A stretch of DNA of 40,747 nucleotides from assembly GCA_023229725.1 (NCBI GenBank), contig JALNYR010000003.1:1-40747 (forward strand), in the 5' to 3' direction. A program made the position numbers and the translations under genes. The DNA is from Dehalococcoidia bacterium (GTDB lineage: Bacteria; Chloroflexota; Dehalococcoidia; GIF9; AB-539-J10). A model generated the notes under the pieces. That model searched no databases. It saw nothing but the letters and a program-made list of their open reading frames with translations, and had not been told where the DNA came from. How positions within the stretch are numbered: position 1 is the first letter of the stretch; the number at the start of each line of letters is the position of its first letter. Below are positions 1 to 40,747 of this stretch, in pieces.

Positions 1-126
1 GCCGGCTGCGTGCCGTTTCCCGTCAACCGTCTTCGCCTTGAGGAGTTCGATCTTCATGCTCCTCCTTCAACCGGGATACGGCCCCGCCCCGAGAGACGGG
101 GCCGCCCTGGTTCCTAGTCTCCTACC
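1..126. repeat. Terminal direct repeat copy 1 (assembly circularity overlap)
   Basis: 1-126 is identical to 40616-40741 and cuts through the 76-aa gene. Confidence 0.97.
79..104 (-). terminator. GC-rich hairpin after the 531-aa gene (possible terminator or stabiliser; no U-tract)
   Basis: Minus strand CGGCCCCGTC-tctcgg-GGCGGGGCCG directly after the stop at 114. Confidence 0.45.
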
Positions 127-1709
127 GTTCCCATGCGCCAGTACACGTTCACGAGCGCCGAGCCGGTCGTTGCGTCAGAGTTCTGATCCACGTACAGACA
201 GGTGATCGTGCGATCCGCGCCACCAACACTGCCCAGCGCGGAGAACACAACGCCCGACGTGATGTAGCCCGCAGTCGAAAGGTCAAGGTCGTTCGCGTAC
301 CCGTCCGCCGCCCCGCCACTGATCCCGATGTCGAGCGTGTCCGTGCCGCCGCCGTTGAACAGCGTCGTCACAACGACCTCGAGATCCATCACGTAGGCGT
401 TCGCCGGAACGATTCCAACGGTCTGAGATGCCGTCTGCCCGTAGTCCAGCTTGAACGTCGTGCAGAACACCATGCCCTCGTTCGTCGCCGTACCCGCCGC
501 TGTCGCTACCGTTGCGAGATCCGCGCTGTACGCCAGCACGTCACTGCCCACAGCAACTCCAAGCAGAGTCCGCATCGTAGAGTAGTCAGCCGCTGCGGAG
601 AATGACTGGACGTTGACGCTTGGTGAGATCCCTGCCCACGTCGTGAGGTTGGCATCGTAGGCTTGTACGTCCGCCCCGATCTCGAGGTTGACCGTCGCCT
701 TGAACGTGGCCTCGTTCGCGTCGTCCAAGATCGACTGCGCGAACACCGTGCAGGAAGCCATAGCGATGGTGCCTGCCCCAGTGCCGAGAATGATCTGGTC
801 GTCAGCGAATGTCAGTCCCGCTAGAGCAGCAAGCTCAGCGTCGTACGCTTGGACATCGACGCCGATCGCATAGCCAGTGATGGACCCCGCCGTGAGAGAC
901 CCGTCGATCTGTAGGTTTCCGCTCTCATCGAACGAAGCGACTTCAGTATTCAGGCCGTCCTCGTACAAGGACATCTTGTAGTCAGCAGCGCCCGTGACCT
1001 CAACACGCCAGCCCATGTCGATCTCTTCCGTCGTGTCGTGGTCGTACCCGACGAGGTCAATCCACGGGGAGTTGCGGTCCGCTGCCGCCGTCACCTGCGA
1101 CAGGACGAAGTTCCCGTTGCTGATCTTGAATGCCTCGTCACCCGCGGCCACTGTCAGGTCAAGGAACTCGGTGTCACCCCAGACGAGCGTCTTGCCCGCA
1201 GTGTCCGAGTAGAACGTCGTATCGAACGAGACTCCGCTCGTGCCGACGGTGACCGCTCCGGCCTCCATCTGGACCGCGCCACTCAGCTTGACGTTCGTCT
1301 CCTGAATCAGGAGCTCGGTGGCAGATCCCGTGTTGTCCAGCGTCGCGCCGTTGTCGAGAACGACCGTCGAACCGTCAATCAGGAAGCTCCCGAAGGTGAA
1401 CGTCGTTGCGCCCGCGGTTGTCCACGACAGGTTCTTCGTTGACCCCGTGTGCGTGATTGCGACGTTTCCCGTGGTGTCCGACACCGCGACGTTCATCCGT
1501 GCGCCTGCGTCATACCCGAGATAGATCGTCGGCGTGTAGACCGCAAAGGACGTTGACGGGGAGAACTCGATCGTCGTGCCTGTGAAGCCGATCGTCCCTG
1601 TGAACGTCGCCGTGCCGCCTACGTTGATCGAATCGAAGATGTCCGTCCGCGCCGCGCCGATGAACCCGACGAGGGAGACAATCACCAACGCCATTAGTGC
1701 TCTCTTCAT
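114..1709 (-). CDS. Putative head fibre/decoration-like protein with signal-peptide-like N-terminus
   Basis: SD AAGGAGG before ATG 1709. Hydrophobic MKRALMALVIVSLVGFIGAA start, three (I/V)G-x-DV(Q/L)AY repeats, and a C-terminal beta domain paralogous to the 137-aa neighbour. Lies downstream of the capsid gene. Confidence 0.6.
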   Translation of the reverse strand: MKRALMALVIVSLVGFIGAARTDIFDSINVGGTATFTGTIGFTGTTIEFSPSTSFAVYTPTIYLGYDAGARMNVAVSDTTGNVAITHTGSTKNLSWTTAGATTFTFGSFLIDGSTVVLDNGATLDNTGSATELLIQETNVKLSGAVQMEAGAVTVGTSGVSFDTTFYSDTAGKTLVWGDTEFLDLTVAAGDEAFKISNGNFVLSQVTAAADRNSPWIDLVGYDHDTTEEIDMGWRVEVTGAADYKMSLYEDGLNTEVASFDESGNLQIDGSLTAGSITGYAIGVDVQAYDAELAALAGLTFADDQIILGTGAGTIAMASCTVFAQSILDDANEATFKATVNLEIGADVQAYDANLTTWAGISPSVNVQSFSAAADYSTMRTLLGVAVGSDVLAYSADLATVATAAGTATNEGMVFCTTFKLDYGQTASQTVGIVPANAYVMDLEVVVTTLFNGGGTDTLDIGISGGAADGYANDLDLSTAGYITSGVVFSALGSVGGADRTITCLYVDQNSDATTGSALVNVYWRMGTVGD

Positions 1710-1719
1710 CGCTCCCTCC

Positions 1720-2133
1720 TTACGGGTGCTCAAACGTCACGTACGCCACGGCCTTGCCCGTCGTCGGCGCGGTTCCCGTGTAGGCGTACCGCGCGTAGAC
1801 GATGGTGTCTTCCGTCGGCTGGTAGTCGAGAAGGTTGCCAATCGTCTCGCTATCCGCCACGTCTGGATTTCCCGCCGCCAACAAGTAGTCCGTGTCCGAA
1901 GCAATGCCCACCGTGAGGGTATTCGTCGTGCCGGCATTGAAGGCCGTCAAGATGTTGACCTTTGCCTCGACGAAGCGTCCCCCTGCCGGAATGGTCCCCA
2001 GGGCGACCGAAGCCACCCCGGAGACCGCATCCGAGAAGAGAACCTCACCGGAGAGCACGCCCTGCGTAGCTTTCGCGTAGGTGGTATTGCGCCCACCATC
2101 GCGCAAGTCTCTTGATCGCAGTCGATCGCTCAT
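1720..2133 (-). CDS. Putative capsid decoration/structural protein (137 aa, beta-rich)
   Basis: Post-capsid position; LGTIPAG...TAFNAGTTNTLTVG...TTGKA pattern shared with the C-terminus of the 531-aa protein. Confidence 0.6.
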   Translation of the reverse strand: MSDRLRSRDLRDGGRNTTYAKATQGVLSGEVLFSDAVSGVASVALGTIPAGGRFVEAKVNILTAFNAGTTNTLTVGIASDTDYLLAAGNPDVADSETIGNLLDYQPTEDTIVYARYAYTGTAPTTGKAVAYVTFEHP

Positions 2134-2143
2134 CCGTCACCCC

Positions 2144-2905
2144 CTATTCCGAATCGTCGTACGCCGCCACCGACTGCCCAACAACCGAGTACCGCGGCAG
2201 CGACCGAAGCAACGAGCACGCAAGCTCGACGTTCGTGTCAACGCTCGAGACCCGCGCGCCCGCGTGCGTGAATCCGCTCGTCAACTCGTCGGCCAGCACG
2301 GCGAAGTACGCCTGCTGCTCGAGATCGACGACCACGAGACGGGCAACCGCCGCCGCGAGTTCCGTGATGTCGAACACACCATCGCCCGGCACCGTGATCG
2401 ACAGCGTCACGACAGCATCAACCGCCGCTGCGGTCATGCCGGAGACGCCGTAGGTCGCGTGGTTGATGCACGCCGCAAGCGACGTTGCGCACGCTGCATC
2501 GGTCGATGCCTGGTTGAACTGGCGATTCGTCAGCGACTCAGCAGCCGCCGCGGTGAACGTGAGCGCCGTCTGTGCGACAAGCTCACCGTGCTCGAGCTTG
2601 TACATCGTGATGATGACCGTGTCGCTCACGCTGACCGACGCGCAGGTGATCTGGCACTTGTTGATCTTCGTGCCCTGCGAGAGGGTGACGTTGGCCCCAA
2701 GCTGCGCGGCCCCAGTTCCGTCCTTGTCCGTCGCCTCGTACACCGCGAAGATGAGGGACTGTCCGTCCGTCATTCCCGACGCCATGAGGTGATAGACCCC
2801 CTGGCGATACTTGTCATACGGGAAGTAGACGCCCGTCTGGCTCGTCGCGTTCGTCATCGGGTAGAGCCCGGTATCGAGCTTCACCCCTTCGTGCAGTTTC
2901 TGCAT
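2144..2905 (-). CDS. Putative capsid decoration/cement protein with inserted domain (253 aa)
   Basis: SD AAAGGAG; immediately follows the major capsid gene. Confidence 0.6.
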   Translation of the reverse strand: MQKLHEGVKLDTGLYPMTNATSQTGVYFPYDKYRQGVYHLMASGMTDGQSLIFAVYEATDKDGTGAAQLGANVTLSQGTKINKCQITCASVSVSDTVIITMYKLEHGELVAQTALTFTAAAAESLTNRQFNQASTDAACATSLAACINHATYGVSGMTAAAVDAVVTLSITVPGDGVFDITELAAAVARLVVVDLEQQAYFAVLADELTSGFTHAGARVSSVDTNVELACSLLRSLPRYSVVGQSVAAYDDSE

Positions 2906-2946
2906 CGCGTTCTCCTTTGCGGACTGAGTCCGCTATTCAGACTTCG

Positions 2947-4293
2947 CTACGCATTCAGGACAATGAACGGCGAGACTTCGGTCGTGCCATCCTGAAGCTT
3001 CAACGTGCTCTGGAGCCACGGCTGCCCGTCGATCGAGAAGACGCCCTTGATCGAGCGCATGTTCGTCGAGAAGTTCGTACCCGACAGGCCCATGTCATCC
3101 GTGATCTTGAGCGGCGCGCCGTTGCGGAGCAGGTAGTACGAGAGGTCCACCAGCGCGAAGTCGCCGACCGATCCGAGCGCGGCCATGAACTCCGAGTAGA
3201 TGACGGGGAGGCCAAGCAGCGACTGCGGCTCGCCCTCGCGTCCGTTCATCTGCCACACGAGCTGGCCGGCACCGTCCGTCATGGACATCAGTTGCGCCTT
3301 GCAGAGCGGGTGAGCAACCCAGACGTAGTTGCCGCCGCTCGGGAGGATCCGCGTCATCATGTTGACGCAGTCCATGTAGTTGATCTCGCTCGTGGTCGCG
3401 CGCGTCACAAGGTAGCGCGCGGCGCAGGTGCGCCAGCCAAGCGGAGTCGTCACGCCGCCGCCCGAGACGATCGTGTTCTCGACGTAGGACGTCACCGAAT
3501 CGCGGAGCAGCCCCGTCACGAACGCGCCAAGCGCCGGAGCGTTGCGGAGCAGCTTCTCGGTGATCGACGGCAGGATGGCCCCGAACTCCAGCGCCTTCAG
3601 CGTGATCTGCTTGAACTTGATCCCGGCGTTGGTCGTGACCGTGCCGCCCTCGGACATCGGGTAGACGGTGACGCCGGAGTACAGGCCCTTCGTTCCCGTC
3701 TGATCGAGTGCGGGAATGGAGATCTCGGCGTCCGGGGCATCGCCCGCAGGAATCTGCCGGCAGCGCGTCTGCAACAGCGTGAGCGGGTAGGCGATCTTGA
3801 AGATCTCGCCAGCCCACTGTTGCGGCGCTACAAGGAATCCTCCAGCAGCACCGGTCGCCATGTTCAGCGTGCGCGCTGCGCCCTCCTGAAGCTTGACGAG
3901 GCGTGCATCGACCGGCTTCCCACGATCTCTGGTCGCGTCCGAGACAGCCGCAACAAACTCGCCGAAACCGCGCGTTCCCTCGCTGAATCCGCAGAGGTCT
4001 TCCTTCGTGGCCGTCGCAGGCACCGACGGGGCAGCCGTCTTGCGCAGTTCATCAAGTAGCTTCGCCTCGAGCGCGCGGACCTTGGCCTCCGTCTCTTCCT
4101 TCAGGCCGGTGAGGTCCTTGCCGAACTGCTCCGTCATCCGCTGCTTGTAGCCCTCGACGTTGTCTGCCAGCGCCTTGACCTGCACGCCAAGGCCCTCCAG
4201 AGCCCGCGTCCCTTCGTCCGCTACCGGGGCGGGAGCCCCACCCTCCGCGCCATCCGGCGCGCGATAGAATCCCAGCTTTTCCTGCATGGTCAT
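2947..4293 (-). CDS. Major capsid protein, HK97 family
   Basis: Coiled-coil delta-domain N-terminus, TGAAGGFLVAP, ITEKLLRNA, LLGLPVIYSEFM and VSPFIVL motifs; follows the prohead protease. Confidence 0.93.
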   Translation of the reverse strand: MTMQEKLGFYRAPDGAEGGAPAPVADEGTRALEGLGVQVKALADNVEGYKQRMTEQFGKDLTGLKEETEAKVRALEAKLLDELRKTAAPSVPATATKEDLCGFSEGTRGFGEFVAAVSDATRDRGKPVDARLVKLQEGAARTLNMATGAAGGFLVAPQQWAGEIFKIAYPLTLLQTRCRQIPAGDAPDAEISIPALDQTGTKGLYSGVTVYPMSEGGTVTTNAGIKFKQITLKALEFGAILPSITEKLLRNAPALGAFVTGLLRDSVTSYVENTIVSGGGVTTPLGWRTCAARYLVTRATTSEINYMDCVNMMTRILPSGGNYVWVAHPLCKAQLMSMTDGAGQLVWQMNGREGEPQSLLGLPVIYSEFMAALGSVGDFALVDLSYYLLRNGAPLKITDDMGLSGTNFSTNMRSIKGVFSIDGQPWLQSTLKLQDGTTEVSPFIVLNA

Positions 4294-4967
4294 GCTCCTT
4301 TCGTCAGCGCCCGATCCAGGCGCTCGAGTTCCGTTGCGAGCGTTCGCAGGTGGTCTCCCGACGTGCGGGCGCGCGGCTTGTTGCCAAGTGCACGCTCAAG
4401 GCGCTCAATCCCGTCCGTAAGCTCGCGCGGAAGAGTGACGATGCGGCTCTCGCGCGTAGCTCTCGCCTTCACTTCATCCAACTGTTCCTGCATCTCTGTT
4501 CGTACCGAATCAATCGACGCTTCCGGGTTCGAGGCGAAGTTCATCGTCACCGGAGAGATCTCGATGAGACGGACCTCCGTGAAGTGAACCACCTTGCGCC
4601 CGTCTGTTTCGACGATCTTCTGTCTCACGGGCTGGAATCGGTGGCTCATCTGCGTGATGTACTGCTTCTTCATCCCGCTGTGAACTTCACGCCCACGCTG
4701 AACGTCAAGGTCGAGATCTCCCGCCTCGACGAACGGTCCGCGCTCTTGCTCTTGCAGACGCGCCAGGCCGATCGGTTCCTCCGGTCGGTGCATCCACACG
4801 ATTGGGAAGCCCTTCTTGACGTGATCCTTGAGCGTTTTCCTGAAGGAACCGGCGTCGAATACAGACTCGTACGTATCCTCGACGCCATAGACCGACGGGA
4901 ACCCGGTAAACCTGCCGGGCACGTCGTCCTCTGCGATGTCAAACGCCCGTACGTACGTATCGTTCAT
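4290..4967 (-). CDS. HK97-type prohead maturation protease
   Basis: FTGFPSVYGVED, GSFRKTL, WMH..PIG, QMSHRF and LIEISPVTMNFASNPEA motifs; ATGA overlap with the portal stop. Confidence 0.9.
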   Translation of the reverse strand: MNDTYVRAFDIAEDDVPGRFTGFPSVYGVEDTYESVFDAGSFRKTLKDHVKKGFPIVWMHRPEEPIGLARLQEQERGPFVEAGDLDLDVQRGREVHSGMKKQYITQMSHRFQPVRQKIVETDGRKVVHFTEVRLIEISPVTMNFASNPEASIDSVRTEMQEQLDEVKARATRESRIVTLPRELTDGIERLERALGNKPRARTSGDHLRTLATELERLDRALTKGA

Positions 4968-7018
4968 GGTTTCTCCGTGTGGTAGATCTCGTTGCATCGG
5001 CAGTTGATGATCTCCCCGGCGTCCCCATCTGGATCGCCTGGGGCCATCAGCCCGTTCGAGTACGGCTCATCCATCGGTCTGACCTCGCCGTTCATCGCCG
5101 CGTGGCTGTCGCGCGTGCGTGCGTCAAGCGACGAGACCCACTCCTTGAAGAGCAGGACTCCGCTCTGCGCCGCTGCCTCGTGCTGCGCGAATCCGGCGAG
5201 CGAGTGAACCTCAGTCCGCGCGATCGTGAACGCCCGCGAGGTATCGAACGCTACACCGCTCTCTCCGTACCACTCGCGATACTTACCTTTGAGGGAGCGT
5301 GCGATGTCATCTGTCGGGACGTTCTCTTGCAGCCCCGCGGCGACGATCTTCCGCACCTCGCGCTTCGTCGAATCGAATACCGCCGTAATCTGCTCGGCGA
5401 CGTACTTCGACAGGAAGCGCAGGATGTTCGGCGCGCCGACGTTGAAGCGGACACTGCGCTCTGGAATCGGCTTGTCTACTGCATCCCCGAAGTGCTCAAT
5501 CACGCTCAGGGAGACGGCCTTGATCGCGCGCTCGTACGCCACGCGCCCCTCGTCGATCTCGCTGTCCAGGTCAAGCTTCCCCTTCGTGAACGCGGCAAGG
5601 ACTCGCTTCTCTTCGTCTTGGAACAGCTCGCGGACACGCGCGGCGATGGCTCGCTCAAACGCCTTCTTCTCTCCATCCTTCGCGCGCCAGAATGCACCGA
5701 TGGCGTTCTTGTCCGAGAGGTTCACCATGCGCGAGCGGCCACCGATGCTGACGCTTTCCCCGTCCGTGTCGAACACCGAATCAGACCCAAGAGGAATCAT
5801 GGTGGCCTGGATGTACGCCTGCTCGCTGACATCCTCCGCTGAGAAGCCAAGGCCAAGGCGCTCGTTGATCGCACGCGGCGAGATATGCAGATTCGTTGCG
5901 AAGATCCGCGCCGTCTCCGCGGCAGACTTGATCGCTTCCACTACAGCCGGCGTGCGCGAGAGGTCAAAGTCGAGATAGCTGCCGTCGGACAGGCCAAGCC
6001 GCGGCACGAATTGCATATTCCAGGTATCGCGCGTGTCTCGCAATCGCGGAATGGTGACCGTGTTCCACAGGAAGACCTCAGCCGCACGCTTGTTCTCGTA
6101 CGTCGTATCCTTCAGCCCAATCAAGCACGGGTCTACCTCGCACGCGGCGCAGATCGCATCGTTCGACAGGCCGAGCGACTGAATGAAGTCCACCTCTGCT
6201 GGCGTCAGCATGAACGGCTGGAACTTGAGAGTCGAACGCGCAATGAGGAGCTTGCCGACGTTCTCCGCGCCCGCCTTGTTCGCGGCGATGTCCGCCTTGA
6301 GGGCATCGTACACGTCCTTGCCCATGTCGCCAGAGAGGAGCCCGGACGGGCGCACGACCTGTTGCATGGACTTTGCCTGCGCGGTCTGCACGGCGTTGCC
6401 GGTATCGACCGCTTTCCCCGCGGCGCGAATCGTCCCGAGCCCGTAGACCTCCGAGCCGATGTCTACCTGCTGGATGTGGACTACCTCATCCTGCGCGTAC
6501 ACAGTCTCCTGCCCGCCGACGAGGTACGTGTACGACCGTCCGAGGAGAGACGTAGCTTGAATCAGGATGTTCTCTACGCGCAACGGCCATACAGCATCGC
6601 CGCCTGCATTCGAGTGGTAGAGCACGTAATCGCCCGCGGTGTCTGCGTAGAGCGAGTCGAGATAGAGGATCTTCGTCCATGTCTGGTAGGGATTCGGGGA
6701 GTGAAGGAACTTCACGAGTCGGTGGTTCGGATCCGTGACGGTCTCGACATCACCGCCGTGGCCCGGCCTACGCACGACCCACGGCACGCTCGAGAACATG
6801 CGAGCCTTGAGGGTGAACGCGCGCCACACTACCCAGTGCGAACGCAGCCCCTCGTTGATGGCGGTTTGCACGCTCCAGTCACGCCAGGGCTGCGAGGACT
6901 GCATCCAGTCCGGAATGACCGTCGCCTTCTCGGCTGGCCGGCGAAGCGTAGATGCGACGGCACGAGCAAAGCCGTCTTCCAACGCCGTTGCGATGAACCC
7001 CCTCATCGTTGAGGCCAC
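4964..7018 (-). CDS. Portal protein fused to a C-terminal MuF/SPP1 gp7-like minor head domain
   Basis: HK97-type portal N-terminus (FLHSPNPYQT, GDYVLY, WPLR, YGLG, PSGLL) and RAFTIARTE...KEWVSSLDARTRDSH...INCRC at the C-terminus. Start codon uncertain because there is no SD. Confidence 0.88.
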   Translation of the reverse strand: MASTMRGFIATALEDGFARAVASTLRRPAEKATVIPDWMQSSQPWRDWSVQTAINEGLRSHWVVWRAFTLKARMFSSVPWVVRRPGHGGDVETVTDPNHRLVKFLHSPNPYQTWTKILYLDSLYADTAGDYVLYHSNAGGDAVWPLRVENILIQATSLLGRSYTYLVGGQETVYAQDEVVHIQQVDIGSEVYGLGTIRAAGKAVDTGNAVQTAQAKSMQQVVRPSGLLSGDMGKDVYDALKADIAANKAGAENVGKLLIARSTLKFQPFMLTPAEVDFIQSLGLSNDAICAACEVDPCLIGLKDTTYENKRAAEVFLWNTVTIPRLRDTRDTWNMQFVPRLGLSDGSYLDFDLSRTPAVVEAIKSAAETARIFATNLHISPRAINERLGLGFSAEDVSEQAYIQATMIPLGSDSVFDTDGESVSIGGRSRMVNLSDKNAIGAFWRAKDGEKKAFERAIAARVRELFQDEEKRVLAAFTKGKLDLDSEIDEGRVAYERAIKAVSLSVIEHFGDAVDKPIPERSVRFNVGAPNILRFLSKYVAEQITAVFDSTKREVRKIVAAGLQENVPTDDIARSLKGKYREWYGESGVAFDTSRAFTIARTEVHSLAGFAQHEAAAQSGVLLFKEWVSSLDARTRDSHAAMNGEVRPMDEPYSNGLMAPGDPDGDAGEIINCRCNEIYHTEKP

Positions 7019-7044
7019 GAGGGGAAACTACAAGAGAACGGGGT

Positions 7045-7075
7045 GAAAAGCTAGAGCGGCCCTTTCGAGCCGCCC
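7045..7075 (-). terminator. Intrinsic terminator-like hairpin
   Basis: Minus strand GGGCGGCTC-GAAA-GGGCCGCTC followed by TAGCTTTTC. Confidence 0.65.
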
Positions 7076-7438
7076 TGCTTGCTGTTGTGCCCAGGCGTCA
7101 GTCTGGGGCTGTCACTGTTTACGGAGATCCCGGGACCGCGGGAGTGGGCTCATAACCCGCGCCCCGGGCCTGTCTTTCGGGGTCTGCCACACACAGGAAG
7201 TCACGGATACAGCGCCGGGAATGCTCTCGACCGAGCTTCAACCCCCCACTGGGGATGCCTGATCCATAGATCCGGCCACGCCTATGGCGTTTTCCAGCCT
7301 CTCGTTCGCGCTTTCCTGGGTTAGTCCGTGTTTGCTTCGGCATGTTACTTCGTTCCCTTACTCAACAGGTCTCCAATTCCAAGGTGGGGCCGCTGTCTCT
7401 AGGTCGGTACATTGCGTCCACTTCACGACCCCACCCCC
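7054..7438 (-). ncRNA. Candidate large structured non-coding RNA (family not recognised)
   Basis: Fills a ~420-bp gap in a tightly packed genome. At least eight helices, long-range pairs and possible pseudoknots are readable by eye; G-U pairs favour the minus strand. Confidence 0.6.
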
Positions 7439-7442
7439 AACT

Positions 7443-7661
7443 CTAGCGCGAATGGCGCGCCCGCACGAAGTCCGTCTCGATGGCTTGCTCGATCACCGGG
7501 CGGATCTTGCCCTTCGGATGGACGTGCGCGCACGCCGAATAGCAGATCTCGTACGACTCGCGCAGGGACTTGCCGGGGTAGGCGCGCGACTTCTCGCCGT
7601 GGCTGTCCATCCGTGCGAGGTGCGCGGCCTCAAGGATCTTGCGAGCGTCACGTCCGGTCAT
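7443..7661 (-). CDS. Hypothetical protein (72 aa)
   Basis: ATGA-coupled to the upstream 57-aa ORF. Confidence 0.6.
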   Translation of the reverse strand: MTGRDARKILEAAHLARMDSHGEKSRAYPGKSLRESYEICYSACAHVHPKGKIRPVIEQAIETDFVRARHSR

Positions 7662-7831
7662 TTCCACACCCCGCTGTACAGGACGGGAAATCCCAGCAGC
7701 CTTCCCATGAAGGCGTAGCAGTGCGTCTTGCCTGTACTCATGTTGAAACGCGCCTTGTAGTCGAGGGGATACCCGCCACAGAGCATCCCGATGTCGATGA
7801 AGTAGACCTCAAAGTCACTTCCGCGCTTCAT
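7658..7831 (-). CDS. Hypothetical protein (57 aa, MKRGSDFEVYF...), absent from the ORF track
   Basis: Translated by hand; ATGA overlaps at both ends. Confidence 0.6.
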   Translation of the reverse strand: MKRGSDFEVYFIDIGMLCGGYPLDYKARFNMSTGKTHCYAFMGRLLGFPVLYSGVWK

Positions 7832-7992
7832 TCCCGACCAAGCTCCTTGCGCAACTCAGCGAGCGACACGGCGGCGGGGGATGGCTTTCCCGAGACCACT
7901 TGCCCCCGCGCCGCGCGCTTCCCCTCAGTGCCAGTTGACATCGGAGCCGATGATGGCACCGCCGGCACCGTACCCGTGAGAGGGCTCTTCAT
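7828..7992 (-). CDS. Hypothetical protein (54 aa, MKSPLTG...)
   Basis: ATGA overlaps at both ends; low-complexity sequence. Confidence 0.5.
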   Translation of the reverse strand: MKSPLTGTVPAVPSSAPMSTGTEGKRAARGQVVSGKPSPAAVSLAELRKELGRE

Positions 7993-8219
7993 AGCTTCTT
8001 CCCGCACTCGGGGCAATAGATCGGAGAGACCGGACCGAGACTAACGAATGACGCTGTAGTGCCACGCCAGACCTTTACACCTCGCCACTTCTCGCAGCAC
8101 TCCGAGACGGCCTCCTCGATGGTGATCGTGACGCGGTTTCCCGCCTTGAACGGAACTCCCCACACGGAGCCGTCATAGTTTGGGGTCGTCACGCCGAGCT
8201 CTTTATTTCGCCACGTCAT
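7989..8219 (-). CDS. Small protein with C-terminal CPxCG zinc-ribbon motif (76 aa)
   Basis: SD GAGGGGG; CC...YCPECGKKL. Confidence 0.7.
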   Translation of the reverse strand: MTWRNKELGVTTPNYDGSVWGVPFKAGNRVTITIEEAVSECCEKWRGVKVWRGTTASFVSLGPVSPIYCPECGKKL

Positions 8220-8380
8220 TTCTCCCCCTCGTGCCGTTCCACGTACTCGATGATCGCCTGCGTGACGATGTAGTTCACGGAGCGGTACTCGCGCTTGGCG
8301 ATGGCCGCGATGCGCTCAGGCAGGTTCTCGTCCTGGTACTTCGCTGCGATGTAGATGGACAGCTTCTCGGTCTGCTTCAT
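8216..8380 (-). CDS. Arc/CopG-like ribbon-helix-helix DNA-binding protein (54 aa), absent from the ORF track
   Basis: MKQTEKLSIYIAAKYQDENLPERIAAIAKREYRSVNYIVTQAIIEYVERHEGEK has the beta-strand KLSIYI and the Arc-like IAKREYRSVN signature. SD GGAGG and a promoter lie directly upstream. Confidence 0.82.
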   Translation of the reverse strand: MKQTEKLSIYIAAKYQDENLPERIAAIAKREYRSVNYIVTQAIIEYVERHEGEK

Positions 8381-8397
8381 CCCTGACCTCCGCGCTC

Positions 8398-8425
8398 AGT
8401 ATACGCACGAACGGAGACAAGTCAA
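8398..8425 (-). promoter_or_regulatory. Sigma70-type promoter of the RHH/ncRNA cassette
   Basis: TTGACT-16 nt-TATACT just after the terL stop. Confidence 0.7.
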
Positions 8426-8437
8426 TAGGAACGGTCC

Positions 8438-9718
8438 TCAGTAGTCCACAAATTCCGCATCCCCGCCCTCCGCGAGCATCAGCTCGTGGCACCCCCATAC
8501 CATACTATCCATGCGATCTGGGCTGAATCCCATATCTTTTACTGTAGATCCCTGGACCCATGACACCATCTGATCCTCGAGGTCAGGGAACACGCCGACA
8601 TGGTAGCCGCGCCCTTGCTCGTACAGCGCCGCCACGGGCTCCGCGCGCCGGGACTTTCCTTGCGATGCCCATACGTCATCGTAGGCGACGTTTGGGTCTC
8701 GGACGTGGATCACGTCTTCAACCATGTCTCCGCCGTTGTTGCGCTCCCCGACCACTCTATCTGCCCGCCACTGGTAGTACGCCTCGATTGCCCGGGTGCC
8801 CCATTCGTCTGGCGTGTAGGTGCCACTGAGATCATCCAGGACCACGAAGCGGTCACCGCTCTTGCCAGCAACGATGATGCCCGTCTCGATGCCCTTGGAT
8901 TCCGCCTCGTCACCGGAGGATGCTGCCGGGTCCACTGCGACCACGATACGCTCGCACTCCGGCGCGCCGTCGAGACGCTTGATCATCTCCATGTTCCAGA
9001 GTGCGCCCGCCGCTACGTCCAGCCACATGCCCAACAGGAAGCGTTGTCGGTTGCGCTGCGACAGCCGCCCAAGCACGTCCTCGATGTAGCCTTCAGGCAA
9101 GTTCTCCCGGTTGTCTTCCGGGTTCATCAGCATCATGCCGTAGTCGTCCGGCTTGGCGAGCATTGCCTTTGAGGATGGGTCGCGCTTCTCGACGAACTTG
9201 AGGTAGGTCCAGTGCTTCTTGTTGGGCGGGTTGCAATCGAAGAGCGCCTTGTTGACGAGCCCGGAGTTCTCCGCGAGCCGGGTGAGCGCCATCTCTACCG
9301 CGGCGTGCGTGATCTGGCTGCACTCGTTGAAGAAGATCGTGCTCCACTCGGTACCGAGGATCTTCTCGGTGCGGTCCTTCTCGTCGAGGCCGCCGATCCA
9401 GATCTCCGATCCGTTTGGGAACGTGATGAAGTAGTCCGAGTTGTTCCATTTCACCTTGACGTCGGGGCAGACGAGAGCGATCACCTTGGGCAGCGTCTCG
9501 TGCCAGATGCTGGCCTTGGCGTGGTTGAAGCGGAAGCGGAGGATCAGGTGACGCGACTTGGCCTTGAGCGCCCGCACGACGAGCGCGTAGAGGATGATGA
9601 ACGTCTTGCCGGACCGCGAGCCGCCGTAGAGCATGACGTTGCGCGCCGGACTCGCTAGGAGGTCAATCGCCCCGCGCTGCTTCGCGGTCTTCTCAAACGC
9701 GGGCGATGGATTCGGCAT
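8438..9718 (-). CDS. terL: Terminase large subunit
   Basis: Walker A GGSRSGKT, Walker B-like IFFNE, coupling motif DCNPP, and RNase H-like nuclease (AVDPA, ERNNGG, PDRMDS). Confidence 0.95.
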   Translation of the reverse strand: MPNPSPAFEKTAKQRGAIDLLASPARNVMLYGGSRSGKTFIILYALVVRALKAKSRHLILRFRFNHAKASIWHETLPKVIALVCPDVKVKWNNSDYFITFPNGSEIWIGGLDEKDRTEKILGTEWSTIFFNECSQITHAAVEMALTRLAENSGLVNKALFDCNPPNKKHWTYLKFVEKRDPSSKAMLAKPDDYGMMLMNPEDNRENLPEGYIEDVLGRLSQRNRQRFLLGMWLDVAAGALWNMEMIKRLDGAPECERIVVAVDPAASSGDEAESKGIETGIIVAGKSGDRFVVLDDLSGTYTPDEWGTRAIEAYYQWRADRVVGERNNGGDMVEDVIHVRDPNVAYDDVWASQGKSRRAEPVAALYEQGRGYHVGVFPDLEDQMVSWVQGSTVKDMGFSPDRMDSMVWGCHELMLAEGGDAEFVDY

Positions 9719-10667
9719 ACGCCATCACGAACTCCGCCGCGACTTGCGGCACGATAGCATTGCCCGCTCCCCGCAAGAGGCCCACTCTGCCGGGAACCCC
9801 ATGAGCCAAAGGCTGAATCGTGGGTTCAATGCGCCGCGCTTTTCCGTCGGCACAAGGGATGAGGATGCTGCCGCCCCAGGGAGACGGTCGTCGCCCTGAG
9901 ATGGTCCGCCCTTCGGGCCGTCCTGTTGGCATGGCGTGGGCCAACCGACAAGATCCACCGTCCTCCGGCTGCTGTCGTTGTTCCCCGCCTCGTTGTAGCC
10001 GTTCTGTGCCGGAGTCCCGGCCATCGGTGAGGGCCATCCCGCCATCTGCGCGGCAATCGCAATCGGCATCCCCGCACCGTTCCCGTTGTAGCCCTTGGCC
10101 TTCAGCGTCTCTGCCCGCGCCCGCCAACTCTCCAGACTCTCGCCGTCGTTCATCGCGTTCGCATCCGGTGTAGGCCACCCAGTAGAGCCGCTGCCGGATG
10201 TGCGGCGCGCCGACGCCCGCAGCGCACAAATCTGCGGCCCCGACTCCATATCCCATCGCTTCCAGGTCAGCGCGTACTCCGGCGATCCATCCTCGCCCAG
10301 CCTTGCTCGCAACCTGTTCTCCAAAGACGACTGGAGGGCGGCACTCCGCGATGAGGCGTCGGAGCTCGGGCCACAGGTGACGCTCGTCTTTATCTCCGCG
10401 TCCTTTGCCTGCGACGGAGAATGGCTGGCAGGGACAAGATCCGGTCCAAACAGGCTCATCATCAGGCCATCCGGCAAGGCGCAGGGCGTAACTCCATCCA
10501 CCAATGCCTGCGAAGAAGTGGCATTGGGAGAATCCGAGAAGATCGCTCGGTCGGACGTCCGCAATGCTTCTCTCGTCCACCTCGCCATCAGCTATCAGTC
10601 CTTCCTTGATGAGTTCCCGCAGCCACGCGCAGACCTTCGGGTCGTTGTCGTTGTAGTAGGCTGTCAC
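9693..10667 (-). CDS. C5 cytosine DNA methyltransferase, alpha-like chain (motifs I, IV, VI, VIII, X)
   Basis: FFAGIGG, GSCPCQPFS, EQV, HIRQR and LRGAGNAIVPQV are present; there is no motif IX in this frame. Confidence 0.88.
   Translation of the reverse strand: MTAYYNDNDPKVCAWLRELIKEGLIADGEVDERSIADVRPSDLLGFSQCHFFAGIGGWSYALRLAGWPDDEPVWTGSCPCQPFSVAGKGRGDKDERHLWPELRRLIAECRPPVVFGEQVASKAGRGWIAGVRADLEAMGYGVGAADLCAAGVGAPHIRQRLYWVAYTGCERDERRRESGELAGAGRDAEGQGLQRERCGDADCDCRADGGMALTDGRDSGTERLQRGGEQRQQPEDGGSCRLAHAMPTGRPEGRTISGRRPSPWGGSILIPCADGKARRIEPTIQPLAHGVPGRVGLLRGAGNAIVPQVAAEFVMAYAESIARV
9725..10462 (-). CDS. Nested alternative-frame ORF: methyltransferase beta-like chain (TRD-like WP(T/S)P repeats plus motif IX)
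   Basis: Frame is open from 10588 to 9725 inside the MTase gene; three GWP(T/S)P units and LNPRFSLWLMGFPAEW. Start uncertain (ATG 10462, 10459 or 10588). Confidence 0.72.
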   Translation of the reverse strand: MMSLFGPDLVPASHSPSQAKDAEIKTSVTCGPSSDASSRSAALQSSLENRLRARLGEDGSPEYALTWKRWDMESGPQICALRASARRTSGSGSTGWPTPDANAMNDGESLESWRARAETLKAKGYNGNGAGMPIAIAAQMAGWPSPMAGTPAQNGYNEAGNNDSSRRTVDLVGWPTPCQQDGPKGGPSQGDDRLPGAAASSSLVPTEKRGALNPRFSLWLMGFPAEWASCGERAMLSCRKSRRSS

Positions 10668-10789
10668 GACTTGCCAACGTAGACGCCATGCTCGGGCTTC
10701 GTAATCAGACAGGAGAGCGGATAGGAGAGCGCGACGAGCGACACGCCCGCCGCCGTTGGCTTCCAGAAGAAGAGGATGGAGTCTTTCAC
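10664..10789 (-). CDS. Small coupling ORF (41 aa, MKDSILFFWK...), absent from the ORF track
   Basis: GTGA overlaps with both the terS stop and the MTase start. Confidence 0.5.
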   Translation of the reverse strand: MKDSILFFWKPTAAGVSLVALSYPLSCLITKPEHGVYVGKS

Positions 10790-11226
10790 AGCTTCTCGTC
10801 CTGCTTGTCGAAGCGGATCAGGATGGGGCCGCCGTCCGCTCCCGTGTGCTCTACCGTGTCACGCCAGCCGTAGTGATTCTTGAGTGCGAAGATGTGCCCC
10901 TGCCCGTAGCCGAGCCCGCGGAGCATTCGCTCTTCGAGATTCGCCTCGATTCGAAGGCGGGCCTGAAAGATGATGTCTGCCTTCTCTGCGTCGGGGCCGC
11001 CTGGATCTTTCTCCCCCCGCAACATGATGGCTTTGAGTGTCTCGGGACCCGTGCCGCAGACGACGGCAAGCCGCGTGAACGTGTACGGGAGCGGATCGGG
11101 GACTTCCATGACCAAGCCCTTGCCGACGTGAGCCTTTGTGGTGTGCGCGTCGCACATGGCGAAGTAGCCCTCGACGCAGCCGCGAAGCTCATCGGCGGTC
11201 GTGAAGTTCGCCTTGGTCTTTGGCAT
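10786..11226 (-). CDS. terS: Terminase small subunit
   Basis: ELRGCVEGYF...PYTFTRLA...IFALKNHYGWRD..EHTGADGGPI; lies upstream of terL; SD GGGAG. Confidence 0.85.
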   Translation of the reverse strand: MPKTKANFTTADELRGCVEGYFAMCDAHTTKAHVGKGLVMEVPDPLPYTFTRLAVVCGTGPETLKAIMLRGEKDPGGPDAEKADIIFQARLRIEANLEERMLRGLGYGQGHIFALKNHYGWRDTVEHTGADGGPILIRFDKQDEKL

Positions 11227-11396
11227 CGCTCCCTTCTGACTCTCCGAGTTGGCGCAACTGCTCACGATCGACGTTGGCCGGCTTCTTCTTCAACCAGTCG
11301 GCGCGGATCGCGTAGCAGGTCTTCGGCTTCGTGAAGCCCTTGATGCGTTCCATTCCCCTCCATCCCCTTGAGTTGAGCGAGGGGGAGGCCGGTGGC

Positions 11397-11654
11397 TCAG
11401 TCCGACCTCCCCGGAGTCAAGGAGGCGTCCGCCATGTTGCGCGGAGCGATTGAGACTACCTCATGCGCCAACGGAAGACAAGAGACGGATCCGACGCAAC
11501 GGCTACCGGCGGCATCACGAAGCACGACGTCAAACACCTTCCGTTGCTCGTCATAGTTGCAGCGGACCTCGGCACAGACCTCGCTCCCGCGGCGAATCAC
11601 CCAACGCAGCGCGTCCCCATCCGTGATGTCCTTGTGGCGGAAGGCAAGCGTCAC
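11397..11654 (-). CDS. Hypothetical protein (85 aa)
   Basis: GTGA coupling to the upstream ORF. Confidence 0.6.
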   Translation of the reverse strand: MTLAFRHKDITDGDALRWVIRRGSEVCAEVRCNYDEQRKVFDVVLRDAAGSRCVGSVSCLPLAHEVVSIAPRNMADASLTPGRSD

Positions 11655-12028
11655 CGGATCTTCACCGCCCGATCGGATGAGGGTGCGTGTAGTCCTTCAG
11701 GCTGCGCATCGAGGAGTTCCAGCCAGGCGTCCTCTTTGATCTTCGTGAACCGGAAGTGCGTAACGATCTGGCGGAGCTCGATCCTGCCAGTCGAGTACTG
11801 CCAATCCTCCTTATACCGATACGTCTCTGTGTCCACTGCGCCGATGATTGACACCCTCGACACAACGGGCACTGAGAAGTCCAAGTGAAGTTCGTCGTCG
11901 CGCTCTAGACAAACCTCGCGCCGAAGCTGGAAGACGATGTCGATGAAGGGCGCACCAACAACAGCGAACTCCCCGATCTTTTCTTGCGTTCCGTTGCCGC
12001 GTTGCAGAGTTACCGAGATACCATCCAC
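11651..12028 (-). CDS. Hypothetical protein (125 aa)
   Basis: SD AGGAGG before the GTG start. Confidence 0.7.
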   Translation of the reverse strand: MDGISVTLQRGNGTQEKIGEFAVVGAPFIDIVFQLRREVCLERDDELHLDFSVPVVSRVSIIGAVDTETYRYKEDWQYSTGRIELRQIVTHFRFTKIKEDAWLELLDAQPEGLHAPSSDRAVKIR

Positions 12029-12037
12029 GCCGACCTC

Positions 12038-12490
12038 CTATCCCAGCCTGATCCCCACGGTGAAGAAGTGCCACATATCGCGCCACCACGTCGGCGGCTG
12101 CCACATGAACTCGTCGGACTGCGCCGGATTGTCCCACTGCACCTGCGTCCGCGACGGCCACCACTCCATCGGCAGCACGAGCGAGGCCGGGTACCACGCC
12201 ACGCCAAGCGCCTGGAACTGCCGAACGTGGTTCATCTCGTGGTGCAGGATGTACGCTTCCTGCTTCGTCCCGCGTAGAGATTCGTCCATCACGATCACGT
12301 TGGCGAACGTCAGCGCGCTTGCCGGCGAGTCGCCCCAGACACGGAAGACCGGATCGACGTGCATCTCGAGACTGTACGGGGTCAACTCGAACGAGACTTC
12401 GCACGCAACCTGTTCCATCTTGTCCAGCCCGCCGCCGAAGACGAGCGCCGTCACGATTGCCGCTACTGCCATGAGCCCGTTGAGCATCAC
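12038..12490 (-). CDS. Putative secreted/membrane HExxH zincin-like protein
   Basis: Hydrophobic N-terminus, ALTFANVI...ILHHEMNHVRQF; SD AGGAGG. Confidence 0.65.
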   Translation of the reverse strand: MMLNGLMAVAAIVTALVFGGGLDKMEQVACEVSFELTPYSLEMHVDPVFRVWGDSPASALTFANVIVMDESLRGTKQEAYILHHEMNHVRQFQALGVAWYPASLVLPMEWWPSRTQVQWDNPAQSDEFMWQPPTWWRDMWHFFTVGIRLG

Positions 12491-12789
12491 GCCTCCTGTT
12501 GCGACAGCACAAACGCACGCTTGATTGCCTGATCCGCTGTGGTTCCCTGCATCATCCCGCCGGATTCGCCGAAGCCGTAGCGAGCCTGAAAGACGCCCGG
12601 CTTCCCGTCGATGGACGCCCACGCTTCAACCATCGCGTAGCCGTGCTCTTGCCGCATCCGATCGAACAGCACATCATCCAGCAGCGTCTTCGCGCCGAGA
12701 GAACGTACTCGCTCGTCGCCGCTGAGATGCTTCCGCGCCGCGTTGCCAAGAGCCGTAGGCTGCATCTGCATGATCTCTTCCCGCGTCAT
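12487..12789 (-). CDS. Hypothetical protein (100 aa; possibly phage ABA-sandwich/NinX-like)
   Basis: SD GAGGAGG; MTREEIMQM...GTTADQAIKRAFVL pattern. Confidence 0.6.
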   Translation of the reverse strand: MTREEIMQMQPTALGNAARKHLSGDERVRSLGAKTLLDDVLFDRMRQEHGYAMVEAWASIDGKPGVFQARYGFGESGGMMQGTTADQAIKRAFVLSQQEA

Positions 12790-12798
12790 TCTGCCTCC

Positions 12799-13158
12799 TC
12801 ACTTCACGATGTCTCGGACGTTGAACCGGTAGAACCCGTCACTCTCGTACACGCCGCGCACAGCTACCCGCTTCCCGTTTGGCATCGCCTTCCCGAAGTG
12901 CTTGCGAAGCTCCACCATCGAGAAGGTGCGCGAGGTAACTCCGCATGGAGACAGGGCGGCCGAACCTGCGTCCCCAACGTGAAAGCGCAGGTAGAAGATG
13001 TCCGGCTCGGTGTCATCCCACAGCGCCTCCACTGTCGCGTACCGATGCAGCGCCCACTCGCGGCACGTGTCCACTGGCACGCGCACGATACGCCCGTGGA
13101 AGACGATCACGCCGCACGGGTACTTCGAGTGCTTCCCCTTACCGATCGGATGGAGCAT
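12799..13158 (-). CDS. Hypothetical protein (119 aa)
   Basis: SD AAAGGAGG before ATG 13158. Confidence 0.65.
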   Translation of the reverse strand: MLHPIGKGKHSKYPCGVIVFHGRIVRVPVDTCREWALHRYATVEALWDDTEPDIFYLRFHVGDAGSAALSPCGVTSRTFSMVELRKHFGKAMPNGKRVAVRGVYESDGFYRFNVRDIVK

Positions 13159-13393
13159 CGGCCTCCTTTGTCTTCTCGCCGGCCACATCGATGGACGCTG
13201 GCCCATCCACGATGGTCGGCACGGCCCAGCACGCCCGCTTCAGCGTTCGGAATGGCCTCTCTGGTGTCCCGTCCCCGCGCCGATCGTTCCCCGACGGGCT
13301 GACTGAGATCCGTTGCGCTCTCCGCAGAGGATGCGGCCCCCACTTGATGTGGCACCAGCAGTTGTCTAGTCTACCGAGAAGCCTGCGGATCAT
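13139..13393 (-). CDS. Hypothetical protein (84 aa, MIRRLLG...)
   Basis: SD GAGGAG and ATGA coupling. Confidence 0.5.
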   Translation of the reverse strand: MIRRLLGRLDNCWCHIKWGPHPLRRAQRISVSPSGNDRRGDGTPERPFRTLKRACWAVPTIVDGPASIDVAGEKTKEADAPSDR

Positions 13394-13860
13394 GTCTTCT
13401 CCTCTCGCAGCAAGGCGGCGATGGCATCGCGTAGAGACGTAGCGCGACCCATGTCGCCAGCGTCCCCGTTCCAGTCTGCGACCAGGACATCTGCTCTGGT
13501 TGCGATCTCCCTGAGCCTCTCGACTGGGCCGAGTCTGTGCGTGGATGGCGCGGTGCCGGAGAGGGATTCCTTCGTAACGCGGATTGCATCTTCCAGCGGA
13601 CAGCAGCAAATCCCAACAGAGTGATCGCAACCACCGACGTCCTCCATGTACTGTTGCAACTCAGGCAGATCCTTCTCTAGCGCCTCTCTCATCCGCGCGT
13701 TCTCGGCCGCAGCCGCCTCGACGGCTCGACAGAGCAACTCGTTCTTGCCTTTCAGTTCTTCGTTCTCCTTGCGCAGGGCGGCGAGTTCGGCGCGGGCGGC
13801 AACCCGATCCTCAAACTTCGCAGATGACAGGACGATGCACTTCTCAATCGCTCCGCTCAC
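13390..13860 (-). CDS. Coiled-coil hypothetical protein with CDHSVGICCC motif (156 aa)
   Basis: SD AAGGAGG and GTGA coupling. Confidence 0.7.
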   Translation of the reverse strand: MSGAIEKCIVLSSAKFEDRVAARAELAALRKENEELKGKNELLCRAVEAAAAENARMREALEKDLPELQQYMEDVGGCDHSVGICCCPLEDAIRVTKESLSGTAPSTHRLGPVERLREIATRADVLVADWNGDAGDMGRATSLRDAIAALLREEKT

Positions 13861-14012
13861 GTCTCCTCCTTCACTTCGATGGGCTTGCCGCAGTAGGGGC
13901 AGGTGTGCAGCCCGTAGATGCCAAGCCCGCCATACCACAGCTGTTGGCAGTCGGTATGCCAACGATCATCGCTCCCTTGTGTCCACCTGCACGCCTCGCT
14001 CGGCTGCGTCAT
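13857..14012 (-). CDS. Small zinc-ribbon-like protein (51 aa, ...TCPYCGKPIEV), absent from the ORF track
   Basis: Translated by hand; SD AAGGAG; coupled at both ends. Confidence 0.7.
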   Translation of the reverse strand: MTQPSEACRWTQGSDDRWHTDCQQLWYGGLGIYGLHTCPYCGKPIEVKEET

Positions 14013-14239
14013 GCGGACTCCTTGTCGAGGCCCCACGTTGGAATGGCGATGCGGAGCCGCGCCTTCCTGCCTTCTAGGGTACGCCCAGCATACAGGTTGG
14101 CGTTGTCTCGCAAGCCACGCAATAGGCGGCTGTATGCTCCTGTTGATCCAACGCGCTTGTCGTACGGGATGGAGCCAGATAGTAACACGCGCCCATCGAA
14201 TGGGTCTTGAATGCTGTACACAATGTGTCTTGGGATCAC
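14009..14239 (-). CDS. Hypothetical protein (76 aa)
   Basis: SD GGAGG and GTGA coupling. Confidence 0.6.
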   Translation of the reverse strand: MIPRHIVYSIQDPFDGRVLLSGSIPYDKRVGSTGAYSRLLRGLRDNANLYAGRTLEGRKARLRIAIPTWGLDKESA

Positions 14240-14457
14240 GTTCTCACCTCCGGGTGCTCGCGGACCCACTGCTGACCAGCGTCGGTGATGGCCCACTGCC
14301 CATCCCCCACTTCCCTGACGAGCCCGACGCCGCAGAGGCCACGGCAACATGCAATGTAGAACGGGCCGATCACGCTGGCGGCATTCACCAGTTGTAGTTG
14401 CGGCATAAGCCTTCTCAGCATCTCTTCCTGTGCCTTCGACTGCGGCTCGGGCTTCAT
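14236..14457 (-). CDS. Small protein, possibly winged-helix-like (73 aa)
   Basis: SD AAGGAG; ends GLVREVGDGQWAITDAGQQWV. Confidence 0.6.
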   Translation of the reverse strand: MKPEPQSKAQEEMLRRLMPQLQLVNAASVIGPFYIACCRGLCGVGLVREVGDGQWAITDAGQQWVREHPEVRT

Positions 14458-14843
14458 GGTTGCTCCTTGTCGAGCGCGACGCAGGCGCAGTACGAGATGA
14501 GGGGGGGCGGGGCCAGGAGAACATCTACCGGCTGCCATGACACGGACACGGTTCCGTTGAGCGGATTGACCCTCCTTCCGCCTGTCTCTGTCCCCAGCGT
14601 GTCGATGAATCTGCTGACGGCGTCGCCGTTCTTTGCAACCTTCTCGACCATCATCGCGGCGTCGTCGCGCGAGGTGATCGGGAACCAGTCCCATTCGGCA
14701 GTGCCGTAACCAGTCTTCTTGCTGTGCCACCCCATTTGAGACTCTGGCCTGTTGCGCTCCCACCCCATCCTCTCTGCGCAGATGGCGTTGGCCTTGGCGG
14801 GGTCCGACGCGCAGAGCTGCTTCCACTCAGCGTGGGTCATCAT
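14454..14843 (-). CDS. Hypothetical protein (129 aa; possibly phage ABA-sandwich/NinX-like)
   Basis: SD AGGAGG; ICAERMGW...WFPITSRDDAAMMVEKV pattern. Confidence 0.65.
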   Translation of the reverse strand: MMTHAEWKQLCASDPAKANAICAERMGWERNRPESQMGWHSKKTGYGTAEWDWFPITSRDDAAMMVEKVAKNGDAVSRFIDTLGTETGGRRVNPLNGTVSVSWQPVDVLLAPPPLISYCACVALDKEQP

Positions 14844-15090
14844 AGCCAGCCTCCTGTTCGAGCGTCTGCGCATTCTCTGTCAGAAAGTGTGCGACTCTTC
14901 CATACCCGGCTTCCTCGTCAGCCCTGTCGAAGCCCCTGAACGTCACGCGCTCGGGGTACGCTCCAGAGGTAGTCCCGTCTTCTTCGACCTGGCAAGTGAT
15001 TGTCCAGCCGAAGGCGTGCAGGATTCTATTGATCCACCACAGCATCCCGGCTGCCCTGAACTCATCCCACGTTGCGGGCTTCCTCGTCAC
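14827..15090 (-). CDS. Hypothetical protein (87 aa)
   Basis: SD GGGAGG, GTGA coupling; WDEFRAAGMLWWINRILHAFGW. Confidence 0.75.
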   Translation of the reverse strand: MTRKPATWDEFRAAGMLWWINRILHAFGWTITCQVEEDGTTSGAYPERVTFRGFDRADEEAGYGRVAHFLTENAQTLEQEAGYDDPR

Positions 15091-15293
15091 GTCTTCCCTC
15101 CCTTCTCGCGCTCGGCGAGCGCGGACTCGTCCCGAGTGAACCCCTTGACCTCAGCCCAATACTCCAGGGCGAATGCGGACCCACAGAAGCGGCACTCCGC
15201 GCGACACAGAGAGTGATAGGGCATGTCCGTCGCAACGGCGATTGAGAGCAGCTTGTCGCACTGCGGGCAGGCCACTACTACTGGTGCATTCAT
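15087..15293 (-). CDS. Zinc-ribbon-like protein (68 aa, two CxxC)
   Basis: CPQC...CRFC; SD AAGGAGG. Confidence 0.7.
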   Translation of the reverse strand: MNAPVVVACPQCDKLLSIAVATDMPYHSLCRAECRFCGSAFALEYWAEVKGFTRDESALAEREKGGKT

Positions 15294-15469
15294 GTCTTCT
15301 TCTCCTCCTTGACCTTCACGCAGCGGACGCGGAGAACTGGATTGCGTATGCAGTAGAACCACTCGGAGCACACGTTCCCAGCCCTAGGTTCATGCGGGAT
15401 CTTCCTAGGGCACGTTCGGTCAGTGTCGGGGCACCTCGAATCGTCGGCCTTGTTGCAGCGGACTAGCAT
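15290..15469 (-). CDS. Cys-rich hypothetical protein (59 aa)
   Basis: SD AAGGAGG before ATG 15469. Confidence 0.6.
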   Translation of the reverse strand: MLVRCNKADDSRCPDTDRTCPRKIPHEPRAGNVCSEWFYCIRNPVLRVRCVKVKEEKKT

Positions 15470-15696
15470 GGCGGGACCTCCTTCTTGGCGGCTTCCTCGA
15501 ACGCATCTCTCAGTGGACCGGATGGGAGCTTCGTCCAGTCCTTTCCGCAGTCGATGAGTGCCTGCTTGCACTTTGGATGACAGTGCAGCTCTCCATCTAT
15601 CCCCTTGACGCCGAAGCGTTCGTACACGTCGTCTAGCACAGGAAGGATGTAGTCTCCACACACGTCGCAGCGGAGGCCGGTAGATGTTACGCTCAT
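15463..15696 (-). CDS. Zinc-binding-like hypothetical protein (77 aa)
   Basis: CDVC...HCHPKC; SD GAGGAGG. Confidence 0.7.
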   Translation of the reverse strand: MSVTSTGLRCDVCGDYILPVLDDVYERFGVKGIDGELHCHPKCKQALIDCGKDWTKLPSGPLRDAFEEAAKKEVPPC

Positions 15697-15938
15697 GTCT
15701 TGACCTCCTCGCCTTCCCACACCAACACGCTCCCGTATTCGGGATGCCCATGAATCGCAAGCATGTCGTCCATAGACGACCATACCGACGTGCTGCGCTT
15801 GGCAGTGAGCCAGCGAACGGCTACAGTCCCGTCGGAGAAGACGACGCCCTCGAATTGTGGTTCGTCTGGAGCGTTGCGCTGGTCCTCGTTGTGCGTATCC
15901 TGTGGCACCGCCCGCCGGTACATGGTGAACGTCTTCAC
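15693..15938 (-). CDS. Hypothetical protein (81 aa)
   Basis: EGVVFSDGTVAVRWLT...IHGH; SD and GTGA coupling. Confidence 0.78.
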   Translation of the reverse strand: MKTFTMYRRAVPQDTHNEDQRNAPDEPQFEGVVFSDGTVAVRWLTAKRSTSVWSSMDDMLAIHGHPEYGSVLVWEGEEVKT

Positions 15939-16177
15939 GTCTTGACCTCCTCAGCGCCGGAGAGCCAACGAGCCATGCGCCGAGCGGACGCTGTATGGCG
16001 CACATAGAGCCCTGGGCACCGACAGTCCTCCCAGTTCACCCATTCAACGCGCGGACGCTTCAACCGTCTTCCGGTGATGCTGAACCGAACCATGCGTTCT
16101 ACGGTGCGTTGATATCCTCGCCTCTCGAACGTCCTTCCGACGAGCGACTCCAGCTCTCCGAACTTGGTCTCAGGCAT
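15935..16177 (-). CDS. Hypothetical protein (80 aa)
   Basis: SD AGGAGG. Confidence 0.65.
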   Translation of the reverse strand: MPETKFGELESLVGRTFERRGYQRTVERMVRFSITGRRLKRPRVEWVNWEDCRCPGLYVRHTASARRMARWLSGAEEVKT

Positions 16178-16415
16178 CGCGGGCCTCCTGCAACTTCACT
16201 GGCCAGATGTCTAGGTCGGTCCAATCGTGCGGCGGAGACATCCAGGTGTCGCCACTACCGATTACCTCTAAGGCGCGTTGCCTGTCCTCCCACCGTTCGC
16301 GGGATCGCCTTAGCGTGTTCATTCTCGCTTCGGCGTCGTCTCGCTTTCGGTATGCACGCAAGATATCCACTCCCTCGTATGGAACCGCGTTGACAAGTAG
16401 GTAGATGGTCTTCAT
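16170..16415 (-). CDS. Hypothetical protein (81 aa, MKTIYLL...)
   Basis: SD AAGGAGG and ATGA coupling. Confidence 0.68.
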   Translation of the reverse strand: MKTIYLLVNAVPYEGVDILRAYRKRDDAEARMNTLRRSRERWEDRQRALEVIGSGDTWMSPPHDWTDLDIWPVKLQEARDA

Positions 16416-16573
16416 GTGCGGGCCTCCTTGAGAAGCGGGCAGGTATCCATCGAGACACACCTGATGCCGCGCTCTTTTGGACAGACATCCGGATCTGGGT
16501 CTCCAGGCACGACGTAGGCCAGCTTCCAGAAGCAGTGCTCCCGCATGGCCTCCCAGACTTGCTGCGGCGTCAT
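16412..16573 (-). CDS. Cys-containing hypothetical protein (53 aa)
   Basis: SD AAGGAGG and ATGA coupling. Confidence 0.6.
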   Translation of the reverse strand: MTPQQVWEAMREHCFWKLAYVVPGDPDPDVCPKERGIRCVSMDTCPLLKEART

Positions 16574-16808
16574 GGCTCCTCCTTCAGCGCGCGGATCGCA
16601 TCTTCCCCCAACCGCAGACCGCTCATCTCTCCCGTGTGACCTTTCCCAGCCGCTACTACATACAGAGCACGGAGCGTCCGCGCGGCCTCTTCGAGTGCGG
16701 CGTTGCGCTCGTTGACCTTCTCCTGCTCTGCGCACAGCTTTGCGAGCCCGCCTTCGTTGCGCTCGTCGCCGAACTCGCGCCGCAGAATGGACAGCACTTT
16801 AGCTCCAT
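16570..16808 (-). pseudogene. Frame-discordant locus: Lar-like MELKCCPFCG start joined out of frame to a coiled-coil ORF
   Basis: The strong-SD ATG at 16808 runs into Ser/Arg-rich sequence, while the protein-like, downstream-coupled sequence is in another frame (16570-16797). Confidence 0.4.
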
Positions 16809-16818
16809 CGTCTCCTCC

Positions 16819-16965
16819 TCACTCCGCTCGCACCGTCCCGCACGAGGGACAGACAACCAACGTCTTCAACTCAAGCCCGACCATGAAGAACAAGACCGCA
16901 CCCTTCTCGTCTCGAACCGTATTCGTCAACTGGTCTCCGTCGTACCCGCACTCTGCGCACTTCAT
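16819..16965 (-). CDS. Zinc-ribbon protein (48 aa, MKCAECG...CPSCG), absent from the ORF track
   Basis: Translated by hand; SD GGGAGG; two CxxC pairs. Confidence 0.7.
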   Translation of the reverse strand: MKCAECGYDGDQLTNTVRDEKGAVLFFMVGLELKTLVVCPSCGTVRAE

Positions 16966-16975
16966 CGCTTCCTCC

Positions 16976-17269
16976 CTATTCCTTCCCCGTGTGCGTGCTC
17001 GCCCAGATCGAGCGGCCTACCCGCGCCGCGTCCCCGCGCCTGAGCAGCGCGTAGAGCGAGACTCGCACCGATTCCGGTTTCGCTTGCAGGCACTCCGCGA
17101 GCTCCTTGACCGTCGCCCTCCGGCGGTACGTCAGTTCCTCCGTGATGCGATCGATGAGCGTTGCCGGCATCTCTGCCCGTGACGGCCTCTCGCGCACCGG
17201 AGGAAACAGGAGCCCGTGGATCTCGTCTACCTGCTCTGCCATCTTCTCGAGCTTCGTTTCGTCGAGCAT
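16976..17269 (-). CDS. Winged helix-turn-helix protein (97 aa), probably from a leaderless mRNA
   Basis: ATVKELAECLQAKPESVRVSLYAL HTH; ATG lies 6 nt after a -10 box and has no SD. Confidence 0.8.
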   Translation of the reverse strand: MLDETKLEKMAEQVDEIHGLLFPPVRERPSRAEMPATLIDRITEELTYRRRATVKELAECLQAKPESVRVSLYALLRRGDAARVGRSIWASTHTGKE

Positions 17270-17275
17270 GGGTGT

Positions 17276-17304
17276 ATTGTAAATCATCTCCGTAAGCCTG
17301 TCAA
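17276..17304 (-). promoter_or_regulatory. Sigma70-type promoter
   Basis: TTGACA-17 nt-TACAAT. Confidence 0.85.
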
Positions 17305-17540
17305 GTCCCTACGGCTTCCAGGCTGTAACGAATCTGTAACCTAGGTACGTAATGGGTACAGAACAAAAGCAAAGACTCTGCTTTTGTAACGGTGGTACGT
17401 AACGGTTACAGTGCAGAGCAGTACGGTGAAGTAGAAGGAAGAGTAAGGCCAACTGTAAGTGAGGGTACAACTCTGACGCGTAGAAAGTCTGTAAAAGGGA
17501 CTTGTAAGGCGCGGCTACAGCGATTACAGGTGATGCGCGT
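17305..17540. other. Candidate replication origin
   Basis: Non-coding and lower in GC. About a dozen GTAA/TTAC copies, a 9-bp inverted repeat at 17363-17387 and a GTAAC-G-GTTAC palindrome at 17399-17409; lies just after the replication genes. Confidence 0.6.
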
Positions 17541-17556
17541 CTGCTGCGCTTATTGG

Positions 17557-19755
17557 TCATGCGTCCGCCATCTCTTGGAACAGGGGTATATCTTCCACGG
17601 TCTCGGCGGCGCGGATGTTGCGGCACGCCGTCTCCCAGTAGGACCGCTTGAGTTCGCAGCCCCAGAAACGCCGCCCGAGCTTCACGGCCTGATAGCCCTC
17701 GGAGCCAATGCCGGCGAACGGAGAGAGCACGAGGTCTCCCTTGTTCGACCAGAGGCGGACGCACCGCTCGATCGTCTCGAGTTGGAGCGGGCAGATGTGC
17801 CGCTCGTCTTTCTCCTGAGTTCCTTCGCGGGCGTTGAGGGTTTCTGTCTCCTTGATGCCGTACCAGATCGGACGCGCCCACTCGATCCACTGGTCGTTCG
17901 TGATGTCCGGGTGAACTGGCGTGGCGTTGTCTCCCGGCTTGCGGAATAGGAGGATGTAGTCGGCAAGCGCCGGGCGGCTCCACGTCGAGTCCTTGCGAAG
18001 CTGGACGAAGAGGAGCCCCTTGCTGTGCGTTCGGATGGCCTGGGCTTGCGGGTCTTTGTCAATGCAGACCTCGCCGTGGTAGATCCATCCACGGTCAACG
18101 AATGCCCGGATCACGTCGCCGCGGAAGTCCTGCATCCCAATCACTCCGTGCGTGACCATCGTCGTCGTGAGTTGCTGGACGTGAACGGCGCAGTTCCGGC
18201 CGGGCATGGTGACGCGGAGCAGGTGATCGATGATGTACGTGAAGTGCTTGAAGAACTCGCTCTTCGTCTTCGAGTTGCCAAGGTCTCGCTCGCTCGGGCT
18301 GTACGTGTAGAGCGACTGGAACGGAGGAGAGAAGACGGACAGTCCAACGGAGTTGTCTGCTACGCGTGACATCGTCTCCACGGAATCCCCGAGGACCATC
18401 TCCCAGCCGTCGTGTCGCACCGTGTCTTCGGCGTACTCTGCCCGTGCTTGGCCGTCCCCGATCTCTGCCCGCTCGAACTCGCGGACGTGTTCCACAAGCC
18501 GCTCGCTCATCTTCGTCGCCTCCGCATCCTTGCGCTGTACGTTCTCCCAGACCTCGGACTCTTGCTTGCTGACAACGATCAGGGCTTCCACCGGATCCGT
18601 CTGCCCGAAGCGGTAGCACCGCCGAACGCACTGGTAGTAGGACTCCCACGAATCGGAGATCCCGATGAATGCCATGCGGTGGCAGTTCTGGAAGTTCATC
18701 CCGAATCCGCCGATCTTCGGCTTTGTCACGAGGACGCGGAGAGAACCGTCTTGGAACGCCTCGAAGGCCCGTTGCTTCTCTTCCAGCGAGTCGGACCCCT
18801 GGACGTTCACCGCGCCGGGAATCGCAGCGGCTACCGCGTCCGCTTCGGCATTGAGCCCGCACCATAGGATCCACTGATCGACGCTCGCGTTCACAATCGC
18901 TGCGGCCTTCGCTACCCTCTCCACCGCCGTCGCGCGCCGAACGCGAGACCGGTCAGCTATCCCTTTCATCCCAAGGTGGAAGAGGGCACCGTCCGTCACC
19001 GCGTCCGACTCTACCCAGAGCGGCGCGATGGTCAACGGAGGAAGATCGTACCCATCGTCCGAGTACCCAAGATCACTCGGCTTGCGCACGCTCATTCCCC
19101 AAGACGCAAGCCACTTGTAGAACGGCTCTTCGGCGTGCCCCTTGAGTCTCCATCCGTCCTGATCGTGGACGAAGAAGGCGGACAGCATCTCCGCGCGGGA
19201 CATGATCCCCAGGAACTCCGCGTGGTTCGCAATCTCCGCGATGTCATTCGGGGCCGGCGTCGCCGTACAGCACAGACGATACGGCGTCTCGGAGAACATC
19301 TCCGTGAGAAGCTTGCGCGTCTTCCCATCCAGGCTCTTGAGGATACTGGACTCGTCGAGAACGATCGACTGAAAGTCCTCCGCATCGAACGCCGTCACCA
19401 TCTCGTAGTTCGTGATGTTCACGCCGTTGGACAGATCGTCCCCTGAGCGCGTGTAGTAGACCGGTACGCCGATCTTCACTCCCTCGCACACAGTCTGCCG
19501 CGCTACGGATAGTGGGGCGACAATCAGACACCGTCCTCCGCTTAGTCTCGCCCATTCCAACTGCATAAACGTCTTGCCGAGCCCCGTGTCCGCGAAGATC
19601 GCCGCGCGCCCCTTGCGGATCGCCCATCGCGTGATGTCACGCTGAAACGGGAACAGCTTCTCGTGAATATCTTCCGCGCGGACATCTAGGCCGGCGTTGC
19701 GGACAACAGACGCCTTCCCTTCTAGAAACTCCGTGTACCCTAGAACCGAGCCCAT
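17557..19755 (-). CDS. SNF2-like SF2 helicase fused to a beta-class N4/N6 DNA methyltransferase
   Basis: Helicase motifs DTGLGKT, LDESS, TATP and QCVRRCYRFGQ; MTase motif IV SPPF precedes motif I SPFAGIGS, with HICPLQL between them. Confidence 0.88.
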   Translation of the reverse strand: MGSVLGYTEFLEGKASVVRNAGLDVRAEDIHEKLFPFQRDITRWAIRKGRAAIFADTGLGKTFMQLEWARLSGGRCLIVAPLSVARQTVCEGVKIGVPVYYTRSGDDLSNGVNITNYEMVTAFDAEDFQSIVLDESSILKSLDGKTRKLLTEMFSETPYRLCCTATPAPNDIAEIANHAEFLGIMSRAEMLSAFFVHDQDGWRLKGHAEEPFYKWLASWGMSVRKPSDLGYSDDGYDLPPLTIAPLWVESDAVTDGALFHLGMKGIADRSRVRRATAVERVAKAAAIVNASVDQWILWCGLNAEADAVAAAIPGAVNVQGSDSLEEKQRAFEAFQDGSLRVLVTKPKIGGFGMNFQNCHRMAFIGISDSWESYYQCVRRCYRFGQTDPVEALIVVSKQESEVWENVQRKDAEATKMSERLVEHVREFERAEIGDGQARAEYAEDTVRHDGWEMVLGDSVETMSRVADNSVGLSVFSPPFQSLYTYSPSERDLGNSKTKSEFFKHFTYIIDHLLRVTMPGRNCAVHVQQLTTTMVTHGVIGMQDFRGDVIRAFVDRGWIYHGEVCIDKDPQAQAIRTHSKGLLFVQLRKDSTWSRPALADYILLFRKPGDNATPVHPDITNDQWIEWARPIWYGIKETETLNAREGTQEKDERHICPLQLETIERCVRLWSNKGDLVLSPFAGIGSEGYQAVKLGRRFWGCELKRSYWETACRNIRAAETVEDIPLFQEMADA

Positions 19756-21896
19756 CCTACTGCCTCCTTTGACTCCTCTTGCGTGACCGCCGCCCATCGC
19801 CCCTTGTCGAACCGCTCGACGAGCGCCGGGTGCCTGTCGCGCAGCTTGTAGAGCGTCACGCGAACCGTTTCCTGCCCCGCCCCCATCTGCTCGGCCAACT
19901 CAGCAACGGACATCTTTCCAGACTCCTTGAGCGCGCGGAGGATGCGGTCCGTGAGCGGCATCATCCCGGTAGCCGCGGCGAGCTCCTTCACGCTGTGGGG
20001 GGTGACGAGCGTTGCCCCTTCGCCGAAGTGGAATCGCAGCCCGATCGGTCGCTCGCGCCGGCCATAGTTCATCTTCTTATGGAACAGTCCTACCTCAACG
20101 GAATCTGCATCGTCAGAATCATCACGGCGCGCCTCCCAGATCGAGCGCGCGAGCGCCCCGAAGAACATGTTACCATAGACAGTTCTCCCACTGCTCGGAG
20201 CATTCTTCGCGTTGTGCGCCAGAATCAGCGACGAGACCCCGAGCGATCGAAGCGCCGTGAAGAACTCCATCGGAGGCTGGCTATCGTTGAGATTTCCCAG
20301 TCCACACGCAGGGCCTAACGAATCGATGATGACGAACTCAGATTCTCTCTCACGAATCTCTGCCTTGATCGCGTCTACATCATCCATCAAAGAGCGCTTC
20401 CCCTTTCGGTAAGCGATATGAGCCGGCGGGAGTTCCATCCCAACGCGCAGGGCATACAACCTGGACGCCAGTGCATCCCGCTCGCCCTCCCAGTCTAGGT
20501 AGATGGGGTTACGAAGCGTCTTGCGCACCTCCATCTCCAGGATCCTCTGAGGGGGCAAGCCGATGAGGTAAATCAGGAGGGCAGAGATATAGCTCTTCGT
20601 TGCTTCTGGATCTCCGAATAGGATCGTCGGGTGCTTGTAGAGCACGAGCGGCCAGATGGCGTATTCGGCGGGAGGCGCTTCAACGAGCGTATCAATCTCT
20701 TCTGTCTCTTCTCCCTGCTGTATAAACCGCGTGACCTCCTCGCAGAGATCCTCGATCATCCCGTCCCAGTTCAGTTCCGGCAGCTTCTTCTTGAGATCGT
20801 TTGCCAGTTCCGTGCGGGACCGGAGCGCCGTGAAGGTGAACTGCGCCGAACGCAGCGCGCGCGCCATGCCTGGAAGAGTCGTCTCGATCGTGAGGTGCCC
20901 GCCGATGCGTCCGTCCGAGTGCTCCTTGAGAGTCTTCGCCGTCGCGCGGATTCCTCTCGAAACCCATTCCACGCAGACGGATCGGTCCTCGCAGGTGATG
21001 ATCGGCGCGGTCGGCTCTTCGTCCATCGCCTCAGCGAGAGGACCAGTTGGCTCGCCTTGCCCAGAGTTCGGCCCCGCGGGGTAGCGTTGCCACACGTCGG
21101 CAACCATCGCCTCCGGTTCCTCGTCGGTGTACGCCGGCTGGCAGGCGGCGAAGGCGGCGCACGCCAGGGTGATAGCCTCCGGTTGCGCTACAACTGCCTG
21201 TGAACGTAGGTGGCACACGTAGCGGTAGAGTTCGGCGTGACGTTTCCCGGCCGGGATGCCAGCGAAGACCGCCGTAGGGTCTACTCGATCGAGCGTAGTG
21301 CCGTTTCCTTGCCCGCGTTTGGGTGCGCCGCACATCCACGAGGGTAGCTCGGCGAGTTGGACGGTCTCCGGGCGACTCGACGCCTCCCATTCGTAGGTCC
21401 TCCCAGAGATGTGCGCCGATCGTGGCGCTATTACGTATCCACCTTCACCACGCAGGTCGATCCCTTCGCCTAGCTTGCCAGCGGAGTTCGCAACCTCCGC
21501 GTCTGAGTGGAAGTAGAAGTGACGCCCACCGCCGCCCGTGATGACCGTCGGCGTGTCCGGTAGCTTTCCGTGGTCGGCTTCGAGCTCGGCCAGACTCTCG
21601 TCGCCGCCGTGTCCCGCGTCAATGTCCAGCACCACGAGCCCGAGCGATGCCTTGCCGCACGCTATCCCGATGTTCGCACTCGGGTACTTGTTCCACCACG
21701 CGCGAACAGACCCCTCGAAACGCGAGGCTTGCTTGACTCCGTTCGGGACTACCTGTCCGATCGGATGCTTACCAGGTGAGCCGCACGCGGGATTGCCGCA
21801 AGTACACGCGCCGTCCTTGATCGTATGCGCGGGAAAGACAGCCCATCCACGCTTGGCATACCAGAGCGCGGCCTGTAGATTCGTGAAGTCAGCCAA
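19740..21896 (-). CDS. Bifunctional primase/polymerase (Prim-Pol) + RecA-like (AAA_25-type) helicase + C-terminal wHTH
   Basis: GWAVFP, CTCGNPAC..PGKHP, NIGIACG, LDID, TGGGGRHFYF and IDLRGEGGYVIAP; Walker A-like GDPEATKS, YLDWE, IIDSL and LAH. TTG start with GGAGG SD. Confidence 0.9.
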   Translation of the reverse strand: MADFTNLQAALWYAKRGWAVFPAHTIKDGACTCGNPACGSPGKHPIGQVVPNGVKQASRFEGSVRAWWNKYPSANIGIACGKASLGLVVLDIDAGHGGDESLAELEADHGKLPDTPTVITGGGGRHFYFHSDAEVANSAGKLGEGIDLRGEGGYVIAPRSAHISGRTYEWEASSRPETVQLAELPSWMCGAPKRGQGNGTTLDRVDPTAVFAGIPAGKRHAELYRYVCHLRSQAVVAQPEAITLACAAFAACQPAYTDEEPEAMVADVWQRYPAGPNSGQGEPTGPLAEAMDEEPTAPIITCEDRSVCVEWVSRGIRATAKTLKEHSDGRIGGHLTIETTLPGMARALRSAQFTFTALRSRTELANDLKKKLPELNWDGMIEDLCEEVTRFIQQGEETEEIDTLVEAPPAEYAIWPLVLYKHPTILFGDPEATKSYISALLIYLIGLPPQRILEMEVRKTLRNPIYLDWEGERDALASRLYALRVGMELPPAHIAYRKGKRSLMDDVDAIKAEIRERESEFVIIDSLGPACGLGNLNDSQPPMEFFTALRSLGVSSLILAHNAKNAPSSGRTVYGNMFFGALARSIWEARRDDSDDADSVEVGLFHKKMNYGRRERPIGLRFHFGEGATLVTPHSVKELAAATGMMPLTDRILRALKESGKMSVAELAEQMGAGQETVRVTLYKLRDRHPALVERFDKGRWAAVTQEESKEAVGWARF

Positions 21897-21904
21897 CAGC
21901 ACCT

Positions 21905-21991
21905 CCCAACAGTGAGAGTGCGCGGGGCCTACTGCCGTCTGTTGGACGGCCTAGGGGCCACGGCCTTCGGCCCCGGCGCGTCAGTGTATCA
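21905..21991 (-). promoter_or_regulatory. Extended -10 promoter (TGATACACT) with a structured 5' leader of the replicase gene
   Basis: TGnTAnnnT at 21983-21991, followed by GC stems GGGGCC/GGCCCC and GCCGTC/GACGGC. Confidence 0.45.
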
Positions 21992-22192
21992 CGTCTCGGA
22001 TCTTCTGTACCACCGCGCCATGAAGTCGTGCCAGATAGACTCCACAAGGGCGTCCGAAAACGTCACCGGAAGAGAGATCGAAGGCGTCTCCTTCCATGGG
22101 TACACAAGCGGCGCGCGGCGCAACGTGTCACAGGCATCAATGATCCGCCGCTCGTTCGGTCCGAATGGACGCTCGTTTCGTGCGCTCATCAC
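21989..22192 (-). CDS. Hypothetical protein (67 aa)
   Basis: GTGA coupling. Confidence 0.5.
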   Translation of the reverse strand: MMSARNERPFGPNERRIIDACDTLRRAPLVYPWKETPSISLPVTFSDALVESIWHDFMARWYRRSET

Positions 22193-22470
22193 GTCTCAGG
22201 CGTCAGTGTCGGCGACCGGAACTCCTCGATTGCTTTCACGGGGATTGCCGCCTCGTTGACTGAGCCAAATGAGTTCGCCATGCGCGTGATCTCTTCGGCT
22301 TCTTCCCTCACATACACTCCGGCCTCTCGCAGATCGCGGGTGTACCCGCGCCGCTCAGACTTCCACCATCCGTAATGCTCATACGACCAGATCACGAAAG
22401 GGCCAGCCAACATCCAGTCACGCGCTGCTTGAAGGAGTTCCCTCTCAAGGCGTGCATCGTATTCCATCAC
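22189..22470 (-). CDS. Hypothetical protein (93 aa)
   Basis: SD AAGGAG; IWS.EH.GWW....GYT.DL.EAG.Y pattern. Confidence 0.75.
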   Translation of the reverse strand: MMEYDARLERELLQAARDWMLAGPFVIWSYEHYGWWKSERRGYTRDLREAGVYVREEAEEITRMANSFGSVNEAAIPVKAIEEFRSPTLTPET

Positions 22471-23303
22471 GCACGCTCCTTGTCTCCGTCAAGTGTCGGC
22501 TCGGCTGGCTTCGTCGGCGCACGCCCGTCCGGTGGGATCTCGGCTTCAACGTCGATCACTGGATCTTTGAGCCCGAGCTTCGCGTCCTCCGCAGAGAAGG
22601 CCCGATCGAGGAGCGCGTCTGTTTCCGGGGTGAGGGCCATCGTTTTCGTTGCGAACCGGATCAGTGCCTTGTAGACCATCGGCTCGTAGTCGTCGCGCCA
22701 CGGCCCGGAGTCCCCCATCTTGCTCTTGCGGCGGATGCGTTCGAGCTGCTCGAAGTTGAGGACGACGTGCCGCTGAACGACTGGACGACCGTCGATCACG
22801 TCCCACCACGTCACGTACCCACACTTCAACTCGGTGCGCTTCTCGTACGTGAAGACGCCCGTGAACTTCGGATCGTGTTCAAGAACGGTCGTCAGACCGC
22901 GCGAGTAGCGCCACCCGTCGTCAACGTGAACGAGCCCCACGTCGAGGCCGGCGACCTTCTTCGATCGATAGACGATGTCCACGAGCCCGCGGTATCCAGC
23001 GATGAACGTCGCATCCTTCGAGCCTGACTTGTTGCGGAAGGCGACGATGTGTCCGAGGTTCATTAGGCCCGTTGGCAACAGCCCCAACACCGCCGCATCC
23101 TCAAGCGCCGCCCGGAAACTCATCGCCGTACACTCCGCAAGGTCCGGATGCCGGCGCACGATTGCCGACGCCATCTGGAGCAGTTGCCCAGCCCGCGCCT
23201 CGTTCTCCATGAGCTGCGACACGGACGGCTTCCACGCGCGAAGGTGCGCGTCCAGCGTGTCCCCCGTTCCGATCGTTGCTAGAGCCGTCTCACTCCTTGG
23301 CAT
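22467..23303 (-). CDS. recT: RecT-family single-strand annealing recombinase
   Basis: LAECTAMSF..AL..AA.LGL.P, FIAGYRGLVDIVYRS, IRRKSK...GPW..DYEPMVYKALIR. Confidence 0.9.
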   Translation of the reverse strand: MPRSETALATIGTGDTLDAHLRAWKPSVSQLMENEARAGQLLQMASAIVRRHPDLAECTAMSFRAALEDAAVLGLLPTGLMNLGHIVAFRNKSGSKDATFIAGYRGLVDIVYRSKKVAGLDVGLVHVDDGWRYSRGLTTVLEHDPKFTGVFTYEKRTELKCGYVTWWDVIDGRPVVQRHVVLNFEQLERIRRKSKMGDSGPWRDDYEPMVYKALIRFATKTMALTPETDALLDRAFSAEDAKLGLKDPVIDVEAEIPPDGRAPTKPAEPTLDGDKERA

Positions 23304-24495
23304 CCTGCTCCCCCTTCTGAACGTCAACCCACTCAACCGGAGCGCCGCGGGTAAGCGTGCCAGCTTCTTCAAGCCGCTCCATCGCCGCTTCGATCGCCTT
23401 GCCCTTCTCTCCCTTCGGAGCCCTTCCGCTGATGAACTTCTCCAGAGGCTCCTTGCTGACCTTCACCATAGCGGCAAGCTCGTCGTCCGTGAAGTCCGGG
23501 TGAGCGTCGCGCAGGTAGGTCAAGAGGCCGCGCGGGTCAATCTTCGCGTCGCCCGCCCGCTGCTTGATAACCACGGCATCTCCACTCGGCAACTCGACGC
23601 GCCCGCCGTTCAAGCGGACAGCCGTAAGAGCCCCCCGATCGAACTCCTTTAGCATCTTCTTGAGGATCTTTGACACCATCACCGCGCGTCCGAACTTCTC
23701 GGGCTCCAAGATGCTGCCAACAGTCGGAACCGCGAGCGTCCCTTGCCCGTGCGTGAGGACTTCCACGCCCGTCGCCATGAGCTGCATCCGGCCAACGCAC
23801 ACCGCCACGCGCGGGCAGTACCGGCACGCATCGCCCGGAGTGTACGTGCGCCCGTCCCATTCGACCATCGAAGGGACTTCAACCGCCCACGCCTCCACTT
23901 CCGCGGGATCGTAGCGCCGCACGGTCCGCTCGCCCGTCTTGAGCCACGCGACCCAGACAACAACCTCCGTCACGATGCGGGTGTCCGAGCGGTAGAGCGC
24001 GAGCCCCGCCGCTGCGTACGCCAGCATCTGTTGACGGCAACGCGCGTCCTCGGTCCGCTCGCCCGTCTTGTAGTCCCATACGTGAACGATCCCGTCCTCG
24101 CCGCGCTGCACGTAGTCCATTCCATCGGCGCGCCCGCGCAGGATGTAGAGGTCATCATCGAAGCCAAGATCGCCCGGCAACGAGATCTCAAACGGCTGTT
24201 CCACTTCCGGCGACTCGGACAACTGCGGGCGCAGCACGTCAAGGAACTCGCGGCCACGATAGCAGAGCCATCGGATCTCGTCTGCCGACACGCCCCACGC
24301 AAGCGCAACCGGCTCTACGTCCGGCACGTCGCGCAGCCCTTCGGCAACCATGCGCGCAAGGATCTCATGCACGGCGCTGCCGATACGCGCGTCTGCGCCT
24401 TCCTCATGGTCGATCAGGACGGCGTCGTCCTCTGTGTGAGCACTCGCCGCACACGTGTAGATCCGGTCAAGCGCCGACGGTCTCAGCGTGAGCAC
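23290..24495 (-). CDS. PD-(D/E)xK exonuclease, Cas4/RecB-like, with a 1+3 Cys cluster
   Basis: RPSA..IYTC, GSAVHE, RGRAD, WDYKTG, QMLAYA and CRYCPRVAVC; adjacent to RecT. Confidence 0.85.
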   Translation of the reverse strand: MLTLRPSALDRIYTCAASAHTEDDAVLIDHEEGADARIGSAVHEILARMVAEGLRDVPDVEPVALAWGVSADEIRWLCYRGREFLDVLRPQLSESPEVEQPFEISLPGDLGFDDDLYILRGRADGMDYVQRGEDGIVHVWDYKTGERTEDARCRQQMLAYAAAGLALYRSDTRIVTEVVVWVAWLKTGERTVRRYDPAEVEAWAVEVPSMVEWDGRTYTPGDACRYCPRVAVCVGRMQLMATGVEVLTHGQGTLAVPTVGSILEPEKFGRAVMVSKILKKMLKEFDRGALTAVRLNGGRVELPSGDAVVIKQRAGDAKIDPRGLLTYLRDAHPDFTDDELAAMVKVSKEPLEKFISGRAPKGEKGKAIEAAMERLEEAGTLTRGAPVEWVDVQKGEQDAKE

Positions 24496-24652
24496 CTTCC
24501 GCCTCCTTCTCAATCTCGCGGTAGAGGGCGAGGGATACTCGGTCGATGTCGCTGTTGATGATCGCCAATCCGCCGCCCAACTCCCTATTGATCTCCCGCG
24601 CCTCTTCGAGCTTCTGTCGCAACTCCCTGAGCAGTTCGAGCCTCGTCTTCAC
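24467..24652 (-). CDS. Small helical hypothetical protein (61 aa)
   Basis: SD AAGGAGG and GTGA coupling. Confidence 0.65.
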   Translation of the reverse strand: MKTRLELLRELRQKLEEAREINRELGGGLAIINSDIDRVSLALYREIEKEAEGAHAETVGA

Positions 24653-24837
24653 GATTCCTCCTTGACAACCCTCTTGTACTCTGCGCTCTCTCCGTAGTGA
24701 ACTAGCGCCGATGCAACCAACTCCGTGAGCGTGCGCCCCGTCGCGCGCCAGTCCTTGATGACCTTGGCGGACTTACCACCGCTCGGGAGCATCACCGGGC
24801 CGATCCTGACCATCGTCCCCATTCCTCGCTGCGCCAA
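24649..24837 (-). CDS. Small hypothetical protein, possibly RHH-like
   Basis: WRATGRTLTELVASALVHY helix pattern; start uncertain. Confidence 0.5.
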   Translation of the reverse strand: MAQRGMGTMVRIGPVMLPSGGKSAKVIKDWRATGRTLTELVASALVHYGESAEYKRVVKEES

Positions 24838-25102
24838 GAAGAATCACCTCCTCGTCACGCGTCATCCCGACCTCCGCGATGCGCTGTTCTACCTCGTGGA
24901 TGAGATCGAACAGGAAGCCTCCAGCGTTCGCCGCCGCGAAGCGCGCGAAGTATTCCTTGTCTCCGAACTTCGGTTGCATCCCGTACAGGAGCTTCAACCT
25001 CTCGACGATGCGATGTGTGTCCGCGCGCGCCTCCGTGAGGATCTTCAACTCCTCGTCGAGCGAGACGGTGCAGACGATTCCGCGAGCTTCTCTGATGGGC
25101 AT
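24773..25102 (-). CDS. Hypothetical protein (109 aa)
   Basis: SD AAGGAGG. Confidence 0.65.
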   Translation of the reverse strand: MPIREARGIVCTVSLDEELKILTEARADTHRIVERLKLLYGMQPKFGDKEYFARFAAANAGGFLFDLIHEVEQRIAEVGMTRDEEVILLGAARNGDDGQDRPGDAPERW

Positions 25103-25131
25103 GAGCGCCTCCTTGTCTCTTTTGCCCTACG

Positions 25132-25374
25132 TCATCCAGCGTTGTAGCTGGCACATATCACGCCCTTGTGCGTGCCCGTCTTAGCCTCGCCGAGGTACTC
25201 ACATTGGACGTAGGCAGGGTCTACCACCCAACTGCCTGTGCTATGAGTCGTGATGTCGTCTCCCTTACCCGGGCTCATCCGCTTCGCCTCGGCTTCCGTA
25301 TCTGCGGCAACAACAGCCGAGTCGTAGGTCTCGTAGCCCCTGTTTTTCTCTTGGCTTATCTTCCACAGCTTCAT
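25132..25374 (-). CDS. Hypothetical protein (80 aa), first gene of the early operon
   Basis: SD AAGGAGG directly after the promoter; GYETYDSAVVAADTEAEAK. Confidence 0.8.
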   Translation of the reverse strand: MKLWKISQEKNRGYETYDSAVVAADTEAEAKRMSPGKGDDITTHSTGSWVVDPAYVQCEYLGEAKTGTHKGVICASYNAG

Positions 25375-25395
25375 TCCGCGCCTCCTTCACCGCGT

Positions 25396-25424
25396 ACTAT
25401 ATATCTATCTGGATGGATTGTCAA
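25396..25424 (-). promoter_or_regulatory. Near-consensus sigma70 early promoter
   Basis: TTGACA-17 nt-TATAGT. Confidence 0.88.
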
Positions 25425-25428
25425 TACC

Positions 25429-25458
25429 AAGACAAAGGGGCCAGCCGAAGCCAGCCCC
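25429..25458 (-). terminator. Intrinsic terminator ending the late operon
   Basis: GGGGCTGGC-TTCG-GCTGGCCCC followed by TTTGTCTT; a second hairpin (TCCCC...GGGGA) lies just upstream. Confidence 0.8.
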
Positions 25459-25492
25459 AGAGGAGGAGAAGTCCCCGGCGAAGGGGAGATCT

Positions 25493-26161
25493 CTACTTCT
25501 TCTTCGGCTTGCAGTTGTTCGGGATGACTGCCACCTCCTGAATCCATTCGGGCGTGATCTCCACTCCGTCTGCGTTGCGGGCCGTGAAGTGGATCGAGAG
25601 CACATCCGTTGCTAGTTGAATCGCGGCAGCCGGCGGCAGATCAGTGCTGATCGTGCCACAGTCCTTCGGCGCAGCATCCGGCTTGCCAAGCGGGATGAAG
25701 CCGCACGGGTAGCCCGCGCCAATCTGCGCGTACGGGCGGACCGCATTCGCATAGAGCACGAGTTCACCCGGAACAACCCACTCACCATCGCACTGCGGCC
25801 CGGTGTCGCCCATGTAGGCAGGCACTCGGGCGGCGTCCGACTTGCGGAATGCCGTAACCTTGACCTTGTACGGACCGGTTCCGTTGTCGATGAGCCCGCG
25901 GTCAATGCCGCAAGGGCCATCCGCAGACGTTGCCGGCTTGTTCGGCCAGCACGCGAGGACGATTCGTTGTCCCTCATCACAGGACGCCGGCAAGAGGAAG
26001 CCCGCGAAGCGCGGCGCGGGACGCTTCCCGGCAGGAATGCCCGGAACAAACGGCGTGTCCGGAGTGTTCGTCTGTGGCTTCTTGCGGAGGAACACGATCC
26101 ACACGCCCACCGCCGCCAGCCCCCAGAACACGACCATGCCAAGCAGTTGATTCGTCGTCAT
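25493..26161 (-). CDS. Membrane-anchored Cys/Pro-rich protein in the lysis module (function unknown)
   Basis: N-terminal TM helix followed by RKK and a Pro-rich linker; SD AGGAGG; follows the holin. Confidence 0.7.
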   Translation of the reverse strand: MTTNQLLGMVVFWGLAAVGVWIVFLRKKPQTNTPDTPFVPGIPAGKRPAPRFAGFLLPASCDEGQRIVLACWPNKPATSADGPCGIDRGLIDNGTGPYKVKVTAFRKSDAARVPAYMGDTGPQCDGEWVVPGELVLYANAVRPYAQIGAGYPCGFIPLGKPDAAPKDCGTISTDLPPAAAIQLATDVLSIHFTARNADGVEITPEWIQEVAVIPNNCKPKKK

Positions 26162-26170
26162 GGTCGCCTC

Positions 26171-26467
26171 CTAGAGCGTCTCACTCGGCAACTTGAGGTC
26201 CAGCTTCTCCTTGATGCTACGGAAGAGGACCTGCGCCGTACCGAAGATGATGCCCGTGCCCTGGAGCATGAGCGCCGGATTCGTCAGGATCTCGGTGATG
26301 CCGCCCGCGCCCGTCAGTACAGACACGGCGACGGAGAGCACGATCGAGATGAGCACGGCGGCCCAGAGCATCCTGGTCCCGTCAAGCTTGAACGTCTTCT
26401 TGAGCCACTGGCAGACAGGGACGGCAATCGCCCCGGCGAGTAGCTGTACTACCGCTTCACTCCACAT
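26171..26467 (-). CDS. Putative holin (98 aa, 2-3 TM segments)
   Basis: Hydrophobic helices, QWLKK motif and charged C-terminus; lies after the tail genes. Confidence 0.75.
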   Translation of the reverse strand: MWSEAVVQLLAGAIAVPVCQWLKKTFKLDGTRMLWAAVLISIVLSVAVSVLTGAGGITEILTNPALMLQGTGIIFGTAQVLFRSIKEKLDLKLPSETL

Positions 26468-26530
26468 CTCTACCTTCCTCCTCTTCCGGCTACGATTTCG
26501 GGGGCGCAGCGCCGGTCCCTACGCTCCCGG

Positions 26531-26860
26531 TTAGAACTGGATGAACTTGCCAACGATGGTCACAATCCCGCTTCCGATGGCAAGCCAGATAGCTAGGCGC
26601 GTCTGTATGCGCTGCTTCCTCGTGGACTTCTCTTCGTCGAGCCGTTCCCGTTCGTTCTTCTGAAGGCCCCCGACCGCTCCCTCGATCGTCGAGAGACGGG
26701 ACGAAAATGACGGCTGACCGTTTCCTTCAAGCAGCACACGAATGAGCTTGCCTACTCCCTGACGGGTCTCGCCCACGTCGCGTTCGATTGTCTCGAGGCG
26801 GCGGTCTGTTTCCGCGCGCCGCGCCTCACACAAGGACTCGCTGACTGTTGGATCCGCCAA
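26531..26860 (-). CDS. Coiled-coil protein with a C-terminal TM helix (XhlA-like lysis accessory)
   Basis: TTG start with AAAGGAG SD; CEARR..RRLETIE...LAIWLAIGSGIVTIVGKF. Confidence 0.65.
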   Translation of the reverse strand: MADPTVSESLCEARRAETDRRLETIERDVGETRQGVGKLIRVLLEGNGQPSFSSRLSTIEGAVGGLQKNERERLDEEKSTRKQRIQTRLAIWLAIGSGIVTIVGKFIQF

Positions 26861-26883
26861 GAGTGCTCCTTTCGCGTTCCAGT

Positions 26884-27135
26884 CTATCCGTCTCCGCGTC
26901 GGAAAACAGGCCCCTCGAACGAGGCCCGATCCACCGCCGAGAAGTCCACTTCCTTCAAGTCCGGCAGCCCTTCGATGCGGCTGCGGATCCGTTCCCATGC
27001 TTCGCGCTGGGCTCCGATATGTTTCTCGCGTTCCATTGCCGCGCGCGCGTCGATCGACTGCACGGCGAAGAGATGGGCCATCAACTCCATCTTCTCCTCG
27101 CGGGTCAGCTTGATCTCTTTCCGTTCCTTCGCCAC
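26884..27135 (-). CDS. Hypothetical protein (83 aa) after Tal
   Basis: GTG start with AGGAGG SD. Confidence 0.65.
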   Translation of the reverse strand: MAKERKEIKLTREEKMELMAHLFAVQSIDARAAMEREKHIGAQREAWERIRSRIEGLPDLKEVDFSAVDRASFEGPVFRRGDG

Positions 27136-27143
27136 GTCTCCTC

Positions 27144-29120
27144 CTATGTCGTGAACGTGATCTTTCGAGTCGCCCCACCGATGACGACCGTGATTTCCCC
27201 CGCCCCGAGCGCGCCGCCGGTCGTCACCCACGCGGTGACCTGCATCGGAGAACTTCCGCCAATGTCAAAGTACAGATCGTCATAGGCGTAGAGGTAGAGG
27301 TCTCCGCGTTGCGCCTCTACAGTTACGTCCGTGTAGCCTTTGAGGCTCACGTTCTCCGTCAGCAGTAGGTAAGACGAGTTCGCCACGGTGCCGTCCGTCG
27401 AGTACCCGAGCCATTCGTCGTTGTCAATGTTCAGGCAGTGAGGGTAGGCGTCCGTTCCGCCGCGGAAGTCGGTGCAGTTGTAGAGCGCGTGGCCGCTCAT
27501 GTTGAGGTCTGCGGCGATCGTTCCGGTGATGTCCCCGACCACGATGAGTTGCGTGCCCGTCCACTTCATGTAGTTGGTCGCGTCGCCGATCGTGAACATG
27601 GACGCGCCGGCAGCGTAGCCGAGCCAGAATCCTGGGTCCGTGTCAGACGGTCCGGTCTTGCCCTGGCAGATGGCGCTACCCGTCGTCTCAGCGAGCGTGA
27701 TCGTCTGAGCGTCGATCGTTCCTGCGGTGATCTTGTCTGCGGAGAGCGAGGCGATTTTCCCGCTGGTCACGGCTAGGTCTACGATCTGCAACGTGTCCAC
27801 GATTCCCGTAGTCGCGGAGATGTCCAGCGCCGAAACCTTGATCGAGAGCGTGCCCAGCACGGGGTTGAAGTCGAACCAGTACGTGCCGTCTGAGGCGTAG
27901 AGCCTGCCAGTGGAATCCATGTAGGTCTTCCACCCGCTATCGTAGTAGCCGAGGTAGTCGGTCGAGACGTAGAGCCCCGCGCCGCTCGGTGCGCCGGGCA
28001 ACGCGCCGGGCGTTCCGCCGGGGATGTTCGAGACGTCGATGTTCGAGAGGTCGTTGACGTTGACCTGTTCGGCGGCAGAGAAGTCGAACTCCTCGCCCTT
28101 GTTGGCAAGCTCTAGCGTCACGTCGCCGGGCGCGCCGGTCACGTCGGACTTCGTGAGGGACATCACGCGCACGGACACGTCGATTCCGAGGATTGAATCC
28201 GTCACGGTCACGAGCGCGCCGATGGTGAAGGTGTCGATCGACTCGTTTGTGATGCGCACGAGGTCCGCCGCGGAGATCGTGTACGTCATCTTCGGTTCGG
28301 CGAGCGTGACGAGCAGGTCAACCGCCGCGGCGTAGAGTTGGGCCTCGGTCGTGTAGCGTTGGTCCGTCCAGTGGCGCGTGAGCGTGCCGTACGTGGCGAC
28401 GTTGCACGTGATGTAAGCGAGGCCACCGGGCTCTACCGTCGTAATCCCGATCTGATCGACTCCGCTTCCTGCGCCATGCGGATAGAGCTTCGTGACGAGG
28501 TCGGAGTAGTCGGCTTCGCGTGCAAGCTCTTTGGCGTTGCGCCCGTAGTCGATGTAGGCCGTCGGGGTGCTGGGCGGTGCAATGAGGTTCAGCGTCCACG
28601 GGTAGGTCGCCGTGCTGAAGGTGAAGAAGTATCCGGCCTGGAAGCGTCCCGGCACGTCGAGTACCGCGCGCAGTAGCTTCGTGCCGCGCGCCCATTCGTA
28701 GAGGAAGTCCTCTGAGAAGTCGCAGGTTCCGAGCGTCCAGCGCGCGACTGCCTGGGATGCGAGGATGGCTGTCAGCGCCGCGGAGGTTCCCGCCACCGCG
28801 CCCGCGTAGGTGGTCGCTGCGAACTCATCATCGTTCAGCGTGGCGAGCGCGTGCTCGCAGTCGAATCGAACGTAGTCGTGGCCCTTCGTCTCCTTGATGA
28901 TGCGGAAGAGCTCGATGCGCGTGTCACCGTTCCACAGTTCGGCGAATCGCTGCGCCGTGATCTCGGACAGGTGCTCGTCGTCGAGCGGGACGGAGAACGA
29001 TGCGGTGCCGACTTCGTTGGCGCGGAGCGTGTAGGAGATGCCGAAGGCGCGCGGCAGGTACGCGGCCTTGTTCATTGCGGCGTCATAGATGATGACGGGC
29101 GCGGTCACTGGTGCGGTCAT
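27144..29120 (-). CDS. Tal/baseplate hub (prophage tail endopeptidase-like) with C-terminal extension
   Basis: N.VGTASFSVP, IDYGRNAKELAR..DYSDLVTKLYPHG, P.MTYTISAADL; later IASLSADKITAGTID fibre-type repeat. Confidence 0.85.
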   Translation of the reverse strand: MTAPVTAPVIIYDAAMNKAAYLPRAFGISYTLRANEVGTASFSVPLDDEHLSEITAQRFAELWNGDTRIELFRIIKETKGHDYVRFDCEHALATLNDDEFAATTYAGAVAGTSAALTAILASQAVARWTLGTCDFSEDFLYEWARGTKLLRAVLDVPGRFQAGYFFTFSTATYPWTLNLIAPPSTPTAYIDYGRNAKELAREADYSDLVTKLYPHGAGSGVDQIGITTVEPGGLAYITCNVATYGTLTRHWTDQRYTTEAQLYAAAVDLLVTLAEPKMTYTISAADLVRITNESIDTFTIGALVTVTDSILGIDVSVRVMSLTKSDVTGAPGDVTLELANKGEEFDFSAAEQVNVNDLSNIDVSNIPGGTPGALPGAPSGAGLYVSTDYLGYYDSGWKTYMDSTGRLYASDGTYWFDFNPVLGTLSIKVSALDISATTGIVDTLQIVDLAVTSGKIASLSADKITAGTIDAQTITLAETTGSAICQGKTGPSDTDPGFWLGYAAGASMFTIGDATNYMKWTGTQLIVVGDITGTIAADLNMSGHALYNCTDFRGGTDAYPHCLNIDNDEWLGYSTDGTVANSSYLLLTENVSLKGYTDVTVEAQRGDLYLYAYDDLYFDIGGSSPMQVTAWVTTGGALGAGEITVVIGGATRKITFTT

Positions 29121-30283
29121 AGCTCGCGCTCCTTGTGGCGAATGGTGAGGGCGGCGGTGCGCGCTGCTTCTGCGTCATCCCAGGTGAGAGTGTTCACGCC
29201 CGGGTAGACGCTGGGGAAGTCTCCCGAGTGGTTGTAGCGCACGTCAGATCCGTTCAGTTTGACGGTCCGCTTGTCGCAGTCGATCTCTAGGAAGTCACCC
29301 GGTGCGAGGGTGCCCGCGTACGATAGCGCCTGGATGATGTAGAGGAGAGCCGACGCGGAGAGAGAAGACGCGGACGTGATGGAGACGGTTGCCGTGATGA
29401 ACTTGTCGCCCACCGCGCCGACGTTGCCCGCCGCGATGATGGCCGACTCCGCGCCGACCACCTGCGCGACGCGCCACCCCGCCGCTTGAAGAATGGAGGA
29501 AACGGACATCGCAGATGTAGCGAGGATCGGCATACCGCCCGCCGCAATCAGCGAGGCGATGGCCTGCGCAGACATCTCCCCGAACTTGATCTGCGGAGGA
29601 TTTGCGAACAGCGATGCGACTGCCGCGAGCGCCGCTTGGCCGTTGAAGACACGCAGAGGGTCGGCGGTGATCGTCGCGGAGACGGAAGCGGACAGCGTTC
29701 CGGAGTAGATCGTTCCCCACGTTACCGTCAGATATGTTGCCTGTCCGCTGTAATGGTAGCAGCCCAGTTCCTCCTCTCCAGAAGGTGCGGTTCCCGCGAT
29801 CTCTCGGTTGTTGCGGAGCATGAAGCGCGTGTAGCCTTCTGGAACAATCCATGATCTGCCGGTCGAGTTGAGTGTCAGAGTATTCCATGCGCTTAGGACG
29901 ATGTCCGCACTCGCAAGCGAGCCGCCGTCCCCGCTGTACAAGGAGTAGTTGTAGTCTTCGAGAGCAATCGGGTAATACGGGCGCGTCCCGCCCCCAGTCT
30001 GCACAACAACGCTCCACGCCGTGTCCGCAGAGAGCGAGTTTGCGTACAGATGAATTGCCGCGCCTGTGATGTTGGACCCCACAGGGATCACGCTCGTATC
30101 GAACACGAGCGGCATTCGCGTGATGTTGTACGTTGTCCCAAAGTTGCGCTGCCCGCACAGCGCGAAGGTTGTTAGCAGCACGTCAGCCGATGCTGCTGCG
30201 CGGAGCGTCGTGTACGACGCTAGAGGTCCTTTATACAGTGATTTGTACGTACCGAGCGCCGTGAAGTTCGCCACTACACCCAC
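29117..30283 (-). CDS. Minor tail protein: N-terminal beta (carbohydrate-binding-like) domain, Ala-rich stalk and Dit-C-like domain
   Basis: R..LVFDTS.IP.GS.ITGA.I.LY N-terminal domain; ends YAGTLAPGDFLEID..TVKLNG..GDFP.VYPGVNTL. Alternative start at 30274. Confidence 0.75.
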   Translation of the reverse strand: MGVVANFTALGTYKSLYKGPLASYTTLRAAASADVLLTTFALCGQRNFGTTYNITRMPLVFDTSVIPVGSNITGAAIHLYANSLSADTAWSVVVQTGGGTRPYYPIALEDYNYSLYSGDGGSLASADIVLSAWNTLTLNSTGRSWIVPEGYTRFMLRNNREIAGTAPSGEEELGCYHYSGQATYLTVTWGTIYSGTLSASVSATITADPLRVFNGQAALAAVASLFANPPQIKFGEMSAQAIASLIAAGGMPILATSAMSVSSILQAAGWRVAQVVGAESAIIAAGNVGAVGDKFITATVSITSASSLSASALLYIIQALSYAGTLAPGDFLEIDCDKRTVKLNGSDVRYNHSGDFPSVYPGVNTLTWDDAEAARTAALTIRHKEREL

Positions 30284-31095
30284 CTCGGCTTATGATCCAG
30301 GCGCACGTCGGCGGTGCGGGATGCGTCATCATCGTCCCAAGTGACCGTGTTGGCTCCCGGTTGCAGGTGCGGGAAGACGCCGGTGAAGTAGCGCGTGTAG
30401 TTCACGCCGTTCAGCGTAACCGTCATCGTGTCGGTGTCAATCTCCACCACGTCACCAGGAACAAGCGTGCCCGTGTAGCCTAGCGCGCGAACGATGTAGA
30501 CAAGGCCGGAGATTGCGGACGCCGTGCTCGCCGTGATCGTGCAGGCACCTCTTTTGACGCGGATTCCGAATGCCGACAGAGCCGCCACGACATCGATTGC
30601 AGCCTCGCCTGGATTCACCTTGCACGCGAAGCCGGTGAGCGCGGAGACGATTGCGAGCCCCGCGATGCCCGACGCCAGCATGTCCCCATCTGCGCTCGCC
30701 GCCGAATGCGCCACGGCCTGCATGATGCCCGACATCGCCGCGTCAGGGTCGGCGGAGATCCCCGGCTCGACGAGGATGCTCAGGATTCCCGGCTGCACGC
30801 GGGTAGCCCCTGCGATCAACTGAGAGGCCCCAGCAAAGGCGGCGATCCCTCGCAGGGTAGAATCCCCCTTCGCAACCACCGCGGAGGACGTGCCAGCTGC
30901 CAGGATTCCGTCCATGATGGCCTGCGCCACTGCCGCCAGAGTCACCACGCCAGAGAGAGACGCCGCGCCAGAGAACACCCCGACGCCGTTTATCACCACG
31001 GCGGGGCTCACGGTACACGACAGGATCCCGTAGTAAACGGCACCCGAACTCACCGCGCCGTACATCGTCGTGCCGTACTGCTCGTTGCCGAACAG
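30274..31095 (-). CDS. Minor tail protein: Ala/Gly-rich stalk and Dit-C-like domain, probable CTG start
   Basis: AGGAGG-5 nt-CTG at 31095 is in frame with ATG 31065; the C-terminus is paralogous to the next gene. Confidence 0.72.
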   Translation of the reverse strand: MFGNEQYGTTMYGAVSSGAVYYGILSCTVSPAVVINGVGVFSGAASLSGVVTLAAVAQAIMDGILAAGTSSAVVAKGDSTLRGIAAFAGASQLIAGATRVQPGILSILVEPGISADPDAAMSGIMQAVAHSAASADGDMLASGIAGLAIVSALTGFACKVNPGEAAIDVVAALSAFGIRVKRGACTITASTASAISGLVYIVRALGYTGTLVPGDVVEIDTDTMTVTLNGVNYTRYFTGVFPHLQPGANTVTWDDDDASRTADVRLDHKPRWV

Positions 31096-31104
31096 GCTTA
31101 CCTC

Positions 31105-32625
31105 CTACGGCTGATCCTGGATGAACGCCATGCCGTCCGCGACGAGATCTGCCGTGCTCGCCGGGGTGTTCGGGTCAGTGTCCGTCGTGTTGTCCGTGTA
31201 GACGAGCGCGGTCGTCCCCATGACCATTCCACCAATGACGGCCCACGCGCCTTTGCCGAGGTGTCGCATCTGGCTCGGATAGGAGCTTGATCCAGACCAT
31301 ACGCCAGCGCCGCTGGCGTAGATCCCAACGCTGTACGACTTTCCGGCGTCCATGCCATAGGCGACGCAGCCCGTGTATGAACCCATCGCCGAGAAGCACC
31401 AGAAGCCAATGGCAATCGAGGCATCGTCTGGAACCATGGCCGAGCAGTAATTCAGCGTCACAAAGGACTGGTTCGCCGATCGGAACCCGTAGCGGCAATG
31501 AATAGCCCCGCAATTCTCGAAGGTCACGGCTGAGAGGTTGGAAAGGTGCGCGCCGTAGTAACTCGTGGTCGCTGGATCGAGGGAGGACGCCTTGAACCCG
31601 ATACCCTTGAATGTCACATTGGTCAGACCAGAACAGTCAATCGGTGACGATTCCTCGCCGTCTACGCGCACCGCGCCCCACAGGATGTAGTCCGATCCAC
31701 TCGCAGGGTTCGTGTCCCACGTCGCCACGGTCAATCGGTTGTCTGACTCGTCAGAGTCCGTGATTTCTCGGATCTGCCCGCTCCCCGTGTCCTGCCAGAT
31801 CGAGATGAATGCGCCATTCCACTCGTCGTCTACTAGAACGTGCGCCGCCTCAACGTCGATGGTCGTGTTTGCCCCTGCCGTTGCGGCTCCACGAACGTGC
31901 CACGCGCGGTCCGCTGTGTCTACCGCTTGAATCGTCAGGCTCGCCGGGATCATAAACTTGGACAGCTTCGTCGTCAGGGTCTCGTCATACTCGCCCGGCG
32001 CGACGTTGATCGTGCAAGCATGCGCCAGGATGAACGGCAGGGCATCCAGCGCTCCTCCGATCGTCAGCTTCGGCGCACCAGACGTGCCCGCGTTTCCGTC
32101 GTCACCAGTCTTAGCGACGTAGAGCGTCGTTGCAGCCTGCGTGATGCAGGCCCCGAGATCAGTGGCCGAGAGCGCTCGGAACGCGGGAGCCCCCGCCGTG
32201 GCCGCGAGAAAATGCGTCGTCGTCGTATCCGCCGCAGCCGCTTTGGCCTTCTTCCCCGTCGTCCCATCGAACAGGACAACCGTGTTGTCCGTCACAGACG
32301 CCGGGCCATTCACGAGATCCGTGATCTCTTCCCCGGCGATCACGCGCTTGACCTCCGTCGCCGCCGGCCACGTCTTCGTCTCGTCGCCAACAGACACCAC
32401 TACGCCGATCGTGCAGGCCGTCAGCCCCGTGAGCGTGTTCGATGTCTTCCCGGTGTACTCCATGATGGCAAAGCTGGTCGCGTCGCCGATGCGGATGTAC
32501 CCGCCGCCTGCATCGAAGTCGGCCCCGCTCGTCAGGACAATCGACGTGTCAGTGCCGCGCTGCCATGTGTTGGCGACTGCGATGTCCGACTTGACGTTAT
32601 TAGATTTCGTGTAAGGCTTTGCCAT
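31105..32625 (-). CDS. Tail fibre/spike, candidate receptor-binding protein with a beta-helix-like C-terminal region
   Basis: TLYVAKTGDDGNAGT..APKLTI..AL...TINVAPGEYDE is typical of a beta-helix start; tail-module position. Confidence 0.78.
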   Translation of the reverse strand: MAKPYTKSNNVKSDIAVANTWQRGTDTSIVLTSGADFDAGGGYIRIGDATSFAIMEYTGKTSNTLTGLTACTIGVVVSVGDETKTWPAATEVKRVIAGEEITDLVNGPASVTDNTVVLFDGTTGKKAKAAAADTTTTHFLAATAGAPAFRALSATDLGACITQAATTLYVAKTGDDGNAGTSGAPKLTIGGALDALPFILAHACTINVAPGEYDETLTTKLSKFMIPASLTIQAVDTADRAWHVRGAATAGANTTIDVEAAHVLVDDEWNGAFISIWQDTGSGQIREITDSDESDNRLTVATWDTNPASGSDYILWGAVRVDGEESSPIDCSGLTNVTFKGIGFKASSLDPATTSYYGAHLSNLSAVTFENCGAIHCRYGFRSANQSFVTLNYCSAMVPDDASIAIGFWCFSAMGSYTGCVAYGMDAGKSYSVGIYASGAGVWSGSSSYPSQMRHLGKGAWAVIGGMVMGTTALVYTDNTTDTDPNTPASTADLVADGMAFIQDQP

Positions 32626-32631
32626 CCGTCA

Positions 32632-32976
32632 TCAGCCTCCGTTCTCTGCTTGCGGCACGGATAGGCGGCGCAGCTCCTCGAGCGCCGCGGCCCGGATCGT
32701 CTGCGCCACTTCCTCGTCCGGCTTGCCCGCCCACATCTCCGGCTGCACCGCGCGCGCCGTGGCGACGATCTCCGCATCCGTCTTCGTCAAGGCTGCCGCA
32801 ATCGTCAACACGGTTCCGATATGCTCGCCCTTGATGATGAGCGTCGTCGGCAGGCACCCATTCGCAAGCTGGCGCACGGACAGAGACATCGCAAGCTCCC
32901 CGCCGTCCACTACCCGCGTCGCCTTACCGAACAGACTGGGGTTCAACGTCAGCCGGCACTCCGCTTCGTGAATCAC
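32632..32976 (-). CDS. Hypothetical tail-region protein (114 aa)
   Basis: Fills the gap between tail genes on the coding strand. Confidence 0.6.
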   Translation of the reverse strand: MIHEAECRLTLNPSLFGKATRVVDGGELAMSLSVRQLANGCLPTTLIIKGEHIGTVLTIAAALTKTDAEIVATARAVQPEMWAGKPDEEVAQTIRAAALEELRRLSVPQAENGG

Positions 32977-32987
32977 AGAGCGCCGCC

Positions 32988-33404
32988 TTACGCCTGAACG
33001 GCAATCGAAACGGTGATGTTGCCGACGGCGAACTTCAACTGATCGCCGTCGTTGATCGTCTTCGATGCGGTCAGGGATCCGGATGCCTGCATGTCATCAG
33101 TCGCTTCAGTCGCGCTCGCAACGATGGCGAGGTGCGTGATGGTGCCCCAGTTGCCGCCGTTGGCCGGGGGAAACTCAAGCGCCGTGGTGTTCGCAATGGA
33201 GCCCGCATTCGCCCCGGTTGCCATCAAGAGCGCGGTGCGCGCGTAGTCAAACGCTGCCGCGATCTCCTGCCCCGCCATGTCGCCAGCGTCGCCCGGATCT
33301 GCATCGCACAGAGCGCCGTAGATCGTCACCGACTCGGGCGCGCCCGTGTGAAACAGGTGGTCGAGAACGTGGTTTCGTACAGTCGTCGAGAAGCCGCTTG
33401 CCAT
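32988..33404 (-). CDS. Small tail-fibre-associated structural protein (138 aa)
   Basis: FS...N..LDH...YAR...N...EFP.A...WGTITH.AI...LTASKTI..GD..KF..G pattern common in tail modules. Confidence 0.75.
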   Translation of the reverse strand: MASGFSTTVRNHVLDHLFHTGAPESVTIYGALCDADPGDAGDMAGQEIAAAFDYARTALLMATGANAGSIANTTALEFPPANGGNWGTITHLAIVASATEATDDMQASGSLTASKTINDGDQLKFAVGNITVSIAVQA

Positions 33405-33419
33405 TTCAAGTACCCCCTT

Positions 33420-33995
33420 CTAGGTCTTGAGTGCCGAGAACGTGAGAGTGAAGCCGGTGATGTCCCCGGCCCCGTCGTTCCTGATGCGAATGCGCGGAGG
33501 CGTTGCGTAGCCGCCGCTGTTGGTTACCGCAATCTCTTGCCCGTCTGCCGTGACCGTCGCCGAAGTCGTCACCGTGGATCCGTAGGCGTAGGGGTCGAAT
33601 GCCGTGAGGGGCAGCGTGATCTTCCCAGAGGCCCCGCCAAGGCGCTCAATCGGCAGGTTGCCAAGATAGCGCACGGTGTACGTCCGCGTGGGTTCCTTGG
33701 TGAATACAAGCGAGCAGTCCACCGGACGCCCGTCTGAGTCCAACAGCACCGCGGACACCGCACGCACCGCCGCCGCCAGCGTCTCTGGCGTAGTCGCCCC
33801 GACGAGCACGCACTCCAAGACGAAGACGCGCGCGGATAGGTCGGCCCCGAAGTCCACCGCGCCCTGCCGCCCCGGGACCTCAAGCGTCCTATCCCGCGTC
33901 GCCGGCAGTCCATCGTCCGTGTGCGAGCGCAGGAGTTGCAGACCGAGCGTCGTATCCGCCACGCCGCCCAACGTGAAGCGATGCACGGTTGCCAC
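33420..33995 (-). CDS. Distal tail protein (Dit), N-terminal portion
   Basis: Follows the TMP; EVPGRQGA.DFG..L.AR, L.F..EP.R.Y, PLTAFDPYAYG and V.NSG...TPP motifs. Confidence 0.82.
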   Translation of the reverse strand: MATVHRFTLGGVADTTLGLQLLRSHTDDGLPATRDRTLEVPGRQGAVDFGADLSARVFVLECVLVGATTPETLAAAVRAVSAVLLDSDGRPVDCSLVFTKEPTRTYTVRYLGNLPIERLGGASGKITLPLTAFDPYAYGSTVTTSATVTADGQEIAVTNSGGYATPPRIRIRNDGAGDITGFTLTFSALKT

Positions 33996-36592
33996 TAGTA
34001 CCCCCTCCCGCGCTTGCGCGTCTCCCAGAGCGTGTTGATCTCACGCGCCAGAGACTCGACGCGCTGCGGGCTATCCACGTTGATCGTCGCGCCGTCGAAC
34101 AGGCCCCGCATATCCGTGGCGTAGGTCGTGCCGCCCGCGCCGGCCATCGCCAGTTGCGGACCCTGAAGTGCCGCGATGATTCCCTTTCCGATACCGGATA
34201 GGTTCGCCTGCGTCAACGGAATGACCGCCTCGTGGACGCCGGTATCGCCAAGGCGGGCCATGAGCTCTCGTGTTGCGATTCCGCCGTGCGCGAAGCCCGT
34301 GATGGCTAGGGCCGCGCCCCCCGCAGCATAGGCACCAGACTCGGCAAACTTCGGCAGAGCGAGCGGACTCAGCGCGAACGTGAGCGCGATCGCTTCGGCG
34401 AGAGATGCCGCCGCCTTCAAGAACAGCTCTTCCTTGAGCGCCTTGAGGACGTTCTTCACGGTCTCTTTGAGTAGCTCCCAGGTGCTCTTCTTCGTCTCTT
34501 CGTAGGCGGTCTTCTCGGCTTCAAGAGCCGCTTGCGTCTGTGTCTTGGCGGCTTCCTCCGCAGACACGTAGTCATCCAGAATGCGCTGGTGCTCCGCGTT
34601 GTACTGCTCTTGCGTGATGATCTTGTCGTTGAGTTGCTGTTCTAGATTCGCCACGTCCTGATCGCGCAACGCGGCGAGTTCCTCAATCCGCGTCTTCTCG
34701 TCGGCGTTGATGTCTCCGAGGCGGTCCTGGTACTCCTGTTCGGCGTTACCCTGATCGATGAATGCCTGCGTGATCCCCTGGAAGACGTTTGTCAGCGCGC
34801 TCTTCAACTCATCACCGAGTTTGGTGAACTCCTCAGTGATGGCCCCAGTCTTCTCGTCTACGGTCTTCTGCGTGATCGATAGGCTGTTCTTGAGGAATGA
34901 CGTGAACCCGTTCCACGCAGCCTGGCGTCTTGCGAGGCGCTCCGCTTCTTCCACCGCCCGCTTCTCATCCGCCGCGGCCTGCATGTCTTGTAGGCCAGAG
35001 ACGTAGGTGATATCCGCCGCGATGCCTGACGTGATCCCCGTGGGACTCGTCATAGAGGTGTTGAGCGTTATCCCGCCTTCCTCCATCGTGGCAACGGATC
35101 CGATCAGCCCAGCGTTGCGCCCGATAGAGGTCCTCGATGCCTCTACCATCGAGGCGGCGGCGTCTTCGTTCGCTTTCTGCACGGCCTTGATCTCTTCGGC
35201 CCACTCATGGACGATGCGTTTCACCGCCGCGAACTCCCGCGCGCGCGCAATCGCCGATGCGATGGCCCCGCCAAGAAGCGCAGCAGCCCCCGCCGCTAGT
35301 TGGAACGCAGCCGTGATTGGGTTGAAGGTCGCTATCCAGTTATACGCCTGGAACGCCAGGAAGCCGGCGAGAACAGCAGCGATAGCACCGACGACAAACT
35401 CCTTGTGCTCTGCAATCCAGACAAACGTCTCAGCGATACCCTTCGTCAGGACAGTGAAGAAGCTCCCAATGGCCGCTTCATTCTCCCCGAACGTAGTTAT
35501 CAGGTCTTCCAGGGCCGGGAGCAACGCTTCTCCCACATCCTGTTTTAGGTTAGTGAATCGATTACCGAGAGTCTCGAGGCGCGTCGATAGCGTGTCCGAC
35601 TTGGTATTGAAATCATCCTGTAGGTCCCTAGCCGTTACATACTCTCCATTTGCGAGCGCCACAGCTTCCTCAACGCGCCCCCAGTTTTGCCCAAGGATCT
35701 CCACTTTAGAAGCAGACTCCCCGAGCGCTTGCCTCAAGATGTCCCCGTTATCTCCCCCATCAGCTATCTTCTGGGCGATGTCTCCGAGAAGCCCGACGAA
35801 GTTGTTGTCTCGCATCGTTACGAACTCGTCATTCGTGAGTCCGAGCGCGGTAGCGAACTGATCTATCTTGTCCTTGTCCTTCATCGCGGAGACGACGCTC
35901 TGAAGTTGTGACGCCGCCTCTTTCGCCGTCCCGCTGATCTCTGTGAAAGACGCGACGAGTGCGGCGATATTCGGCGCTGACACGCCCATACCAACGAAGT
36001 TGTCCGCAACCTTTTTCGTGTTCTCGATGAGGTCATCCCACGAGACCAGATGCGTTTCCGCGAGTGCGCCGACAGCAGAAGCGAACCCCTCGAAATCGAG
36101 ATCGGAGTCCGCCAAGATCTGTTTGATCTGCCCGAAGTCCTCCGCGACCTCCGCGGGCAGTTCTCCGGTAGCTACGCCGATTCTGGCCACGCTTGTAACA
36201 AACTTGTCGATCTCCGCAGAGGTGTCGATTCCCATGCGCGCCGCAGCGTTGGCAACGGTCATCAAGTCTTGCGATGTAATCGGCACCTGCTCGGACAGCT
36301 TCCGCATTGCCTCACCAACACCGCCCGCCTCACGCGGATCAATCATCGTAGCGAGTTCTGCGACCTTGGTTTCATACTCCGTTGCCTGCTGGATCGCATC
36401 TTTGATGAAGCTCTTGAACTCTCCGACGAGCTTGCCGATGGCGAATGCCCCGGCGACGCTCGCCGCAGCCTTTCCCCAAGACTGCTCGATGTTCTTGGCA
36501 GCCGTCTCGCCTTGGGTATTGACCTCCTTGAGATCAGTAAGACCCTGATTCTTGTCGATGCGGAACGACCCAAGCACCTCGAATACGTTCAT
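33995..36592 (-). CDS. Tape measure protein (865 aa)
   Basis: Long Ala-rich helical protein after the tail chaperones; TP901-like core and central hydrophobic segment. Confidence 0.92.
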   Translation of the reverse strand: MNVFEVLGSFRIDKNQGLTDLKEVNTQGETAAKNIEQSWGKAAASVAGAFAIGKLVGEFKSFIKDAIQQATEYETKVAELATMIDPREAGGVGEAMRKLSEQVPITSQDLMTVANAAARMGIDTSAEIDKFVTSVARIGVATGELPAEVAEDFGQIKQILADSDLDFEGFASAVGALAETHLVSWDDLIENTKKVADNFVGMGVSAPNIAALVASFTEISGTAKEAASQLQSVVSAMKDKDKIDQFATALGLTNDEFVTMRDNNFVGLLGDIAQKIADGGDNGDILRQALGESASKVEILGQNWGRVEEAVALANGEYVTARDLQDDFNTKSDTLSTRLETLGNRFTNLKQDVGEALLPALEDLITTFGENEAAIGSFFTVLTKGIAETFVWIAEHKEFVVGAIAAVLAGFLAFQAYNWIATFNPITAAFQLAAGAAALLGGAIASAIARAREFAAVKRIVHEWAEEIKAVQKANEDAAASMVEASRTSIGRNAGLIGSVATMEEGGITLNTSMTSPTGITSGIAADITYVSGLQDMQAAADEKRAVEEAERLARRQAAWNGFTSFLKNSLSITQKTVDEKTGAITEEFTKLGDELKSALTNVFQGITQAFIDQGNAEQEYQDRLGDINADEKTRIEELAALRDQDVANLEQQLNDKIITQEQYNAEHQRILDDYVSAEEAAKTQTQAALEAEKTAYEETKKSTWELLKETVKNVLKALKEELFLKAAASLAEAIALTFALSPLALPKFAESGAYAAGGAALAITGFAHGGIATRELMARLGDTGVHEAVIPLTQANLSGIGKGIIAALQGPQLAMAGAGGTTYATDMRGLFDGATINVDSPQRVESLAREINTLWETRKRGRGY

Positions 36593-37014
36593 CCGAGCAC
36601 CGCCGCCGCTTTCATTGCCTGCACGCCCCTGTAGCGCCGGAACGCGCCAGCCGCCGCCAGGGCATCTGCCTCAGCCGCAACCTCTCGCGCTTCGTTCAAC
36701 TCGTCCTCCGTCGCCAGCTCACTACCGACCTCATCACCCAGGCCACAAGACTCAAGGTAAGAACCGAATGTCGTGCCCTCTTCGTGCGGGGTCGTGAGGT
36801 AGGCCATGAATGCCGCCTGCCGCATCCCGCGTTCCTCGTCGCGCCGCTTCTCACGTCCAATGGCCTCCAGAGTCTCGTCTAGCCGAGCGTAAGGGATTCC
36901 GAGGATGTCTTCGTCTTTCCAGCCCGTGCGGCTTTGGACGGCCCAGACCGCGTCTTCCAGAGCGTCATCAGCTTGCCGTCTTTCGCTAGAAGGCTGGAGA
37001 ATTCGCCGAAAAAA
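36589..37014 (-). CDS. Tail assembly chaperone frameshift extension (gpGT-like, -1 frame)
   Basis: Entered through the T TTT TTC slippery site; ATGA-coupled to the TMP; TGW..EDIL.IPY.RL. Confidence 0.8.
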   Translation of the reverse strand, partial: FFRRILQPSSERRQADDALEDAVWAVQSRTGWKDEDILGIPYARLDETLEAIGREKRRDEERGMRQAAFMAYLTTPHEEGTTFGSYLESCGLGDEVGSELATEDELNEAREVAAEADALAAAGAFRRYRGVQAMKAAAVLG

Positions 37015-37370
37015 CGGGCGAAGTCCTCGTGATCCAGCAGCCCGGTGATGTACGTCGTCAGGAACCAAAGCGGGATCGTCTCCGCATCCTCAACGTCGGA
37101 CGGTTCAAGTTGCTTCGCTCCATCGAGTGGAGTCAGCGTGCCGAACGCCCATCCGAACAGATCCTCCGGCTCAGACGCGAAAACCTCGTACAACGAGCGC
37201 CCGAACTCCTCTCGCGTCAGGCCCTCCGTCGCCACGCCGGCAGCCGTCTTCCGCTGATACCCGAACCAGACGCCAAGGAGCTTCGTGAGATCCTTCGTCC
37301 CCAACCGCCGAAACTGATAGGAGCCGCGGGGTAGATCGATCCGCGGCCCCTCCCAGCCAATCGTGCTCAC
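36879..37370 (-). CDS. Tail assembly chaperone (gpG-like)
   Basis: Between tail tube and TMP; GTG start with GGAGG SD. Confidence 0.8.
   Translation of the reverse strand: MSTIGWEGPRIDLPRGSYQFRRLGTKDLTKLLGVWFGYQRKTAAGVATEGLTREEFGRSLYEVFASEPEDLFGWAFGTLTPLDGAKQLEPSDVEDAETIPLWFLTTYITGLLDHEDFARFFGEFSSLLAKDGKLMTLWKTRSGPSKAARAGKTKTSSESLTLG
37008..37014 (-). other. Programmed -1 ribosomal frameshift site T TTT TTC
   Basis: X XXY YYZ heptamer in the correct phase (CGT TTT TTC GGC shifts to TTT TTT CGG). Confidence 0.8.
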
Positions 37371-37393
37371 TTCATCAGCCTCCGTGTTGCCGC

Positions 37394-38236
37394 TTACGCC
37401 TGCGGCACCCAAATCTCGAACGGCGCATCGCTGAGGTCCAGATTCGTCCGGTCCCAGTGCGCCTCAATGGCAAGCGCGGCGACGAGGTTCTGCTTCTTCT
37501 GCAAGTTGATCGTCATGCCGCCATTCGCCAGTGCATCGCGCAAGACCCAGTAACAGGCCTTGGTCAACGCCGAAGAAGAAGGTCGCCCGACGAGCGCCCA
37601 GTCGTGGTAGTCGTCGTCATCAACGTGGTTCAACGTCAGCACGTCGAAGTTGTCCGCCGACGCGCTCGAGTCGTATGAGTACGCGACGGTGATCTCGTCG
37701 GTGTCAAGGATCGCCCCGGTGATGATCTCCGTGATCTCGCGTGTCGTGACGTTGAGGTTGTAGTCCGTTCCCGACACGGCGAGGTGAGGAATTCCCAACG
37801 CCGCGTGCGTGTAGTAGACCTTCACGGTGTTGTTGTCGATGTTCACGCCGCCGCCGGGAACGATGCCGCTCGTGAGCTCAAGCCCCGTCCCCAGGTACTC
37901 GCCCGTGACGAAGGTCCAGGTGCGGTCCGCGGACTGCAATCCGCCCATCATCAGCAAGAGGTTCTGCGTCGTGAGGACTTCCGCGAGGTTCACGGTCATC
38001 TTCGCGGCGCACCCGATGATGATGTCAAGGCCCTTGACCTTGCCGTACGAGCCATCCGCGTCAACGTCCAGGTACTCCGGCGTCACCTCGAAGACGTTGC
38101 CGCCCTTGGTGAAGCCGATCGCGCGCTCGGACCCGCCGCCCACTCCATCCACGAAGTCAACGAGCACCTTACCCGCGCCGATCACCATTCTCTGATGCGA
38201 GTTTGTGGTGATTCCGGTCTGAATCGCTACGGCCAT
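37394..38236 (-). CDS. Major tail tube protein (non-contractile), with an internal insertion
   Basis: IGAGKV...IGFTKGGNVF..TPEY.D..ADG..G.VKG; strong SD; synteny. Confidence 0.85.
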   Translation of the reverse strand: MAVAIQTGITTNSHQRMVIGAGKVLVDFVDGVGGGSERAIGFTKGGNVFEVTPEYLDVDADGSYGKVKGLDIIIGCAAKMTVNLAEVLTTQNLLLMMGGLQSADRTWTFVTGEYLGTGLELTSGIVPGGGVNIDNNTVKVYYTHAALGIPHLAVSGTDYNLNVTTREITEIITGAILDTDEITVAYSYDSSASADNFDVLTLNHVDDDDYHDWALVGRPSSSALTKACYWVLRDALANGGMTINLQKKQNLVAALAIEAHWDRTNLDLSDAPFEIWVPQA

Positions 38237-38250
38237 GTTCCTCCTCCTGG

Positions 38251-38685
38251 CTAGACGATTGCCGCTACCTGGCCCTTAGCTACGGCCAAGATCCAGAATA
38301 CGAGCGACCGCTGCCATTCCGTATGAGTGCCCGTCGGGATGTCTCCCCCGCTGAAGTAGCTGAGCGAGTAGTGAGCGTCGCCTTCGGGAGTCGTTGCCGT
38401 CCGGCCCTCAAGGAGCCGCACGATCCTGTCTGCTGCCGCGTCCACGCTGTCGGGGACATTCGAGTCGATGAAGATTTCAAGCGTGTACTCGGGCCCGGCG
38501 CACACAGCCCAGTCGTCGCCGCCTTCGGAGTTCCAAGAGAGGTCGTGGACGAAGTACAGACCATCCGGGTTCTCTGCCGCTTCACCACGAAAGAGGCGCA
38601 CAGTGCCGCCCGAGAGCGTCTTGAGCGTGGCGTCGGCGGTCAGAACATCGTAGAGGTCTGCGAGGACAGCAGCTACAGGGTCCAT
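38251..38685 (-). CDS. Tail terminator/completion protein
   Basis: LYDVLTADATL...AADRIVRLLEG pattern; position before the tail tube. Confidence 0.72.
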   Translation of the reverse strand: MDPVAAVLADLYDVLTADATLKTLSGGTVRLFRGEAAENPDGLYFVHDLSWNSEGGDDWAVCAGPEYTLEIFIDSNVPDSVDAAADRIVRLLEGRTATTPEGDAHYSLSYFSGGDIPTGTHTEWQRSLVFWILAVAKGQVAAIV

Positions 38686-39123
38686 CTACATGCCCTCCTT
38701 CTTGAGCGCCGCCGCCCAGCCCTTCTCAAAGCCCGCGTAGATCGCATCTCTGTTCTCGTCAAGGGTGCGCTTCAACCATGGACGCCCGCCCTTTGAGGCT
38801 GGCTTCTTCTCAAGGTAGAGCCCGTACTTGACGCGCGAGCCGATCGAAGCGGTGACGCTAGTTCCGTCCGTCTTGACTTCTGTCTCGACTCCGGCCGGCC
38901 CGGAGAGCGTGCCGAGGCGCACCGCAGGGAACTCGCCCGGAGCGGAGGCCGTGTACGTGCGCTGCGTCCCCGGCACGCGATACGTGCGCCCAGTTCCCGC
39001 CTGCTTGAGATTCTTGACGGTCATGCCGCGCATGTTCTCGATGCCGGCGGTCATGGCGGCTTTTCCCGCGCGCTCGAATGCGGCGGTCACGGCTGGCAGG
39101 TTCGACTTGAAGCTCACGCTCAT
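38686..39123 (-). CDS. HK97 gp10-like neck protein
   Basis: ASAPGE.PAV..GTL, VKYGLYLE and RPWLKRTL motifs. Confidence 0.8.
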   Translation of the reverse strand: MSVSFKSNLPAVTAAFERAGKAAMTAGIENMRGMTVKNLKQAGTGRTYRVPGTQRTYTASAPGEFPAVRLGTLSGPAGVETEVKTDGTSVTASIGSRVKYGLYLEKKPASKGGRPWLKRTLDENRDAIYAGFEKGWAAALKKEGM

Positions 39124-39521
39124 ACCGTCACCCCCGCAGCCGCAACGCTTGGCTCGGCCTCAACTTCCGCCGCTCCGTACTGGATCTTCTGCCGCACCTC
39201 GCGCACGAGAAGCGAGGCCTTTCCGGCAAGGCGGATAGCCTCGGGAGATGCCACGGGCTCGTAGATCCGTCCGCCGTCCGACAGCCTCACGATCCGCGTC
39301 GCCTCAAGTGAGAGTGTGTGGTGCGACCGAAACTGCACGCGGTACTCGACGTTCTTGTCAAGGGACTTGTACCGTTCGATGGCGCGCGCCGTGATCGGAA
39401 ACCAGAGCGACCAGGCTTCGGTGCCAGTCGAGGAGCGAGCAACCCCGCCTCCGCGCCTAGGCGTGGCCGCCCCGGTTTCGATCATGCACTTCTCCCAACG
39501 CCCATCGGTCGGCATCGTCAC
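39120..39521 (-). CDS. Putative head-closure (stopper) protein
   Basis: Synteny between the adaptor and gp10-like genes; size 133 aa. Confidence 0.65.
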   Translation of the reverse strand: MTMPTDGRWEKCMIETGAATPRRGGGVARSSTGTEAWSLWFPITARAIERYKSLDKNVEYRVQFRSHHTLSLEATRIVRLSDGGRIYEPVASPEAIRLAGKASLLVREVRQKIQYGAAEVEAEPSVAAAGVTV

Positions 39522-40195
39522 CCCGCGTAGTGCATCGCGTACGGATCGAGAAGGTCCATCGCTGGACGATCCCCCCAGTCAACACCCGTCACGCCAGATT
39601 CGGTCCGCGTGCTCTTGCGCCCATCTCGGTTCTCGAATCGCCACGCGACGAAGGCCAGACACCAGAGGATCACGTCATCCGGAACCGTCGCCGCCACGCG
39701 GTAGAGATCCACACGCAGCGTCGTATCGTCCGATGAAGAGCACTCGATGTTGGTCACGTTGTCGTACCGCTTGGAAAGCGTGATGACCGCGCCGCTTCTC
39801 GAGGCGGTGACGCCCGGCACACCGATCTCCGCCACGCCGCCTAGGATGTCCGAGTTGATGAGATCGACGAGCGCCTGCGCGGTGAGGTCATTCGTCGCGC
39901 CGATCGCAAACTCTCGATCGTCGGCATCCGCGTCCGACGCTTTCACCGTGAACGCGCAACCGTTGATGTCCACCTGCTGATCCGCTACCGGAGACGCAAT
40001 CGTGATCTTCGGCGTCAGATCCTCAAAGGCGTTCATCAGGTACTCGTCAGCCTTGCGTGCCGCGGCCTTCACGAGGCGTTCAAGCACGGTGTCGTAACTC
40101 GTCTCGGTCGTCTCGATGAAGAGGTAGTCTTTCACCTCGTCTTCGTACGCAGCCCAGGTGAAGGCGCTCTGCACAGGACCGGCTGGCATCGGCAC
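39518..40195 (-). CDS. Head-tail adaptor (HK97 gp6-like) with an inserted ~100-aa domain
   Basis: EVKDYL...YDTVLERLVKAA...ADEYL and VPDDV...VAWRFENR...LLDPY flank an insertion. Confidence 0.8.
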   Translation of the reverse strand: MPMPAGPVQSAFTWAAYEDEVKDYLFIETTETSYDTVLERLVKAAARKADEYLMNAFEDLTPKITIASPVADQQVDINGCAFTVKASDADADDREFAIGATNDLTAQALVDLINSDILGGVAEIGVPGVTASRSGAVITLSKRYDNVTNIECSSSDDTTLRVDLYRVAATVPDDVILWCLAFVAWRFENRDGRKSTRTESGVTGVDWGDRPAMDLLDPYAMHYAG

Positions 40196-40196
40196 G

Positions 40197-40445
40197 CTAT
40201 ACCTTCTTTCCCTTCGTCTTGGTGGTGGCGCTCTTCTTGCCTGGCGCAGTCGTTCGAGGCGACGCAACAGGCCCTACAATCGATTGCTTTTCGGGCGCAT
40301 CGTCCATGAAGCGAACCGCGCCGTGCCGCAGAAGCGAACGCATCGTTTCAATCGGCATCGCGCACTCGTACCCCGGCTGCCGAAGCTCGCCGTCCCACTT
40401 CAAGGGCCGCATGAACTTGACGCGAACGTGGCGCTCTGAGGTCAT
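40197..40445 (-). CDS. Small head-region protein (82 aa)
   Basis: VRVKF....DG....PG...L..GA domain with a basic tail; ATGA coupling. Confidence 0.7.
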   Translation of the reverse strand: MTSERHVRVKFMRPLKWDGELRQPGYECAMPIETMRSLLRHGAVRFMDDAPEKQSIVGPVASPRTTAPGKKSATTKTKGKKV

Positions 40446-40672
40446 AGGAACCTCTCAGTGGCATTCGTGAACGTCGCCGGACCGAAGTCCTTGCGCGTAG
40501 CCGTCGTCACTTCGTCGATGATGCGGACCTGCGTCTTCTTCGCATCGATGATCTCGACGGCGCTTCCGCCCTCAATCATGCGGAGCCCGTCTTCCTTCTT
40601 CACGACGAGACGCGCGCCGGCTGCGTGCCGTTTCCCGTCAACCGTCTTCGCCTTGAGGAGTTCGATCTTCAT
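40442..40672 (-). CDS. Small head-region protein (76 aa); its 5' end also appears at 1-57
   Basis: SD AAGGAGG; same small domain pattern as the 82-aa neighbour. Confidence 0.72.
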   Translation of the reverse strand: MKIELLKAKTVDGKRHAAGARLVVKKEDGLRMIEGGSAVEIIDAKKTQVRIIDEVTTATRKDFGPATFTNATERFL

Positions 40673-40741
40673 GCTCCTCCTTCAACCGGGATACGGCCCC
40701 GCCCCGAGAGACGGGGCCGCCCTGGTTCCTAGTCTCCTACC
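40616..40741. repeat. Terminal direct repeat copy 2 (assembly circularity overlap)
   Basis: Identical to 1-126; followed by AGATCG. Confidence 0.97.
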
Positions 40742-40747
40742 AGATCG

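Follow-up and report, generated by a model that had tools for sequence, protein, structure and literature searches.

The window analysed here, the whole 40,747-nt stretch of Dehalococcoidia bacterium contig JALNYR010000003.1, carries a gene that can be read in two frames, located between genes for the small (terS) and the large (terL) terminase subunit (Table 1). The outer frame (referred to as alpha) begins with GTG, and the inner frame (beta), which is +1 relative to it, starts at alpha codon 27 and lies entirely inside it, resulting in a same-strand overlap of 864 nt, exactly where the original prediction had placed a pair of overlapping reading frames. A hydrophobic 41-codon ORF, for which a PHROG search returned no match, overlaps the terS stop with one GTGA and the alpha start with another, so translational coupling is possible. 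No restriction endonuclease family was found in 27 window ORFs searched against Pfam and PHROGs or in 44 ORFs searched against PHROGs only, and the gene is an orphan phage methyltransferase, not half of a type II restriction-modification pair. None of the homologous loci examined has a terminase like that of the window within its flanks, and no terminase relatives were found in viral contigs; the terS-terL placement is therefore not shown to be general. A promoter and terminator scan gave a result at chance level, and no RNA dataset is listed as containing the gene; run X5, labelled as RNA, is probably DNA of relatives.

Table 1. Features of the two-frame gene and its neighbours in the window.
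Feature	Position	Strand	Basis or remark
terL, terminase large subunit, downstream neighbour	8438..9718	minus	Pfam and PHROGs; start overlaps last 26 nt of alpha
alpha ORF	9693..10667	minus	324 aa, GTG start; 975 bases
beta ORF	9725..10588	minus	287 aa, ATG start; +1 relative to alpha
41-codon hydrophobic ORF between terS stop and alpha start	10664..10789	minus	sequence
terS, terminase small subunit, upstream neighbour	10786..11265	minus	Pfam and PHROGs
alpha motif II/III-like segment, residues 4-38, ahead of motif I	10554..10658	minus	hhalign
alpha motif I HFFAGIGG, residues 50-57	10497..10520	minus	27 residues before catalytic PCQ
alpha motif IV GSCPCQPFS, residues 76-84, catalytic Cys80	10416..10442	minus	M.HhaI alignment
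alpha motif VI FGEQV, residues 115-119	10311..10325	minus	M.HhaI alignment
alpha motif VIII PHIRQRLY, residues 155-162	10182..10205	minus	M.HhaI alignment
alpha filler, residues 166-262	9882..10172	minus	read-through of beta modules, stop-free
alpha conserved C-terminal block (W..CxDGKxRxxEP) and motif X (GNAIV)	9729..9878	minus	conservation
beta conserved N-terminal domain (LQSSLENRL, LTWKRW, LRASARRTS)	10181..10411	minus	overlies alpha motifs V-VIII
beta module 1 WPTPDANAMND..., 47 aa	10037..10177	minus	type also in L087, L108, L109
beta module 2 WPSPMAGTPAQ..., 31 aa	9944..10036	minus	among the commonest types, 25/322 units
beta module 3 WPTPCQQDGP..., ~32 aa, end approximate	9848..9943	minus	type also in L004, L131, P0017
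beta motif IX-like segment	9782..9829	minus	motif IX scan

With a GC content of 62% and frequent long shadow ORFs in the window, the second frame might be put down to chance or to an assembly error, a reading to which we attach practically no probability. Run X2, from another study, covers 9400-9948 with no differences and 10165-10682 with five, in both cases free of gaps, which rules out an assembly slip. Chance is refuted by shuffle controls and 149 homologues. Shuffling synonymous codons of alpha left the +1 frame open in 0 of 200 trials (3.2 stops expected), and the reciprocal shuffle of beta codons left the middle of alpha open in 2%. For the homologues, whose frames were placed by alignment anchors, we used the best 80 of 91 viral loci by alpha match and the best 80 of 563 genomic ones. 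No stop interrupts the +1 frame in 66 of 70 viral cases (5.2 expected) and in 77 of 79 genomic ones (6.1 expected), whereas the +2 frame is open in 0/70 and 0/79. Stops thus do not build up in the nested frame, which the original prediction had named as a sign that would refute it. Alpha keeps its filler equally stop-free (69/70 and 78/79, against 3.9 of 65 expected from the reciprocal shuffle over homologues), in line with the proposal that both frames must stay open, although selection by alpha score favours intact alpha frames and the homologues are related, so that none of these counts are independent. Three single-chain plasmid enzymes and the SPbeta enzyme MtbP, used as negative controls, have many +1 stops. 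Plasmid matches considered as possible kin of M.EcoHK31I turned out to be single-chain NgoMIV-type enzymes.

Judged by its profile matches, alpha is the large domain of a C5-methyltransferase, which binds SAM and carries the catalytic site (PF00145, residues 75-167, E 2.6e-14; phrog_363, residues 1-319, E 6e-78). Its motifs are labelled as is usual for this enzyme family. The family signature is present as FxGxG (I), Pro-Cys (IV), Glu (VI), RxR (VIII) and GN (X), and P79, C80, Glu117, R158 and R160 are invariant across 58 sequences, with Gln replacing the usual Asn in motif VI (EQV, not ENV); the canonical order from I to X on one chain is not found, as motif IX is on beta. The motifs listed by the original prediction are thus in place, including motif X (LRGAGNAIVPQVAAEF, residues 298-313), and its Arg/Gly filler is real (18 Gly and 17 Arg among 97 residues, column conservation 0.19-0.36) and spans residues 166-262, while residues 264-298 are conserved. 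Along the chain the order is II-III-I-IV-VI-VIII-filler-X. Its unusual beginning is suggested by an hhalign comparison of the segment ahead of motif I with motifs II-III of eight canonical enzymes (E 2.4e-4, vs. E of at least 0.035 for 11 control windows), while a profile of this N-terminal segment had no methyltransferase match in the whole PDB. Of the 79 genomic homologues, 77 have motifs I and IV spaced 27 residues apart, compared with 63-72 in the eight canonical enzymes. The II-III-I-IV order, as well as the module shuffling and the commonness of the family described below, goes beyond what had been predicted.

Beta matches phrog_1008 (E 1e-28), whereas searches of Pfam, NCBIfam and the PDB yielded nothing for it. 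A 58-sequence beta profile had no methyltransferase match in the PDB, Pfam searches with the 58 betas gave weak matches only, each in a single member, and an Atlas search returned only unnamed viral clusters, with a poor structural model for beta (pTM 0.23). Beta carries the parts that alpha lacks, as anticipated: GWPTP, GWPSP and GWPTP units at 10180, 10039 and 9946, followed by a motif IX-like segment, LNPRFSLWLMGFPAEW. In a motif IX scan built from four other enzymes this site ranks first among 52,516 six-frame positions (score 22 vs. an average of -21, sd 7.6; top score in the alpha frame 2), although it lacks the usual Glu and Arg. A WVTP word also occurs in the N-terminal domain of beta and was not counted as a module.

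We consider it very probable that alpha and beta are two chains of one enzyme. Beta might instead be a separate overprinted protein, such as a regulator or an anti-defence factor, with alpha acting alone or with a host partner. The lack of any curated family or structure match for beta would fit this, as would 11 long matches in which gene callers fuse beta with a gene lying downstream, for a helicase, nuclease, primase or polymerase; these are the 11 proteins obtained in a search for fused forms (659-2000 aa), none with PF00145, which is weak evidence. However, motif IX or a WPTP unit is missing from alpha in all 79 genomic homologues, the best motif IX match of the window lies in beta, and in Mycobacterium phage Seagreen homologous units sit within the enzyme chain itself. 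Moreover, 22 of 25 loci found via beta have a near full-length beta match, and all 22 also have alpha. We therefore consider a separate function of beta very improbable.

The beta ATG at 10588 is preceded by AAGGAAGGA. Among the homologous loci, +1 stops are frequent up to the eleventh codon ahead of motif I and almost disappear from there on (0/130 over codons 43-70 vs. 77.5 expected), an ATG lies ahead of motif I at 126 of 131 loci, and a Shine-Dalgarno-like word accompanies it at 91 of those (shuffle mean 22). Across alpha motif I the +1 frame avoids stops, yet shows no amino-acid constraint. We infer that beta starts at its own ATG: the conserved ATG ahead of motif I is where the +1 frame opens, and this speaks for a separate start rather than for programmed frameshifting. 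The latter would produce a single polypeptide that follows alpha to motif VIII, the +1 frame through the modules and motif IX, and alpha again for motif X, or else undergoes a single shift and is complemented by full-length alpha. Seagreen gp68 and locus L108, where modules have moved between frames, lend it some plausibility, but frameshifting would explain neither why the +1 frame is open over the entire catalytic core (68/70 viral, 78/79 genomic) and beta conserved over alpha motifs V-VIII, nor why the alpha filler, which would then need no stop avoidance, is nearly always stop-free. It appears very improbable, if a shade less so than a separate function of beta.

The WP(T/S)P modules fall into ~150 types, with a median length of 36 aa and 0-5 per chain in the main set, and by DNA position are located between motifs VIII and IX. 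Same-type pairs (n = 215) have a protein identity of 0.84 in the beta frame and 0.51 in the alpha frame, with substitutions of 0.415 at the beta third codon position vs. 0.146 and 0.103; selection acts on the modules in the beta frame. No type is repeated within a chain (0/126 vs. 6.0 expected, P 0.001), and among 41 pairs with alpha cores at least 85% identical, 40 differ in their module strings. Contig 10 of run X2 is 99% identical to the window over 10165-10682, diverges just after the WPTP of module 1, and replaces this module by a type shared with L119 (junction read by hand). In 2/65 and 2/79 homologues no WPTP unit was detected by pattern, and both frames are nevertheless kept. A 197-unit module profile did not match the target-recognition domains (TRDs) of SPbeta MtbP, the one multispecific enzyme compared, nor did the modules match M.EcoHK31I alpha. 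The phage is short of many 6-base palindromes (e.g., GGCGCC, 0 vs. 32 expected), counts that reflect general avoidance and do not point to a particular target.

The modules behave as interchangeable specificity parts would. It is likely that they set specificity, and on balance we lean towards an enzyme with several independent targets. Conversely, the two chains might have one composite or relaxed specificity, or one working module with the others as a reservoir. Consistent with this are the absent match to the SPbeta TRDs, the variable module number and the relaxed CC specificity reported for other phage m5C methyltransferases, which belong to a different ~700-aa family (PMC5537653, in excerpt). 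Against it, modules form discrete types whose beta-frame sequence is conserved wherever in the string they stand, and no chain has the same type twice, which fits non-redundant functions. We regard such non-independent modules as a minority possibility.

The nested two-chain layout was already known from M.EcoHK31I (E. coli HK31, YGGCCR), in which, according to excerpts of the published work, the enzyme is completed by a motif IX chain nested in the +1 frame, whose N-terminus serves association (PMC2836561, PMC3404938 for the layout; PMC2836561 for the association). We re-derived this layout on L112, a gene of that type. Like beta, its small chain is fully nested, and its outer chain bears motifs I-VIII and X. 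Unlike the present gene, it has a predicted TRD on alpha (here the variable region of alpha is unconserved and selection acts in beta), a beta of 176 aa spanning alpha codons 104 to 280, canonical motif order with 63 residues between I and IV, no WPTP modules in beta, and a restriction endonuclease gene adjoining it instead of terminase genes. A profile of 64 betas vs. L112 beta gave E 0.57, i.e., no beta-chain kinship. M.EcoHK31I holds as a precedent for the layout, but the analogy is less close than the original prediction implied. As compared at the sequence level, modules on beta and the II-III-I-IV order distinguish the present gene.

SPbeta MtbP (L117) is likewise a phage enzyme that stands as an orphan and has a tandem series of short units before motif IX, and an anti-restriction role has been proposed for such multispecific C5-methyltransferases of temperate Bacillus phages (PMC12707154, PMC8936443, both in excerpt). 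It is, however, a single polypeptide in canonical order with a closed +1 frame (41 stops), and its TRDs have no sequence match to the WPTP units. M.AquI, encoded by two genes, is another natural two-chain enzyme whose small chain bears motif IX together with some of the variable region; in the excerpted description, which mentions no nested frame, the small chain also has motif X (PMC3404938), while here it is back on alpha. Seagreen gp68 (L113) contains homologous (W/L)PTP units and the motif IX segment, but its five units, IX and X follow motif VIII in the catalytic frame, in canonical order, and an additional short +1 ORF has two units. The location of these units where TRDs belong supports the modules as target-recognition units. 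Similarly, gp56/gp57 of Paenibacillus phage DevRi (L115) have homologous units, a motif IX segment and a beta nested in +1, with both genes annotated, though in canonical motif order; we found no characterisation of either phage's proteins in the literature consulted. Engineered splits of M.MpeI and M.SssI (X plus I-VIII vs. TRD plus IX) were inactive in the excerpted account (PMC5944983), so a split of the same kind between alpha and beta would need an extra interface, which presumably exists.

From profile matches, PHROG 363 (alpha) and PHROG 1008 (beta) are the same family as the window gene, with N15 gp58, the epsilon15 cytosine methylase, K1ind2 ORF29/ORF28 and PhiXhv-18 among the members that have the same nesting, motif order and modules. 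Databases keep this large family as separate "DNA methyltransferase" or "Mte8-like" entries, and the N15 and epsilon15 records annotate alpha alone. The beta profile matches 5,808 of 8,000 scored candidates, and none of the 120 listed has a Pfam family. No two-frame description of the phage family was found in a literature search that lacked most subscription papers and REBASE.

As a whole, we consider it probable that the gene encodes an orphan, accessory phage two-chain C5-methyltransferase with exchangeable target modules, made from one DNA stretch; heterodimer formation, activity and multispecificity are putative. Translation of alpha would begin at GTG 10667 and that of beta, independently, at the internal +1 ATG. 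Alpha would fold the SAM-binding and catalytic large domain, with the filler looping out; the sole reason for its frame to stay open would be to reach motif X. Beta would bind alpha via motif IX and its conserved N-terminal domain, which we propose as the alpha-binding part, and would provide the small, DNA-reading domain. Each WP(T/S)P module may act as a target-recognition unit, with recombination at common GWPTP-coding joints adding, removing or swapping modules, an exchange that is observed; each module would have to be stop-free in both frames, and the enzyme would methylate several sites like the Bacillus phage multispecific enzymes. Made late, as the terS-terL position suggests, it would mark progeny DNA against host restriction, and module swapping probably alters the set of sites that host restriction enzymes cannot cut.

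More tentatively, we may be looking at a very large, unrecognised phage family in which the out-of-frame chain is the exchangeable multi-specificity subunit of a motif-permuted C5-methyltransferase. It would draw on a common pool of at least 150 new-type recognition modules of ~36 residues, every one open in two frames and protecting one further DNA site, and recombination at GWPTP joints would exchange them among near-identical phages as well as between distant clades. If the two-chain explanation is true, nature would here provide a case of two coding frames that share 864 nt on one strand, both under selection and with modules still being exchanged, and the modules would be a supply of small units for DNA recognition. 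Cloning or codon-optimising the annotated frame alone would then abolish the second chain, and the enzyme would wrongly be scored as inactive. Methyltransferases of phages and prophages that now count as single genes would, by the thousands, consist of two chains, and annotation would miss the part that sets their specificity.

The window spans all of contig C165, part of a 2.69-Mb genome bin, and looks like the genome of a tailed phage, with genes for terminases, portal, protease, capsid, tail, RecT, exonuclease, primase and helicase all on the minus strand; no integrase was found among the ORFs scanned. Its portal gene (4964-7018) forms a fusion with a Mu F-like head morphogenesis domain, Dit-like distal tail genes occur three times (29117-31065 and 33420-33995), and a second methyltransferase of 746 aa (17557-19797) is a SNF2/DEAD-type helicase fused to an N6/N4 (amino-) DNA methyltransferase. 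The single PF00145 match in the whole bin is alpha, the C5-methyltransferase frame in which the +1 frame beta is nested. The short ORF beside alpha matched nothing in the PHROG search.

Coordinates of the alpha/beta gene and its neighbors in the window
Feature	Position	Strand	Remarks
alpha	9693-10667	minus	324 aa; contains all of beta
beta	9725-10588	minus	287 aa; +1 frame, inside alpha
terS	10786-11265	minus	upstream neighbor of the alpha/beta gene
terL	8438-9718	minus	other neighbor; the alpha/beta gene lies between terS and terL
41-codon hydrophobic ORF	10664-10789		GTGA overlap with the terS stop and with the alpha start

The alignment of alpha with M.HhaI spans motifs IV-VIII, and the family phrog_363 covers alpha end to end; beta matches phrog_1008. 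Alpha residues 166-262 are Gly/Arg-rich and lack conservation, and the same bases read in beta encode three units headed by WP(T/S)P, followed by LNPRFSLWLMGFPAEW, which ranks first of 52,516 six-frame positions against a motif IX pattern built from four other enzymes. Synonymous shuffling of alpha left the +1 frame open in 0 of 200 cases. The original prediction of a methyltransferase in two fully overlapping frames, with the WP(T/S)P units and the motif IX-like segment on the nested one, is borne out, and the nested-frame stops that would have spoken against it do not accumulate in homologs. In the viral set (n = 70; a search with alpha gave 91 IMG/VR loci, of which the 80 best-scoring were taken and five without an anchor and five duplicates removed), the stretch between motifs I and X is open in the alpha frame of 69 loci, in +1 of 66 (5.2 expected) and in +2 of none, and in the genomic set (79 anchored loci among the best 80 of 563, queried with the alpha motifs only) the counts are 78, 77 (6.1 expected) and none; ranking on the alpha match biases these counts toward intact alpha frames, and they are not independent because the loci are related. 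The motif IX pattern occurs in the +1 frame of 72 of the 79 genomic loci, in whose alpha frame neither motif IX nor WPTP was found. Shuffling beta codons predicts an open alpha middle in just 3.9 of 65 loci, and both frames are therefore maintained. Among isolated phages, 146 records match beta, 131 of them over at least 80% of its length. Both frames can be read in K1ind2, epsilon15, PhiXhv-18 and N15 with the same layout as in the window; both ORFs are annotated in K1ind2 and PhiXhv-18, and alpha alone in N15 and epsilon15. As controls, SPbeta MtbP and three plasmid enzymes of the single-chain kind have a closed +1 frame. Judged from sequence, the two-frame gene is real and conserved, and selection acts on both of its frames.

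In four homologous loci (L041, L096, L054 and L184), a stop or a break in the frame interrupts alpha, and the beta frame is still open. In L013 and P0001-P0011, the beta frame has no stop and continues into the helicase, nuclease, primase or polymerase gene that lies downstream.

Instead of starting separately, the beta parts could be reached by a frameshift after motif VIII. In the 130 of 160 loci kept for this analysis (alpha intact, distinct, no N), +1 stops are frequent in the three segments that end 11 codons upstream of motif I (99, 67 and 16 loci), and beyond that point they occur in 0, 2, 1, 0 and 0 loci in successive segments, vs. 19.8, 29.1, 7.3, 77.5 and 53.4 expected. An ATG lies inside the open +1 stretch in 126 of 131 loci, preceded in 91 by GGAG, AGGA or GAGG (shuffle mean 22, maximum 30), an excess for which stop avoidance itself accounts in part. 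The window lacks the commonest homolog ATG and instead has one, preceded by AAGGAAGGA, 23 codons upstream of motif I. Beta shows no amino-acid constraint over alpha motif I and clear constraint over alpha codons 101-163, where its identity (0.52-0.58) is close to that of alpha and third-position change is reduced. A frameshift accounts for neither the loss of +1 stops before motif I, the ATG and its upstream words, nor this constraint pattern, which favors a separate beta start.

Gp68 of Mycobacterium phage Seagreen (L113:1359-2894) carries, in one frame and after motif VIII, five homologous units, a motif IX segment and motif X; by position, the WPTP units would be target-recognition parts (TRDs). 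This hybrid has, in addition, a short ORF in +1 that starts like beta and contains two units. The conserved Thr of the units is presumably reminiscent of the Thr-Leu in known TRDs. A profile of 197 units matched neither SPbeta MtbP nor EcoHK31I-type alpha.

The proposed precedent, M.EcoHK31I, holds for the two-chain nested layout and for motif IX on the nested chain, but not for TRD location, beta kinship or a cognate endonuclease, a family for which the ORFs scanned in the window gave no match. According to PMC2836561 and PMC3404938, the M.EcoHK31I alpha carries motifs I-VIII, X and a predicted TRD and its beta motif IX alone, and N-terminal deletions of beta weaken association. A primer from the PMC2836561 supplement matched, at 33 of 33 bases, an E. 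coli gene that adjoins a restriction endonuclease gene and encodes an alpha of 309 aa and, in +1, a beta of 176 aa; the beta primers of the paper fit the ends of this beta. The gene served as an EcoHK31I-type example and is not equated with the HK31 gene. Because engineered M.MpeI and M.SssI splits (X plus I-VIII vs. TRD plus IX) were inactive according to PMC5944983, we propose that the conserved N-terminal domain of the window beta may be an added interface to alpha.

Alpha also appears to be permuted. In the window, as in 77 of the 79 genomic homologs, 27 residues separate motif I from the catalytic PC, vs. 63-72 in eight canonical enzymes, whose motif II-III profile matches alpha 1-48 (E 2.4e-4; 11 control windows at least 0.035). 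Since a PDB-wide search with the N-terminal segment gave no methyltransferase among its matches, placement of motif II-III before motif I is moderately supported. PMC5944983 describes natural circular permutants in REBASE, with the cut inside the variable region in every case; that search required X before I, and would therefore be blind to the motif order of the window.

The 65 open betas contain 160 units with a median length of 36 aa, each chain having 0-5; the units fall into 89 types and make up 62 distinct strings. Where two loci have alpha cores of 85% identity or more, the string is the same in just 1 of 41 pairs. Within types, changes concentrate at the beta third codon position (0.415 vs. 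0.146 and 0.103), and protein identity is 0.84 in beta and 0.51 in alpha. When the set was enlarged to 126 betas (322 units of 153 types), repeats of a type within one chain were absent (6.0 expected, P 0.001). Each of the window's three units recurs in other loci, unit 1 also in L108 and L109. These two and L115 belong to another two-frame clade, in which the motif order is canonical and the module types are the same as in the window family; L109 has at least seven units, and the modules of L108 switch frame part-way. Contigs from run X2, of a different study, match the window in two pieces taken separately (10165-10682 with 5 differences, 9400-9948 with 0; 9976-10103 uncovered). The contig with the first piece diverges directly 3' of the module 1 WPTP; past that point both frames remain open and the sequence matches a module type of L119 (junction read by hand).

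In two contigs of run X3, only 19 other letters separate 9691 from 10664. They represent a related phage that has no methyltransferase gene at the 5' end of terL, and the alpha/beta gene is therefore accessory. Six-base palindromes are strongly avoided in the window (GGCGCC 0 vs. 32 expected, GTCGAC 0 vs. 14, CTGCAG 0 vs. 12) and not in the rest of the bin, although no target site can be named from these counts. Temperate Bacillus phages protect themselves via arrayed TRDs, according to PMC12707154. The likeliest role, we infer, is late-infection anti-restriction methylation. Outside subscription papers and REBASE, our literature search turned up M.EcoHK31I as a precedent and no description of the two-frame phage family, which would constitute a new variant in that it joins a second, nested chain to modular specificity and a catalytic chain of permuted motif order.
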